From an uncultured delta proteobacterium (lineage in GTDB: Bacteria > Desulfobacterota > Binatia > Binatales > Binataceae): DNA of 64,000 bases. The position numbers and the translations under genes were made by a program. Position 1 is the stretch's first letter. The number at the start of each line of letters is the position of its first letter. The stretch spans positions 160,001 through 224,000 of the forward strand of contig CAWCDG010000004.1 in NCBI GenBank assembly GCA_963794325.1. The letters run 5' to 3'. This document shows positions 1 through 64,000 of this stretch, piece after piece. Below the pieces are notes generated by a model. The model ran no database searches, had not been told where the DNA came from, and saw nothing but the letters and a program-made list of their open reading frames with translations.

Positions 1-432
1 CGGATCGGGACCGGCCACGACGCCGGCGCGCGCGAGCCAATGCTCGATCATCGGCACCGGATCGATCATCTTGATTCCCTCGGTCTCGACTTCGCGCGCG
101 ACGCCGCGCAGCACCGCGTCATCGCTGAAGCGCCCGATGCCTGCTAGCATTTTCAGCGCGCGAGCGTCGGGCGCGAATGAGTCTTTCAGGCGCGCGCGAG
201 AGATTCCTCCGGCCATCGCGGCTTCTGAGACACCGGCGCTTTTGAATACGTCGATAATCTTTTGCAGCTCGCCGACTTTGATCCAGGTCACGTCGTCGAT
301 AACTGAGTCGAGCGCCCGTTCGCTTTCATTGAGATGCGCGACCGCGATTATTTTTATTCCGCGCTCGCGTGCGGCACGCGCTACTTCGAGCGGGAACACG
401 CCGTTACCTGCGATTAGTCCGAGCTTATTCAC
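1..432 (-). CDS. lpxI: UDP-2,3-diacylglucosamine diphosphatase LpxI (5' part; runs off the window)
   Basis: Translated by hand from GTG at 432: MNKLGLIAGNGVFPLEVARAARERG...DDAVLRGVAREVETEGI. The LGLIAGxG start is typical of LpxI. Overlaps the lpxA stop. Not in the ORF track. Confidence 0.85.
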   Translation of the reverse strand, partial: MNKLGLIAGNGVFPLEVARAARERGIKIIAVAHLNESERALDSVIDDVTWIKVGELQKIIDVFKSAGVSEAAMAGGISRARLKDSFAPDARALKMLAGIGRFSDDAVLRGVAREVETEGIKMIDPVPMIEHWLARAGVVAGPDP

Positions 433-1216
433 GCTCGCGGCCAACGACTCCGCGCTCCGAGTTTTTGATAAAATCGACCAATCGCCGCACCTCGGCCAGC
501 TCGCCGTATTCTTCGAGCGTCTTCGCGATCGCTTCCTCGCGCAGCAGTTTCGAGAAAAACAGGATGCGGGTGGCAGCCTTGATAGCCGCGATCTTCTCGG
601 TGCTGAAGCCGCGACGCTGGAGTCCGATCTCGTTGACTCCCGCCAGGCGCGCCCGATCGCCCGCCACCATCGAGTACGGCGGCACGTCCTGCGCCACCTT
701 CGCTCCGGCCGCGACGAATGCGTGCGCGCCGATGCGGCAGAACTGATGCACCCCGCTCATTCCCTCGAGACTTGCAAATTCCTCGAGCACGCAGTGACCG
801 CCGAGCTGGGTCGAGTTCACCAGGATGCAATTATCGCCGATGACACAATCGTGGGCGATATGAACATAGGGCATGATCAGCACGTGATTGCCGATCAGCG
901 TGCGCATCCCGCCAACTTCAGTCCCGCGATGTATCGACGTGAACTCGCGAATCGTGTTGTCGTCGCCAATCTCGAGGGTCGCCGGCTCGCCGTGAAACTT
1001 CAAATCCGGCGTCGCGCAACCGACTGCGGCGAACGGGAAGATTCGATTGCGCTGGCCGATAGTAGTGAGAGATTCGATGACGACGTTTGCGCCAATCACG
1101 CTGCCCGCGCCGATCTTTACTTGCGGTCCGATCACCGCGCCCGGACCGACTTCGACGCTCGTGTCGAGTTCGGCCCGCTGGTCGATAACCGCCGAAGAAT
1201 GGATTCGCCCCGCTAT
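425..1216 (-). CDS. lpxA: Acyl-ACP--UDP-N-acetylglucosamine O-acyltransferase
   Basis: Hexapeptide repeats, HRGT, HIAHDC, VHQFCRIG, GVNEIGLQRRGF. The frame extends upstream of the track start (1135) through RIHSSAVID to ATA at 1216. Confidence 0.95.
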   Translation of the reverse strand: MAGRIHSSAVIDQRAELDTSVEVGPGAVIGPQVKIGAGSVIGANVVIESLTTIGQRNRIFPFAAVGCATPDLKFHGEPATLEIGDDNTIREFTSIHRGTEVGGMRTLIGNHVLIMPYVHIAHDCVIGDNCILVNSTQLGGHCVLEEFASLEGMSGVHQFCRIGAHAFVAAGAKVAQDVPPYSMVAGDRARLAGVNEIGLQRRGFSTEKIAAIKAATRILFFSKLLREEAIAKTLEEYGELAEVRRLVDFIKNSERGVVGRERE

Positions 1217-1674
1217 CGAACTTGCTCCTCGACTTCCATCGCGGACAATTCCGCCTCAGCCGCCAACTCGTCGCCGACCTTCGCCACCGCCTGCATCCGC
1301 CACAGCGGCCGATGAAATTTCAGAATTTTTACTTCCATGCGCAGTTGATCGCCCGGGATTACGCGCCGCCGAAAGCGCACTTTGTCCAATCCGGTCAGCA
1401 CGAACAGACGCGTCGGGTCCCCGCCCACTTCATTGAGTGCAAGGATCGCCCCCGACTGCGCCAACGCTTCGACGATCAGCACTCCCGGCATCACTGGATG
1501 CCCCGGAAAGTGTCCCGCAAAGTATGGCTCGTTGAAAGTGACGTTCTTGATCGTTACGACCCGGCCCTTGCCCAGTTCGAGGATGCGATCGACTAACAGA
1601 AACGGATAGCGATGGGGCAGCAGCCCCAGCACCCGCTCGAGTTCCGAGACTTTCGTGTCGTGGTCGTCAGGCAC
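1213..1674 (-). CDS. fabZ: 3-hydroxyacyl-ACP dehydratase
   Basis: LPHRYPFLLVDRI and GHFPGHPVMPGVLIVEALAQ motifs; position before lpxA. Confidence 0.95.
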   Translation of the reverse strand: MPDDHDTKVSELERVLGLLPHRYPFLLVDRILELGKGRVVTIKNVTFNEPYFAGHFPGHPVMPGVLIVEALAQSGAILALNEVGGDPTRLFVLTGLDKVRFRRRVIPGDQLRMEVKILKFHRPLWRMQAVAKVGDELAAEAELSAMEVEEQVR

Positions 1675-1680
1675 CGCGGC

Positions 1681-2332
1681 CTACTTCGAGATCGTCGACT
1701 TCTTGGCCGCCTGCGATCCGAAATCCGACGGCTCCGACGCGCCCGGCTGATCGCTCTGGACGCTGGCCGGCCGTACTCCGCTGCCCGGACCTTCGCCCAC
1801 CGATCCGATCGGTACGTGCATCGTGTTGTAACTGCGGATCACCTGGTCGGTGATATCGATATTCGGCGCGCCCCACAGAATCGATCCCTTCTCGAACACC
1901 ATCGTATAGTTGTCGCGCTCGCCCACCGTGCGGATGACTTGCGCGAGGTCGTGGACGATCTTCGCGGTGACCTCCTGGTCCTTGGCCTGCAGCTCGTCCT
2001 TCGAGTCCTTGTAGTCGCGCTCGAAGTTCTTGAGCTTCTCCATGTACTGATCCTGCAGGGCCTGGCGCTGATCGGGATTCATCAGCATGCCCTTTTTTCT
2101 CCATCTGGTCCTTCAGCGATTGGACTTCGTTTTGCTGCCGCTGAAGGCGTCCCTCCAGCGAGGTGACGCGGCCCTGGAAGTCGGCCTTGGCGCGCTTGCC
2201 GGCGTCGCACTCATTGAGCGCCCGTTGCACGTCAACGTAGGCGAACTTGAATTCGGCGTGCGCGGGAACTGCCGCTAACGTCATCGCAAGGAACACACCG
2301 AACATCGCACCGATGAACAACCGTTGCCTCAT
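1681..2332 (-). pseudogene. skp: Skp/OmpH periplasmic chaperone, split by a frameshift at about 2090-2098 (may be an assembly error)
   Basis: Signal peptide plus KFAYVDVQRAL in the ORF starting at 2332. The C-terminal half (YTMVFE...DITDQVI) is in another frame (1681-2088). The junction is an A6G3 run. Confidence 0.8.
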
Positions 2333-2512
2333 ACAGCCCGGAAAGCCTCCTGTTGACTAGCTATCTGAATCCGCGACACACGTTCGCACGCGCGCGCCAC
2401 CCGATGCCACGTGAATCATACACAATAGTATCTCATAGAGCATTAAATCCAGTTGCGCGTGGCCTGATAGTCGTTAGGTTTTCCCAGAAATCGCTGGACC
2501 TCATTCGCGAAG

Positions 2513-4945
2513 CTACAACGGCGAACCCGCGCCGACTTCAAACACGGTGCTCTGATCGGCCGGCCGTGGATTGATCGGAAAGGCGATGTCCACCGCCAGC
2601 GGCCCGAATGGCGATTTCCAGCGCACCCCGATTCCCGCCGACGCCTGCAGCTTGGTGATGTCGAGCGAATCCTTGAGCAGGAACGATTGTCCCGCGTCGC
2701 TGAATATCACCCCGCGAATGCCCAATCCGGACAATATCGGGAACGTGATCTCGTTGCTGAACAGCAACTCCTTGCTGCCGCCTACGTCCTGCACGCTTTG
2801 CGGCGTGCCGTTCGCGCTGAAGATCGTCACCTGCGGGCCCAACGAATAGAGCTGATAGCCGCGCACGTCGCCCGGGCCGCCGACGCCGCCCGGGAAGAAT
2901 CGCTCGTAGAGCGGCAACTCGCCACCGGTCCCGTTTTGCAGATTGGTCCCGATGCCGAAGGTGATTCCCTGCGACAGCACGAACGTTCCCAGCGTCTGGC
3001 TCTTCAGGAACGGATAGAAGTATCTGAAATGGGCGACGCCCTTGATGAACGAGTTGGTCCCGCCGAGTCCGCCAAACTGCATACTGAGGCTCTCGACTGT
3101 ACCGGTGCGCGGATCGGTCGGATTGTCCACCGTGAAGCGGCGTATCGTCGGCGTAATTTCAGAGGTCTGCGTGTAGCCCTTGTAGCGCGCGATTTGGAAG
3201 GTCGTGAATGCGTTCAGCCCGGTGATTCCGATGCTCTGATACGAGTAGCCAATTCCCGCCGAGATGTCCTTCAGCGAAAACGGGCCAAGCTTCTTGAAGC
3301 CGAGTTCGGTCAGCGGGTAGGTCGTCGTCAGCGTGAATCCGGCCGCCGACTGGTTGAAACTCAGCAGGTACTGTTTGTTGTCGAATAGCTGCAGACCCAC
3401 GGCCAGGGGGATATCCAGGAACCACGGCTCGGTGTAGCTGATGCTGTAGTTCTGGAACAGAAATCCCACCTGCGCATTCGCGACGAGCGATTCGCCGCCG
3501 CCAAACAAGTTGGTATTGCCCAGCGTGAAATTGCCGAACACCGATTGATAGCTGTCGAATCCTCCCGCGACCTGGAACGACGCGGTGTTCGCCTCGGTCA
3601 CGTTGACGTCGAGGTTTATCTTGTCGGGCTGCGTGGCCGGAGCGGTCGTGATGCGCGTGTCGCTGAAGAATCCGAGCCGGTCCAGCCGCACTTTCGAATC
3701 GCGGATCTCTTCGGCGCTGTACGGCTCCTGCTCCTGCACCTGAATCTCGCGCCGGATTACCTTGTCCGAGGTTTTCGTATTGCCGCTGATATTGATGCGG
3801 TTGATTATCACTTCGTGGCCGGGATTGATCACGAACACCACGTTGACCCGCTTGTTGGTGTGGACCAGCTGCGTGTGCGGATCGACGTTGACGTAGGCGT
3901 AGCCGCGATTCGAGTAGAAATCCGATAGCGCCAGCACCTGCCGCTGCAATGCTGACCCGCGGAATAGTTGCCCGCTCTTCATCGTCAGCAGTCTGCGCAA
4001 TTCGTGACGCGGAAATTTCAGGTTGCCGGTGATGTCGAGCCGGCCGACCCGGTACGGCGTGCTCTCGTCGATGGTTATTACAATCGTGATTTTCTCGCCG
4101 CTGCGCACTGTCTGCGGCGGTGCAATCTGCACGTTGAGGTAGCCGTTGTCGTAGTAAAATGCGGTCAGGCGATCGACGTCTTCCTGAAGTTTCTTCGGAT
4201 CGAGCGCGCCCCATCCCGTGACCCAGCTCAGCAATTTACTGTAGGGCCGCGTTTCCATATTGGCTTGCAGAATCGAGGACGAAAACGCGTGGTTGCCGAC
4301 GAACTCGATTTTCGTGATCTCGACCTTCGGCCCTTCCACCACGTCAAATTCGCCGAACGCCGTGTTGTCGGGCTGCGGAATCGGCTTGAAAGTTACCTTG
4401 GCGTCCGTGTAGCCCGCGTCCGCGTAAACCTTGGTGATATTGTTGATCGTCTCCTTGACCGCGATCGGATCCAGTATCACTCCCGGATGCACTTTCATCG
4501 CCGCGACTATCTTGTCGTCGTTCGATCGGATCGCCTTCATCCCGTACAGCTTGACGTCGCTTATCTGCGGGCGTTCCTTCACGTAGTACACCAGCACGTT
4601 CTGCGCGCCCTGCCTTACCACGTGCGCACTCACCGCCGAGAAAAAACCCAACGACTCAATCGACTTGATATCCGCGGTTACCGCATTCGGATCGAGCGGC
4701 TGGCCGACCTGCTGCGTGATATGGATTCGAATCGCGTCCTCTTCGACGCGTTGATTACCGCTGATCTGAATCTTTGAGATTATCGGCCCCGATCCCTGCG
4801 CGCGCGCCACCGATGCAGTGAGCATCGCGGCTACCATCACTGCTGTCAGCGCGAAGGCAGCAAGCAATAGCGTTCGATGTGGGCCGCGAAGCCCGCAAGA
4901 TAACGGCGCGCGCGGCGTGCGCGCGTTGAATTTTCCCGATGTCAC
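2513..4945 (-). CDS. bamA: Outer membrane protein assembly factor BamA
   Basis: POTRA repeats (ISGNQRV, GNTKTSDKVIRRE, RLDRLGFF), YTEPWFLD, VRGY, GVRWKSPFGPL. True start may be somewhat downstream. Confidence 0.95.
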   Translation of the reverse strand: MTSGKFNARTPRAPLSCGLRGPHRTLLLAAFALTAVMVAAMLTASVARAQGSGPIISKIQISGNQRVEEDAIRIHITQQVGQPLDPNAVTADIKSIESLGFFSAVSAHVVRQGAQNVLVYYVKERPQISDVKLYGMKAIRSNDDKIVAAMKVHPGVILDPIAVKETINNITKVYADAGYTDAKVTFKPIPQPDNTAFGEFDVVEGPKVEITKIEFVGNHAFSSSILQANMETRPYSKLLSWVTGWGALDPKKLQEDVDRLTAFYYDNGYLNVQIAPPQTVRSGEKITIVITIDESTPYRVGRLDITGNLKFPRHELRRLLTMKSGQLFRGSALQRQVLALSDFYSNRGYAYVNVDPHTQLVHTNKRVNVVFVINPGHEVIINRINISGNTKTSDKVIRREIQVQEQEPYSAEEIRDSKVRLDRLGFFSDTRITTAPATQPDKINLDVNVTEANTASFQVAGGFDSYQSVFGNFTLGNTNLFGGGESLVANAQVGFLFQNYSISYTEPWFLDIPLAVGLQLFDNKQYLLSFNQSAAGFTLTTTYPLTELGFKKLGPFSLKDISAGIGYSYQSIGITGLNAFTTFQIARYKGYTQTSEITPTIRRFTVDNPTDPRTGTVESLSMQFGGLGGTNSFIKGVAHFRYFYPFLKSQTLGTFVLSQGITFGIGTNLQNGTGGELPLYERFFPGGVGGPGDVRGYQLYSLGPQVTIFSANGTPQSVQDVGGSKELLFSNEITFPILSGLGIRGVIFSDAGQSFLLKDSLDITKLQASAGIGVRWKSPFGPLAVDIAFPINPRPADQSTVFEVGAGSPL

Positions 4946-5086
4946 TCAGACCTTCCAAAAACCGCGCCCAAACTAGCCAATCGGTTCCCCCATGTAAACC
5001 AAACGCCTACCGGCGGTTAAATTGTTACGAACAAGGCATCAGTAAACCGCTCAAAGTAAACTCACTCGCCAGAAAAAACTCGATTG

Positions 5087-5124
5087 TTCCCCTTCCCTCA
5101 AGGGAAGGGGTTAGGGGTTAGGTT
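5087..5124. repeat. REP-like family A (CCCCTTCCC-N4-GGGAAGGGG + TTAGGGGTTAGG tail)
   Basis: Hairpin plus tail, intergenic; other copies at 33778, 33848, 35674, 51761, 53602, 56229. Confidence 0.85.
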
Positions 5125-5130
5125 CTTTGC

Positions 5131-5865
5131 TCAAGCTCGCCGCTCATCCACCAGCTTCCCCTCATGCAGCCGCAGGGCGCGTCCCACGCTGCGCGTCAAC
5201 TGCTCGTTATGCGTCGCTATTACCAGCGTGATCCCGAGCTCGCGATTCAACTTGTGAAACAGATCGTGCACTTCAGCCGCCGTATGCGGATCGAGATTGC
5301 CGGTCGGCTCGTCCGCCAGCAACAGCTTGGGCCGCAGCACGACGGCGCGCGCGACCGCCACCCGTTGCTGCTCACCACCTGATAGTTCCGACGGCCGGCG
5401 CTTGAGCTTGTCGCCGAGGCCGACAATTTCAAGCATCTCGGTTGCGCGCCTGGCCGTCTCGGCGTCGTCGATACGCGCAATCAGCGCCGGCATCATCACA
5501 TTTTCCAGAGCGGTGAAGTCCGCGAGCAGGTAATGGAACTGGAAAACAAATCCCAGCTTCATATTGCGGAACTCCGCCAGCGATTTCTGATCGAGCGCGA
5601 ATAGGTCCTCGCCTTCGAAATAAACTTTGCCCGCGGTCGGCTCCTCGAGGCTCCCGATAATGTGCAGCAGGGTGGATTTGCCCGTGCCCGACTGCCCTAC
5701 CACCGCGATTTCCTCGCCCGCCTCGACGTTCAGATCGAGATTGCGCAGCACCCGAATCTCCCGATCGGCGTCGTAGAATGTCTTGTCCAGGCCGCGCACC
5801 TCGATAAGACGCCCCGCCGCGGTTTTTGGTTTCGCTTTCGATGCGGCGGCGCGCGCTTCACTCAT
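5131..5865 (-). CDS. lolD: Lipoprotein-releasing ABC transporter ATPase
   Basis: GQSGTGKST, GFVFQFHYLL, LSGGEQQR, LLADEPTGNLD; follows the LolC/E gene. Confidence 0.9.
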   Translation of the reverse strand: MSEARAAASKAKPKTAAGRLIEVRGLDKTFYDADREIRVLRNLDLNVEAGEEIAVVGQSGTGKSTLLHIIGSLEEPTAGKVYFEGEDLFALDQKSLAEFRNMKLGFVFQFHYLLADFTALENVMMPALIARIDDAETARRATEMLEIVGLGDKLKRRPSELSGGEQQRVAVARAVVLRPKLLLADEPTGNLDPHTAAEVHDLFHKLNRELGITLVIATHNEQLTRSVGRALRLHEGKLVDERRA

Positions 5866-7138
5866 AGCGGATCACCTCGACTGGCGAGAGCCGCGTCGCC
5901 TGCAAGGCCGGGTAGATCGAGGCCAGCATGCACAGCACTATTGTCGCCACCGCCACCAGCACGAAGTTCCATGGATTCAGCTCGACCGGCACGTTACTCA
6001 CCATGAACATGTCGGCCGGCAGATGAATCAAATGATACTTGCCAATCAGGAACGACGTCACGAACCCGGCTCCATCGCCGATAATTGTGCCAATCACGCC
6101 GACCGCCGCGCCTTGCGCCAGAAATATCAGCGCGATCGATAGCGCCATCGCACCCATCGTGCGCAGGATGGCAATCTCCTTGCGCCGCTCCATCACCTCC
6201 ATCACCAGCGTCGCAATAATGTTGAACGCCGCGACCAGCACGATCAGCAGCAGCACCATGAAGTAGGTGAATTTCTCGAGCTTGAGTGCGGCAAACAGCG
6301 GCGCGTTGGCGGTGGTCCAGTCCTTGACCTCGAACTCAGGCCCCGCCATCGCCGCGATCTGTTCGCGTATTTGCGGCGCGTCGAACATGTTGGCCAGCCG
6401 CAACTCGATCCCGCTCTCGAGCGACGCGTCGTCGGCCAGCAGCGCGCGTCCGTCCTTCAGCGCGACAAACACCAGCGTCGAATCGAAGTCATACATGCCC
6501 GAGTGAAAGAATCCCGTCACCACGAACCGCTTGAGGCGCGGCGGCCCGATTCCCGCGCCCAGGCTCGCCGGCGAAATCAGTATCACAGGATCGCCAGGCC
6601 GCGCGCCCAGCTCCATCGCCAGCTGCTTGCCGATGATCGCGCCGGGCAACTGGACGACTCGCTTGACGCCCTTGTCGACGATCGTGACCGGATGCGTGGT
6701 CTCGAGATCGGCGAGCGTCCCGTTTTCGAGGGTGTCCTTCAATTCCTTGAGCACCGCGTTGTCGTGCGGCTGCACCCCGCGGAGAATTCCGCCCGACACC
6801 AGGCCCGGCGCGCCGGTGTCGGTGCTCGACACCGCCATCACCTGCGACGTCACGTACGGAGCCGACGCGACTACTCCAGGGATGGCCGCAATTTTCTTTT
6901 CGAGATCCGCCGGATTCCACACGCCGCCGTCGGTGCGTTCAATCGTTACCTGTGGCGTAAACGCGAGCAGCCGCCCGCGGAGATCGATCTCGAATCCGCT
7001 CATCACGCATAACGCGACCGACAACGTGAATGTTCCGATGGCTATGCCTGCCAGCGAGATGAACGCGATCAGCGACACGAATCGCTCGCGTCGCCGCGCC
7101 CGCAAATATCGGAGTCCAATCAGGAATTCGTAGCGCAA
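5858..7138 (-). CDS. lolC: Lipoprotein-releasing ABC transporter permease LolC/E
   Basis: IGLRYLR start, VMSGFE, VAAFNIIATLVM, KEIAILRTMGA, PVEVIRYE end. Confidence 0.9.
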   Translation of the reverse strand: MRYEFLIGLRYLRARRRERFVSLIAFISLAGIAIGTFTLSVALCVMSGFEIDLRGRLLAFTPQVTIERTDGGVWNPADLEKKIAAIPGVVASAPYVTSQVMAVSSTDTGAPGLVSGGILRGVQPHDNAVLKELKDTLENGTLADLETTHPVTIVDKGVKRVVQLPGAIIGKQLAMELGARPGDPVILISPASLGAGIGPPRLKRFVVTGFFHSGMYDFDSTLVFVALKDGRALLADDASLESGIELRLANMFDAPQIREQIAAMAGPEFEVKDWTTANAPLFAALKLEKFTYFMVLLLIVLVAAFNIIATLVMEVMERRKEIAILRTMGAMALSIALIFLAQGAAVGVIGTIIGDGAGFVTSFLIGKYHLIHLPADMFMVSNVPVELNPWNFVLVAVATIVLCMLASIYPALQATRLSPVEVIRYE

Positions 7139-7380
7139 CCCATCACCTTCATCGCTGGCAAATCTCTCTCATAGTCTTCACTTATTTACCGTTTTGGGCC
7201 ACCGCGCACACGCAAACGCGCCGAACCAGGCTTTTTCTTTGTTCGATTGAATCAAATCGGGTCGGTGATCGTCATAGTCGCCGAGCACTATGACATTTGC
7301 AACTATTTCGGGTTGCGCAGCCCGGCGTTCGTGAAATATGCTCACGTCCGCCTTTGACCCGAAATGCGGAGGATGCTCGC

Positions 7381-10110
7381 ATGAGCCGTTTTTTGCTTGT
7401 GGCGTTGAGCGCCGCACTGCTGTTCGCCACCCTTAACCTGCGATCCTTCGCCATCGCCGATCCGGCAGCGCTGCCGCCTCAGAATACCATCACGATGAAT
7501 TTCCAGAACGTGGATATTCCCGTTCTCGCCAAGTTCATCTCCGAGATAACCGGCCGCAACTTCATCATCGACGAATCCGTGCGCGGCAAGGTCACCATCA
7601 TCTCGCCGACCAAGGTCACTCCCGAACAGGCCTACGCGATCTTTCAGTCCGTGCTCCAGGTGAAAGGCTTCACCACGGTTCAGGCCGGCAAGATCATCAA
7701 GATCGAGCCCGCGCGCAACGTGCGCTCGAACGCGGCGCTGACCAATTCGCAAACCCCGGCCGAAACCAGCGGCGACGAATACGTCACCCGGATGGTGCGG
7801 CTTAAGAATATCGACGCTGCTTCAATCATCGGCGTCATCCAGCCGATGATTTCGCACGACGGCCTGGTGGCGGCGTTTCCCAACGACAACACCGTCATCG
7901 TTACCGACGACGCTTACAACGTCGATCGACTGGTCAAGATAATTGGCGCGCTGGACGTGCGTGGCGAACAGGCCTCGATTGTCGTCATTCCACTCAAACT
8001 CGCATTTGCCGGCGAGCTGGCGCCCGAGATCGATCAGCTGATGCAAGCCAAGATGGGGGGAGGCAGCGGCGGCACTAGTAGTCCCCAGATGATACGGCCG
8101 CAGATGGGCGTCGCGACCTCCGCCAGCGGACCTTCGCTGGGCTACAAAGTAATTCCCGACGAGCGCACCAATACGCTGATCGTGATGGCGCCGCCGCTTC
8201 AGATGCGCGAGATCCAGGAAATAGTTCTGAAGCTCGACGTCGTTCCTCCGCTGGCCACCTCGCGAATCCACGTCTATCGCCTCAAGAATGCGCAGGCGCT
8301 CGAGATGGTCCAGGTGCTCAACAATCTGCTTAATGGCGGCAGCGGACCGACCACCCTCTCGCCCACCACCGGCAAAGGTTCGTTAGGACGCTCGAGCTCC
8401 ATCGACGCCGCCAGCGGCTTCGGCAACGGTGGCTTCGGCGGTGGCGGCTTCGGCGGTGGCGGCGGTGGATATGGCGGGATGGCCAGTAGCGCGAGCTTCG
8501 GCGGCTCGAGCGGCGGCGGCGGTTTCGGTGGCGGGAGCGGCGGCGGTGGATTCGGAGGTGGCGGCGGCGGCGGTGGGTTGCGCAGTCGCGGCTCGATGAG
8601 CGGTGCCGGCGGCGGCTCAGCGTCGGCCAGCTCGGCCGGCAAGAGCATCGATTTCTCTTATCCGGTAAATATCACCGCCGACCCGGCTACCAACGCGATG
8701 GTTATCAGCGCGTCGCCGCAGGATTGGCAGACCCTCAAGCAGATTATCGACGACCTCGACACGCCACGCGTCCAGATTTTCGTGCAGGCCGTCATCGTCG
8801 AGGTTTCTGCCGAGCGCCAGCGCGAGCTGGGCGTCAGTTTCTTCTCCAACGGCGTGGGCGGCGGCAGCGTGTTCGGCGCCGGCGCGCTCAATTTCGGACA
8901 GCTCCAGAACGCGCTCGCCGACCCGCTGTCAGTCACCGGTCTCGGCCTCGCTCTCGCGGGCAATACCACATGCAAGATTACCGGCGCGGCGTTGGCTGCC
9001 GCCGGCGGTGTCACCGGCACCGGCACTGGCACCGGTACCACCACCGGCACCATGAAAGTGCCGTGCGACCTCGCGCTCATGACCGCGCTTGAAACCGACA
9101 CTCACGCCAACGTGCTCTCAGCACCGACCCTGCTCACCGCCGACAATGAAGAAGCGATGATCGTCGTTGGGCAGAATCTGCCGTTCGTCGGTTCGGCGTC
9201 GGCCAACGCGGGATTGCCCGGACAAATCTTCAACTCGGTCGATCGTCAGAACGTCGGCATCACGCTCGACATCGTGCCGCAGGTTTCCGAAGGCGACTAC
9301 GTCAAGCTCGACCTGTATGAGGAAGTTTCCAACGTCGTTAACGGAACTCAGAACGCGACCCTCGGCCCGACGACGACTATCCGCTCGGCCTCGACCACCG
9401 TGCTGATCCAGAATCATCGCACCGCGGTAATCGGCGGCCTCCTTGCCAGCCAGGATCAGATCAACAACCAGGGCGTGCCGTTCATCTCCAGCATCCCGGT
9501 GCTCGGCAACCTCTTCAGCAACAAGTCGACCGACAAGCAGAAGGACAACCTGATCGTCTTCCTGACGCCGCATATCGTGCGCAACAAGAGTGAGCTGCGC
9601 GAGCTCGCCCTCGACGAACGTCAGCAGTTCGTCAACTCGCTCGGCCGCAAGGAAATCCACGACATGCCGGCCTCGCAGATTCGCCAGGTTTACAAACCGA
9701 GCTTCTCTATTCCTGTTTCTCCGGCGGCCGACCTGAACGCGCCCTACGGCGGTCCGGCGGCGCCTCCGGGACCTGAAAATCCGGGCGCCGCGTATGAGAC
9801 GACGCCGTCGGGCAGCGCCGAAACTCCGTTTAACACTACCGAGATCGGCCCAACCTCGATGAACTCGACCGCGCCGCCTGCCGCCACGACCACTACGTAC
9901 TCGTCCACGACGACGACTTCAGTCAGCGCTCCACTCCCTGCACCCGCTGGACGATATGCGACAGCCGCCGACGGCGCGACGGTAACGCCGCTTGATTCCG
10001 GCACCGGCAAAGTCGCGGCAGGACCCGCCGACAGCAGCACTCCGTTTGCAGACTCGACCAGCGCGCTCAGCGCATCGAAGACCGGCGTAACCCCAGGCAT
10101 TTCCCCGTAG
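7381..10110 (+). CDS. gspD: Type II secretion system secretin GspD
   Basis: Signal peptide after GGAGG. N0 (MNFQNVDI...TGRNFIIDESVRGKVTIIS), N1-N3, and secretin domain (NVLSAPTLLTADNEEA, VPFISSIPVLGNLF, LIVFLTPHIV). Confidence 0.92.
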   Translation: MSRFLLVALSAALLFATLNLRSFAIADPAALPPQNTITMNFQNVDIPVLAKFISEITGRNFIIDESVRGKVTIISPTKVTPEQAYAIFQSVLQVKGFTTVQAGKIIKIEPARNVRSNAALTNSQTPAETSGDEYVTRMVRLKNIDAASIIGVIQPMISHDGLVAAFPNDNTVIVTDDAYNVDRLVKIIGALDVRGEQASIVVIPLKLAFAGELAPEIDQLMQAKMGGGSGGTSSPQMIRPQMGVATSASGPSLGYKVIPDERTNTLIVMAPPLQMREIQEIVLKLDVVPPLATSRIHVYRLKNAQALEMVQVLNNLLNGGSGPTTLSPTTGKGSLGRSSSIDAASGFGNGGFGGGGFGGGGGGYGGMASSASFGGSSGGGGFGGGSGGGGFGGGGGGGGLRSRGSMSGAGGGSASASSAGKSIDFSYPVNITADPATNAMVISASPQDWQTLKQIIDDLDTPRVQIFVQAVIVEVSAERQRELGVSFFSNGVGGGSVFGAGALNFGQLQNALADPLSVTGLGLALAGNTTCKITGAALAAAGGVTGTGTGTGTTTGTMKVPCDLALMTALETDTHANVLSAPTLLTADNEEAMIVVGQNLPFVGSASANAGLPGQIFNSVDRQNVGITLDIVPQVSEGDYVKLDLYEEVSNVVNGTQNATLGPTTTIRSASTTVLIQNHRTAVIGGLLASQDQINNQGVPFISSIPVLGNLFSNKSTDKQKDNLIVFLTPHIVRNKSELRELALDERQQFVNSLGRKEIHDMPASQIRQVYKPSFSIPVSPAADLNAPYGGPAAPPGPENPGAAYETTPSGSAETPFNTTEIGPTSMNSTAPPAATTTTYSSTTTTSVSAPLPAPAGRYATAADGATVTPLDSGTGKVAAGPADSSTPFADSTSALSASKTGVTPGISP

Positions 10111-10123
10111 TAACTCGCCGCGA

Positions 10124-11056
10124 TCACCAGCCGATGAATGCCGCGATCAGGAATGCGGCGATCATCAACAATCCGAACTCCATGTGGAGCTGGATCGATC
10201 GAAACAATCCGAGGTTGAGCTTCTTCGGATCGTTCTCGCGCGTCATGATTCGAATCTGATCGAGTGCGCGTGGAATCGTGATCAACACTGCGATCGCAAT
10301 CCACGGAATCGCGTGCATCAAAATCCCAAGAATCGTCGTCACGTAAGCCGCTACATCCAGCGCGATCAGTTCGTAGTTCGCGCCAGCGCGTCCGAGAATC
10401 GTCGCGAGCGTCCGCTTGCCATGGCGCGTGTCGCTCTCGATGTCGCGAATATTGTTGGCGTGCAAAATTCCCGCGACCAGGAATCCCAGCGGTACCGATG
10501 CCCACACCGCCGAGGACGAAAAATGCATCGCCATCACGAAGTACGATCCGACGACGATCGCAGGCCCCATGAAAATGAACACGGTCAACTCGCCCAGCGC
10601 CACGTAGGCTAGAGATACGGGGCTCGCCGTGTAGAAGTAGCCGGCCGCGATACTCGGGATTCCGATTGCGAGAATCGGCCAGCCGCAGAGGTAAACGAGC
10701 ACGAGACCAATCAGCGCGCCAATCGCAAACGCAGCGACCCCGCCGCGCCACACTTGATCGGCGCTCAGCAGGCCGCGCTGGATCACCATGCTCGGCCCGA
10801 GCGATTGTTCGCTGTCGGCGCCGCTGCGGAAATCGTAGTAGTCGTTGATCAGATTGGTGCCGGCCTGAATCGCCATCGCGCCGACCAGCGCGAGAATCGT
10901 GCGCCCCAGCGAAAAGAACCCCTCGCGCGCGGCAACCGCAACTCCCAGCAGCACCGGAATCGCAGCCGCACTCAGCGAAGGCGCCCGAATCGCCTGAATC
11001 CAGATTGCCAGATTCCCCGGTCTCTCAGATCCGCCGCGAGCAATCACGTCATCCAT
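10124..11056 (-). CDS. menA: 1,4-dihydroxy-2-naphthoate polyprenyltransferase
   Basis: NLINDYYDFRSGAD and ANNIRDIESD...KRTL motifs of the UbiA/MenA family; multiple TM helices. Alternative start at 11113. Confidence 0.9.
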   Translation of the reverse strand: MDDVIARGGSERPGNLAIWIQAIRAPSLSAAAIPVLLGVAVAAREGFFSLGRTILALVGAMAIQAGTNLINDYYDFRSGADSEQSLGPSMVIQRGLLSADQVWRGGVAAFAIGALIGLVLVYLCGWPILAIGIPSIAAGYFYTASPVSLAYVALGELTVFIFMGPAIVVGSYFVMAMHFSSSAVWASVPLGFLVAGILHANNIRDIESDTRHGKRTLATILGRAGANYELIALDVAAYVTTILGILMHAIPWIAIAVLITIPRALDQIRIMTRENDPKKLNLGLFRSIQLHMEFGLLMIAAFLIAAFIGW

Positions 11057-11113
11057 TTTCTTTTCGACTAAACCCTTCGCGAAAGCCCGTCTTCGGGATT
11101 TCGCGTCTTCCAT

Positions 11114-11138
11114 TGGGTGCAGGGGTCACCCCTGCCGC
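11114..11138. repeat. REP-like family B core (GGGTGCAGGGGTCACCCCTGC)
   Basis: GCAGGGGT/ACCCCTGC palindrome; copies at 14404, 22618, 35548, 36948, 40317. Confidence 0.8.
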
Positions 11139-11153
11139 CCACCGCGCAGGTGA

Positions 11154-13616
11154 TTAAATCAGCACCTTTGCTTCTTTCAGCCGTGCGATCTCCGCCGCGC
11201 TATATCCGAGCTCGCGCATCACTTCATCCGTATGCTCGCCGATCATCGGCGCGCCGCGATATCCCAGATCGATCGCACTGAACCGCACCGGAAGTCCCGC
11301 GACGACCCGCTCGCCGACTTCACCATGCCTCAAGTTCACGAGCATGCCCGATTCGGAGAACGCAGGATCGTTGATCACTTCCGGAGTGTTATAGACCGGC
11401 CCCGCCGCGAGACCGCGCTCACGAAGTTTCGCCACCAGTGCGTCGCGATGGTGCGCGCGGGTCCGTGCCGCGATTTCGCGCTCGAGTTCCTCGACGTTGT
11501 CGAGGCGTCCGAGCAGTCGCGCGAATTCCGGATTCTTCGCCATCGACGGCAATCCCAACACCGCGCACAACTTCGCGAATTCGTCGTCGCTGGCAATCGC
11601 AATCGCGATCCATTGGTCGTCGCCCGCCGTCGGGAACACCCCATGCGGCGCCATCGACTCGTCGCGATTTCCGATCGCTGCCTGGTCGCGCCCGTTCATC
11701 AGAAAATCCATCATCGCCTCGGGCATCATCGTCGTCACCATCTCGGCCATCGACAGGTCGAGATACTGCCCCTGCCCCGTCCGGTCGCGATGATGCAGCG
11801 CGGCGAGCAGAAAAAATACCATGCCGGTGCCCACCGCAAAGTCCGGCCACGTCCCGCCGATCCCGCACGGAAACGAATCGGGATAACCGGTGATATGACA
11901 CAGTCCGGCAAAGGCTTGCGTCGTCGGTCCGAAGCCCACGGTTTGCGCGAACGGACCGTCCTGTCCGAGCGGCGTGCCGCTCAGCATGATTATGTCGGGT
12001 TTGATTTTGACCAGATCGGCATAGGCCAGATTGTATTTCGCCATGTTGCCGACGGTGTAATTTTCGGTGACGAAATCGCTCCGACCGACAATCCTGCGCG
12101 CGATTTCCTGCGCCTCGGACGTCGCAAGATTCAGCGCGAGACTGCGCCGCGACGTATTGATCGCGTGGAAAACACCGCTGCGGTTGGCGCCGATCGCGCC
12201 GTCCGTGCCGGTCAAAAATCGCACGAGGTCGGGCGCGACCAGACTCTCGATTCTGATTACGTCGGCTCCCAGAGCGCCCAGCCACGCCGTCGCGTGCGGG
12301 ACGGCAAAGATCCAGCCGAAGTCCGCGATGCGAATACCTTCCAGCGGGCACGTTCTCTTCGAGTGATTCGCGCCGTCGGAGCGGTCGCTGCCCGCGACGC
12401 CGCGATTCTTGAAAATCTTTTCATTGTGCTCGCCGAGGCGCGGCGCTCCGCGCACGATTCTCCACGGGGTGCGCGAGAATTTGCATGGCGCCCCGGGCAT
12501 CCGCACTTCGCGCGCCGCGGGATGATCAACATCGACGAAAAATTTGCGCGCCTTGTATTGTTCGTTGTTCGCGACCTCGGCCGGCGAATGCACCGGGAAG
12601 CATGGCACGTGTTCCGCCTGCGCCTTCTCGAATGCCTCAGTTCGCGTAGTCGTAGATAGCCAGTCGATTACTCCGGCCTCGATCGCGTCGATATTCGATG
12701 CGCGCCCCAAGACCGTGTCGAACAACTCGATATCCATCCACTCCGGATTCTCGAGTGCCTTCTTCGCCCCGCGCCAGAAACGATCGGTGCCGGCGTTGAA
12801 GCTCACCCATCCGTCCTTGCACGGATAAACCCACTGGGCGGCCCTTTTCTGACGCGAGTAGAGCCGCTGGAACGAGTCGGAATTTTTATCTTCGTGAAAG
12901 TAAAACCCGAGGTTCGGCCGCACCATGCTGACCATCGAAAGCCACTGCGCGACGTCGACATGCTGTCCCGCGCCATTACTCTTTCGACCATACAGTGCGC
13001 ACATCGCAGCGGCCGCCGCCGTATAGCCAGTCAAATAGTCAGATTGCCGGCCGCCGAGTTTCAGCGGCGGTTGATTTGCAGGATCGGTCACCTGATGCCA
13101 CGGCGTTTCGTAGCCGACCCCGCTCATATGCGTAGCAACCAGGTCGCCGCCGCGAAGATTTTTGTACGCTGATTCGGCGCCGAAAAAAGTTATCGACACG
13201 ACGATCAGTTTTGGAAATTGCGTCGTGAGCGTACGCCAGTCGATCCCGATCTTTTCGTTCACTTCGGGACGATTCGGATTGAAAACGATATCGGCGGACG
13301 CGAGCAGATCGAATATAAGGTCGAGGCCGTGCGGAGATTCCAGGTCGATCGTCACCCCAAGCTTATTGCTATTGAGATAGAGATGAAGTCCGCCGGTTTC
13401 CGGATCGGGCATCTCGTCGCGAAACGGCCCCAGCGCGCGCTCCTGCGATCCGGTTCGCGGCGGCTCGACCTTCACCACCTCGGCGCCGAAATCCGCGAAC
13501 GACTTCGCCGCCATCGACGCCGCCAGGAACGGCATCGTATCGAGGCACGGAAGCTCGACCACCTTCAGGCCTTCGAGCGCGCGCATTGGCTCCTGGTATT
13601 GCTCGAAGCGCGCCAT
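11154..13616 (-). CDS. Family III (CaiB/BaiF) CoA-transferase with two tandem domains
   Basis: Two LEG(L/I)(K/R)...GA(E/D)V(V/I)(K/R)(V/I)E modules and two G(T/A)GQ(H/Y)(V/L)D motifs in 820 aa. Confidence 0.9.
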   Translation of the reverse strand: MARFEQYQEPMRALEGLKVVELPCLDTMPFLAASMAAKSFADFGAEVVKVEPPRTGSQERALGPFRDEMPDPETGGLHLYLNSNKLGVTIDLESPHGLDLIFDLLASADIVFNPNRPEVNEKIGIDWRTLTTQFPKLIVVSITFFGAESAYKNLRGGDLVATHMSGVGYETPWHQVTDPANQPPLKLGGRQSDYLTGYTAAAAAMCALYGRKSNGAGQHVDVAQWLSMVSMVRPNLGFYFHEDKNSDSFQRLYSRQKRAAQWVYPCKDGWVSFNAGTDRFWRGAKKALENPEWMDIELFDTVLGRASNIDAIEAGVIDWLSTTTRTEAFEKAQAEHVPCFPVHSPAEVANNEQYKARKFFVDVDHPAAREVRMPGAPCKFSRTPWRIVRGAPRLGEHNEKIFKNRGVAGSDRSDGANHSKRTCPLEGIRIADFGWIFAVPHATAWLGALGADVIRIESLVAPDLVRFLTGTDGAIGANRSGVFHAINTSRRSLALNLATSEAQEIARRIVGRSDFVTENYTVGNMAKYNLAYADLVKIKPDIIMLSGTPLGQDGPFAQTVGFGPTTQAFAGLCHITGYPDSFPCGIGGTWPDFAVGTGMVFFLLAALHHRDRTGQGQYLDLSMAEMVTTMMPEAMMDFLMNGRDQAAIGNRDESMAPHGVFPTAGDDQWIAIAIASDDEFAKLCAVLGLPSMAKNPEFARLLGRLDNVEELEREIAARTRAHHRDALVAKLRERGLAAGPVYNTPEVINDPAFSESGMLVNLRHGEVGERVVAGLPVRFSAIDLGYRGAPMIGEHTDEVMRELGYSAAEIARLKEAKVLI

Positions 13617-13621
13617 CGCTG

Positions 13622-14311
13622 CTAGACCGTTTCGGTTTTCATATTGTCGATCAGCCCGATCAACTCGGCCATCGAATGAATCACGTAGTCGGGCTTGAAC
13701 GCCTGATGCGTCTGCAAGTATTTGAACGATGCGGCCCCGGTTGCGACCGCGACCGATGCGCCGAAACCCGCTCCCAGAGCCGCCATGATGTCTCGCGGCT
13801 CGTCGCCGACGTACAAGCAGGCGTGCGGCAGCACCGCTGCTTTCAGCGCCGTCTGCTTAAGGCTTTCAGTCTTGTCGAGCGCGCGCAGCGAGGTCGTGGT
13901 CTGCGTGACGACCTGGTCAAGATACGACGCGAGACCCACCATCGCGAGCTTCTCGATCAAGCGTTGCGGATCGCCCGGCCGGCTCGTGATCACGCCGGTC
14001 GCATAGCCGCGACGCTTCAGCTCGGCCAGCGTTTCTGGTACATGCGGCAACACTTCGAGCCTTTCGGTCTTGTCGATCTCGGCTAGAAAATACGCGTACG
14101 CGAGCTTGGCGTACTCGGGCCTCAGATGCTCGGGCACTCCGAGCCAGACGTCGTCGGCGGAAAGCGCCTCGCGAAAACGCGCAGGCGTGAGAGGAGGTTC
14201 GTGGCCGAGCTCGTCGAGCGCGTTTTTCGCGGAGATATACAACGGCCCGTGAATATCGACCAGCGTTCCGTCGAGATCGAAAAAAACTGCTTTGAATTCG
14301 CGCGACGCCAA
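13622..14311 (-). CDS. HAD-superfamily hydrolase (phosphoglycolate phosphatase-like)
   Basis: FFDLDGTLVD motif I, ITS motif II, YVGD motif IV; TTG start with GGAG upstream. Confidence 0.85.
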   Translation of the reverse strand: MASREFKAVFFDLDGTLVDIHGPLYISAKNALDELGHEPPLTPARFREALSADDVWLGVPEHLRPEYAKLAYAYFLAEIDKTERLEVLPHVPETLAELKRRGYATGVITSRPGDPQRLIEKLAMVGLASYLDQVVTQTTTSLRALDKTESLKQTALKAAVLPHACLYVGDEPRDIMAALGAGFGASVAVATGAASFKYLQTHQAFKPDYVIHSMAELIGLIDNMKTETV

Positions 14312-14403
14312 AAAAATTCTCCGAGGTCCCAACCGGAGTGTGTTAAGATGCGGCGCGAAGTGTCAAGCGCCGACCAGGGGAAGGGCAAATCACTTTATTG
14401 AAT

Positions 14404-14459
14404 GTGAAACCCTTCGCGGGTTTCACGCTTCCGCGGCAGGGGTGACCCCTGCACCCAGT
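14404..14459. repeat. REP-like family B (GTGAAACCC/GGGTTTCAC hairpin + core)
   Basis: Two adjacent hairpins matching the copies at 22618 and 35548. Confidence 0.8.
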
Positions 14460-14461
14460 AA

Positions 14462-16603
14462 CTAGCGGCGCGACTGATACAGCAGCAGGTACTCGCGGCG
14501 GCCCCCGATCACTTTTTTCACATAATCACGCGTTTCTTTGTATGCGATATTTTCGACCCACTCGTCATCGGGGCCGGGCGATTTCGCGAGCCACTTCATG
14601 ACCGCGTTCTCGCCCCCGTTGTACGCAGCGACCGCATGGAACTCATCGCCATGGAACATCTCGAAAAGATTTTTCAGATAGGAAGTACCCAACTGCACAT
14701 TCACCGCCGGATCGTAAAGCCTGATCGCCTCGGGATCGATGCCTTCCTGCATCGCCATTTTGCGCGCCGTCGATGGAATCAACTGCATCAGGCCGCGCGC
14801 GTTCGAGCTTGACGTGGCTCGCGGATTGAACAGGCTCTCCTGCCGCGACAGCGCGAGCACCAGGTAAGGATCGAGCGTGAGCCGGCTGGACGCCGACGAA
14901 AAGAGATCCCAGTATGCGCGCGGATAGCGCACGCGCTCGGCGACGTCGTGATTCAGCTGCCCGCTTTTTTCCATGTGAGTCGCCGATACTATTGCGTCGT
15001 ACCATGCATCGGCGCTCGCGAATCCGGCGAGCACGAAACGCCGCATCTCGGGGCTGCCGCCACCGTGCTCTTCGAGCGCTTTCAATTCATCGGGCTCGAG
15101 TTCCTTGAGGCCGATCGCGCGCAGCGTCTGCAGCCGCGCCATGTGATACTCCGCGACTCCGCTGACCGCGGGTATTCCGCCGGCCTGAGGATCGGGCGCG
15201 GACGCGGCGGGAAGATCCGGCCGGGCGTCCGCGACGCGGCGGCTGGCAAGCTCCGGATAGTAATTGCTGTCGGTGCTGTTCGCGAGCTTTTCATAAATCG
15301 CACGAGCATCTATGGCGTCGCCCGCATTTCCCAACGCACGCGCGCGCCAGTATTCGCACATGTCGCGATTGATTGGATCCTTCGCGCGAACGCTTGCACT
15401 CTTGAAGCCATCTGCGGCGACGCGGTAATTGCGCGCCGCGTATAACGTCCACGGAATTCGGAACCGCGCGTCTTCCGCGGCGTCGCTGCTCGGGTACCGC
15501 GCAGCCAGCCGCCGGTATTGCGCGCGAGCGGAATCGAGCTGATGCAGTTCTTCGAAAATTTTGCCGACCCGGAGCATCGCACCGGGCGCGCGCTCGCTTC
15601 CGGGAAAATTCGCGACCAGCCGGTTGAACGCCGCGCGTGCCTGATCATCTTGATCGTCGTGCCAGTAAATCAGCGCCAGCGCTTCGAGCGCTGCCGCCGC
15701 ATCGGGACCGCGCGGCGCGATTTGCAGATACTCCACGATCGCGCGCTTGGCGCGATCAGGTTCGGGCTTGAGCGCTCTCGCCCTCACCCAAACCAGCTCC
15801 GCTCGAAGCGCAGGCTCAGGATTCATCGCGAGTCCCGCGTTCGCCTGCTCGTCAGCCTCGGACAGTGCGCCCTCACGCAGCAACAACTCGGATTCATCGC
15901 GATGGTACGACAGCGAATTCGTGTCGGCGACCTCGGGGTGCGACGCCAGGATCTCACGAACCAGCACGCGCGCTTCGGCATCCACGTCGGAGCGCGGATA
16001 TTTGTCGCGCAGTTCCATCAATTGCGCATAAGCCGCCTTCGGATTTCCGATCGCGATAAGCGACTTCCCTTCCGCAAGGCGCGCGCCCTGCTCTATCGAC
16101 GCTTCGGGACTCCGCGCGATCAGCCGCGACGCGACCTCTGACGCCTCCGCATTGCGCCCGAGGTTCAGCAGGTTGTTGGCCAAAATCAACTCGCCCGAGT
16201 CGAACATCACGCTGTCCGGGTACGTCTTGATAAGCCGATCAAGCGTCTGGGCCGACCCATTCAGATCGCCCTGGTCTTTCTGTGCGAGCGCGAGATAAAG
16301 CAGCGCGTAATCGCCGAGCGCGGGAAAATTATCGGCGGCGAATTTGAGCCGATCGATCGCGCGCAGGTTGTCGTGGTTCTGGTACGCGCGATAGCCGTCG
16401 AGGAATGCGCTCTGCCCGTCAGTGGGCGGCGCGAGCGGCGCCGGTGCCGCAGTAGCCGGCAGCGTCGCGGGCGCGGTTTGCGCCGTCGATGTTGGTTGCG
16501 ACGGTAGTGCGGCAGAATCTGCCCGCGCCGGCCCCGAGGCGCATCCGCCAAGCGCAACACACAGCCCCACGATCGCACCACCGCACCACCATCTCGTTTT
16601 CAT
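14462..16603 (-). CDS. slt: Lytic murein transglycosylase (Slt-like) with TPR repeats, probable lipoprotein
   Basis: Lipobox LGGC; TPR-like repeats; RQESLF, ARGLMQL, AAYNGG, ETRDYVKKV. Confidence 0.88.
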   Translation of the reverse strand: MKTRWWCGGAIVGLCVALGGCASGPARADSAALPSQPTSTAQTAPATLPATAAPAPLAPPTDGQSAFLDGYRAYQNHDNLRAIDRLKFAADNFPALGDYALLYLALAQKDQGDLNGSAQTLDRLIKTYPDSVMFDSGELILANNLLNLGRNAEASEVASRLIARSPEASIEQGARLAEGKSLIAIGNPKAAYAQLMELRDKYPRSDVDAEARVLVREILASHPEVADTNSLSYHRDESELLLREGALSEADEQANAGLAMNPEPALRAELVWVRARALKPEPDRAKRAIVEYLQIAPRGPDAAAALEALALIYWHDDQDDQARAAFNRLVANFPGSERAPGAMLRVGKIFEELHQLDSARAQYRRLAARYPSSDAAEDARFRIPWTLYAARNYRVAADGFKSASVRAKDPINRDMCEYWRARALGNAGDAIDARAIYEKLANSTDSNYYPELASRRVADARPDLPAASAPDPQAGGIPAVSGVAEYHMARLQTLRAIGLKELEPDELKALEEHGGGSPEMRRFVLAGFASADAWYDAIVSATHMEKSGQLNHDVAERVRYPRAYWDLFSSASSRLTLDPYLVLALSRQESLFNPRATSSSNARGLMQLIPSTARKMAMQEGIDPEAIRLYDPAVNVQLGTSYLKNLFEMFHGDEFHAVAAYNGGENAVMKWLAKSPGPDDEWVENIAYKETRDYVKKVIGGRREYLLLYQSRR

Positions 16604-16660
16604 CTGATCTTGGTTAGCGCATGGCTGCGATCGCTTCAATTGGCTACAGTCGAAAAGCGA

Positions 16661-17242
16661 ATGGGCGAATCTATCAGAGTGATTCTTGCGTCCGCGTCAC
16701 CGCGACGCCGTCAACTTTTGGCTGGCGCTGGAATTCAGTTCGAAGTGATAGAAAGCCTGATGCCCGAGGAGCATGTCGCAGGCGAGCCGCCGCACGATTA
16801 CGCACTCCGGATGGCGCGCGACAAGGCTTGCGCAGTTTCCTCGCGATTCCCCGACGCGATCGTGATCGGCGCCGACACTATCGTCGTGTGCGATTCTCAC
16901 ATTCTGGAAAAGCCCACAGATGCCAACGACGCGCACCGCATGCTCGCGATGCTTTCCGGACGCACTCATACCGTCGTGACCGCATTCGCTCTCGCACGCG
17001 CCGGAAAAATCCTCGAAGCTTCGCCGGTCGAGAGCAACGTCACTTTTCGTGAACTGACCGACGCGGAAATCGACACGTACATCGCAACCAACGAACCATT
17101 CGACAAGGCCGGCGCTTATGGAATCCAGGGCGTCGGCGGCGGATTCATCTCGCACGTTGAAGGATCGCGCGACAACGTGATGGGCCTGCCGACCGAGCGT
17201 GTCATCGCTGCCCTCGCGCGATTCGGCGTGAAGCGCGTTTAG
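16661..17242 (+). CDS. maf: Maf-family nucleoside triphosphate pyrophosphatase
   Basis: ILASASPRRRQLL, IGADTIV, DKAGAYGIQ, NVMGLP. Confidence 0.93.
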   Translation: MGESIRVILASASPRRRQLLAGAGIQFEVIESLMPEEHVAGEPPHDYALRMARDKACAVSSRFPDAIVIGADTIVVCDSHILEKPTDANDAHRMLAMLSGRTHTVVTAFALARAGKILEASPVESNVTFRELTDAEIDTYIATNEPFDKAGAYGIQGVGGGFISHVEGSRDNVMGLPTERVIAALARFGVKRV

Positions 17243-17245
17243 ACA

Positions 17246-17935
17246 ATGCCGATTGACCATGCGATCAAAGAGCGGCTCACCATCGTGCAAGCACGCATCG
17301 GCGCGGCTGCCTACTCAGCGAAGCGCGATCCCGCTTCGATTCGGCTCGTGCTCGCGAGCAAGACTCAGCCGAGCGAACTGATTCGGGCCGCATGGGAAGC
17401 GGGCGCGCGCGATTTCGGCGAGAACTACGTGCAAGAGGCAATTGCGAAGCAGGCCGATCTGCGCGACTTGACCGACCTTCGATGGCACCTGATTGGCCAT
17501 CTGCAAACCAACAAGGCGAAGACCGCCGCGAGCGCTTTCTCTCTCATCCACAGCGTCGATTCGATTCGCCTCGCCGACGCTCTCGCGCGCGCGCAACCGT
17601 CGCCGCGCGTTCACGCTCTTATCGAAGTGAATCTCGGCGGCGAGGCGAGCAAGACCGGCGTCGCGCCGGATGGCGTCGCCGCAATCCTCGACGCTGCTCG
17701 CGGCAAAATCGAAATCGACGGCCTGATGACGATTCCGCCGCCCGCGCGCAGCGCCGAAGCCTCGCGTCCCTGGTTCGCCCGGCTGCGCGAACTGCGCGAC
17801 AGTCTTGCGACACAATCCGGCTATGCGCTAAGCGAACTCTCCATGGGCATGACGGACGACTTCGAAGTCGCGATCGAGGAAGGCGCGACAATAGTGCGGA
17901 TCGGTCGCGCCGTCTTCGGCGAACGCATCGCGTGA
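17246..17935 (+). CDS. yggS: PLP homeostasis protein YggS
   Basis: [40 protein letters not shown]. Confidence 0.95.
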
Positions 17936-17945
17936 AACGCATGAA

Positions 17946-18770
17946 ATGAAAAAACTTGGATTCATCGGCGGTGGCAACATGGCCGAGGCGCTCGCCCACG
18001 GCCTTATCCAGCACAAAGTTTTCAAGCCCGCCGATATAATAGTGTCTGACGTCGCGCCCGACCGCCGCCGCAAACTCGCGCGCTCGCTCAAGGTCGCGAC
18101 CACCGACGACAACAAAGAAGTGCTGCGCGAATCCACCGCGGTCCTGCTAGCCGTCAAGCCGCAGACCATCGACAGCGTGATGTCGGAGCTCGCGACTGTG
18201 TTGGCGAAGTCTAACAAGGGCAAGCTCTTCATCTCGATCGCCGCCGGCATAACGATTGAGCGCCTCACGCGCGGACTGGGCAAGCGTGCGCGAGTAATCC
18301 GCGTGATGCCGAATGCACCCGCGATGGTCGGTCATGGGATGGCCGCGATGGTGCGTGCGCGAACTGCCACGCCGGCCGACGAGCACTTCGCGCTGAAAAT
18401 TTTCAACGCGGTCGGCGACGCCGTCGCGCTCAAGGACGAGAAGCTGCTCGACGTCGTCACCGCCCTCTCCGGCAGCGGCCCCGCTTACGTTTACCTGTTC
18501 GCCAAGGCGATGGCCGATGCCGCAGTGAGCGAGGGGATCCCTCGCGAACTGGCGATTCGCATGGCGCTGAAGACGATTCGCGGCGCCGAACACCTGATGC
18601 GCGAGTCGAAGCGCGAGGTCGCCGACTTGATTCGCACCGTCGCCTCGCCCGGCGGCACCACCGAGGCCGCACTTCGTCGATTCGCCGAGCATGGCTTTTC
18701 TGATATCGTGGCATCCGCACTGCACGCCGCCAGCGATCGCTCGCGCGAACTTGGCCGCGGAATCAACTAG
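17946..18770 (+). CDS. proC: Pyrroline-5-carboxylate reductase
   Basis: [32 protein letters not shown]. Confidence 0.95.
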
Positions 18771-18785
18771 CGAGAGCGACTTCGC

Positions 18786-19088
18786 GTGTACGCCTGGACC
18801 AACCTGATTATCTTCATCGCCCAGACCCTCGACGGTTTACTGACGCTCTACTTGTACGTCGTGATCATCGCGGCGCTGATGACCTGGATCGAGCCGAATC
18901 AGTACAATCCGATCGTCCGCTTCCTCTATTCGGTAACCGAGCCGGTCTTCGACTGGTTCCGCGAACACATGCCGGTGGTCTTCGGCGGGATCGATTTTTC
19001 GCCGCTGATCGTGATCATTCTGATTCAGTTGATCAAGCAAGTTGTCATTCGGAGCGTCGTGCAAGCGCTGGTTCCTGGCTACGCATGA
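18786..19088 (+). CDS. yggT: YggT-family membrane protein
   Basis: YNPIVRFLYSVTEP and GIDFSPL; synteny with yggS-proC. Confidence 0.9.
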   Translation: MYAWTNLIIFIAQTLDGLLTLYLYVVIIAALMTWIEPNQYNPIVRFLYSVTEPVFDWFREHMPVVFGGIDFSPLIVIILIQLIKQVVIRSVVQALVPGYA

Positions 19089-19420
19089 GTCCGGGCGGAA
19101 ATCCGCCAGGGTCGGACGTCCTCTGGATGCGCGTATCGATCGACGAAGTGATAATCGAGGTGACCGCGCGTCCGGGCGCGTCGCGCCGCGGCGTTATCGG
19201 CGTGACCGGCGATCGCCTGGTCGTCGCAATCAACTCACCGCCCGACAAGGGTAAGGCGAACGACGAACTCGTCGAGTATCTCGCGCGCGAAATGCGCGTG
19301 CCCAAGTCGGCCCTGCTGATAGTCCGCGGAGAAACCTCGCGCCGCAAAACGATCAGAGTCGTGACCCACGAACCCACCAAGGTCGCCGCGCGTCTGCGCC
19401 AACTCAGCAAACCAAAGTAA
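19085..19420 (+). CDS. yggU: DUF167/YggU protein
   Basis: SPPDKGKANDEL and GETSRRK; follows yggT. Confidence 0.88.
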   Translation: MSPGGNPPGSDVLWMRVSIDEVIIEVTARPGASRRGVIGVTGDRLVVAINSPPDKGKANDELVEYLAREMRVPKSALLIVRGETSRRKTIRVVTHEPTKVAARLRQLSKPK

Positions 19421-19441
19421 CGTTTCCCTGCGCGCGAACGC

Positions 19442-20062
19442 TCAGTGACCGCTGTCCGTATGCGTCGAAGTGGGATTGAAAAACAGCGGACCTCCTACCG
19501 GCAGCTCAGCGCATGCCGAAGGATCGCCCTGTCCCGCCTGGGTCACGAACGAATCGCCGGTCTTCTCGAGCGGACACGTGCATGCCGCCAGCGCGACTCC
19601 ATTCTGAGTGCCGTCGCGCGTGCAAGCCCAGTTCCAACATTGAGAGAACGAATACTGCGCAGGACACACCTGCATAATCGACGGTGCGTCCTGCCATGTT
19701 CCGTTGATCAGCTGCGGAAAAGAATCCGAGAACTCGAAGGTCGAGTACACGAGATTAAGATTCGACGACGTGCAACTGCCTTTCATATTGCCGCCGTTGA
19801 GGTCGGCGACATTGTCGCCCACAATGATCGGACATTCGCACGCAACCGCCGGGTACTTCTTCCCCTGATTGTTCTTGACGACGCCTCCCGTCGCGACGCA
19901 TGTGGACGCCGCGCACAACGCAAACTCAGTGTCGTGACATACGGTAAGCTGCCGCGGGAATCGGTGCGACGCTGCGCGCGCGAAGCCTGCCGCACAAAAC
20001 AACATCGCGCAGATTAGCGCCATTATCGTGAACGGAAATATTCGCACATCAGTTCGTTTCAT
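19442..20062 (-). CDS. Secreted cysteine-rich hypothetical protein (two 6-Cys modules)
   Basis: GGAGG RBS, signal peptide ending ARA, 12 Cys in the mature part. Confidence 0.75.
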   Translation of the reverse strand: MKRTDVRIFPFTIMALICAMLFCAAGFARAASHRFPRQLTVCHDTEFALCAASTCVATGGVVKNNQGKKYPAVACECPIIVGDNVADLNGGNMKGSCTSSNLNLVYSTFEFSDSFPQLINGTWQDAPSIMQVCPAQYSFSQCWNWACTRDGTQNGVALAACTCPLEKTGDSFVTQAGQGDPSACAELPVGGPLFFNPTSTHTDSGH

Positions 20063-20420
20063 TGGACCTCCGAAAATTTAGCGTGAGACTTGAACTTGGA
20101 CGCGTTCTGTTATCAGCAGATGCCGTGCCAGTCCGGAGTGGCGCGCTTAGCTTGGCGGCGCTGTTCACACCGCCGATTCGATGACATCGGCGACATCGCA
20201 TGTAGCCCGATAGGACATTGAATGGCGCAGTTTGTCGGCCTGGTCTCGATACCCGGACCTCCGTCAAAACGTCATCGCGCCTATATCAAATCGTCAAATC
20301 GACGCCGTCTCGTTGTCCGGATTTCCCTTTTATTTCCACGAATTTTGCCGTTTTCCTTGTCTCAAATTCCTTTAGTAATAAAATTTTAGTTGCAGATTCG
20401 TAGCGCGCTGGAGGGACCTT

Positions 20421-21956
20421 TTGATGCGCCACCGCTCTTCTTTCCTCTTTCTTATATCTTCGTGCCTGCTCGCACTCCCGCTTTCCGCTATCGCCGATCC
20501 CGCCGCAATTCCGCCAAGTGAAGCTCCCGCAGCGCACATGGCAAAGGGGCACGACGCGCCCGACTTCACGCGCAAGTGTCCGCCGGGATTTAACGACACG
20601 CCCGCGATGCCGGCGCATTACAGTCAGCCGACCATCCTCGCGATGCCGCAGAAAAAGGTCTTCGCGCTGGGTCAGCAAATCTTCGTTACCAATTTCAACG
20701 CATGCGACGGCGCGGGACGTCCCGCCACCACCGGCACCGGCGCAGCGCGCACCGCGGATCCCGTGCTGGGTCCGCGCAATACCCGAGTGTCGGCGCCCGA
20801 AGCCGACTCATGCGCGGGATGTCACAATCAGCCGCAGCCAGGCGGCGCCGGCGATTTCGTCGCCAACGTATTCGTGCTGGCGCAGGCCGCCGATCCGGTA
20901 TCGCGCATAATTCTCAACGAGGACTTCAGCAACACCTGGGACGAACGCAACACGCTCGGGATGTTCGGCTCCGGCGCAATCGAGATGCTCGGGCGCGAGA
21001 TGTCGGCCGACTTGCTTGGTGAGCAAAAGAGCGCAATCAGCAGTGCTCAGTCATCGGGACATAACGTCACCGTGAACCTGCAGACCAAGGGCGTTTCATT
21101 TGGCGCATTGACGGCGCATCCGGATGGCAGCGTCGATACCAGCGCGGTAGCCGGCGTCGATCCCGACCTGATCATAAAGCCGTTCGGGCGCAAGGGCGCG
21201 TTCCGCTCGCTCCGCGATTTCACCGTGACCGCGATGAATCAGCATCATGGGATGCAGGCGGTCGAGCGCTTCGGCGCCGACACCGATCCTGACGGCGACG
21301 GCGTGACCAACGAACTTCTCATCGGCGACATCACCGCGGTGACGATATTCCAGGCCGCGCTGCCGGCGCCGATTGTTACGACTCAAGGCCTCGATCGCCG
21401 TGCGGCGTCTCGTGGCGCCGATTTGTTCGACAAGGTCGGATGCACCGGATGCCATCTGCCGTCGCTCCAGCTTACCAGCACCAGGTTCTGCGACCCCGAT
21501 CCGCAAAATCCGTCCAACACCTTCAACGACGCGTCGCAATCTTATTGCTTCGACCTGTCGCAGACCGGAATTCGCGGCAATACGGTGGCGGCGTACACCG
21601 ATCTCAAGCGCCACGTGATTTGCGACAACAACAAGCCGCACTACTGCAACGAACCCGCTTCGCCGGTGCAGGCGTCCGACAGCAATTTCCCGATCCCGAT
21701 GGATCAGTTTCTCACTGCCAAGTTGTGGGATACGGGAAACTCGGGACCATGGGGCCATCGCGGCGATCTCGACACCATCTACGCCGCGATTACTGCTCAC
21801 GGCGGCGAGGCGACGACGTCGGAGAGTCAGTTCGAAGCGCTGTCGAACTCCGATCAGCTGGCGATCGTGACGTTCCTGAAGACTCTGCAGATGCCGACAC
21901 TGCCGACCAACCAGGACCCGAACGTCGGCATGCTGAACGCTCCGGGACCGCATTGA
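20421..21956 (+). CDS. Periplasmic di-heme c oxidoreductase (DHOR/peroxidase-like)
   Basis: Signal peptide; CAGCH and CTGCH heme motifs; YTDLKRH, TAKLWD...PWGHRG, AITAHGGEA. Confidence 0.8.
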   Translation: MMRHRSSFLFLISSCLLALPLSAIADPAAIPPSEAPAAHMAKGHDAPDFTRKCPPGFNDTPAMPAHYSQPTILAMPQKKVFALGQQIFVTNFNACDGAGRPATTGTGAARTADPVLGPRNTRVSAPEADSCAGCHNQPQPGGAGDFVANVFVLAQAADPVSRIILNEDFSNTWDERNTLGMFGSGAIEMLGREMSADLLGEQKSAISSAQSSGHNVTVNLQTKGVSFGALTAHPDGSVDTSAVAGVDPDLIIKPFGRKGAFRSLRDFTVTAMNQHHGMQAVERFGADTDPDGDGVTNELLIGDITAVTIFQAALPAPIVTTQGLDRRAASRGADLFDKVGCTGCHLPSLQLTSTRFCDPDPQNPSNTFNDASQSYCFDLSQTGIRGNTVAAYTDLKRHVICDNNKPHYCNEPASPVQASDSNFPIPMDQFLTAKLWDTGNSGPWGHRGDLDTIYAAITAHGGEATTSESQFEALSNSDQLAIVTFLKTLQMPTLPTNQDPNVGMLNAPGPH

Positions 21957-22125
21957 CCGGACGTCCGCCTGCGCCAGCAGAAATTGGCAGACTGGAATTT
22001 CATCTGCTAACGAATCGCGGGCGAATCGAAAGCGAATAACCCCGCTTCTGTTGACTGCCTGACGTTTGGTGGTTACCTAAGGTATAGCGAGGCGGGAGTT
22101 TTCGATTAGCAGCCTCTGATTTGCG

Positions 22126-22509
22126 ATGCCAATCTACGAGTACAAGTGCCACAAATGCGGCGTGTTCGAAGCGATGCAGGGAATCAAGGAGCAGCCGCTA
22201 AAGAAATGTCCGACCTGCAAGAGCAAGGTTGAGCGCCAGATGTCGCGCGGCTCATTCATCCTCAAGGGCAGCGGATGGTACGCGACGGACTACGCCAAAA
22301 AAAGCACGCCAGCCAGCACTGACTCCGACTCAACCTCGACCCCGGCAACCCCCACAGCCAACGGCGGCACGCCGTCGAGTGATTCCAGTTCAAAGCCGGC
22401 CACCGATTCAAAACCCGCAACAGAAACCAAGTCGTCATCCTCCGAACCCAAGCCGTCGAAGTCCAAATCGTCCTCAGAAAAATCCATCTCGGCAAAAGCC
22501 GCCAACTGA
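22126..22509 (+). CDS. FmdB-family zinc ribbon protein with Ser/Thr/Lys-rich tail
   Basis: [11 protein letters not shown]...CPTC...[13 protein letters not shown]. Confidence 0.9.
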
Positions 22510-22546
22510 TCTTCTCTGATTCCTTGATTTGCATGGGCCAGAAAAT

Positions 22547-22607
22547 CACAGGCTAAAGCCTGTGCCACCAAAATCTCTGCCCGAAGTGGCACCGGCTTCA
22601 GCCGGTG
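22547..22607. repeat. REP family C (GTGG + CACAGGC-N4-GCCTGTG), pair
   Basis: Palindromes at 22547-22568 and 22586-22607; same element and flank at 55302-55377. Confidence 0.8.
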
Positions 22608-22617
22608 ATTCTCTCCT

Positions 22618-22728
22618 CCCCCGACCCTGAGAGCAAAATGGCGTCCTCGCCATTTTGCGATTAGTACTTTTCACTGGGTGCAGGGGTCACCCCTGCAGAA
22701 GGAGCGTGAAACCCACCGCGGGTTTCAC
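22618..22728. repeat. Composite family B element of about 110 bp (three hairpins)
   Basis: GCAAAATGGCG/CGCCATTTTGC + core + GTGAAACCC/GGGTTTCAC; inverted homolog at 36948-37053. Confidence 0.85.
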
Positions 22729-22744
22729 TAAAATCGTGCGCACC

Positions 22745-23695
22745 ATGCGTGCGTTAATCTTCGATCGCAACCTCGAATTACGCCCCCACTACCCCGACCC
22801 CATCGCCGCGCCGGGCGAGAGTATCGTGCGCGTCTCAGCCGCCGGCATCTGCGGCACCGACCTCGAAATCGCGCGCGGCTACATGCAGTATCGCGGAGTG
22901 CCGGGCCATGAATTCGCCGGCCGCGTGACCGAATCGAAAACCGCTTCGCTCCGCGGAAAGCGCGTGGTCGGCGAGATCAACGCCGGATGCGCCCGATGCG
23001 CGGCATGCTTCGCCGGCGACCCGCGACATTGCCCCAATCGCACCGTGCTCGGAATTCTCGGCCGCGACGGCGCCTTCGCCGAATTTCTTCAACTTCCCGA
23101 CATCAACCTGATCCCGATTCCCGATTCGATTCCCGACAACATCGCGGTGTTCGTCGAGCCGCTCGCGGCCGCCTACGAAATTTTCGCGCAGACTCCGGTC
23201 GCGCGGAACCAGACAATCGCAGTGATGGGTGACGGCAGGTTGGGTGCGCTCGTCGCGCTGGTGTTCAAGGGCGAAAAGTACCTGCCGATCGTTGCGGGCC
23301 ATCATCGCGAGAAACTCGCGCGGCTCGCCGCTCTCGGACTCGACACCGCCGAAGAATCCTCCCTGCACGACAAATTTGACGTCGTGATCGAATGCAGTGG
23401 TAGCGAATCCGGCTTCCGGCGCGCGCTCGAACTCGTCCACCCGCGTGGAAAGATCATATTGAAGAGCACCGCGGCCGCGTCGGCCCAACTTAATCTCGCG
23501 CCAATCGTCGTCAACGAGATCACCGTGATCGGCTCGCGATGCGGCCGGTTTCAGCCCGCACTCGACGCGCTCGCAGCCGGAAAAATCGATCCCGCGCCGC
23601 TGATCGATGGCACCTTTGCGCTCGACGATGGCCTCGCCGCGCTCGAAGCGGCGAAGGACCCGCTCAATTTCAAGATACTGCTGAGAGCGTCGTGA
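22745..23695 (+). CDS. Zinc-dependent alcohol dehydrogenase (MDR family)
   Basis: GICGTD, GHEFAG, CARCAAC...HC structural Zn site, GDGRLG. Confidence 0.9.
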   Translation: MRALIFDRNLELRPHYPDPIAAPGESIVRVSAAGICGTDLEIARGYMQYRGVPGHEFAGRVTESKTASLRGKRVVGEINAGCARCAACFAGDPRHCPNRTVLGILGRDGAFAEFLQLPDINLIPIPDSIPDNIAVFVEPLAAAYEIFAQTPVARNQTIAVMGDGRLGALVALVFKGEKYLPIVAGHHREKLARLAALGLDTAEESSLHDKFDVVIECSGSESGFRRALELVHPRGKIILKSTAAASAQLNLAPIVVNEITVIGSRCGRFQPALDALAAGKIDPAPLIDGTFALDDGLAALEAAKDPLNFKILLRAS

Positions 23696-23704
23696 AGCTG
23701 CGCG

Positions 23705-25669
23705 ATCGCCGAGACCATACTCGTCGGAATAGACACCGGCGGCACCTTCACCGACCTCGTCGCGATCGTTGGAAATGAAATCCGCGTCCACAAAGTGCTC
23801 TCGACGCCCGCCGATCCTGCCGACGCCGTTATCCGCGGCTTGCGCGAGATGCTTCGTGACGCGGTGCCCGAGTCCGTCACCTACAGTTCCACCGTCGCGA
23901 CCAACGCCCTGCTCGAGAAGAAAGGCGCGCGCGTCGCGATTTTCACCAATGCCGGCTTCGAAGATCTGATCGAGATTGGCCGCCAGAACCGCGACGACCT
24001 CTACGCGCTGGCGCCGTCGCGGCCCGAGCCGCTGGTTGCACGCGCGATGCGCTTCGGCGTCGATGAGCGCACGCTGTTCGACGGCAGCATCGCCAAATCC
24101 CTGAGCCGCGCCGAGCTCGCACGAATCCGCCGGCTCGCGACACGCAGCGGCGCGGAAGCCTTCGCCATCTGCCTGCTTCATTCGTATGCCAATCCGAAAG
24201 GCGAAGAGGCGATCGCCCGCGCGCTCGCGCCGCTTGGAAAGCCGCTGTCGGTCTCGCATCGAATTCTCGCCGAGTATCGCGAGTACGAGCGCTTCTCGAC
24301 CGCGGTTGTGAATGCCTACGTTGCGCCGCGGATGTCGTCGCATCTGAAGAACCTCGAGACTCGTCTCGAAGGCGCGCGCCTTCGCGTCATGCAATCCAAC
24401 GGCAGCGCGATCGGCACCGATCTGGCCCGCGCCGAGCCGGTGCGCACGATTCTCTCCGGCCCCGCGGCGGGCGTGATTGGCGCGGCGAGCCTCGCGCGCG
24501 CGTTCGGCACCGATCGGTTCATCACCTTCGACATGGGCGGTACTTCGACCGACGTATCGATGTTCGATCGGCGCGTACGAATCCGCACGCTGAGTCATCC
24601 CGACGGTTACGCGGTGCGCACCCCCGTCATCGACATTCACACCGTCGGCGCTGGCGGCGGCTCGATCGCGCGAATCGACGCCGGCGGCTCGCTTCGCGTT
24701 GGACCGGACAGCGCGGGCGCCGATCCCGGTCCCGCATGTTACGGACGCGGCGATTTATGCACCGTGACCGACGCCGACCTGGTCGCGGGCAGACTGGTCG
24801 CGGCGAATTTCCTCGGCGGCAAGATGAAACTTTATCCGGATCGCGCGGCGCGTGCCGTGTCGCGGCTGGCGCACGAGATGAAATCCAATTCGCTCACCGC
24901 GGCGCGCGGAATCATTCGCGTCGTCAATGCAAACATGGAACGTGCCATTCGCGTGATCACCGTCGAGCGCGGCTACGATCCGCGCGAGTTCGCGCTGCTG
25001 GCGTTCGGCGGCGCAGGCCCGATGCATGCCTGCGAGCTGGCGCTCGATCTGGGCATCCGGCGAATCGTGATGCCGCGAAATCCCGGCCTGTTATGCGCCT
25101 GGGGCGCGTCGAGCGCTCCCTTGGGTCGCGAATATTCGCTGACCGTACGCGCGACGAATCCGAACTATCGAAATTTGCTCGCGCGCGCCTCGGGCCTGGT
25201 TCGCCGCTCTCACAATGAACTCGCCGCAGAAGGAGCGCGCACGATTCGGCACGAGCTGTGGCTCGACATGCGCTATCGCGGACAGTCGTACGAACTCGAA
25301 ATCGCACTGACCCCGCGCTTCGTCGCCGACTTCCATTCCACGCATCGCAAAACCTTCGGACACTCCGCCACGGACGCCGCTGTCGAAGTCGTGAACATTC
25401 GCATCCGCGCCGTCGCTGGCGAATCCGCCGCCCGGCCGAAACGAATCAGCCGCCAACTCGGGAAGCTCACGCCGGTATCGAATGGACCAGTGCTGGTCGG
25501 TGGCCGCGAACGCACGGTCCCGATTTACCATCGAGATTCACTCGGCGCCGATGCACGCATCCGCGGGCCAATCGTCGTCGTCGAGCTGAGTTCCACCGCG
25601 TACGTCGCGCCAGAATTCACTTTGCGCGTTGACGACTTCGGCAACCTGCAACTGGAGGCATCGCGATGA
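23705..25669 (+). CDS. Hydantoinase A / 5-oxoprolinase subunit
   Basis: ILVGIDTGGTFTD lies upstream of the track start; STVATNALLE, EYREYER, SGPAAG, DMGGTSTD, AFGGAGPMHA. Start codon uncertain (ATC). Confidence 0.9.
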   Translation: MAETILVGIDTGGTFTDLVAIVGNEIRVHKVLSTPADPADAVIRGLREMLRDAVPESVTYSSTVATNALLEKKGARVAIFTNAGFEDLIEIGRQNRDDLYALAPSRPEPLVARAMRFGVDERTLFDGSIAKSLSRAELARIRRLATRSGAEAFAICLLHSYANPKGEEAIARALAPLGKPLSVSHRILAEYREYERFSTAVVNAYVAPRMSSHLKNLETRLEGARLRVMQSNGSAIGTDLARAEPVRTILSGPAAGVIGAASLARAFGTDRFITFDMGGTSTDVSMFDRRVRIRTLSHPDGYAVRTPVIDIHTVGAGGGSIARIDAGGSLRVGPDSAGADPGPACYGRGDLCTVTDADLVAGRLVAANFLGGKMKLYPDRAARAVSRLAHEMKSNSLTAARGIIRVVNANMERAIRVITVERGYDPREFALLAFGGAGPMHACELALDLGIRRIVMPRNPGLLCAWGASSAPLGREYSLTVRATNPNYRNLLARASGLVRRSHNELAAEGARTIRHELWLDMRYRGQSYELEIALTPRFVADFHSTHRKTFGHSATDAAVEVVNIRIRAVAGESAARPKRISRQLGKLTPVSNGPVLVGGRERTVPIYHRDSLGADARIRGPIVVVELSSTAYVAPEFTLRVDDFGNLQLEASR

Positions 25670-27231
25670 AGCTCGACGCAATCACGCTGGCCGTCATGAA
25701 CAATCGCCTCGCCGCAATTGCCGACGAGATGGGCGTCGTGCTCGGACAGACGGCGTTCTCGCCCAACATCAAGGAGCGCCACGATTTCTCGTGCGCGATT
25801 TTCGACGCGCGCGGCGAGCTGGTCGCGCAGGCCGCGCATATCCCGGTGCATCTCGGCTCGACTCCGCTCTCGGTGCGCGCGGCGATCGCAAACCTCGATC
25901 TACGTCGCGGCGACGTCGCAGCGCTCAACGATCCCTTCGCCGGCGGAACGCATCTGCCCGACCTGACGCTGGTCGCGCCGGTATTCATCGGTACCGAGCG
26001 CCGCCCGTTCGCCTACGCCGCCAACCGCGCTCATCACGCGGATATCGGCGGGATCGCGCCGGGCTCGATGGCGCTGGCGACGGAAATTTACCAGGAAGGC
26101 TTCCGATTGCCGCCGGTAAAAATCGTCACCGGCGGTGAGATCGCGCGCGACGTGATGACGCTGTTCCTCGCCAACACCAGAGTTCACGAGGAGCGCGAAG
26201 GCGATCTGCGCGCGCAAATCGCCGCGCTCTCGGTTGGCTCAGAGCGATTGCTCGCGCTCGTGAAAACCTCGGGACGGAAAACGGTCGAGGCTGCGATGGA
26301 TAGCCTTAAGGATTACGCGGAGCGCCTGATGATCGCGGCGCTCGCCGATCTCAAGCCCGGAACGTATCGTGCCGAGGATTTCCTCGACGACGACGGATTC
26401 GGCGCCGGCCCGATTCCGATTCGCGTCGCGATCAAGATTGGCCGCGGCAAGGCGATCGTCGATTTCACCGGCTCAGCACCGCAGGTGCGCGGCTCGGTCA
26501 ACGCAAACTACGCAATCACCCTGTCCGCAACTTTCTACGTCATGAAGTGCCTCGCCGCGGAAGCGGTGCCCGCTAACGAAGGCCTGATGCGTCCGATCAA
26601 GCTCGTCGCACCACCAGGCTCAATCGTCAATGCGTTGGCTCCTGCAGCGGTCGCGGGCGGAAACGTCGAGACCTCCCAGCGCATCGTCGATGTGCTCTTT
26701 CGCGCGCTCGCGAAGGCCGCGCCGGCTCGGATTCCCGCGGCGAGTTCGGGCTCGATGTCGAATCTCACGGTCGGCGGCTTCGACCGATTTCGCGATCGAC
26801 ATTTTTCCTACTATGAAACGATCGCGGGCGGCGCGGGCGCCGCGAAGGATCGCCCCGGCGTATCCGGCATCCACACTCACATGACCAACACGCTGAACAC
26901 CCCAATCGAAGCGCTCGAGGCCTACTACCCGATGCGAATCACCGAGTATCGAATCCGTCGCAACTCCGGCGGCCGCGGCCGCGCACGTGGCGGCGACGGC
27001 CTGATTCGCGAACTCGAATGCCTCGTTGATTCGAACGTCAGCGTCCTCACCGAGCGCCGCACAATCGCGCCATACGGACTCGCCGGCGGAGGACCGGGTG
27101 CGACCGGAAAAAACATTCTCATTCGCGGCAAGCATCAAAGCAGGCTGCCCGGCAAAACCAATGTCGATCTCAAAGCCGGCGATCGCGTTCGAATCGAAAC
27201 ACCCGGCGGCGGCGGATGGGGCCGGCGCTAG
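25666..27231 (+). CDS. Hydantoinase B / 5-oxoprolinase subunit
   Basis: FSPNIKERHDFSCA, NDPFAGGTHLPD, YYETIAGG, ETPGGGGWG; ATGA overlap with subunit A. Confidence 0.92.
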   Translation: MKLDAITLAVMNNRLAAIADEMGVVLGQTAFSPNIKERHDFSCAIFDARGELVAQAAHIPVHLGSTPLSVRAAIANLDLRRGDVAALNDPFAGGTHLPDLTLVAPVFIGTERRPFAYAANRAHHADIGGIAPGSMALATEIYQEGFRLPPVKIVTGGEIARDVMTLFLANTRVHEEREGDLRAQIAALSVGSERLLALVKTSGRKTVEAAMDSLKDYAERLMIAALADLKPGTYRAEDFLDDDGFGAGPIPIRVAIKIGRGKAIVDFTGSAPQVRGSVNANYAITLSATFYVMKCLAAEAVPANEGLMRPIKLVAPPGSIVNALAPAAVAGGNVETSQRIVDVLFRALAKAAPARIPAASSGSMSNLTVGGFDRFRDRHFSYYETIAGGAGAAKDRPGVSGIHTHMTNTLNTPIEALEAYYPMRITEYRIRRNSGGRGRARGGDGLIRELECLVDSNVSVLTERRTIAPYGLAGGGPGATGKNILIRGKHQSRLPGKTNVDLKAGDRVRIETPGGGGWGRR

Positions 27232-28457
27232 ACCACGCCACGCTCACGCAATCGTTGCCGCGCCTCCGCGTCGATCCCAAGTTCCGCCAGGATACTGTCC
27301 GTATCCGCTCCCAGAGCGGGCGCCCCGCTTCGTATCGTTGTCGGCGTGCGCGAGAACTTGGCCGCCGGCCCGGTGATCGGCGCGAGCTTGCCGTCTTCCT
27401 GCGCGACTTGCTGCAGCATGTCGCGCTCGAGGGTGTGCGGGCATCGCGCCGCCTCCGCATAAGTCCTCACCTTCGCGCACGGGATATTGTTTTTGGCACA
27501 TTCCGCGACGGCTTCGTCCACGGTGCGCGCCGAGCACCACCCGGCAAACATTGCGTTGCACTCTTCGCGATGATCCATCCGACCGGGAATTGTCGAGTAG
27601 GATGAGTCAGCGGCGAGATCTTCACGTCCCGCCATTCGCGCCAACACCTTCCAGTGCGTGTCGAGCAACACCCCCGCCATCACCAGCCCGTCGCGGCATT
27701 GGTAAGTGTTGGTCGGAACCGAGAATGGAATTTCGTTACCCCATCGCTTGGGCTCGAGGCCCATCGCGCCGAGCGTCAGGTTTCCGTTGGACTGAAACAG
27801 CATCGCGTCGAGCATCGCGACGTCGACATGCTGCCCTTCGCCGGTGCGATCGCGATGCCGCAGTGCTGCGAGCGCGCCGATCGCGCCATGCAATCCTCCT
27901 AGATCATCGCAGAGCCAGGTCGGCGCCTTCATCGGCGGCCCGTCAACACTGCCGTTGAGCGAGATGAATCCGCTCATCGCCTGCGCGAGCGGATCGTATG
28001 CAACGCGATCGTGAATCGGACCGAACTGCCCGTAGCCGCTGATCGACACATAGATGATGTCGGGCTTCACGGCGCGAACGTGATCGTAGCCGACGCCCCA
28101 TTTGTCGAACGTGCCGGGGCGAAAATTCTGCACGATGATATCGGAACGCGCGACGAGTTTCAGAAAAATTTCGCGGCCCTCGTCGCGGCGTAGATCGAGC
28201 GTCAGGCTGCGCTTGTTTCGATTCACCGTCGCCTGCGCATATCCGATCGGCTTCTCGTGGCCCGGCAGCGGCGGCGGTATTCGCCGCGAGACCTCGCCCT
28301 CGCGGGCCTCGACCTTTACGACCTCGGCGCCGAGATCCGCGAGTATGCATGAACACATCGGGCCCGCCCAACTCGTGGTTGCGTCGATCACGCGGACGCC
28401 GTCGAGCGGCCCGGTCAAGTCGCGCCGCGCGTCGCGATAGAACTCAGATTTTTCCAT
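27228..28457 (-). CDS. CaiB/BaiF CoA-transferase
   Basis: GPLDGVRVID, LGAEVVKVE, NRNKRSLTLDL, GEGQHVDV. Confidence 0.9.
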   Translation of the reverse strand: MEKSEFYRDARRDLTGPLDGVRVIDATTSWAGPMCSCILADLGAEVVKVEAREGEVSRRIPPPLPGHEKPIGYAQATVNRNKRSLTLDLRRDEGREIFLKLVARSDIIVQNFRPGTFDKWGVGYDHVRAVKPDIIYVSISGYGQFGPIHDRVAYDPLAQAMSGFISLNGSVDGPPMKAPTWLCDDLGGLHGAIGALAALRHRDRTGEGQHVDVAMLDAMLFQSNGNLTLGAMGLEPKRWGNEIPFSVPTNTYQCRDGLVMAGVLLDTHWKVLARMAGREDLAADSSYSTIPGRMDHREECNAMFAGWCSARTVDEAVAECAKNNIPCAKVRTYAEAARCPHTLERDMLQQVAQEDGKLAPITGPAAKFSRTPTTIRSGAPALGADTDSILAELGIDAEARQRLRERGVV

Positions 28458-28556
28458 GCGCTCGTCCCTCCAGACGCTCGAATCGTACTTCCAGAGCGAC
28501 CCGCGCGACAAACGCGGAAGTGGCGCATCGACAATCGGCCCGCTAGTTTGATCACG

Positions 28557-28970
28557 ATGGCGGAGCAGCAATTCTACGTCGGCATCCACGGCGTGATCGC
28601 GAGTCGCGGGCGAATCCTCGTGCTCAAGCGCGCGCCGGTGATGATCTACCGCCCGAACAGCTGGGATTTGCCGGGCGGACATATTGCGCTCGGCGAAAGT
28701 TTCGAGGACTGCCTGCTGCGCGAGGTCAAAGAGGAAACCGCGCTTGATGTTGCGATCGATCGATTGCTCGGACTGCACAGCATGGTCTCGGAGCCGTATT
28801 TGCAGGCGCTCTATTCGTGCAAGCTGACAGTTTTTCAGAGTGTGAAGCTGCGGCCCGACGAACACGTCGAGCATCGATGGGTCACACTCGACGAGCTCGC
28901 GAACCTCGACCTGATTCCGTATCTCGCGTCGATTCTGAAGCGTGGGATGCTGAGTTACGTGAAGGGATAG
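28557..28970 (+). CDS. NUDIX hydrolase
   Basis: WDLPGGH..LGESFEDCLLREVKEET Nudix box. Confidence 0.85.
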   Translation: MAEQQFYVGIHGVIASRGRILVLKRAPVMIYRPNSWDLPGGHIALGESFEDCLLREVKEETALDVAIDRLLGLHSMVSEPYLQALYSCKLTVFQSVKLRPDEHVEHRWVTLDELANLDLIPYLASILKRGMLSYVKG

Positions 28971-28980
28971 ACGCGCGGCG

Positions 28981-29893
28981 CTATCTCGCGATCAGGCGGC
29001 CGCGCCAATAGCCGAGAAAGTTCGCGCATTCGAGTTCGTGATAGATCGCGCGCTCGGGATCGCCGCGCATCGTGGCGGCCGCCATTCTCACACTGTTGCG
29101 GATCAACTTGTCGAGGCGATTGTGATTTTTCAGTCCCGCAAACGCGGTGCCCATGCCGAAGGCGAAGCTCTTGCGGCGCAGATACTCGCGGCTCATCCGC
29201 TCAGCCGGAATCAGATGATGCACAATCGCGCGCGGTGCAAAGCCCATCGTGCCGCCGCGCGCCAATATTCGCGCGAACAATTCCGTATCCTCGCCCGAGA
29301 TAGGATTGCCGCCGACCACACCGAGGTCCTCGCGAAATTTTCCGAAGCGCGCGAACGCTGAGCGCTTGAAGCCGACATTGGCGCTGAAATAATTGTCCAG
29401 CCGCTCGGCAGATGAAGCCGGCGCCGATTCGATCGCGCGACGATCGTGAACCGCGAGCTTGACCCACAGGCTCGGCCCGAGCCACTTCGGCGGCGGCGAC
29501 GACCATCGCGGGAGCACCATCCCGCACGCGGCGTCGAGATCGCGCCGCCGCATGTCGTCGAGCAACTCGGCGGCCCAATCGCGCTCGGCGATCGCGTCGT
29601 CGTCGATAAAGAAAATGTAGTCGGCGACGGTTTCGTCCACCGCACGATTTCGGGCGAAGCTCGAACCAGGGTGCGGCTCGAATACTCGTCGCATCGGCAG
29701 CGTCGGAACCGCGCGCGAAGTTATCGACGACGCTGCCAGTGTCGTCGGTTGACGCGTTGTCGATGACGACGCAGTCGGCATCGACGCCGTCGGGAATCGC
29801 GAGCGCCGCGACGCTCGCGAGCGTATCGCGCACAATCGCAGCGCGATTGTGGGTGGGAATCGCGATTGTGAGCTTGAGTGTCAATGCGGTCAT
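28981..29893 (-). pseudogene. Family 2 glycosyltransferase with a frameshift near 29705-29720
   Basis: N-terminus IAIPTHNRA...VIDNASTD in one frame; ARNRAV...FIDDD...GEDTEL in another; junction at a CG repeat. Confidence 0.75.
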
Positions 29894-29998
29894 GCGCGGC
29901 GGCTAGGCCGCCGCGCATCATCATATTAGCCGAATTGCGCCTCGCACCGGACAGCCGGTGCGGAGGTGCAATTCGCCCTGACGCGGCGCGACGCCGCG

Positions 29999-31162
29999 TC
30001 AGTGACTCGCAGCAGCCGCGGGAGCGGCTGCTGCGGCGGAGCCGCTCGCCGCGGGCGACGCCCCCGGCGACGGCGTCGGCGTTGCCGGCTTCGGCAGCGG
30101 CGCGCTCGATTGCGTGAAGACGATCGACGTCACCGTCAGGTCGGGTGTCGCCTTCTGCTGCACCTCGGGCGAGGCCGTCAGCCGGAACCCGAAACTGCGC
30201 GTCTCACCCGGCACGAACGGCAGCACCGGCCGCCCGAAATTCGTGAACTCGAGCGGCGTTGCCACCGGAATATGTACCTCGGTGAAAACGTCCTTCTTCT
30301 TTTTTCCTTTACCCTCGGAATACGTGACTGTGAACTGAACCTCGTCGATAGGCTTATCGCCGGTATTGGTCATCTTGCCGAAAATTCCCGGAACTCGCGA
30401 CGCTGACATCTTCATATCGACGTCGCTCAGCACGATTTTCGGTATGTACGCCTGCGCATCGGGCTGCTGCTTCTGCGCATTCTGAATATCCGCCATCTCG
30501 CGCCCGTACTGGAACTTGAGGCCCGCGTTGCCGGTCGCCTGCTCCTTGTCCAGTTCATCGAGAATTTTCTGATACGCGGCAATCGCTTTGTCGTAGTCGT
30601 GTTGATGGTACAGGTTGACGGCGTCCTTGTGCTCCTTGAGGATATTTTCTTTGAACGGAAAATCCACCAGCAGCCGCCATTCGCCGCCCTGCTGTACCAT
30701 CACCATGTTGTCGTCGTAAGTGACCTTGGGATAAGTATTTTCCTGCAGATTTTTTTGTGCGATCGAATCCGGCGTCTGCTCGCCGCTAATGCCGGCGTCT
30801 ACCGTCCGCTCCCAGAGTGCGAGATCGGGAGCCGTTACGCTGACCGTCACTACTGCTTTGTCGCCATCGACCTTTGCGTCGCCAACCTTATAGTCATAGG
30901 TCCGCAGGATGCCTTTGAACCAGTCCTTGCTCACGTCGGGCGCCATCGGGATTTCGGTCAGGAACTGATCCATCGTACGATCGACCTGGTCCTGATGCGA
31001 AAGCGCCTGATAAGCGGCCGGGTAGTTGTAGAGTTTCAGGTTGCTCAGATAGTTATTCGCCGCGCTCTGCGGTGAATGACCCTGGCATCCCGCCAAAAGA
31101 AATGCGCAAACGGCCACGGCCGCGAGCATCGCGCCCCTGGCTTGAATCCTGATTTTTGTCAT
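29999..31162 (-). CDS. Hypothetical lipoprotein (TPR-like segment, C-terminal beta domain)
   Basis: Lipobox LAGC after a hydrophobic stretch; DYDKAIAAYQKI; FxLYD-like GKMTNTGDKPI...PGETRSF. Confidence 0.7.
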   Translation of the reverse strand: MTKIRIQARGAMLAAVAVCAFLLAGCQGHSPQSAANNYLSNLKLYNYPAAYQALSHQDQVDRTMDQFLTEIPMAPDVSKDWFKGILRTYDYKVGDAKVDGDKAVVTVSVTAPDLALWERTVDAGISGEQTPDSIAQKNLQENTYPKVTYDDNMVMVQQGGEWRLLVDFPFKENILKEHKDAVNLYHQHDYDKAIAAYQKILDELDKEQATGNAGLKFQYGREMADIQNAQKQQPDAQAYIPKIVLSDVDMKMSASRVPGIFGKMTNTGDKPIDEVQFTVTYSEGKGKKKKDVFTEVHIPVATPLEFTNFGRPVLPFVPGETRSFGFRLTASPEVQQKATPDLTVTSIVFTQSSAPLPKPATPTPSPGASPAASGSAAAAAPAAAASH

Positions 31163-31334
31163 CTTCGAATTTCCTTTTTCGCGCTCCAGGCGATCCGCAA
31201 ACGGATAGATTCTAGTTTCGCTTCTGGCAAAAACAAGCCGGTTCAGCGGCCTCCTATCGGCCCCATCCGTGCCAAGGAGACAGTCCTGCTTATCAGAAAA
31301 AAGGCGCACTATGCGACCTGCCGCAACCTGATTT

Positions 31335-31733
31335 TCAGGACGCTGCCGGCATCTGCTTGAGCTCGACGACGTTGCCCTCGGGATCGCGCACATAGATTGA
31401 AAGACCCTGACCACGAGCCCCGTAACGCATTGCGGGATCGCCCAGCACTTCGACCGACCGCTCGCGAAGATAGCGTGCGACCTCGTTCAAGTCGCGAGCC
31501 TCGACACCGATACAGACGTGATCGACATTTAGTCCGGTCTCGACGCGCGGATCGCTTGCCGGAACCAGATCGATCATGCTGTGGCCCGCGCGCAACTGGA
31601 TGAGCCCAATCTGGGCGATACGCCGCTCCTCTTTGAGGCCAAGTATGCGTGTGTAGAAGTCGAGCGCGCGCTCCTGCTCGCGGCATCGCAGCACGACGTG
31701 ATCGAGTTCCGCGACCTTGAATGGAATTTCCAT
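31335..31733 (-). CDS. VOC/glyoxalase family protein
   Basis: LDHVVL, FYTRILG, DHVC, YVRDPEGNVVEL. Confidence 0.88.
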   Translation of the reverse strand: MEIPFKVAELDHVVLRCREQERALDFYTRILGLKEERRIAQIGLIQLRAGHSMIDLVPASDPRVETGLNVDHVCIGVEARDLNEVARYLRERSVEVLGDPAMRYGARGQGLSIYVRDPEGNVVELKQMPAAS

Positions 31734-31742
31734 ATCGATACT

Positions 31743-32960
31743 CTAGGCCCGCGTTCCTGACGCGCTGGCCGTGGCAGCTTTCGTGGCCCGCGGTGGAAAC
31801 CAGAAACGCTCGACTTCTGTGGCGCGCACAGCGTCGTCAATCATTCGCGGGATATCGAAGCGCGATTCCGCGGCCTCGACTTCTTCGATTCGCGCGCGCG
31901 TCTCCGGATGCGCCGGGACGAACAGCGTGCAGCAATCCTCATCCGGTATTATGGATGTCTCAAAGGTGTGCAGCCGGCGCGCCTGCTCGATGATCTCGTT
32001 CTTGTCCATCCCGACCAGCGGCCGCATGACCGGAAACGATGCCGCCTTCTCGATCACCGCCATGTTCTCGAGCGTCTGCGACGCGACCTGCCCCAGGCTC
32101 TCGCCCGTCACCAGCACCGTCGCCTGCGAACGTTCCGCAAGTGCGCTCGCGATTCGCAACATGAAGCGCCGGTAGAGCACCACGCGCAGCGGACGCAGAG
32201 TGTTCGCGACGATCTCGCGCTGCAGGTTCCCGAACGGCACCAGCATCAGCGTTGATCGCACCTGCCATCGCGTCAAATGCGCAGCCAGCTCGGCCGCCTT
32301 CTCGCGGCTCGCAGCAGACACCAGCGGATGCGCGTGAAAGTGCACGAAGTCCAACCGGAGCCCGCGACGCATCATGCGATACGCCGCGACCGGCGAGTCG
32401 ATACCGCCCGACAGCAGCGCCATTCCACGTCCAGTGACTCCAACCGGCAATCCGCCCGCGCCCGGTAGCTTGCCGGCCGATACGTATGCGGCGTCGTTCA
32501 TTATCTCGATCGAAATCGTCAGCTCGGGCGCGCTCAGATCGACTTCGAAGCCAAGCGCCTCCTGCACTTCGCCGCCGACCGCCCGATCAATCTCGACCGA
32601 GTTCATCGCAAACCGTTTGTCCTCGCGCTTGGTCCGCACCGCAAACGTGCGCGCCTTGCTTCCGGTGGCGCGCTTGATCGCTTCACGCGAGATCGATTCG
32701 ATATCGCGCGGCGTCGAATAGCTGAGCGAGAAATTCTGCAAGCCGAAAATTGTTGTCGCGCGCTCGGCCGCGGTTTCGTCGCTGAGTTCATCGGGAAGCG
32801 GCACCAGCAGGCGCGGCCCGACGCTGCGCATGTTGCCGAGCCGGTAGTCGGCGAAAATGTCGCGCAGGTTTTGCTTGACCTGATCGACGAACCTCCACTG
32901 ATTGCGCCCCTTGAGCGCGATCTCGTGGTACCTGCCAATCAAATATCTCATCTCGTTCAA
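31743..32960 (-). CDS. thiI: tRNA 4-thiouridine(8) synthase ThiI (no rhodanese domain)
   Basis: EIALKGRN, THUMP region, GGLPVG, LLSGGIDSPVA PP-loop, TGESLGQVASQT, DCC. Confidence 0.93.
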   Translation of the reverse strand: MNEMRYLIGRYHEIALKGRNQWRFVDQVKQNLRDIFADYRLGNMRSVGPRLLVPLPDELSDETAAERATTIFGLQNFSLSYSTPRDIESISREAIKRATGSKARTFAVRTKREDKRFAMNSVEIDRAVGGEVQEALGFEVDLSAPELTISIEIMNDAAYVSAGKLPGAGGLPVGVTGRGMALLSGGIDSPVAAYRMMRRGLRLDFVHFHAHPLVSAASREKAAELAAHLTRWQVRSTLMLVPFGNLQREIVANTLRPLRVVLYRRFMLRIASALAERSQATVLVTGESLGQVASQTLENMAVIEKAASFPVMRPLVGMDKNEIIEQARRLHTFETSIIPDEDCCTLFVPAHPETRARIEEVEAAESRFDIPRMIDDAVRATEVERFWFPPRATKAATASASGTRA

Positions 32961-32980
32961 TCGCCCGCGCGCGACGCTTA

Positions 32981-33066
32981 ACCCCTCTCCCTGTAAGGGA
33001 GAGGATTAAGGTGAGGGTCCTTTTCAGCGCGCGTCCTCTGCGCGCGACTTAAGATTCTGCCTCTTC
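32981..33066. repeat. CCCTCTCCC/GGGAGAGG-type repeat with flank
   Basis: Hairpin + GTGAGGG tail; inverted homolog at 44181-44290. Confidence 0.75.
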
Positions 33067-33144
33067 AATCTGTTATGCAAACTTCTCGCATCGAGAGACG
33101 CGCCGCGCTTGCGCCAATGCCCCTGCGCGCGATTATCTGTAGCG

Positions 33145-33753
33145 ATGAGCGACAGCACCGTGTTCGCCGCACACATTGAAAAAATCCGGCGCAAGCTCTC
33201 GACCGTCACTCCGCCGCCGCGCGAGGCGCTCGCCAACAAATCAAATGCCGCCGCGGTGCTGATTCCAATCTTCGAGCGCGATGGCGAGCTGAACATCGTC
33301 TATATCCGCCGATCCGATCACGTCGCCAGTCATCGCGGGCAAGTCGCGTTCCCCGGCGGCCGGGTCGATCCAATCGATGCGACCCTGCTCGACGCGGCGC
33401 TGCGTGAGGCGCACGAAGAAGTCGGCATCCATCCTTCGGCCGTCGAGGTAATCGGCGCGTTCGCCACGATGCAGACGACGACCAGCGGAATCGTAGTCGC
33501 GCCATTCGTCGGCGTCATTGCTTCGGACGCGCCGCTCAAGCCGCAACTCTCCGAGGTCGCACAAATCTTCGATGTGCCGCTGAGCGCGCTGCGCGATCCC
33601 AAGTTCCGCGGCGACTACGAATGGAAGAGCGAGGGGCCCGCTACCCGCTCATCGAAATTTCCGGCGATACTGTACGGCGGCCAGACAATCTGGGGCCTGA
33701 CCCTGCGCATCACGCTGAACCTTCTCGAACTGCTCGATCCCGCCAAGACATGA
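33145..33753 (+). CDS. CoA pyrophosphatase (NudL-like NUDIX)
   Basis: AAVLIP, HRGQVAFPGG, ALREAHEEVG, IWGLT. Confidence 0.9.
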   Translation: MSDSTVFAAHIEKIRRKLSTVTPPPREALANKSNAAAVLIPIFERDGELNIVYIRRSDHVASHRGQVAFPGGRVDPIDATLLDAALREAHEEVGIHPSAVEVIGAFATMQTTTSGIVVAPFVGVIASDAPLKPQLSEVAQIFDVPLSALRDPKFRGDYEWKSEGPATRSSKFPAILYGGQTIWGLTLRITLNLLELLDPAKT

Positions 33754-33777
33754 GCGAGCATCGCGATTCGCGCATAC

Positions 33778-33886
33778 AACCTAACCCTGTCCCGAGCGGG
33801 AAGGGGGACCGGAATGAGGAAACCGAGTCTTCGCCCCTTCTGCGATTGTTCCCCTTCCCTCGAGGGAAGGGGTTAGGGGTTAGGTT
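33778..33886. repeat. Family A inverted doublet
   Basis: Copies at 33778-33810 and 33848-33886 in opposite orientation. Confidence 0.85.
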
Positions 33887-33935
33887 CCTGACGATCATAC
33901 ACTCCGCACCAGAATAGATTCGAAGGGAGTCGAAG

Positions 33936-35513
33936 ATGGGACGCAATATTCTTTTTATCACCACCGATCAGCAGCGCTACGACGCGCTCGGATGCAATGG
34001 CGGCAAGATCGCGCAGACGCCGGTGGCCGACCGCCTCGCCGCCAACGGCATCAACTACAATCGCGCGCACAACCAGAATGTCGTCTGCATGCCGGCGCGA
34101 TCGACGATGATTACCGGCCAGTACGTGCGCACGCATGGCGTGGTGGCCAACGGCGTCGCGCTCCCGCCCGATGCGCCGAGCGTCGCGTCATATCTCCACG
34201 AGAAGGCCGGCTACCGCACCGCGCTGCTCGGCAAGGCGCATTTCGAGCCCGCCTTCGATTTGCAGGGGCGATGGTTCGAGAACTCGATGGCGCGCAAGAA
34301 TTCGACCGGGCCGTATCGCGGGTTCGATCGGATGGAACTCGCGATGCATACGCCGGTCGGCGGCTGGCATTACTCACTGTGGTTGCAGAACAACCATCCC
34401 GACGAGATCGCAGGCTTCGCGCCGATTCTAAGCGCGCTTCCGGGCGGCGACACCGGCGCGCCCGAAGTGAAATACAATCCCGTGCCGCGCGAGCATTACC
34501 ATACTGACTGGGTCGCCGCCCGAACGATCGCGTACCTCGACTCGCTCGATCCCAACGACAACTGGTTCGTGTGGATGAGCTTCCCCGACCCGCATCATCC
34601 GTGGGATCCGCCGCAGGACGAGGCGCGCCGAATCAACTGGCGCGATCTAGATCTGCCCGCCAGCTATCCCGGCTCGCGTGAAAAGATCGAGAAGATACTC
34701 TCCGGCAAGCCGCGCCATTGGCTCGACTGGTACGAAGGCCGCTTCGGCAATTTCGAAGGCGGCCCTGGCAGCTTCGTGCCGTGTCAGATGACCGAGAATC
34801 AGGTTCGCGAAGTCAACGCGATGACTCATGTCGAGAACGAACTGATCGACCAGGCATGCGGGCGGGTGCTCGATCGAATCGCCGAGCGCGGATGGGAATC
34901 GCGCACCGATGTAATTTTCACCACCGACCACGGCGAGCTGCAAGGCGACTTCGGCCTGCTCTACAAAGGCCCGTATCACGTCGATGCGCTGATGCGACTG
35001 CCGATGATCTGGAGGCCAGCGCCGTCGGCAAACGTCGCGCACAACGAAATCGCGGAGCCGGTCGGCCAACTCGATCTCGCGCCGACGTTCTGCCAAATCG
35101 CCGGCGTGCCGGTTCCCGATTGGATGCAGGGAAAGCCGCTGCCGGTTGCGCCGGGCAGTGGCCGCGAACGCGTTATCACCGAATGGGACAGCCAGTTCGC
35201 CGCAATCGGGATGCATCTGCGGAGTATCTACCGCGACGGCTACACGCTGACGGTTTACGAGAAATCGACCCGCGACGTCGGCTTCGACCTCGCCAACATT
35301 CCGCCGATGGTCGCGCCTCGCGGCGGCATTTTAGATATCCGCTACGACGGCACCGAGGGCGAGCTTTACAACCTGCGCGAAGACCCGATGCAATGGCGCA
35401 ATCTGTGGAACGATCCCGCATACGCAAAGCTGAAGTCCGACCTGCGCGCGGACCTGTACGACAATCTTCCGCCAGAGCGGAATCCGAAGCTGCCGGTCGA
35501 GGCGCCGGCGTGA
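33936..35513 (+). CDS. Sulfatase (Cys-type, formylglycine-dependent)
   Basis: NILFITTDQQR, CMPARS (CxPxR), GKAH, PHHP, TTDHG, ELYNLREDP. Confidence 0.9.
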   Translation: MGRNILFITTDQQRYDALGCNGGKIAQTPVADRLAANGINYNRAHNQNVVCMPARSTMITGQYVRTHGVVANGVALPPDAPSVASYLHEKAGYRTALLGKAHFEPAFDLQGRWFENSMARKNSTGPYRGFDRMELAMHTPVGGWHYSLWLQNNHPDEIAGFAPILSALPGGDTGAPEVKYNPVPREHYHTDWVAARTIAYLDSLDPNDNWFVWMSFPDPHHPWDPPQDEARRINWRDLDLPASYPGSREKIEKILSGKPRHWLDWYEGRFGNFEGGPGSFVPCQMTENQVREVNAMTHVENELIDQACGRVLDRIAERGWESRTDVIFTTDHGELQGDFGLLYKGPYHVDALMRLPMIWRPAPSANVAHNEIAEPVGQLDLAPTFCQIAGVPVPDWMQGKPLPVAPGSGRERVITEWDSQFAAIGMHLRSIYRDGYTLTVYEKSTRDVGFDLANIPPMVAPRGGILDIRYDGTEGELYNLREDPMQWRNLWNDPAYAKLKSDLRADLYDNLPPERNPKLPVEAPA

Positions 35514-35547
35514 GCGGGGGAGTGGAAGGGGAAGTCACTTGATCAAA

Positions 35548-35875
35548 CGCGGAACCCACCGTGGGTTCCGCACCTCCTTGGGCAGGGGTGACCCCTGCAC
35601 CCAGTGAGAAGGAGAAGATGCGGGGCTTCGCCCCTGTTAGAACTTTGTCGGGAAGAAGCTTTCCCCCACGTCCGGTTCCCCTTCCCGCGCGGGAAGGGGT
35701 TAGGGGTTAGGTTCTTCACGCCCGCGGCGCGGCCTCCGAATACCTCGCCCGTTATTTTACGGGAGAGGAGGCCGGCGGGCGCAGCCGCCGGTAGGTGAGG
35801 GTTCTGCGGTCAGGTCACAAAGTCAGGCTGCTCACTCTTTGTGTCATTCAGAGCGAAGCGAAGAATCCCGAATCC
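35548..35875. repeat. Mosaic cluster of REP-like repeats (families B, A, CCTCGCCC-type, D)
   Basis: B at 35548-35607, A at 35674-35713, D (GTCATTCAGAGCGAAGCGAAGAATCCC) at about 35842-35870. Confidence 0.8.
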
Positions 35876-35904
35876 GCGCAGGTCCGAAATGAAGAGGTAA
35901 GAGC

Positions 35905-36945
35905 ATGGAGATCACATCATTGAAACTGGTCGGCGCGTTTGGGTCGCCTTATTCGCGGAAGATGCGCGCGGTTTTGCGGTTTCGGCGAATTCCGTTCCGG
36001 TGGATCATGCGCGGATCGAGCGAGGATGTCGGGATTCCGGAGGTTCCGGTCGCGCTGATTCCGGTGATTGTCTTCCCCGGCGAGAATGGACGCGCTGACG
36101 AAGCGATGATCGATTCTACGTTTCAGATTCGGCGGCTCGAGAAGATGTTCCCCGCGCGATCGATTATCCCGGATGATCCGGCGATCGCGTTCCTTGATGC
36201 GCTCCTCGAAGACTACGCCGACGAATGGCTCACCAAGCCGATGTTCCATTACCGATGGAAGTACGCAGCCGATATTCACAAGGCGTCGCACGTGCTCGCA
36301 CTCGACCGCAATCCGTTGATGAGTCGTGACACGTTGGCCTCGATGTCCAGCTATATTGCCAAGCGGCAAATCGAAAGGCTGCGCGTAGTCGGCTCCAACG
36401 ACGTGACCACTCCCGTAATCGAGGCGAGCTACCGGCGTTTGCTCGGGTTGCTCGATTCGCATCTGGTCGCCGGCCGTCGATTCCTCATGGGCGCGCGGCC
36501 CGGTGCGAGCGACTTCGGGTTGTTCGGCCAGTTGAGCCAGTTGGCGCATTTCGATCCCACGCCCGCCGCGATCGCATCCGCCGAGACGCCGCGCGTGGTT
36601 TCCTGGGTGTCGCATCTCGACGATCTCTCGTCGAACGAGATCGAGAACGTCCCATGGCCGTCGCGGGAAGAGGCCGCTATCGCACTCCGACCGTTCTTCA
36701 TCGAAGTCGGCCGGGTCTATGCGCCGTTCCTGATCGCGAATGCGCGCGCGCTCGCCTCGGGTGCGACCGAAGTCCGATGCGAGATCGACGGTCTCCCATG
36801 GGTACAGCAGCCCTTCCCCTACCAGGGCAAATGCCTCAAATGGCTGCGCGAAGCTCGCGAGGCGCTAAGCACCGCCGATCGAAAATTTGCGGACGGCGCG
36901 CTTGAATCCACCGGCGCGGACAGAATCTTCGGAAAACTTGATTGA
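35905..36945 (+). CDS. Glutathione S-transferase-like protein
   Basis: GSPYSRKMRA, IDST, EDYADEW, FLMGARPGASDFGLFGQL. Confidence 0.8.
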   Translation: MEITSLKLVGAFGSPYSRKMRAVLRFRRIPFRWIMRGSSEDVGIPEVPVALIPVIVFPGENGRADEAMIDSTFQIRRLEKMFPARSIIPDDPAIAFLDALLEDYADEWLTKPMFHYRWKYAADIHKASHVLALDRNPLMSRDTLASMSSYIAKRQIERLRVVGSNDVTTPVIEASYRRLLGLLDSHLVAGRRFLMGARPGASDFGLFGQLSQLAHFDPTPAAIASAETPRVVSWVSHLDDLSSNEIENVPWPSREEAAIALRPFFIEVGRVYAPFLIANARALASGATEVRCEIDGLPWVQQPFPYQGKCLKWLREAREALSTADRKFADGALESTGADRIFGKLD

Positions 36946-36947
36946 AT

Positions 36948-37053
36948 GTGCAACCCGCGGTGGGTTCCACACCTCCTTCGGCAGGGCTAAGCCCTGCACC
37001 TTAGAACTAATCGCAAAATGGCGAGGACGCCGTTTTGCTCTCAGGGTCGGGGG
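36948..37053. repeat. Composite family B element (inverted copy of 22618-22728)
   Basis: CTAATCGCAAAATGGCGAGGACGCC.TTTTGCTCTCAGGGTCGGGGG is shared nearly exactly. Confidence 0.85.
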
Positions 37054-37111
37054 GTAGGCCTAGCGGGGCGGGCTGCCGAGAGATGCCTCTTTGTAGGATT
37101 ATATACTCTAC

Positions 37112-37140
37112 TTGACACATTCGTGAGATATGTAGATACT
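37112..37140 (+). promoter_or_regulatory. Putative sigma70 promoter
   Basis: TTGACA-N17-GATACT in an AT-rich intergenic region. Confidence 0.5.
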
Positions 37141-37310
37141 CGGTGACGTTAATTTAGTAAAGATTTCACGCTTGGACATGACAAGACTGATAAAAGTGGA
37201 TCGAAACTTTCGAGACAGCAATGGTCCGTTGCCAGGAATTTTGCCACTACGCCAAGGGCTTTCAGGCAATGCTCAGCTCGTTGCAAAAATCCTGGCGGGG
37301 AGGATCACCG

Positions 37311-37775
37311 ATGACGGCGCTCGCAAACGTTAAAAAATCAGAGACCTCGGATTTTCCTGCGGGCGATCGATCGAACGCGGAAAGAATCTTCGACGAGTTT
37401 TGTGCCGACCTCGAGAGTATCGCCGCTCTCGGTGTGACCGCCGAGGAATTCCGGGAACTGTCGCGCGCCTCGCTGTTCGGAACATTGACCAGCAAGGACG
37501 ACCTGATGTTCATGCTGCGGCAGATTCGTGCCGCGATGAATCCAGCGGCATCGCGGGCAGACGGACAATCGATTCCGGACGTTAATCATCTGGCCGAGAC
37601 GATGCGCCTGGCGGCACTGGCGAAACTCGACGAACTGGATTTGAAGGCTGCCCGGCGGAGAGAGTCGGTCGTGGGCCGGATTGAGGCGGCGTTGGGGTTA
37701 GTCAACCTGATGCTCGGACGAGCGCAGTCCTTTGCCGCGCATCTGTCGCACAAACTTAGTCGCCGACTCGCTTAG
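37311..37775 (+). CDS. Hypothetical protein
   Basis: GGAGG RBS before ATG; helical-looking 154 aa; no recognised motif. Confidence 0.6.
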   Translation: MTALANVKKSETSDFPAGDRSNAERIFDEFCADLESIAALGVTAEEFRELSRASLFGTLTSKDDLMFMLRQIRAAMNPAASRADGQSIPDVNHLAETMRLAALAKLDELDLKAARRRESVVGRIEAALGLVNLMLGRAQSFAAHLSHKLSRRLA

Positions 37776-38017
37776 TTGGCGACCAGTCTAAAGCGGCTAG
37801 CGCCTCACTAACCTACCGGCAGTTAACCGTTCGTTGTGCGTTCATGGCTTACCCGGTTAAGCTATTCGCGTTGCCGACATCTCCAGATACAACCGCCAGC
37901 AACCCGAAACGCGAGCTGCCGCGATCATGTTCAGCGACGTGGTCGGGTACACCGCGACGTGCTGCTGAAAAAAGTGCATCTCGACAAGTGAAATTCCCGA
38001 TGATTGGAGCCAAGCGA

Positions 38018-38530
38018 ATGAACCGTCCACGCCACGACTCGAGAACGTTCCTGGTGGTTGCCGTTTTGCTTCTGAGTGTCGCCGGCGGCGCATCGATTGC
38101 GCGGGCGGACCGCGAGGCTGCGCTGATGAACCAGGTGAACGCCGCGCTGCGCAGCAATCCCCGGCTCAACGGCGCGAAGGCGTACACGGCAGCGGAGGGC
38201 GTGGTCGTGCTTTACGGCACGGTGTTCGACGACAAGGATCGCGCGATGGCGGAGCAGATCGCGAATTCCGTCAACGGCGTCACGCAAGTCGTCGATAACC
38301 TGCGGACCAAGACCGGCAAATGGGCCGATGAAGAAGAGCGTATCAACACCCAGCTCCTGAGCAACGGGTTCAACGACGTGCAGGCGAAAGTGGTCGGTCC
38401 TTACATTTATCTGTCGGGCAACGTCACCGGGCCGGCCGACAAGAATCGCGCCGCCAACGTGGCGTCGTCGGTTTATCCGAACAAGCAAATCAACAACATG
38501 ATCTTTGTCCAGCCGGGATCGATGTTCTAG
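38018..38530 (+). CDS. Dual-BON domain periplasmic protein
   Basis: Signal peptide; GVVVLYGTV...GVTQVVDNL and a second IYLSGNV...INNM. Confidence 0.8.
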   Translation: MNRPRHDSRTFLVVAVLLLSVAGGASIARADREAALMNQVNAALRSNPRLNGAKAYTAAEGVVVLYGTVFDDKDRAMAEQIANSVNGVTQVVDNLRTKTGKWADEEERINTQLLSNGFNDVQAKVVGPYIYLSGNVTGPADKNRAANVASSVYPNKQINNMIFVQPGSMF

Positions 38531-39051
38531 GTGGGTTCGTGGCGCTTCTGATCCGCGAGCATCTCGAAGTAGGAGACGTCGAGCAGGCCGGCTTTTTCGA
38601 CATTGAGCGCCGCGAGGATTTCGTTCACTGCGCCGCGGCTCTGCTCGGGATCGTCGGCGTCGGCGATCACCGCCTCGATTTCGCCGAAGTCACCGAGGCG
38701 AGTGACCTGGTCGAGATGCAGGCGGACGTTGTCGCGCATCATGAGGGTCCGGACTTTTTCGACGACCGCAATCGGGCCGAGAGCGCTGGCCAGAATCCTT
38801 AGCGTGCGCGGCGGGTCGGCGACCTTCACAATCTCGTAGTTGCTCAGCATCAAGGGGGCGCTCTGGTCGCGATGGTAGTAGATTAGAACGGCGCTGCCGT
38901 TTTCCTCGCGCAATTTCAACTTGCCGTTGGCGACGCGAAAGAAGGTATCGCGCTGATGGAGTATCGCGCGGCGCGTGTATCCAATCGCGCTCGCGCGCGA
39001 TTCGGCTTCGGCGTGATTCGGCAGGCGGAACTTTGCTTCCAGGTTTTTCAC
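38527..39051 (-). CDS. cyaB: CYTH-domain protein (class IV adenylate cyclase-like)
   Basis: NLEAKF, QRDTFF, KLKLRE, VEKVR, HLDQV..LGDFGEIE, SY. Confidence 0.8.
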   Translation of the reverse strand: MKNLEAKFRLPNHAEAESRASAIGYTRRAILHQRDTFFRVANGKLKLREENGSAVLIYYHRDQSAPLMLSNYEIVKVADPPRTLRILASALGPIAVVEKVRTLMMRDNVRLHLDQVTRLGDFGEIEAVIADADDPEQSRGAVNEILAALNVEKAGLLDVSYFEMLADQKRHEPT

Positions 39052-39060
39052 GTGAGAAAC

Positions 39061-39090
39061 TTGACAGTTCGGGAAGCGCGCGCATAGGCT
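39061..39090 (+). promoter_or_regulatory. Putative sigma70 promoter for the gene at 39118
   Basis: TTGACA-N18-TAGGCT. Confidence 0.4.
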
Positions 39091-39117
39091 TCCACGACCT
39101 CGCGCCGCGGCATTCAT

Positions 39118-40299
39118 TTGAGTAAGCCACCCGAAATAAATGCGCACGACACCAAGCTTGTTGAGGCAGGCTTCGATCCGGCGGCAGCGCCGGCCGATGC
39201 GATCGCCAAGCTTCGCGAGCTGCGGGGAAAGCCCGGAGTGACGGACCTCGCGATCGCGCGCGCGCTCGGATCAATTGCGGACCCGGGCGCATCCGCGATG
39301 CTCGTAGAGATGGAAGCGGGCGCATCGGGCGCGATGCGGCGCGAAGTCCGTCGCGCGCTGTACAAACTGAAGCAGCACGGTATCGACGCACCCGCGCCGA
39401 TTGCTCCCGCAGCCACCGCCGCGGTGCACGACAGCGACACTGAAAAGACCGCGATGCTGTCGCCGATCGATGGCGAAGGCGCGCGCATCGTGTGGATCGT
39501 CAAGCCTCGCGCGCAGGGCGGCCTGATCCGGATGTGGGCACTGATTTCCGAAGCCGAGGGCCTGGTGGGCGCGCAGAACACTCATCTGTCGCGGCGGGAG
39601 CTGAAGTCTGAGCGCGACGAGCTCGAGCGGCGCGCGCAGGTGAAGCTGGTCGAAGGCGATTGGCGGGTCGCCGATTTCATCGCATGCGAGGCATGGCGCA
39701 ATACGCCCGAGTCGCGGCGCGGCCACGTCGGGAACTTTCTGGCGCTGCGCGCGGAGCTGATCACGTCGCCGCCGCCGACCGGGCTGGCGCATCCGGTTTA
39801 TGCCGAGCTTGCCGCCGAAGCCGCCGCCGAGCCGTCAGTCGAGCTACTCAAGGAGCCTGAACTACTCGAATGGCGGCTGCCCGACGCGCAGCTGAAAGCA
39901 TACGTGGATGAAATGAATCAGGCGGGCGAGAGCGTGATTGTGTTGAGCCCGGTGCATAAGCAGGAGCGCGTGAATGCGGTGATCGATCGCGCGACCACGG
40001 AACTTCTGACAGGCGACAACGGCAAGCGCATCCAGCGGCGGCTCGAGGATATCGCGTACTACATGGTGCGCGCCGGACGCCGCGAGCAGGCGGGATGGGC
40101 CGCGGCGGCTGCGGCGCGGATGCGCGACGGAATCGACGTGACCAAGGTACTTTTCTTTCAGGCTTTCATCCGCACGCAGTTGGGAACGGTCGCGGCGGCT
40201 GAGCAGCAAAAGGCCGAAGAGGAGCCGCGCCTGATTATGACGCCGGCGGAGGCGATGCGGGCGCGCGAGGCTCGCGAGGCGAGAACGCGGCGCAGATAA
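39118..40299 (+). CDS. Hypothetical protein (HEAT-like N-terminus)
   Basis: 393-aa ORF with host-like codon use; ARALGSI...VRRALYKL. Confidence 0.7.
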   Translation: MSKPPEINAHDTKLVEAGFDPAAAPADAIAKLRELRGKPGVTDLAIARALGSIADPGASAMLVEMEAGASGAMRREVRRALYKLKQHGIDAPAPIAPAATAAVHDSDTEKTAMLSPIDGEGARIVWIVKPRAQGGLIRMWALISEAEGLVGAQNTHLSRRELKSERDELERRAQVKLVEGDWRVADFIACEAWRNTPESRRGHVGNFLALRAELITSPPPTGLAHPVYAELAAEAAAEPSVELLKEPELLEWRLPDAQLKAYVDEMNQAGESVIVLSPVHKQERVNAVIDRATTELLTGDNGKRIQRRLEDIAYYMVRAGRREQAGWAAAAAARMRDGIDVTKVLFFQAFIRTQLGTVAAAEQQKAEEEPRLIMTPAEAMRAREAREARTRRR

Positions 40300-40316
40300 T
40301 CGCCTGCGCGGCGGGC

Positions 40317-40600
40317 GGCAGGGGTGACCCCTGCACCCAGTGATAGGAAATCGCGAAATGTCGAGGACGACCTTTCGCTCTGGTTCTCACTTTTTGTGTC
40401 ATTCAGAGCGCAGCCAAATAGCTCCGCTTCCAACCAGCCGAAGCCCTGAGCGCAGCCGAAGGGGAATAATCCCGGCTCCCGAGCGAGAAGGGGAACTGGA
40501 TAAATGAGTGAGAAGGGTGTCCTTTTGTCATTCTGAAGGCCGAAGGCCGTAGAATCCCGGATCCGGATTCGGGACCCTACCGCTTCGCTTCAGGGTGACA
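40317..40600. repeat. Mosaic REP-like cluster (families B, D, degenerate A)
   Basis: B at 40317-40380; GTCATTC(A/T)GA units at about 40398 and 40527; TCAGGGTGACA closes a long hairpin. Confidence 0.75.
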
Positions 40601-40717
40601 GGAAAATCAAATGTCAGACCTCAACAACAGATCGCAATTGTCGTTCTTCACCTCTCCCTTCGTAACGGCGCTGCGGATACGGTCATGGTCGTGAAATGAG
40701 GCAAAGGAGAAGTTGTT

Positions 40718-41614
40718 ATGCGAGTCTTCGTTACCGGGGCTACAGGGTTTATCGGTTCTGCGATTGTTCAGGAGCTAATTGATGCGGGGCATCAGGTGAT
40801 CGGACTGGCGCGCTCGGATGCGGGCGCCAAGTCTCTGGCAGCCGCCGGCGCGCAGGTGCATCGCGGCGATCTCGAAGACCTGGAAAGCCTGCGCAGTGGA
40901 GCATCGATGTCGGATGGCGTGATTCATTGCGCCTTTAATCACGACTTCTCGAAGTACGCGGCTAACTGTGAGGCGGACCGGCACGCTATCGAGGCTCTCG
41001 GATCCGCGCTGGTTGGATCTGACCGCCCCTTGATCATCACCTCGGGGACCGCGGTCGCCCTCACGCCGGGCCGCGTCGCGACCGAAAACGATGCGCCCAT
41101 TTCGAGTTCCGCCGGGATGCCACGCAGTGCGTCAGAGGAGGCGGCGGCTTCGGTCGCGCTTGGGGGCGTGCGCGTGTCGGTTGTGCGCCTCCCGCAGGTC
41201 CACGACCGGGTCAAACACGGACTCGTCAGCCCCGTGATCGACATAGCTCGCGAGAAGGGTGTGTCGGCGTACGTCGGCGACGGGCACTACCGCTGGCCCG
41301 CGGTGCATCTGATCGATACCGCGCGCCTCTACCGGCTGGCGCTTGAGAAGGGCGATGCGAACGCGAGGTACAACGCGATCGGCGAAGAAGGCGTCCCGTT
41401 TCGAGAGATCGCTGAGGTAATCGGCCGCGGCCTGAAGGTGCCGGTCATCGCGAAGCCCCTCGAGGAGGCATCCGAGCACTTTGGCTGGCTCGGGTTCTTC
41501 ATGGGCGTCGATGCCCCGGCTTCAAGCGCGCAAACGCAGGAACGGCTGGGATGGCATCCGACGCAGGTTGGGATGATTGACGATCTCGAACATGCGAAGG
41601 CCTTCGAAGTGTGA
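40718..41614 (+). CDS. NAD-dependent epimerase/dehydratase (atypical SDR)
   Basis: MRVFVTGATGFIG, VVRLPQVH, WPAVH. Confidence 0.9.
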   Translation: MRVFVTGATGFIGSAIVQELIDAGHQVIGLARSDAGAKSLAAAGAQVHRGDLEDLESLRSGASMSDGVIHCAFNHDFSKYAANCEADRHAIEALGSALVGSDRPLIITSGTAVALTPGRVATENDAPISSSAGMPRSASEEAAASVALGGVRVSVVRLPQVHDRVKHGLVSPVIDIAREKGVSAYVGDGHYRWPAVHLIDTARLYRLALEKGDANARYNAIGEEGVPFREIAEVIGRGLKVPVIAKPLEEASEHFGWLGFFMGVDAPASSAQTQERLGWHPTQVGMIDDLEHAKAFEV

Positions 41615-41621
41615 GGGAGTC

Positions 41622-42002
41622 CTAATCTGGCGGGTTAGCGACGGGCGTGACGGCGACCGAGACTGCATTCCAGGTTCCGTCGCGCTTGGCGAAGACCCGC
41701 AGGAAACGCTGGTCGATGACGATGCGGCCGTCGTCCGACTCCAATTGAAGGCGTCCGCGGCTTATGCCGGTGTCTCCGAAGACCCGCACGTGTTGCTCAC
41801 TGAATGTCGCCGATCCGGCCCGCGCCCCCGGCGGGTCAATCATCAGCAACGCCTTCGTGATGGGTTCGTTCAAGGCGGTCCAACCGGTGAAGTCATCGGC
41901 GAGGATGTGAGCCAGCGGCGCGCGGTCGGCGCGCCGATACGCCTCGTTCCACTCGTTATCCAGGCGCAATATCTGCGCTTCATCGTCTGCTTGTGTCTCC
42001 AT
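41622..42002 (-). CDS. NTF2-like / DUF4440 protein
   Basis: EWNEAY..AD...ILADDF, VRVFGDT, VFAKRDGTW. Confidence 0.75.
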   Translation of the reverse strand: METQADDEAQILRLDNEWNEAYRRADRAPLAHILADDFTGWTALNEPITKALLMIDPPGARAGSATFSEQHVRVFGDTGISRGRLQLESDDGRIVIDQRFLRVFAKRDGTWNAVSVAVTPVANPPD

Positions 42003-42022
42003 GATGCACCCAGCCTCGCTCA

Positions 42023-42412
42023 CTAGCCAGGTCGCCAGCCCTTTGGCGCTTCCATCATCAACGCCAAAATGTGCGCATCGGGGTCGCGGAAGAAGGTCAT
42101 CCAAAGGTCATGGTCCTCCATCTGTGTGATGCGATGGATTTGGTCCGCGAAGGTCAGTCCCCGTGCCTCCAGGGCGGCGCGCGCAACTACGATGTCCGCG
42201 ACCCGGAAGTAGAGGACGGCACCGTGTTCAATTGGTGCGTCGCCGCGCGACTGTTCCAACAATAAGCGCAGCCCGCCCATGTCGAAGAAGCTCAACGGCC
42301 CGAACCGGAAGAGCTTTCTCAGGCCCAGCACCTCTCCGTAGAATCGCTCGGACGCATCAACGTCCCGCACTTCAAGCGCAATCTGTCCAAGTCCATTGAG
42401 ATTGATCGCCAC
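42023..42412 (-). CDS. VOC/glyoxalase family protein
   Basis: AAGGAGG RBS + GTG; GQIALEV, FYGEVLGL, LYFRV, FFRDPD. Confidence 0.85.
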   Translation of the reverse strand: MAINLNGLGQIALEVRDVDASERFYGEVLGLRKLFRFGPLSFFDMGGLRLLLEQSRGDAPIEHGAVLYFRVADIVVARAALEARGLTFADQIHRITQMEDHDLWMTFFRDPDAHILALMMEAPKGWRPG

Positions 42413-42603
42413 CGGTTCCTCCTTGGGGTACAAATGGGAGTGCTGACCGCTCCTTAGGCTCTGCATTCTTGACACGAATCTCCGGAAACCATCCACCCCA
42501 CGGGTTCGGGCACCGGACGCTTTTGTCGGCGCTTTGATTACAAGGGATCTCGTCGTCGTCATCCGAGATTCATAGCACTCCGCGCGGATTTCCAATAAGA
42601 AAA

Positions 42604-43410
42604 ATGACTGTGATTTCACGCGGGGAGACGCTGCAACACGGGGTTGCCGGTCTGGAACGGAGCCATGGCGGCCGCCTTGGCGTCGCGGTTCTCGATAGCG
42701 TCGGCGGGAGCGTGATCGCGCATCGCGGTGACGAGCGCTTTGCGCTGTGCAGCAAGTTCAAGTTTCTCGCCGCAGCGTTGGTCCTGGCGCGGGTCGATCG
42801 CCGCCAGTAAAGTCTGACGCGCCGGATGGTCTATGCGCGAGATTACCTGGTTCCCTATTCCCCGGTAACCGCGAAGCACGCCGGCGAGCGCGGCCTGACG
42901 GTCGGCGAAATCTGCGCAGCCGCGATGACGCTTAGCGATAATACGGCTGGGAATCTTCTGCTCGACAGTTTTGGCGGACCGGCGGAACTGACGGCTTTCG
43001 CGCGGTCGCTCGAAGACAACGTCACGCGGCTCGACCGCCGCGAACCGGAGCTGAACGAGGCCGAACCCGGGGATCCGCGCGACACCACCAGCCCGATCGC
43101 GATGATCGAAGTTCTGCGCAAAATCGTTTTGGGGACCGCGCTATCCACTTCGTCTCGCGCGCAACTGACGGCCTGGCTCGTCGCCAACCAGACCGGGGAC
43201 AAGCGGCTGCGGGCCGGCGTGCCGAAAGGTTGGCGGGTCGGGGACAAAACGGGCACCGGCGCGAACAACGCGACCAACGACATCGCGGTCATCTGGCCGC
43301 CGATGCGCGCGCCAATCGTCGTGGCGGCATATTACGCCGAGGCTCGCGAATCGGACGACCACTGCAATGCGGTTCTGTCAGAGGTCGGGCGCCTCGCGTC
43401 GGCGCTTTGA
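42604..43410 (+). pseudogene. Class A beta-lactamase with in-frame TAA (42808-42810) and no signal peptide
   Basis: GGRLGVA, CSKFK (SxxK), SDN, EPELN, GDKTG across two in-frame ORFs. Confidence 0.85.
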
Positions 43411-43509
43411 GGCGACGCGTGATGATGGAGGTGCGGGGTAATCAGTGCGCCTCCCGAAGCGGTCGCAGGTCTATGCCGTCACTCGCCTCGAAGGCGCGCG
43501 CGGGTGCGG

Positions 43510-43938
43510 CTACTTTACGCTGAGCAGATCGACATCGAAGATCAGCGTGGCGCCCGGGGGGATGACGCCGCCGGCGCCGCTCGCGCCATAGCCAAGGTCA
43601 GGCGGAATGATCAGCGTGCGCTTGCCGCCTACATGCATGGTGGCGACGCCTTCGTCCCATCCCTTGATGACCTGGCCCTGGCCGATCGTGAAGGAAAACG
43701 GCTGGTTCCTGTCGAGCGAGCTGTCGAATTTCTTGCCCTTCTTGCCGTCAACGTACAGCCATCCGGTGTAATTGACCGTCACGGTCTGGCCGGCCTGCGG
43801 CACGGGTCCGGTGCCGGTCTTGACGTCGATGATGCGCAGGCCACTGGGGGTGGTGACCTCTCCGGCGGCCTGGACTGCCAGGGGCACTGCGGCAAGCGCG
43901 AGGAGGATTGCGGACACGAATAGACGCGGGAAGATCAT
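43510..43938 (-). CDS. FKBP-type peptidyl-prolyl isomerase, secreted
   Basis: VNYTGWL, FDSS, VIKGWDEG, IPPDLGYG, IPPGATLIFDVDLL. Confidence 0.93.
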   Translation of the reverse strand: MIFPRLFVSAILLALAAVPLAVQAAGEVTTPSGLRIIDVKTGTGPVPQAGQTVTVNYTGWLYVDGKKGKKFDSSLDRNQPFSFTIGQGQVIKGWDEGVATMHVGGKRTLIIPPDLGYGASGAGGVIPPGATLIFDVDLLSVK

Positions 43939-44180
43939 AAGGCCTCGTTAACTGAATTATAGGGATTTGATCGCCGGAAACCGCCGGCTCGATTTCGGCA
44001 GACACTAGCATTCATCGAGGTCGGTGCGCGAGAGGATGCCAGGAATTGGTAGTGTCCCGGTTTCAATCGGACGGGCCGCCATGCCCGCCATCTCTCTCTG
44101 TAGAGCGGCAACTGTCTTAGGACTCAGAGACTCTCCACACTTACAGGGAGGGCGTAGGATAACCTCGATCTTGGTTCTGG

Positions 44181-44468
44181 GAAGAGGCAGAATCTTGAAT
44201 CGCGCGCGAAGCGCTCGGTGTATGAGGTCCCTCACCCTTCGGCAAGGCTCAGGGCAGGCTCTTTAATCCTCTCCCGACGGGATAGGGGAAGAAAGGATCC
44301 GGGATTCTTCGCTTCGGTCTGAATGACACAAAGAAAGAGGACACAAGAAATCGACGTTGCTCAGTTGTTGCTTGAATCCAGAACCCTGCCGGCTGCCACT
44401 CCCGTAAAGGAACGGGCGAGGTAAGATTCGCTGCGCTCAATTCCTTCACAGACTCTCTGAATGACACG
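44181..44468. repeat. Mosaic and nested REP-like cluster
   Basis: Inverted copy of 32981-33066 with a 26-nt insert; two family D units ending TCTGAATGACAC. Confidence 0.75.
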
Positions 44469-44542
44469 GGGCCAGGTCAGGGAACGAACGCCGAGCCGGA
44501 TTTACGTAGAGACTCTCCCATAGGCATAAAGGATAACTATCC

Positions 44543-45751
44543 ATGATCGATCAGCAGCCGCTGCGCGGGGTTCGGGTGCTCGACTTAACGCGGGTATTGG
44601 CGGGGCCGTTTTGTACTATGAATCTGGCGGACCTTGGCGCGGAGGTAATCAAGATTGAGGTGCCGGGGCGCGGGGATGATTCGCGCAGTTTTGCGCCGAT
44701 GATGCCGTCGGGGGACTCGGGGTACTTTTACAGCGTCAATCGTGGGAAGCGGAGCGTCACTATCGATTTGCGGATCGAGGATGGGGCCAAAGTATTTCTC
44801 GCGCTGGCGGCGAAGTCAGACGTAGTGGTCGAGAATTTCTCGCCGGGCACGATGGATCGCTTCAAGGTCGGCTACGCGCAGCTCAAGGCGGCCAATCAGA
44901 AGATCATTTTGTGCTCGATTTCGGGATTCGGGCAGACCGGGCCGATGACGTCGGCGCCCGCTTACGACATCGTGGCGCAGGCGCTTGGCGGCACGATGAG
45001 TATCACCGGCAGTCCCGGCGGCGAGCCGGTGCGATGCGGCGTGTCGGTCGGCGATTTGTCGGCGGCGCTGTACGGCGTGATCGCGATCATGTCGGCGCTT
45101 CGGGTGCGCGACCGCGACGGGGTCGGCAATCATGTCGATATCGCGATGCTCGATTGCCAGGTCGCGATGCTCGAGGACGCGCTCGCGCGCTACTCGGTGT
45201 CGGGGAAGATTCCCGGAAGGCTCGGCACGCGGCATCCGTCGATCACGCCGTTCCAGCAGTTTCGCGCCGCCGACGACTATTTCGTGATGGGCGCGGGCAA
45301 CGAGGCTATCTGGCTTCGCTTCTGCGACGCGATCGCGATGCCGCAACTTAAACACGATCCGCGATTTCTGACCAACGCCAATCGCACCGCGAACCATCCT
45401 GAACTCGAGGCGATTCTCGCGCGCGTTTTCGCGACGCATCCGCGCGACCATTGGCTTGCGCTGCTGACAGACGCGTCGGTGCCGTGCGCGCCAATTGCCA
45501 ACGTCGAGGAAGTTACCCGCGATCCCCATCTGGCGGCGCGCAACATGATTCTTCACGCGGAGCATCCCGAGTTTGACGGTCTGATCGTGCCGGGCTCGCC
45601 GCTCAAGAGCGTTTCCACTGGTGATGGTAGTGGGGATATCCCTTCGACCCGGTCGCCGCGGCTGGGTGAGAGTACCGACGAGGTGCTGTCGAGCGTGCTC
45701 GGCTACGATACTTTGCGCCTATCGGAATTGCGCAAGCGTAGTATCATATAG
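44543..45751 (+). CDS. CaiB/BaiF CoA-transferase
   Basis: PLRGVRVLDLTRVLAGPFC, NRGKRS, VENFSPG, SVGD. Confidence 0.92.
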   Translation: MIDQQPLRGVRVLDLTRVLAGPFCTMNLADLGAEVIKIEVPGRGDDSRSFAPMMPSGDSGYFYSVNRGKRSVTIDLRIEDGAKVFLALAAKSDVVVENFSPGTMDRFKVGYAQLKAANQKIILCSISGFGQTGPMTSAPAYDIVAQALGGTMSITGSPGGEPVRCGVSVGDLSAALYGVIAIMSALRVRDRDGVGNHVDIAMLDCQVAMLEDALARYSVSGKIPGRLGTRHPSITPFQQFRAADDYFVMGAGNEAIWLRFCDAIAMPQLKHDPRFLTNANRTANHPELEAILARVFATHPRDHWLALLTDASVPCAPIANVEEVTRDPHLAARNMILHAEHPEFDGLIVPGSPLKSVSTGDGSGDIPSTRSPRLGESTDEVLSSVLGYDTLRLSELRKRSII

Positions 45752-45808
45752 AGTTAAGGATTTGCAGCCGCGCGCTTCCATGACGCAACGCTGCCAAAGG
45801 AGAACACA

Positions 45809-46948
45809 GTGCGCGAAGTCGTTATCGTTGATGGAGTCAGGGTGCCGATTGGCAAAGCCGGCAAGGACAAGGGCTACTACAAGGACATCCGCGCCGACGA
45901 TTTGGGCGCGATGTGTATCCGCCGCCTGCTCGAAAAAAATCCGAAGCTCGACCCCAAGGAAATCGAAGACGTGGTCTGGGGATGCGCGAATCAGACCGGC
46001 GAGCAGGGCCTGAACGTCGGCCGAATGATCGGACTACTGTCGGGACTGCCGGTCGAGGTCGCGGGCACCACGATTGATCGTCAATGCGGATCGAGTCTGC
46101 AGGCGGTGAACTTCGCGGCGCAGGAAATCATGACGGGCGCGGGTGAAGTCGCAATTGCGGGCGGCGTCGAGCACATGACGCATGTCGCGATGGGATCGGG
46201 AATCCTGCCCAATCCCAAGCTGATGGATATGTTCCCGCGCGACATGTTTTTCATGGGGATGACGGCCGAGCGGCTGGCCGACATGTACAAGATCACGCGC
46301 GAGCAATCTGACGCGTTCTCGCTGCGATCGAACATGCGCGCGGTGGCGGCGCGCGAGCGCTTCAAAGAGGAAATTGTGCCGGTCAAATTGCCCGACGGCA
46401 CCGTGGTTGACGTGGACCAGGGCCCGCGCGCAGAAACCACGTTGGAAAAGCTCGCCGGGCTGAAGCCGTCGTTCAAGCCCGACGGCCAGGTGACGGCAGG
46501 CAACTCGTCGCAGTTAAGCGACGGCGCTGCCGCGGTGCTGCTGATGAGCGCGGAGCGGGCTCGTTCGCTCGGGGTGAAACCGTTCGCGAAGATTCGCGCG
46601 ACGGCGGTCGCGGGCGTGCGACCGGAAATCATGGGATGGGGCCCGGTGCCTTCGACGCATAAGGCGCTCGGGCGTGCGGGACTCAAAATCGGCGACATCG
46701 ACTTGTTCGAAATCAACGAAGCGTTCGGCGCGCAGGTCCTCGCCTGCAACACCGATCTCAAAATCGACGAAGAACGGCTCAACGTGAACGGCGGCGCGAT
46801 CGCACTGGGGCATCCGCTGGGATGCTCGGGCGCGCGGCTGGTGGTGACGCTGACCCATGAGATGCGCCGGCGCGGAGTCGCGCTCGGAGTCGCGACGATG
46901 TGTATCGGGATCGGCCAGGGAATCGCAACTGTAATCGAGCAGGTATGA
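45809..46948 (+). CDS. Acetyl-CoA C-acyltransferase (thiolase, FadA-like)
   Basis: RQCGSS, TAGNSS, INEAF, GHPLG, MCIG. Confidence 0.93.
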   Translation: MREVVIVDGVRVPIGKAGKDKGYYKDIRADDLGAMCIRRLLEKNPKLDPKEIEDVVWGCANQTGEQGLNVGRMIGLLSGLPVEVAGTTIDRQCGSSLQAVNFAAQEIMTGAGEVAIAGGVEHMTHVAMGSGILPNPKLMDMFPRDMFFMGMTAERLADMYKITREQSDAFSLRSNMRAVAARERFKEEIVPVKLPDGTVVDVDQGPRAETTLEKLAGLKPSFKPDGQVTAGNSSQLSDGAAAVLLMSAERARSLGVKPFAKIRATAVAGVRPEIMGWGPVPSTHKALGRAGLKIGDIDLFEINEAFGAQVLACNTDLKIDEERLNVNGGAIALGHPLGCSGARLVVTLTHEMRRRGVALGVATMCIGIGQGIATVIEQV

Positions 46949-47619
46949 ACGCCAAGCTGCTAGCAATGCGCGTGCTCGGCGCCGCGATCGCAGCGGCGCT
47001 GATCGCGGCCGCATACATCAGCTACATGCAGCCCGAGGCGCCCAAGCCGCTTTTCCGGCTCGACTCACCGAGTCCGCAGGCGTCGCCGGCGAATCAGGGA
47101 TCGCAACGAGAGACGCCGCCAACGGACGAGGGCCTCAACTTCAGCGCACCCACGCTTGACGGCAAGAATATCGACCTGAGCACTTACCGCGGGCATCCGG
47201 TGATTGTCGATTTCTGGGCGACTTGGTGCGGGCCGTGCCGCCGGCAAATTCCGGAACTGATTTCACTCTACAAGCGATACAACAAGTCGCGCGGGCTGGT
47301 GATAATCGGAATCTCGTGCGACCTGATCCAAGGCGACGGAGTGAAGGCGGTCGCGCCGTTCGTCGAGGAGTTCCAGATCAACTATCCGATCGCACTGGCC
47401 GATGAGCAGCTGGTCGATAAGATGGGAGTCGAGGCAATCCCGACGACGCTGTTCGTAGGCCCGAAGGGCGAGTTGGTATCGCGAATTGTGGGCGCGGGCC
47501 ACGCGGGCGAGATAAGCGAGAGCGCGATGGCGCTACTCGACGGCGTCAAAGGCCACACTTCACCGGGCAAGCCGGACGACATCAATGGCCACGTCGTGGA
47601 TATTTCGGTAGTGCATTAG
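46945..47619 (+). CDS. TlpA-family thiol-disulfide oxidoreductase, membrane-anchored
   Basis: N-terminal TM helix; DFWATWCGPC; IPTT. Confidence 0.9.
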   Translation: MNAKLLAMRVLGAAIAAALIAAAYISYMQPEAPKPLFRLDSPSPQASPANQGSQRETPPTDEGLNFSAPTLDGKNIDLSTYRGHPVIVDFWATWCGPCRRQIPELISLYKRYNKSRGLVIIGISCDLIQGDGVKAVAPFVEEFQINYPIALADEQLVDKMGVEAIPTTLFVGPKGELVSRIVGAGHAGEISESAMALLDGVKGHTSPGKPDDINGHVVDISVVH

Positions 47620-47630
47620 ATTCGCTGCGG

Positions 47631-50078
47631 CTATCTGGTTACTTTCACCTGCACCGAGGTCGTGTGGTGCAGCGGCCCGCTGTCACCCGCGATCGTAAGC
47701 GTAAAGATTTTGCCGGCTCCCTTCTTCGTGCGCAACTTCAACGTGCTGTTAGCAGTCGCCGGGTTTGGCGCAAACGTCGCCGTGCTCCCGGTCGGGGTAC
47801 CGCTGACGCTCAAAGTAACTGAACCCGCAAATCCGTTCAGAGAGGTCACTGTCACCGCATAGGTCGCGGTCTTTTTGCGGCGAACTTTCTCGGACGCCGG
47901 CGATGCCGATAGCGCGAAGTCGGGACTCGGGGTTGGGGTCGGTGTAGGCGTTGCCGTCTCGGTCGCGGTGGCCGTAGGGCTAGCGGTACTCGAGGCAGTC
48001 GCAGTTGGCGTGGCGGTCGCAGTCGGCGGCGAGGTAGCCGATGCGGTCGGTGTAGCTGTCGCAGTCTGCGTAGCGGTCGCGGTTTGAGTGACGGTGGCTG
48101 TCACCGTTGGCGTCGTCGTCGCGGTCTGAGTCGCCGTCGCAGTTGGTGTTGAGGTCGCCGTCCGAGTCGCGGTCGCTGTAGCAGTTGGGGTTGAGGTCGC
48201 CGTGGATGTTGCAGTTGGGGTTGCGGTGAGCGTCGCAGTTGGGGTCGCCGTGGCTGTTTGAGTCGCGGTCGAGGTCGGCGTCGCTGTCGTTGTGGCCGTT
48301 GAGGTCGCAGTGGAAGTTGCGGTTGGCGTCGCTGTACTCGTCCCGGTGGCCGTCGTAGTCGATGTCGCTGTAGCGGTTTGAGTCGCGGTGGCTGTTGGGG
48401 TCGCCGTTAGACTTGAGGTCGCCGTCACTGTCGGTGTTAACGTTGCTGTTTGAGTCGCGGTGGCTGTCGGCGTCTGCGTTGGCGTCGCGGTATTGGTCGC
48501 CGTTGCGGTCGCGGTTGGCGTCACGGTCGCGGTTAACGTGGCTGTGGCCGTCGCTGTTTGAGTCCCAGTGGCGGTCGCCGTCTGACTTGGCGTCGCGGTG
48601 GCGGTCGCAGTTGGAGTTAGCGTAGCGGTCGCGGTCAACGTGGCGGTCGCCGTCGCGGTATGAGTCGCAGTGGCTGTCGTCGTCGCTGTTGGTGTGGCCG
48701 TCGCTGTTTGGGTCGCAGTGGCGGTCGCCGTCTGAGTTGGCGTCGCGGTATTGGTCGCCGTTGCGGTCGCAGTTGGCGTAACGGTCTCGGTCAGCGTGGC
48801 GGTGGCCGTCGCTGTATGCGTCGCGGTGGCCGTCGCCGTCTGAGTTGGCGTCGCGGTATTGGTCGGGGTTGCGCTCGCGGTTGGCGTGACGGTCGCGGTC
48901 AGCGTGGCGGTGGCCGTTGCGGTATGCGTCGCAGTAGCCGTCGCCGTCCGAGTTGACGTCGCGGTATTGGTCGCCGTTGCGGTCGCAGTTGGAGTCCGGG
49001 TGGCGGTCGGTGTCGCGGTACGGGTCGCCGTATGCGTGGGAGTCGGGGTCGACGACGCGGTAACGATGCAAGCGTTGGCGTAGTTCGAGAACTCCTTTTG
49101 GACAGTGTAGGTCTGACCGTCTCCGCCGAGGATGCTGCCCTGCTGCGCGTTGCAGATATCGCCGATCTCGCCGTTGTTGTTGTCGTACCAGGCCAGTGGC
49201 GGCGCGAGGGCGCCCGCCAGCCCTACTTCGCAGTCAGTGATTGTCTCGGTCATCTCGTGCGAGGCGACCGAGGTGTAATTCCCGAAGACGGTACTGCCGC
49301 CGCATCCAGTGGCGCAGCCCGACCCGGTCTGCATGTCGGGATGGACGCCGTAATAAATCTCGCCGATTGAACCGCCGGCGTCGATCGTGCCGTGGTAGGC
49401 GCAGAAGCCGCCTGCAACGCAGGACTCCGATCCCCCCAAGGTGATAACCGTCCCGTGGGGGAAAAAGATCGCATAGTAGGTGTTATTGTTGCCGGCCGCG
49501 TCGGCCGTGGGGGCGGGTATGTGGCCGGCGTTAATCTGGTTCACCAACTCGGTCTGGATGGCGGTGTCGTCGATCGGGTTGGATTTGTCCGTAGGCGTGA
49601 TAGCGACTTGCACCGAGAAAGAGCCGTGGCCGATGGTCTGGTTGGTCCCCTCGCTGCCGCCGTGGTCGATAATGTCGGTGTTGTACTCGGTCAGCCAATC
49701 CACGTAGGCGCTGTTCAATACTTCTTCGTAAAAGGTCGCCATGCTCGGCGTGGAGGTGTTGACGACCTGCGATAGAAATTCGCCGTTGTTGCCGCCCGCG
49801 CCGCCAGTTCCCCACAGCACCTGAACCACTTGAAGGTTGGAGACGACCCGGCCGCCGTAGTAGGTGAGATGAGCGCCGCCCGGCGCCGCCGCTTTGAGAC
49901 TACCGACCCGCCGGATCGGCAGCGCGTTGGGACCTCCAACCAGCAGCGGATTGCTATTGGCGCCCGACGCCGCGGAGGCAATCGTCAGCATCGCCAGCAG
50001 GACCATCGCGCTGCGCAACGTCGAGAGCCATCGATGCTCTCGCGCAGACCGCGATCGGCTCACCCTCGCGTGTCTCAC
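47631..50078 (-). CDS. Secreted Phi-1/EXORDIUM-like domain protein with Thr/Ala/Pro stalk and C-terminal Ig-like domain
   Basis: Signal peptide; [30 protein letters not shown]; long TAT(P)T tract; DFALSASP. Confidence 0.75.
47925..49050 (-). repeat. Coding low-complexity repeat (TATPT)n with 108-bp higher-order units
   Basis: TC(T/C)GAGTTG(G/A)CGTCGCGGTATTGGTC recurs at 48731, 48839 and 48947. Confidence 0.85.
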
Positions 50079-50288
50079 TACGGTATTTCCGGTCTATCTA
50101 AAATCAGGCTTTAACTCTCTGCCCCGCAACTGCGGCAATGATTTTCACATTTCCGTTGATGAGCGGTCCAGCCCATATGAGCTGATAACCTCAGAAATTC
50201 AGGCAGTGCCTGTCCCGAGTAGTTCCAAGGCGTTCGAGGAAGGCTAAGAACGTCGCGGATGCGTCGGATTCTCGCGCAATGGGCGGCG

Positions 50289-51056
50289 TCAGCCGATGCG
50301 GACGCTGGCGCCGATCAGACGGAGCCCCAGCCGGGCGGCGACGCGCTGCGATGATCGGTTGGATTGGCTGGTGCTGTAGAAAAGCGCGCGCTGATTGAGA
50401 GATCGCATCGATGACCAAGCGGCCGTGACCGCCGCCGCAAGTCCACGGCTTCGATATTTCGGAAATGTGTAGACGCCGACCTCTGCTCCTCTGACTCCAA
50501 GGCGAGCCGCGAACGCCATCGACGCGATGTCGGCGCCGACGAGCGCGACGCACCATGGCTCCCAGAAGTCCCCTACCCGCTTGAAGCCCGCGGTCCGCAT
50601 GTAATCCGGCATCCCGCGATCCGCGAGACGCGCCAACAATTGACGGCCTTGTTCGGAGTCGCCTCGGACGATCGCGGCGGGATGTTGGTATTTCAGTCCG
50701 TTCGGAATTTTATAGATGAGAGCCGACGAGGTTGCGGCGGGCTGGCCGTCAGACAGCAACTCGACCATCATTGCCAAGCACGCCGGCGGCGCGGCGGGAT
50801 CGCTCGATGGAGGCTCCTTTGCGGCGACCTCGACTATGCGCTCCGCGATGCGATCGTCAACGTCGTAGCGAACGCGGGTAAGGTTACCGAACGGGCATCC
50901 GGCGAAGAACGCGCGCGGCCCCGACGAGCGATCCGGATCGTTCTCGCGCTCGATGCGCCCCGACGCCGACATGACGAACATCGTGTCGATATCGACGTGG
51001 AGCAGCCGCAGGTCTTCAGCAATCACGGCGCTGGAAATGGGCTCCGTCACATTCAC
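50289..51056 (-). CDS. GNAT-family acetyltransferase
   Basis: AEVGVYTFPKYRSRGLA acetyl-CoA motif; NRSSQRVAARLG. Confidence 0.75.
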   Translation of the reverse strand: MNVTEPISSAVIAEDLRLLHVDIDTMFVMSASGRIERENDPDRSSGPRAFFAGCPFGNLTRVRYDVDDRIAERIVEVAAKEPPSSDPAAPPACLAMMVELLSDGQPAATSSALIYKIPNGLKYQHPAAIVRGDSEQGRQLLARLADRGMPDYMRTAGFKRVGDFWEPWCVALVGADIASMAFAARLGVRGAEVGVYTFPKYRSRGLAAAVTAAWSSMRSLNQRALFYSTSQSNRSSQRVAARLGLRLIGASVRIG

Positions 51057-51150
51057 AAGGTAAAGGCGGGCTGGTTTGACGATCAAGCTGACGGACGGCC
51101 CTCCCACTGTGTGGATTCGGGGTTGCGATGCGGGTTAAGATGCCCATTCA

Positions 51151-51399
51151 GTGATGGATCCGAAGGAAATCGAGACGATGATTGCGCGCGGGATTCCCGA
51201 TGCGCAGGTCGAGGTGCGCGACTACACCGGCGGCGGAGACCATTTCGAAGCCGTGGTGGTCAGCGCGAGTTTCGAGGGCAAGGGTCTAATCGAACGGCAT
51301 CAACTGGTGTATAAGGCGCTGGGCGACGCGATGCGCGCGCAGGTGCATGCGCTGACTCTCAAGACCTTGACGCCGGCGCAAAATCAGAACCGCAGATAG
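51151..51399 (+). CDS. bolA: BolA/IbaG family protein
   Basis: DHFEAVVVS.SFEGK..IERHQLVY, VHAL. Confidence 0.92.
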   Translation: MMDPKEIETMIARGIPDAQVEVRDYTGGGDHFEAVVVSASFEGKGLIERHQLVYKALGDAMRAQVHALTLKTLTPAQNQNRR

Positions 51400-51410
51400 A
51401 GGAAATAACA

Positions 51411-51743
51411 ATGGCGGACATAATCGAAAAGATCGAAGCGGCAGTCAAAGAAAACAAGATCATGATCTTCATGAAGGGTAACCGCAGCTTTCCGCAGTGC
51501 GGATTCTCGGCGGCGACCGTCGCGATTTTCGACGAGATCGGCGAGCCGTACGCGACCGCCGACGTGCTGAGCGATCCGGAACTGCGCGACGCGATCAAGC
51601 AATACAGCAACTGGCCGACGATTCCGCAGGTATATGTCGACGGCAAGTTCGTCGGCGGCTGCGACATCATTCGCGAGATGCACGAGTCGGGCGAGCTCGA
51701 GCCGCTGGTGAAAGCGGCGGTGGGAGCATCGGCGCAGCAGTAG
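51411..51743 (+). CDS. grxD: Monothiol glutaredoxin (Grx4)
   Basis: FMKG, PQCGFS, WPTIPQ, GGCDI. Confidence 0.95.
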   Translation: MADIIEKIEAAVKENKIMIFMKGNRSFPQCGFSAATVAIFDEIGEPYATADVLSDPELRDAIKQYSNWPTIPQVYVDGKFVGGCDIIREMHESGELEPLVKAAVGASAQQ

Positions 51744-51758
51744 ATCGCGGCGTTCCAG

Positions 51759-51801
51759 GCAACCTAACCCCTAACCCCTTCCCGAGCGGGAAGGGGAACC
51801 G
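51759..51801. repeat. Family A copy, identical to 53600-53642
   Basis: GCAACCTAACCCCTAACCCCTTCCCGAGCGGGAAGGGGAACCG. Confidence 0.9.
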
Positions 51802-51871
51802 GATAAAGGAAAGACCCTTCCCTCGTCGAGGGAAGGGGAATAATCGAGCGGATCGATCGCGGAGGATATCC

Positions 51872-52762
51872 ATGCTCACCGAACAGGAACGTTCGTTTCT
51901 CGAGGCGATGGCCAAGGCTCCGATGCCCACCGATGTCCAGGGGCTGCGAACGCTGATGGATACGTTCGCGCCGATGATGAATCAGAATCTTCCCGAGATT
52001 GGCGCGCTGCATGAGGCTGTGGAAATTCGGCCGAGTCTCACCGCCGATGTGGCGGTGCCGAAGGGGAAAGGGCCGTTTCCGGTAGTCGTGTATCTGCACG
52101 GCGGAGGATGGGTCGGCGGCAGTTCGAAATCGCATCGCAAACTCGGCATGCAATTCGCCGAGGCGGGTTATCTGACGATCAACGTCGATTATCGCCTCGC
52201 GCCCGAGCATCCGTTTCCCGCCGGCCTCGACGACTGCGTGCGTGCGGTGAAGTGGGCCGGGGAAAACGCAAAGCGATGGGACGGCGATGCGTCGCGGCTG
52301 GCGGTTGGCGGCGATTCTGCCGGCGGCAATCTCACTGCGGCGACAGTCACGTCGCTCGCATCGGAGAAATACGCGGGTCCGGGGAAGCCGAAGGCTGCGC
52401 TTTTGATCTACGGGTTGTTCGATTTTCCCGCGCAGATGAAACGCGACGGCGCCGCAGCGTTCGACGGAATGATCAAGGCGTACGCGGGCGCGGGATATCC
52501 CGCGATTCTGGAGGATCCGCGAGTCAGCCCGCTGCGCGGGGTGAAGCCGGGCGCGATGCCGCCGAGCTTCCTTATATGCGGCACCGCGGACACTCTGCTG
52601 CCGGAGACGCACTCGATGGCCGATGCGCTCAAGCGCGCCGACATCAGGCACGAAGTCGCGATCTTCGACGACATGCCGCACGGCTTCCTGCAGATGGACG
52701 TGCTGTCGGGATGCAAGCAGGGACTCGACAAGATGTTCGATTTTCTGCGTCGCACGATTTAG
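51872..52762 (+). CDS. Alpha/beta hydrolase (HSL-family esterase)
   Basis: GGAGG RBS; HGGGW, DYRLAPE, GDSAGG, HGF. Confidence 0.92.
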   Translation: MLTEQERSFLEAMAKAPMPTDVQGLRTLMDTFAPMMNQNLPEIGALHEAVEIRPSLTADVAVPKGKGPFPVVVYLHGGGWVGGSSKSHRKLGMQFAEAGYLTINVDYRLAPEHPFPAGLDDCVRAVKWAGENAKRWDGDASRLAVGGDSAGGNLTAATVTSLASEKYAGPGKPKAALLIYGLFDFPAQMKRDGAAAFDGMIKAYAGAGYPAILEDPRVSPLRGVKPGAMPPSFLICGTADTLLPETHSMADALKRADIRHEVAIFDDMPHGFLQMDVLSGCKQGLDKMFDFLRRTI

Positions 52763-52794
52763 CGCTCAAGCCCGTTCAGCCGGGGAGAACTGCG

Positions 52795-53409
52795 ATGGCC
52801 TGGATAAAGACTGTCGGCGAAGATCAGGCGGTCGGGCGGCTCGCGGAAATCTACCAGAAGTATCGCGGGCGCAACGGCATGGTGCCCAACATCATGCAGG
52901 CGTTCAGTCTCAAGCCTGAGCTGGTCGGCGCGGTGGCGCACACTTTCCAGGTCGCGACGTTCGGCGGATCGAAGCTGACGCGGGTGCAGGAAGAGATGAT
53001 CGCGACGGTCGTCTCGTCGATCAACCGCTGCCACTACTGAACCAACGCGCACGCGGAGGTTCTCCGCGTCCATAGTAACGGCGATAACGACTTGGTTGCG
53101 CACGTCAAGCACGACTGGCGCACGGCTCCGCTGTCGGAGGCGGACAAAGCGATGCTCGCCTACGCGGAAAAGATCACGATGAATCCGTCGTCGATGACGC
53201 TGGACGACCTGAACTGCCTGCGCGCGCATTTCAGCGAAGAGCAGACGCTGGATATCGTGGTGATCGCGAGCCTGTTCAACTTTATCGATCGAATCGCGGA
53301 CGGTCTCGGCGTCGAGCTCGATTCGGTGCTGAAGGAGATGGCGGCGAGGTCGCCGGATGGCGAGGCGCTGACGGAGGTTGCTGCATCGATGCGGGGGAAG
53401 AAGAAGTAG
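52795..53409 (+). CDS. AhpD/CMD-family peroxidase-related selenoprotein (CxxU; TGA at 53038-53040)
   Basis: EMIATVVSSINRCHY-TGA-TNAH continues in frame into DWRTAPLS...FNFIDRIADGLG; SECIS-like hairpin follows. Confidence 0.88.
53051..53069 (+). promoter_or_regulatory. Candidate bacterial SECIS element
   Basis: ACGCGGAG-GTT-CTCCGCGT perfect stem starting at the 11th nt after UGA, with GU in the apical loop. Confidence 0.8.
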
Positions 53410-53599
53410 GAAGGCTGCTCATCATCCTGACGAAGCGAGGAGACGAGCCTCATGTGTCATCCTGACAGAGCGAGCACCGCGAGCGGCAGGAAATGGCTGC
53501 TGGCCTCCGGACAGCTTCGCGCAAGCGAAGCCGGTTCCGGTTTCTGAGATCGCGCAGCGCCCCTTGTTTATGACGGCGCGGACGTCGCGAACAATGCAA

Positions 53600-53642
53600 G
53601 CAACCTAACCCCTAACCCCTTCCCGAGCGGGAAGGGGAACCG
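53600..53642. repeat. Family A copy, identical to 51759-51801
   Basis: 43/43 match, same orientation. Confidence 0.9.
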
Positions 53643-53662
53643 AAAAAAATTGAAAGGGGAAT

Positions 53663-54256
53663 TTACCAGAAGCGGATGCGGCCGGTATCTACGTGGACGA
53701 AGTCGCTCTTGGGATAGTAGCCGACGCCGCCGGAACGTTGCGCTAGCGCGGCGCCGCGGAGCTGTTCGAGGCTTCGTCCTTTCAGCGTGATGTCGATAGC
53801 CTTGCCCTCGAGGTGGAGACTGTGGACCGCGACGCCTTCGCTGTTCGCATGGAGCATCGCATTGGTCACGGGCGAGCGGTATCCGGAAATCACCTGGAAC
53901 GGCTCGTTGACGCCTAGCCGGTGCTGGATGCGGGTCAGCAAATCGAGCAGCGCGGGATCGATCGGTTTTACTTCGTTGGCGCGGAAGTCGCGCAGGATGT
54001 AGTTGACCCGATCGAGTTCGCCGGGAATGTAGCGGCCATTCTCCCAGTACGTCGTGGTCAGGCTTTCGCCGGTATGCAGAGCGTAGAACTTGAGCGAGCG
54101 GCGTCGAAGCTGGACTGTCGTGCGGGCCATCGCGATCGCGGGCACAACCAGTTGTGCCGCGGCAATCGCGCTAATGCGGAGGAACCGCCGCCGCGATAAG
54201 TCCGCGGGACGCGTGGATTGCGACTGTGACTGCTCCCTCAACTTTCGTCGCCGCAA
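53663..54256 (-). CDS. mepK: YcbK/MepK peptidase M15 with Tat signal
   Basis: SRRRFL, HTGE, ISGYRSP.TN, SLHLEGKAID, FVHVDTG. Confidence 0.9.
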   Translation of the reverse strand: MRRRKLREQSQSQSTRPADLSRRRFLRISAIAAAQLVVPAIAMARTTVQLRRRSLKFYALHTGESLTTTYWENGRYIPGELDRVNYILRDFRANEVKPIDPALLDLLTRIQHRLGVNEPFQVISGYRSPVTNAMLHANSEGVAVHSLHLEGKAIDITLKGRSLEQLRGAALAQRSGGVGYYPKSDFVHVDTGRIRFW

Positions 54257-55199
54257 TATTGCTTGCTGGCGTTCCCCCTGCGCGCTCGGTCATGGCCGTC
54301 ACGTCGCGCGCGATGCCTTCCTGAGCGTCTAAAACTTCTCCGGCCCGAGGCCAGTTGATCAGAGTATCAATCCCACCGGTCCGCGCAAGAGCCCTTACCG
54401 CGTCGATGCCGCCGGTACCTTTCCGGTAAATGTCCTTGTCGCTCTCGAGAAAGACGTGGCCATCGTCGAGTTTCGCCAGCATCACAGGGTAATAGGCGAT
54501 TATGCCGGGGTCATTCAGATCGACATCATCGAACAGCGCCTCGATGTCGTCGGGATGCAGCCGCACGCATCCGTGGGTTCGGTAGCTGTACACACTCCAG
54601 GGGTGATTGGTTCCGTGAATCCCGATAATCGGGAAGCTCAGCCCGATCCAGAATTTGCCGAGCGGATTGTCGGGACCGGGTTCGATTTCGTCGACGACAT
54701 CCTTGCCCGCTTCTTCTTCCTCGCGCTGAATCGACGCGGGCACACGCCAGGTCGGATCCTCGCGCATCTGGATCACACTGAAGGGACCGGTGGGTGTCTG
54801 CCACTGTCGGGACGGTTGTCCAATCGCGACCGGATACGCACCGACGAGCCGGCCGTCCTCGAAATGAAACAGCATCCGCTGGGGCAGGTTGACCTCGATC
54901 AAGTCGGCGCCCTCGATTGGAACGATATGGCGATTATCGACGTGAATCGTTTCGCCTGGAGTCAGCCGGTCGTTAACCTGTTTGCCATTCTCGGCGGCCA
55001 GAACTTTCGGACTCTCGCCAAATCGCGAGCCGATCCTCGTAATAGTGGTGTCCCAGGCGATGAAATCGAATTGGCCGCCTGCGATCCGATGCGAAATCGG
55101 CGGGAGCGACGCGATCGGATCGGCGGCGCTGGCGGCGGGTGCGACTGAGAGAAATACCAAAACAATCACGCTACTCAGTTTTGGAATCCAACTCGTCAC
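54171..55199 (-). CDS. L,D-transpeptidase (ErfK/YbiS-like)
   Basis: VNLPQRML, YPVAIG, PGPDNPLG, IGIHGTN, THGCVRL. Confidence 0.9.
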   Translation of the reverse strand: MTSWIPKLSSVIVLVFLSVAPAASAADPIASLPPISHRIAGGQFDFIAWDTTITRIGSRFGESPKVLAAENGKQVNDRLTPGETIHVDNRHIVPIEGADLIEVNLPQRMLFHFEDGRLVGAYPVAIGQPSRQWQTPTGPFSVIQMREDPTWRVPASIQREEEEAGKDVVDEIEPGPDNPLGKFWIGLSFPIIGIHGTNHPWSVYSYRTHGCVRLHPDDIEALFDDVDLNDPGIIAYYPVMLAKLDDGHVFLESDKDIYRKGTGGIDAVRALARTGGIDTLINWPRAGEVLDAQEGIARDVTAMTERAGGTPASNIAATKVEGAVTVAIHASRGLIAAAVPPH

Positions 55200-55301
55200 A
55201 CTTCAATTGTGACGAATTTTAGAAATCGGCACTAATCGGTTTCGTGCCGAAGCGGTCTTACCGGGACGCTAATGTCGGATATATGTTGCGAGCGACGATT
55301 T

Positions 55302-55377
55302 GTGGCACAGGCTTTAGCCTGTGATTCTTTCCTGGATTTGCATGGACCAGAAAATCACAGGCTGAAGCCTGTGCCAC
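55302..55377. repeat. REP family C inverted doublet (REPIN-like)
   Basis: GTGGCACAGGCTTTAGCCTGTG ... CACAGGCTGAAGCCTGTGCCAC. Confidence 0.85.
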
Positions 55378-55381
55378 CACC

Positions 55382-56188
55382 CTACTTCCCGATTTTCTTG
55401 AGCGCCTGCTCGACGCCGGGCATCCGCTTGGGCAGCTCCTTGCCCTGCATCCTCTGCAGAATGCCGCCCATGCCGAGCACCATGTGATGCGAATGGGCGT
55501 TGCGAATCGAGGTGCTGAAGCCCATCGCGTCCTGCGCGGAATTGACCGCCCATTTGACCATCCGCAGCGTAAAGCGGTCGCTCTCGGCGATTCGATTCGC
55601 GAGCGCCATCGTTTCGGTTTCGAGATCGGCGCGTGGCACGACCAGGTTGACGAAGCCGAGGCGGGCGGCCTCGTCGGCATCGATGAAGCGGCTCTGGAAC
55701 AGAATTTCCTTGGCCTTGCGCGGCGGCATGTCCCACGGAATCGAAAAGTACTGCAAGAGCGAGGGCAGGAACTTGGCGTCGTCAGACGCGACGACCAGAT
55801 CCATCGCGGCCGCGAACATCCAGCCGCCGAAGATGCATAGCCCCTGGACTTGCGCGATCGTCGGCTTGTCGAGATCGCGCCATCGCAGCGTGTTGTCGAG
55901 GAACATCTCGCGCGAGCGGGCGTATTCACCGCGGACGCCCTTGGGAAACGGGCGGAGCTGCTGGTCCTCTTTTTCCTCGGGCGTGCCGAGGTCGTGACCT
56001 GAACAGAAATTCTCGCCGGCGCCGGAAAGAATGATCACGCGGACGTCGTCGTCGGCGTTGGCCTCGGCGAAGGCGGCGTCCATTTCCTCGAGCAGGCGGC
56101 GCGATTGCGCGTTCTTGTAGCGCGGCCGGTTGAGGATGACCTTGGCGATGCGGTCGTGCTTTTCGTAGAGAACTGGTTTTTCTTCCAT
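55382..56188 (-). CDS. Enoyl-CoA hydratase/isomerase family protein
   Basis: LNRPRYKNA, FCSGHDL, KPTIAQVQG.C.FGG. Confidence 0.88.
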   Translation of the reverse strand: MEEKPVLYEKHDRIAKVILNRPRYKNAQSRRLLEEMDAAFAEANADDDVRVIILSGAGENFCSGHDLGTPEEKEDQQLRPFPKGVRGEYARSREMFLDNTLRWRDLDKPTIAQVQGLCIFGGWMFAAAMDLVVASDDAKFLPSLLQYFSIPWDMPPRKAKEILFQSRFIDADEAARLGFVNLVVPRADLETETMALANRIAESDRFTLRMVKWAVNSAQDAMGFSTSIRNAHSHHMVLGMGGILQRMQGKELPKRMPGVEQALKKIGK

Positions 56189-56228
56189 GGTGGTTGCGTC
56201 CTGACGGAGAGTGTCGAGATTGATTGCG

Positions 56229-56267
56229 ACCTGACCCCTAACCCATTCCCATAGTGGGAAGGGGGAC
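56229..56267. repeat. Family A degenerate copy
   Basis: ACCTGACCCCTAACCCATTCCC-ATAGT-GGGAAGGGG. Confidence 0.7.
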
Positions 56268-56366
56268 AAAAGTAAAAGCGATTGTTGCTGCCGCACGGCG
56301 GGGGTTGCCTGACATTCGGCGGGTTGGGTACGGTCGGGATTATCCTGGCCAAGGCGGTGCGAAATC

Positions 56367-57758
56367 ATGGCGCTGTGGAAACCTGATCAAACCTTTTACC
56401 CGTCGGCGCGGATGGCGATGCAGGCGCCGCGCGAGCAGCTCGGCTACGTCGTCGCGTTCAATCCGACGCCGGCGAACAACAAGCATGACGCGCTGTGCGT
56501 GATCGACCTCGATCCGAAATCGACGACCTACTCGCAGGTCGTCGGCCGCGCCGCAGTGCCGAATGCCGGCGACGAGCTGCATCACTTTGGATGGAACGCG
56601 TGCAGCGCCGCGCTGTGCCCCTACGCGCCGCATCCCCATGTCGAGCGGCGCTATCTGCTGGTGCCGGGATTGCGATCGTCGCGGATCTATATTTTCGACA
56701 CGAAACCCGACCCGAGGAATCCGAAGCTGGTGAAGACGATCGAGGCCGACGAAATAGCGTCGCGCACGGGATACAGCCGGCCGCATACGATTCATTGCGG
56801 GCCCGATGCGATTTACGTCAGCGCGCTTGGCGATCCAAAGGGTGATGGGCCGGGCGGAATCTTCCTGCTCGATCATGAAAGCTTCGACGTGCTGGGGCGA
56901 TGGGAAGTCGATCGCGGGCCGCAGAAGCTTGCGTACGATTTCTGGTGGCATCTCGGCTGGGACGTGGCGATTACCAGCGAATGGGGCACGCCGAACATGA
57001 TCGAAAACGGCGTGGTGCCCGAGTTGCTGCTGGGAAATAAATACGGACACGCGATTCACATCTGGAATCTGCGCAACCGGCGCCATCTGAAGTCACTCGA
57101 CCTGGGCGCCGAGAATCAAATGGCGCTCGAGCTGCGTCCGTCGCACGACCCGACCAAGACGTTTGGTTTCGTCGGCGTCGTGATCTCGACCAAGGATTTG
57201 TCGGCGTCGATCTGGCTGTGGCATCGCGATGGCGGCGACTGGAAAGTTCGCAAGGTGATCGAAATTCCCGCCGAGCCCGCCGACGAAAGCCTGCTGCCGC
57301 CGGCGCTTAAGCCGTTCAAGGCAGTGCCGCCGTTGATTACCGACATCAACCTGAGTCTCGACGATAAATTTCTATACGTCGCGTGCTTCGGCACCGGCGA
57401 CCTGAAGCAATACGATGTGAGCGATCCGTTCAAACCGAAGGAGACGGGCAGCGTGCGGCTGGGCGGGATCGTGTCGCACGGGAAGCATCCGAAGAGCGGG
57501 CCGCTCAACGGCGGGTCGCAGATGATCGAGCTGAGCCGCGACGGGCGGCGCGCGTACATGTCGAACTCGCTGTACGGCGCGTGGGATGCGCAATTCTATC
57601 CCGAGGGCATCCGCGGCTGGATCGCGAAGATCGATTGTGCGCCGGCGGGCGGGATGACGATCGATCCTGATTTCTTCACGACCTTCGACGGCGAACGGCC
57701 GCATCAGATTCGCCTCGAAGGCGGCGACTCGTCGTCCGATTCGTTCTGCTATCCGTGA
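56367..57758 (+). CDS. Selenium-binding protein SBP56 / methanethiol oxidase family
   Basis: GDELHHFGWNACS, RPHTIHC, YDFWWH, SEWG, SLDDKFLY, NSLYGAWDAQFYP, GGDSSSD. Confidence 0.92.
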   Translation: MALWKPDQTFYPSARMAMQAPREQLGYVVAFNPTPANNKHDALCVIDLDPKSTTYSQVVGRAAVPNAGDELHHFGWNACSAALCPYAPHPHVERRYLLVPGLRSSRIYIFDTKPDPRNPKLVKTIEADEIASRTGYSRPHTIHCGPDAIYVSALGDPKGDGPGGIFLLDHESFDVLGRWEVDRGPQKLAYDFWWHLGWDVAITSEWGTPNMIENGVVPELLLGNKYGHAIHIWNLRNRRHLKSLDLGAENQMALELRPSHDPTKTFGFVGVVISTKDLSASIWLWHRDGGDWKVRKVIEIPAEPADESLLPPALKPFKAVPPLITDINLSLDDKFLYVACFGTGDLKQYDVSDPFKPKETGSVRLGGIVSHGKHPKSGPLNGGSQMIELSRDGRRAYMSNSLYGAWDAQFYPEGIRGWIAKIDCAPAGGMTIDPDFFTTFDGERPHQIRLEGGDSSSDSFCYP

Positions 57759-58390
57759 GCTCGGCGTGGCCGTGGATAGCGGTCGCGGCGCTCGGCGCAT
57801 ATCACGGAATCGATCCGTCGATGGGCTGGCTGTTCGCGGTCGCGCTCGGGCTCCAGGAGCGGCGGCGCTCGAAAGTGATTTGGGCGCTCGGTCCAATTGC
57901 TGTGGGACACCTGGTGTCGATTGCGGCGGTCGTCGCGATCATCGGCGGACTGCGCCTGTTCTTTGCGATCGATCTGCTTCGCCCGATCGGCGCCGCGGCG
58001 CTGATCCTGTTCGGGCTGTTCCGCTTCATCTGGCCGCGCGCGCATCCGCGATGGGTTGCGATGCGCGTGAATGCGCCCGAGCTGGCGCTGTGGTCCTTCC
58101 TGATGGCGTCGGCGCACGGCGCAGGCTTGATGCTGTTCCCGATACTGATCGGAATGACGCCGACTTCGCCGCATGCGCATCACATGGCCGCAACCCACGC
58201 GCACACCGTCGCGCAGGCGATAGCAGTAGTGCTGGTGCACACGGGCGCGATGATCGCAGTAACGGCGGCAATCGCGATTTTAGTCTATGAGTGGGTGGGC
58301 CTCGCGATCCTGCGCAGCGCGTGGATCAACCTCGACACAATCTGGGCCGGCGCGCTGGTAGCCGCGGGAGTCCTATCGCTGGCGATTTGA
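57755..58390 (+). CDS. Membrane protein with His motifs, translationally coupled to SBP56
   Basis: GTGA overlap; about 6 TM helices; YHGIDPSMGW, SAHGAG, HAHHMAATHAH. Confidence 0.8.
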   Translation: MSSAWPWIAVAALGAYHGIDPSMGWLFAVALGLQERRRSKVIWALGPIAVGHLVSIAAVVAIIGGLRLFFAIDLLRPIGAAALILFGLFRFIWPRAHPRWVAMRVNAPELALWSFLMASAHGAGLMLFPILIGMTPTSPHAHHMAATHAHTVAQAIAVVLVHTGAMIAVTAAIAILVYEWVGLAILRSAWINLDTIWAGALVAAGVLSLAI

Positions 58391-58443
58391 GGGCGCGCCA
58401 TGCCGCTTTTTTTGCGGGCGGCGGCGTGGCAGCATCGGGGGGT

Positions 58444-59124
58444 ATGAACGCGTTGCGGATTCTGCTGATCGAGGATGAGGCCCGGCTGGCTGATTCTATC
58501 AAGCAGGGACTGGTCGAGGACGGCTTTGCGGTCGAAATCGCCGGGAGTGCCGAGGCGGCGGAGCCGATAATCGCGCGCGGCGCGCTCGACTTGATCGTGC
58601 TCGACATCGGGCTGCCGGGGAAAAGCGGGCTCGACCTGCTGCGCGAGATGCGCGCGGCGGGCAATCAGACGCCGGTGTTGATTCTGACCGCGCGGGGGAC
58701 GCTCGAGGAGCGCGTCGCGGGTCTCGACAGCGGCAGCGACGATTACCTCGCCAAGCCGTTCGCGTTTGCCGAGCTGGTCGCGCGGATCAAGGCGCTGGCG
58801 CGGCGTCCGCGCACGCCGGCATCGCCGGTCATCAAAGTGGGTGACCTGGAATTCGACACCGTCAAGCGGCGCGCGAAAATCGGCGAGCACAATCTGAACC
58901 TGTCGCCAAAAGAAAAGATGCTGCTCGAGTTGCTGATGCGCAACGCCGGGCAAGTGGTGACGCGCGACATGATTGCGGAGACGGTCTGGGACTCGAACTA
59001 CAGCTCGCTGACCAACCTGATCGAAGTCTTCGTGAATCGGCTGCGGCAGAAGATCGATCCGCGCGCCGACCGATCGCTGATAGTCACCGTGCGCGGAGTC
59101 GGATACACGATGCGCGCGGAGTGA
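58444..59124 (+). CDS. OmpR-family response regulator (CusR/CzcR-like)
   Basis: LLIEDE, LDIGLP, LTAR, DDYLAKPF, VNRLRQKID, TVRGVGY. Confidence 0.93.
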   Translation: MNALRILLIEDEARLADSIKQGLVEDGFAVEIAGSAEAAEPIIARGALDLIVLDIGLPGKSGLDLLREMRAAGNQTPVLILTARGTLEERVAGLDSGSDDYLAKPFAFAELVARIKALARRPRTPASPVIKVGDLEFDTVKRRAKIGEHNLNLSPKEKMLLELLMRNAGQVVTRDMIAETVWDSNYSSLTNLIEVFVNRLRQKIDPRADRSLIVTVRGVGYTMRAE

Positions 59125-59146
59125 CCGCACCGCGCGATCGCCGCCC

Positions 59147-60523
59147 ATGACGATCAGACTCAGGCTAACGATTTACTGGGCCGCGGTGCTGGCGGCTATT
59201 CTGCTGGTCGCGGCGATCGCGGCGATAAAGCTGTTCGAGCGCCAGCAATACAGCGCGCTGGACGCGGCGCTGCTCGAGGAGGCCGAGAACACCGCCGATC
59301 AAATCGAGCGCGGCGGCACGGGGAGCGCGCCCGGAATCCTGCAGCGGCTGACCCTCGAAACCGATATCGGGCCAGGCCGGCGAGCGCGAATCGTCACGGC
59401 GCACGGCGAGGTCGGAAACTTCGGCGACGTACACACGACACCGCCGCCGTTCGATCCGAGCCTGCCCACCCATGCGGCAGTTGTCGGCAACCGCGAGTTC
59501 AGGTTCGCAGTAGTTCCTATGATGTACAACGGCGAGATCGCGTACCTGCAGAGCGGTGTACAGGCGGGCCTCGTCGAGGAATCGGCGAGCGGCCTGCGCA
59601 ACCTGCTGATCCTGATGGTGCCGATCGTGCTGATACTTTGCGTCGGCGGCGGATACTTGCTGGCGGGTCGCGCTTTGCGGCCGATTGAATCGGTGAGCGC
59701 GGAGCTCGAGGCAATCGGTCCGACGAATCTGAGCTCGCGGCTGACGGTCCCGCCGGTGGCCGATGAAGTCGCGCGGCTGACGGCGGAAATCAACTCGTTG
59801 CTCGAACGCCTCGAGCGTTCATCGGCGACCGAGCGCAGATTCGCGTCCGACGCGGCGCACGAACTGCGGACTCCGCTGGCGGTGCTGCGCACCGGGCTCG
59901 AAGTGGCGCTGGCGCGCGATCGCTCGGCCGAGGAGAATCGCGCGGCACTTGGCGCGGCGCATCGCGAGGCGCTGTCGCTGTGCAGGATTGCCGACGAGTT
60001 GCTGATGCTGTCGCGGCTCAATGGCGAGGTGATGGTCGATCGGCAGAAGCTGAATCTTCGGGCGCTGCTGAGCGAGATCGCGGCGACCGTCGGCCCGCTG
60101 GCGCATGCGCGGGAGATAAAGCTGACGGTGAATGCGCCCGAGGACGTGTTCGTCAACGGCAACACTGGGCATCTGCGGCGCCTGATCGTCAATCTGCTCG
60201 ACAACGCGCTGAAATTCACGCCGCCCGGAGGATCGATCGAGGTCGGCCTGAAAGCTGATGCGAATCGCGCGATACTGCGCGTCGCTGACACCGGTGAGGG
60301 AATCCATCCGGGGGAACTGCCGCATATTTTCGATCGATTTTTTCGCGGCGCGGGGTCGCCAGGCGAAGGCAGCGGACTGGGCCTGAGCCTATGCCGGGAA
60401 ATTGCGCGCGCTCACGGTGGCGAGATCGCAGCCGCGAATCTTCCGTCGGGCGGCAGCGCATTCGTCGTTACGCTTGCGCTCTACAAAGAGGATCCACACC
60501 GAGCGACTGTGCCACTCCGATAG
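59147..60523 (+). CDS. HAMP-domain sensor histidine kinase
   Basis: Two TM helices, AAHELRTPL, NLLDNALKF, DTGEGI, GSGLGL. Confidence 0.93.
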   Translation: MTIRLRLTIYWAAVLAAILLVAAIAAIKLFERQQYSALDAALLEEAENTADQIERGGTGSAPGILQRLTLETDIGPGRRARIVTAHGEVGNFGDVHTTPPPFDPSLPTHAAVVGNREFRFAVVPMMYNGEIAYLQSGVQAGLVEESASGLRNLLILMVPIVLILCVGGGYLLAGRALRPIESVSAELEAIGPTNLSSRLTVPPVADEVARLTAEINSLLERLERSSATERRFASDAAHELRTPLAVLRTGLEVALARDRSAEENRAALGAAHREALSLCRIADELLMLSRLNGEVMVDRQKLNLRALLSEIAATVGPLAHAREIKLTVNAPEDVFVNGNTGHLRRLIVNLLDNALKFTPPGGSIEVGLKADANRAILRVADTGEGIHPGELPHIFDRFFRGAGSPGEGSGLGLSLCREIARAHGGEIAAANLPSGGSAFVVTLALYKEDPHRATVPLR

Positions 60524-60560
60524 CTGCCTCGCCCCTAAAATCACCTTAACTTCCATTAAT

Positions 60561-60589
60561 TTGGCGAGTTGACGGGCCGCTGTTAGAAT
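60561..60589 (+). promoter_or_regulatory. Putative promoter for the efflux operon (leaderless)
   Basis: TTGGCG-N17-TAGAAT with extended -10 TG; ATG begins 8 nt after the -10 box. Confidence 0.5.
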
Positions 60590-60596
60590 TTTCAGC

Positions 60597-61853
60597 ATGG
60601 AGCCATCTCGCCGCCACCTATCTGCGGCCGTGCTTAGCGCGATCCTGTGCTGGACGCCGATAGCATCCGCCGCGAGCATTACTCTGTCCGACGCGATCGA
60701 TCGCGCGCTGCATGTCGCGCCTTCGGTGGACGTTGCCGCGGCGGCGAGCGATATGACCGTCGCTCACGTGCGCGAGCAGCGCGCTCCACTGTTTCCAACC
60801 GTCGCGGCAGGCGGGGAGTACTACCAGGCGCCGGGCTATGACGAGGTCGTCACGAACCGCGGTCTTTCGGCCGGGATGCTGACGCTGGACTACACGGCGT
60901 GGGATTGGGGACGGCGGCAGGCACGCTTGCGCGCGGCAGAATACGTGAACGAAGCGTCGCGGCTCGGAGTGGCCGCCGCTCGTGCACAAATTGTTTTCGA
61001 TACGACGATCGCCTACTTCGATCTGCTTCGCGCGCGCGGAACGCAGCACGCATTGCAGGACAGCCTCGAGCGCATGACGCGCTACGTAACTACTATCCAG
61101 GCGCTCGAAAAAAGCGGACGCATGATCACGAATGACGTACTGAAGTTCCGCACCGCGCGCGACAGCGCCGAGCTGGCGCTCGACGTGGCTCAGAGTAACA
61201 GCGAACGCGCGGCGGCAACCTTGGGCATTTTGATCGGCGAGCCGAATCAGCAGGACCTCGACATCGCGAGCATCCCGGGAATTCCGCCGAAACCGACGGG
61301 GGACCTCGCGCAGAGTCCGGTGATGCAAGCGGCGCAGCGCGCGATCGCGTCGGCCGACTCGCAAATCGTCGCGGCGAAGGCCGAGCGCCTGCCCACTTTT
61401 CAAGTTGCGTTCACGACCGGATTCGTCGGAATCGATCCGCCCAAGACCATCTCGCACAATTTCGGCGGATCGTACGACGGTGTCGTGTCACTGCCGGTGT
61501 TCGACGGCGGACTGATCGCATCACATATCGATCAGGCCAAAGCGAAACAGCATTCGGCCACCGCGCAGGCGCGCGAGACCGAATATATTCTGAAACGGCG
61601 GGTGGCGGACGCGGCGCTTCGGTACGACGAAGCTAATCGGCAGCTCGGCATCCTGTCGCGCGCGCAGCCGACCGCGGACGACAACTTCAGGCTGACGTGG
61701 TCGCGCTTCCTTGGCGGAGGATCCGCCACAATACTCGAAGTGCTGGACTCTTATCAGCAGGCCGAGCAGTTGCGGCTCCAGCACTTCGACCAGGAATTCA
61801 ACGCGCGCGAAGCGGTGGCGGAAACCAGCTTGCTGTTCGGCCGCATCCAGTGA
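60597..61853 (+). CDS. TolC-family outer membrane efflux protein
   Basis: Signal peptide, LSDAIDRAL, AYFDLL, SLPVFDGG, ILEVLDS. Confidence 0.88.
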   Translation: MEPSRRHLSAAVLSAILCWTPIASAASITLSDAIDRALHVAPSVDVAAAASDMTVAHVREQRAPLFPTVAAGGEYYQAPGYDEVVTNRGLSAGMLTLDYTAWDWGRRQARLRAAEYVNEASRLGVAAARAQIVFDTTIAYFDLLRARGTQHALQDSLERMTRYVTTIQALEKSGRMITNDVLKFRTARDSAELALDVAQSNSERAAATLGILIGEPNQQDLDIASIPGIPPKPTGDLAQSPVMQAAQRAIASADSQIVAAKAERLPTFQVAFTTGFVGIDPPKTISHNFGGSYDGVVSLPVFDGGLIASHIDQAKAKQHSATAQARETEYILKRRVADAALRYDEANRQLGILSRAQPTADDNFRLTWSRFLGGGSATILEVLDSYQQAEQLRLQHFDQEFNAREAVAETSLLFGRIQ

Positions 61854-62854
61854 AGAAACGCGCAAGTTCGAATATCCACGCCGCAATCTTTGCCGCAGCA
61901 ATGGCGACAGTGCTGCTGGCGGGATGCGGCGGCGGAAAACAAGCTGACGAGGAAGACTCGAAGCCGGCCAATCCGACGCTGCTGGTGAGTGCGGCCCGCG
62001 CCGAAGTGCATCCGATGACGGCTGAGCTTCGCCTGCTCGGCAAAACTGTGGCGATGCGTCACGTAATAATCCGCGCGCCCACTGCGGGACGGGTGATCGG
62101 AATCAAGCTGGCCGTGGGCGATTCGGTGCGCAAGGGCCAGATCGTCGCGCACGTCATCAATCGCGAAATTGAAGCGGCGGAAGCCGGCCTCGCCGTCGCG
62201 CGCAAGATCGATCCGCAGGACGCGCCGGCCCTCAGTGAATCCGTCGGACGCTACAATCACACTGGGGGAATACCGGTGCCTGCGCCGGAAGCGGGAGTCG
62301 TCTCGGCGCCGCCGGTCACCAGCGGCCAGATGGTCGCCGACCTCGACACGATTGTCGATCTGATCGATCCGGCGAGCCTCTATATCGATACCTCGGTGCC
62401 GGTAGCCAAGCTCTCGCTGGTGAAGGTCGGGATGATGGCGACCGTGACGACGCCATTTCGTCCGGGCGTCCAGTTTCCCGCGCGCATCGCGGCGATCCTC
62501 CCGAGCTTCGACGCGACCAGCGCGACCTCGTCGGTGCGGACGGACTTTACGGGCGCGGATCGAATCGCACAGGCTGACGCGCCGGTCGAGGTGCGGGTCG
62601 AGACGGCCAGCGTGCCCGACGCGATCGTAGTTCCGGCCGCCGCGTTGTTTCAGGATCAGGGCGTCGATAAGTATCACGTGTTTGTAATCGGGAGCGACGG
62701 CCGCGCGCATCGCAGAGACATCAAGGTAGGACTGCGCGATCACGATTTCGTGCAGGCGACCGACGGCATCAAGGTGGGCGACCTCGTCGTCACTTCGGGC
62801 GGCTATGCGCTGTCCGACGGCCTCGGCGTGCGGGTCGCGCAGAAGACTCAATGA
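61850..62854 (+). CDS. RND efflux membrane fusion protein (lipoprotein)
   Basis: LAGC lipobox, IRAPTAGRV, VGDSVRKGQ, IVVPAAA, GIKVGDLVVTSG. Confidence 0.88.
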   Translation: MKKRASSNIHAAIFAAAMATVLLAGCGGGKQADEEDSKPANPTLLVSAARAEVHPMTAELRLLGKTVAMRHVIIRAPTAGRVIGIKLAVGDSVRKGQIVAHVINREIEAAEAGLAVARKIDPQDAPALSESVGRYNHTGGIPVPAPEAGVVSAPPVTSGQMVADLDTIVDLIDPASLYIDTSVPVAKLSLVKVGMMATVTTPFRPGVQFPARIAAILPSFDATSATSSVRTDFTGADRIAQADAPVEVRVETASVPDAIVVPAAALFQDQGVDKYHVFVIGSDGRAHRRDIKVGLRDHDFVQATDGIKVGDLVVTSGGYALSDGLGVRVAQKTQ

Positions 62855-64000
62855 CGCGCAGCAGCTCAACGCTGGCGGTGCTGTCGGTATTGGCGGCAAG
62901 CGTGCTCGGGGTGATCCTGGCGCGGACGATTCCGAGCGCGGTATTTCCCGAAATTGTTTTTCGGCGCGCGACGATTCTCGCCGACAGCGGCGACTTGCCT
63001 GTCGAACAAATGCTCGCGTCGGTCACGCGGCCGCTCGAGGAGAGCGCGTACAGCGTCCCCGGCGTCTCGCTGGTGCGGTCGACGACGACCCGCGGCAGCG
63101 CCGAGATAGACGTTACGTTCGGCGAAGACGCCGATCCGCAGGTCGGTTTCCAGATGCTCAGCGCCTCGGTCGCGCACACCCGTGCGCAGTTGCCGAGCGA
63201 TACCTCGGTCGACGCGGTGCTGCTGACGACCGGCACGTTTCCGATTGTCGATCTCAGCCTGAGTTCAAAGACGCGCAGCTTGCCCGAGATTACCGACGTG
63301 GTGAATTACGATCTGGTGCCGAGCCTGCATCGAATCGACGGGACTTACCAGGTCGGCGTGATCGGCGGCAAGTATCGCGAGTTCGTGGTGCGGATCGATC
63401 CGGCGCGGATGCTGCAACATGACCTGTCGCCGACCGACGTGGTGACGGGGCTGAAGAATAATAACGTCGTCGCGTCCGCGGGCCGGATGAACGAATCGCA
63501 TCGCATGCTGTTGACGGTGGTGACGACCGACCTCCATCAAGCCGATCAGATTGCGTCGGTACCGCTGACCTCGGCGGGCGGTCAACCGGTGCGGGTCAGC
63601 GATATTGGATCGGTCGAGCTTGGTATCCGGGAAGATTACGTGCGGGCCGCGTCCGAGAATGGCGCCGCGGTGCTGGTGGGAATATCGCGACGGCCCAGCG
63701 GCAGCACGGAGAAAATCGCGGCCCAGGCGCAGCAAATTCTCGCGGACTTTCGGCAGCGCTATCCCGACATCAAGTTCTCGGTCTCTTACGATCAGTCCGA
63801 CCTGGTCGCCGATTCGGTCAAGAGCGTGCGCGACGCGATAGTGCTCGGCCTGGTGCTGTCGGTGCTGGTGGTGCTCGGGTTCACGATGAGCCCGCTCAGC
63901 GCGCTGGTCGCGGCGGTGGTGGTGCCGTGCACCGTCGCGATCACGTTCATCGTGATGAAGGCGGTCGGGCTGACATTCAACATGATGACTTTGGGCGGAC
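62851..64000 (+). CDS. RND efflux permease (AcrB/CusA family), 5' part
   Basis: Translated by hand from ATG at 62851: FPEI..., VTRPLEE, VRSTTTRG, YDQSDLV, GLTFNMMTLGG. Runs off the window; not in the ORF track. Confidence 0.88.
   Translation, partial: MTRSSSTLAVLSVLAASVLGVILARTIPSAVFPEIVFRRATILADSGDLPVEQMLASVTRPLEESAYSVPGVSLVRSTTTRGSAEIDVTFGEDADPQVGFQMLSASVAHTRAQLPSDTSVDAVLLTTGTFPIVDLSLSSKTRSLPEITDVVNYDLVPSLHRIDGTYQVGVIGGKYREFVVRIDPARMLQHDLSPTDVVTGLKNNNVVASAGRMNESHRMLLTVVTTDLHQADQIASVPLTSAGGQPVRVSDIGSVELGIREDYVRAASENGAAVLVGISRRPSGSTEKIAAQAQQILADFRQRYPDIKFSVSYDQSDLVADSVKSVRDAIVLGLVLSVLVVLGFTMSPLSALVAAVVVPCTVAITFIVMKAVGLTFNMMTLGG

Follow-up and report, generated by a model that had tools for sequence, protein, structure and literature searches.

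A probable AhpD-like selenoprotein gene with an in-frame UGA and a SECIS-type hairpin in a soil member of the Binataceae

The window, a stretch of 64,000 nucleotides from the genome of an uncultured member of the Binataceae, very probably contains one intact gene (52795-53409, + strand) for a 204-residue selenoprotein of the AhpD-like family TIGR01926, with a CMD fold. Its reading frame is interrupted by a single UGA, and comparison with related sequences makes it highly probable that this codon (53038-40) is read as selenocysteine (Sec). The host belongs to the Binataceae, which are represented by "uncultured delta proteobacterium" MAGs from soil. The evidence comprises the profile matches of the product, the TGA/Cys column that it forms with homologues, a covarying hairpin directly after the UGA and a Sec pathway in the source genome.

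Reading frame, family and fold

When the TGA was translated as U, the frame gave 204 residues (...EEMIATVVSSINRCHYUTNAHAEVLR...) and held no other stop codon between 52795 and 53409. The start codon at 52795, the TGA at 53038-53040, the TAG ending at 53409 and the length of 204 residues given in the initial annotation all agreed with the coordinates and the translation. It had also stated that the gene is split in the ORF track, and translation table 11 indeed produced two open reading frames, one ending at 53040 and the other, of 105 residues, running from a TTG (53092-53409). The features of the gene are collected in Table 1. In the orthologues, AAGGAG, AGGGAG, TAGGAG or GGAGG was present 7 to 10 nt upstream of the equivalent ATG, with the exception of the copy in genome G026 (loci L022/L053), which carried only AGAGAC at the ribosome-binding site.

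Table 1. Positions of the features of the putative selenoprotein gene within the window
Feature	Position	Strand	Remarks
Shine-Dalgarno-like motif GGGGAG	52782-52787	+	7 nt upstream of the ATG (52795-52797)
Complete gene of the putative selenoprotein	52795-53409	+	204 codons plus TAG; AhpD-like, TIGR01926; predicted Sec as residue 82
GAG, Glu67	52993-52995	+	12 residues N-terminal of Cys79; in the E-R/E-E-M-I-A block of alignment A2 and of 2prr/6k40
TGC, Cys79	53029-53031	+	first residue of CxxU; invariant column in A2
In-frame UGA, predicted Sec (U82)	53038-53040	+	column of TGA or Cys codons
CAC, His86	53050-53052	+	His of the C-x-x-C/U-x3-H motif; near-invariant column in A2
Bacterial SECIS-type hairpin	53051-53069	+	perfect 8-bp stem of 53051-53058 (ACGCGGAG) with 53062-69 (CTCCGCGT); apical loop GUU (GTT in DNA), 53059-61
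TAG stop codon	53407-53409	+	

The deduced protein passed the cut-off of TIGR01926 (NCBIfam, peroxidase-related/AhpD-like) with 120.7 bits against 81.8. The match placed residues 2-173 on positions 1-173 of the 178 profile positions and scored 113.1 bits in the six-frame search of the genome. The Pfam CMD profile was also passed (33.4 bits, cut-off 23). The product had initially been described as an AhpD/CMD peroxidase; this assignment held for TIGR01926 and CMD and failed for canonical AhpD (TIGR00777), which was rejected at 16.9 bits against a cut-off of 191.95. The NF041238 "CFYUT" family was likewise rejected, scoring 94.9 bits against 175 with a match to only positions 151-344 of its 357.

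A profile built from 18 homologues (A2) was compared with the PDB and matched 2prr (E=3.1e-58) and 6k40 (E=5e-54), as well as 3c1l, 2oyo and 2pfx, the E values ranging from 3e-58 to 4e-51. The matches covered A2 positions 3-184, on both sides of the UGA, and the solved homologues have Cys at the position of U82. The AF2 model of the protein (pLDDT 86.2, pTM 0.83) consisted of a single all-helical domain with 11 helices. Foldseek aligned the model to 6k40 with a TM score of 0.80, an rmsd of 1.8 A and 35% identity, and the TM scores of the best matches (6k40, 3c1l, 2oyo, 2pfx and 2prr) were 0.76-0.81.

The protein contained E67-x11-C79-x-x-U82-x3-H86; in A2, the C79 column and the U/C column were invariant and H86 was nearly so. 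The pattern E-x11-C-x-x-C/U-x3-H is what we take to define the redox centre of AhpD-type proteins, and Glu67 occupies the position of the proton-relay Glu of AhpD, a role assigned to it here by analogy. In the AhpD of M. tuberculosis, the second Cys is the nucleophile, and the Glu and His act as a proton relay. Judged from its homologues, the window protein may be a selenol/thiol reductase of hydroperoxides or disulfides.

The UGA column and the hairpin in related genomes

When 61 related genomes were searched in six frames, 36 match rows were obtained, 23 of which contained an in-frame TGA. At the 27 distinct places that could be aligned, the U82 column was TGA in 20 and TGC or TGT in seven, and the 20 TGA places spanned several families of the class, at 29.7-93% identity to the query. 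The TGA thus aligned with the second Cys of CxxC in the Cys homologues, as had been proposed initially, and the expected conservation of UGA plus hairpin was found at 20 of the 27 places, each of the 20 having a hairpin. The orthologues in named records (67-92% identity) came from "Candidatus Binataceae / Binatus" and "uncultured delta proteobacterium" MAGs. Among the eight full-length loci from named records, TGA was present at the column in seven (TGA was seen in L050-L055 and L057), and the eighth, L056, was frameshifted. The frameshift of L056 lies early in the gene; another, after about residue 158, was seen in L054 (the same as G013, L025/L049). Either frameshift may reflect genuine decay or an error of long-read assembly.

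Among 151 genomes sampled evenly across the phylum, 18 rows passed the TIGR01926 cut-off; six of these contained one TGA each, and the other 12 lacked a TGA. Such a mixture of Sec and Cys forms is usual in selenoprotein families. In the genus sample, a match at E <= 1e-10 was obtained in only nine of 36 genomes, and three of the nine were short C-terminal fragments or a Cys form of 22% identity; the gene is therefore dispensable.

Independent assemblies also covered the site. A soil DNA contig of another study (X5, 52784-53120) from a relative about 94% alike and a soil RNA-library contig (X16, 52994-53165) from a relative about 89% alike both spanned the UGA and the hairpin. Among the differences listed for these two contigs, none changed 53038-40 or 53051-69, and the differences clustered at third codon positions, which lends weak support against a sequencing error at the UGA. 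Parts of the gene were matched by further RNA-library contigs (X15, 52806-53026, and more pieces in addition to X16) from relatives about 89-95% alike; RNA libraries may contain DNA and contigs give no level, so X15 and X16 were not read as transcription.

The 5' base of the hairpin is the 11th nucleotide past the UGA, and the structure (-12.9 kcal/mol) is embedded in the codons for H86-A-E-V-L-R-V92. The perfect 8-bp stem with a GTT loop that had been reported from the 11th nucleotide after the UGA was therefore found as described, at 53051-53069. Bacterial SECIS elements have been characterized as stem-loops that lie in the coding region, directly on the 3' side of the UGA, and have a G in their small apical loop (PMC1088965), and the hairpin in the window is of this form. 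Comparison of 52700-53500 with Rfam at E <= 10 gave no match at the hairpin and only two chance snoRNA-like matches.

Taken in isolation, the hairpin is only moderately unusual and not statistically striking. For the 48 nt from the UGA, RNAfold gave z = -1.11, with 25 of 200 shuffles folding equally well or better, and the minimum free energy (MFE) structure was a competing fold that pairs the GA of the UGA. The same competing fold was the MFE structure in four of the eight distinct orthologue sequences folded. A perfect stem of at least 8 bp followed 16 of the 1,764 TGA trinucleotides of the window (~0.9%), eight of the 16 having a G in loop bases 1-2. Five of the other 15 sites were translated (7248, 35540, 41888, 41908 and 56500), and none of the five yielded a coherent frame. 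What makes the hairpin significant is that it is conserved, covaries and accompanies a TGA placed at the Cys column.

A hairpin of at least 6 bp with a G in loop bases 1-2 was present shortly past the UGA in all 20 TGA forms, and in 19 of them the stem had at least 7 bp. Of the seven Cys forms, one had a stem of at least 7 bp, which began 2 nt past the codon, and none had a loop G of that kind. Across nine distant sequences of the window type, the equivalent stem was 90.3% paired, compared with 23.6-70.8% when the 3' arm was slid. Stem pair 17-27 was CG in four of these, GC in four and UG in one; it ties the choice between Ala and Gly, made at the second base of one codon, to a synonymous choice at the third base of a Leu codon. 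None of 500 shuffles equalled the covariation score of this set. In seven orthologues, the 8-bp stem was 100% paired and showed one double change, C-G to U-A, in L055 and L057; here the score was equalled by 29 of 500 shuffles, and the support from covariation among these orthologues may be called modest. Conservation of the stem is in part imposed by the conserved peptide H-A/G-E-F/V-L-R.

Three hairpin designs were observed among the TGA forms of AhpD-like paralogues within one class. The design seen in the window was common to L027-L032, L037, L044 and L045. The second (GCTGCTC-CGTGC-GAGCAGT) was found in the long C-F-Y-U-T proteins of L038-L040, homologues in the same class with a SECIS of their own. 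The third (CTTCCTGCA-GGC-TGCAGGAGG) was found in L047 and L048, which encode AhpD-like paralogues of 376-380 residues with TGA at the same column, in the context C-H-Y-U-I or C-V-Y-U-E. Compared with the distant homologues of the class, the Binataceae stem was one pair longer, at 8 bp, and its loop lay one base further 3'; published SECIS elements were compared by description only.

Selenocysteine machinery and other readings of the UGA

The source genome (G000) is 85% complete in 10 contigs. The initial annotation had predicted selABCD in this genome, and selA (569.7 bits), selB (375.3 bits) and selD (376.9 bits) were recovered by profile searches together with a tRNA-Sec (72.4 bits; called by ARAGORN as tRNA-SeC with anticodon TCA). 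All four were above their cut-offs and all were on contig C4. The selD gene, which adjoins selB, lies outside the window (G000:C4:1158546-1161572, locus L017) and encodes a selenoprotein in its turn: a single TGA stands in its frame, within the N-terminal motif A-A-G-U-A-G-K.

We infer Sec insertion itself, the roles of the catalytic residues, the substrate and the reductant along the following lines. As a ribosome reaches the UGA at 53038-40, the hairpin at 53051-69, with its 8-bp stem and GUU loop 10 nt past the UGA, would recruit SelB carrying Sec-tRNA(Sec), and Sec would then be placed as residue 82. Where helix 80-93 begins, Cys79 and Sec82 would act as a redox-active selenenylsulfide couple beside Glu67 and His86, forming a Sec version of the AhpD-type E-x11-C-x-x-C-x3-H centre. 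The activity is most likely that of a selenol/thiol-dependent reductase, with either hydroperoxides themselves or an oxidised partner of the peroxiredoxin type as its substrate.

The best placed of the other readings is that the UGA serves mainly as a true stop, with an 81-residue peptide and perhaps a 105-residue protein from the TTG at 53092 as products, Sec insertion being rare or conditional on selenium. Bacterial Sec insertion competes with termination, and an open frame from the TTG to 53409 is present, as this reading would have it. Against it, the solved homologues are single domains that cover both halves, and conservation extends over residues 83-99, the segment from the UGA to the TTG: in A2, H86, L90 and R91 are conserved residues that precede this next possible start. 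By eye, no ribosome-binding motif was seen just upstream of the TTG. Of the 11 modelled helices, six would be missing from the 81-residue fragment, as would the second of the redox residues. Predominant termination is thus very improbable.

A pseudogene or an assembly error, that is, a nonsense TGA or a miscalled TGC/TGT in a Cys-type AhpD-like gene, would fit the split of the frame under table 11, the two frameshifted orthologous copies in other MAGs and the public gene calls that end at the TGA. The 81-residue product cut at the UGA belonged to a cluster of 26 in the public protein collection searched; 14 of the 15 members listed were 81 residues long, and five of the 26 carried the name "alkylhydroperoxidase family enzyme". 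Neither the full-length 204-residue sequence nor the TTG fragment was found in that collection. The initial suggestion that pipelines miscall the gene is thereby substantiated, with 26 truncated proteins public and the full-length form absent.

The conservation of the TGA effectively refutes a pseudogene or an error, which we regard as scarcely credible: 20 of 27 places share it at this column, among them homologues of as little as 29.7% identity, and it recurs in many independent assemblies. The frame holds no further stops, the TGA is followed by a covarying hairpin, and the contigs from another study had no change in the codon among their listed differences. Selection on the part of the gene after the UGA also argues against it. 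Downstream codon differences that left the residue unchanged or changed it numbered 26 and 15, 27 and 13, and 24 and 12, respectively, in comparisons with the three closest orthologues; across six orthologues, the ranges were 24-40 unchanged versus 12-35 changed. Unchanged-residue differences were about equally common downstream and upstream of the UGA, and protein conservation extended over both sides of it in A2. These codon comparisons show that purifying selection persists downstream of the UGA.

Recoding of the UGA to Cys, Trp or Gly, by near-cognate read-through or an alternative code, is as implausible as a pseudogene: any inserted residue would yield the same open frame and a Cys would restore the usual CxxC, but TGA terminates 24 of the 43 long open frames in the window and also ends orthologues, so codes 4 and 25 do not apply, a complete Sec pathway with a TCA-anticodon tRNA is present in the genome, and simple read-through does not need a SECIS-like hairpin. 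The reading of the UGA as Sec in one intact gene is preferred in what follows.

Neighbourhood, related systems and implications

Upstream of the gene and on the same strand lie genes for BolA, a glutaredoxin and an Abhydrolase_3 esterase, the last ending 32 nt before the ATG. Downstream, on the opposite strand, are genes for a DUF882 peptidase, an L,D-transpeptidase and an enoyl-CoA hydratase. The BolA and glutaredoxin genes (51151-51743, +) form a classic Fe-S/redox pair and are kept upstream of the esterase in orthologous loci. A full-length gene for SBP56, the "56 kDa selenium-binding protein", was found 3 kb downstream (56367-57758, +; Pfam, 623.5 bits) and also neighbours L051 and L053; a link to Sec insertion is not implied. 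The gene order was kept among the Binataceae orthologues, which are close relatives. Beside the distant homologues compared, none of SBP56, enoyl-CoA hydratase, DUF882 and L,D-transpeptidase was found, and because the order is not kept there, synteny says little about function.

The esterase gene was adjacent in seven of the ten Binataceae genomes compared and 1.5 kb away in two; in the remaining one, none was found within 3 kb. Conceivably, the Sec protein is the redox half of a module with this esterase, or a selenol-based dehalogenase, rather than a generic peroxide scavenger; we consider this unlikely. A module of the two proteins, if real, could act on esterified (lipid) hydroperoxides. 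The reductive dehalogenase alternative is based on the debrominase Bmp8, which has the CMD fold and aligned to the window protein with a Foldseek TM score of 0.72.

Several repeats were noted around the locus. Just past the stop codon are two tandem copies of TCATCCTGAC-N-R-AGCGAG (53422-53439 and 53457-53474), a pattern with 18 copies in the genome against none for the reversed-pattern control. The summed contig depth over 53450-53551 was ~1,000-3,500 in two soil DNA runs, compared with ~13 over the gene, which identifies this segment as a widespread repeat. A REP-like palindromic intergenic element containing CCTAACCCCTTCCC occurs at 51770-51783 and 53611-53624 and also near 56250; it has 218 copies in the genome against three for the reversed control, and two copies on the + strand flank the pair formed by the esterase and selenoprotein genes. 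Further upstream, an ORF of 815 residues on the - strand (47631-50078) begins with a non-repetitive N-terminal part of ~340 residues and continues with repeats rich in Thr, Ala and Pro (T-A-T-P-T-A-T...) over several hundred residues.

The statement in the initial annotation that CxxU AhpD-like selenoproteins are already known was correct according to the relevant parts of PMC1088965, PMC2398784 and PMC13188914. In the Sargasso Sea study of 2005, Zhang et al. described AhpD-like CxxU selenoproteins with 27 sequences (COG2128) and a SECIS figure (PMC1088965); "AhpD-like 1" was among the most abundant families of the GOS study of 2008, with 299 sequences (PMC2398784); a 2026 review lists "AhpD-like protein, TIGR01926, CxxU" (PMC13188914); and the family is the subject of the example page of BSepDB (PMC13326102). 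The published family and the window protein share TIGR01926, Sec as the second residue of CxxU, a 3' hairpin with a G in the loop, and widespread Cys homologues. The published sequences come from marine metagenomic reads of unknown hosts, whereas the window gene comes from soil Binataceae. In the portions consulted of the literature on Binatota and selenocysteine, nothing was found beyond work on methane cycling in sponges.

The structurally solved relatives, DR1765 (6k40), 2prr, 3c1l, 2oyo and 2pfx, have the same family, fold and E...C-x-Y-C-x-x-x-H block as the window protein. They are Cys-Cys forms, whereas the window protein would have Sec at the second position. D. radiodurans lacking DR1765 is sensitive to H2O2, and CxxC mutants complement poorly, as summarized in a review (PMC8945050); in the parts of the literature covered, DR1765 is the only one of the five with a known oxidative-stress phenotype. 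The AhpD of M. tuberculosis (1gu9/1knc) has in common with the window protein the CMD/AhpD core and E-x11-C-x-x-C-x3-H, with a weak profile match over the motif (E 9.5e-4). It differs in size and architecture, and the window protein scores below the TIGR00777 cut-off. Coupling to AhpC and lipoamide is not known to occur in the TIGR01926 clade. NF041238 (AhpD_rel_CFYUT, the "hypothetical protein 1" of the Sargasso Sea study) has a related AhpD-like domain with CxxU; its profile has 357 positions, and the window protein has 204 residues with C-H-Y-U-T.

The gene in the window is real and currently mis-called; it belongs to a well-known family of selenoproteins, in a soil lineage that has been little studied. 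Published descriptions of the AhpD-like family, its CxxU motif and its SECIS date back to 2005, and knowledge of selenoproteins as such is unchanged by this gene. The main gain is a corrected annotation of the gene and its orthologues; since public sets hold only the 81-residue stubs, selenium use by the Binataceae is under-counted. The locus also offers a clean case in which the codons of a conserved helix, the one following the active site, contain a SECIS hairpin. If the three SECIS designs and the one-base register shift of the Binataceae copy are taken together, they would point to repeated SECIS remodelling under a double constraint, that of forming the hairpin and that of encoding this helix.
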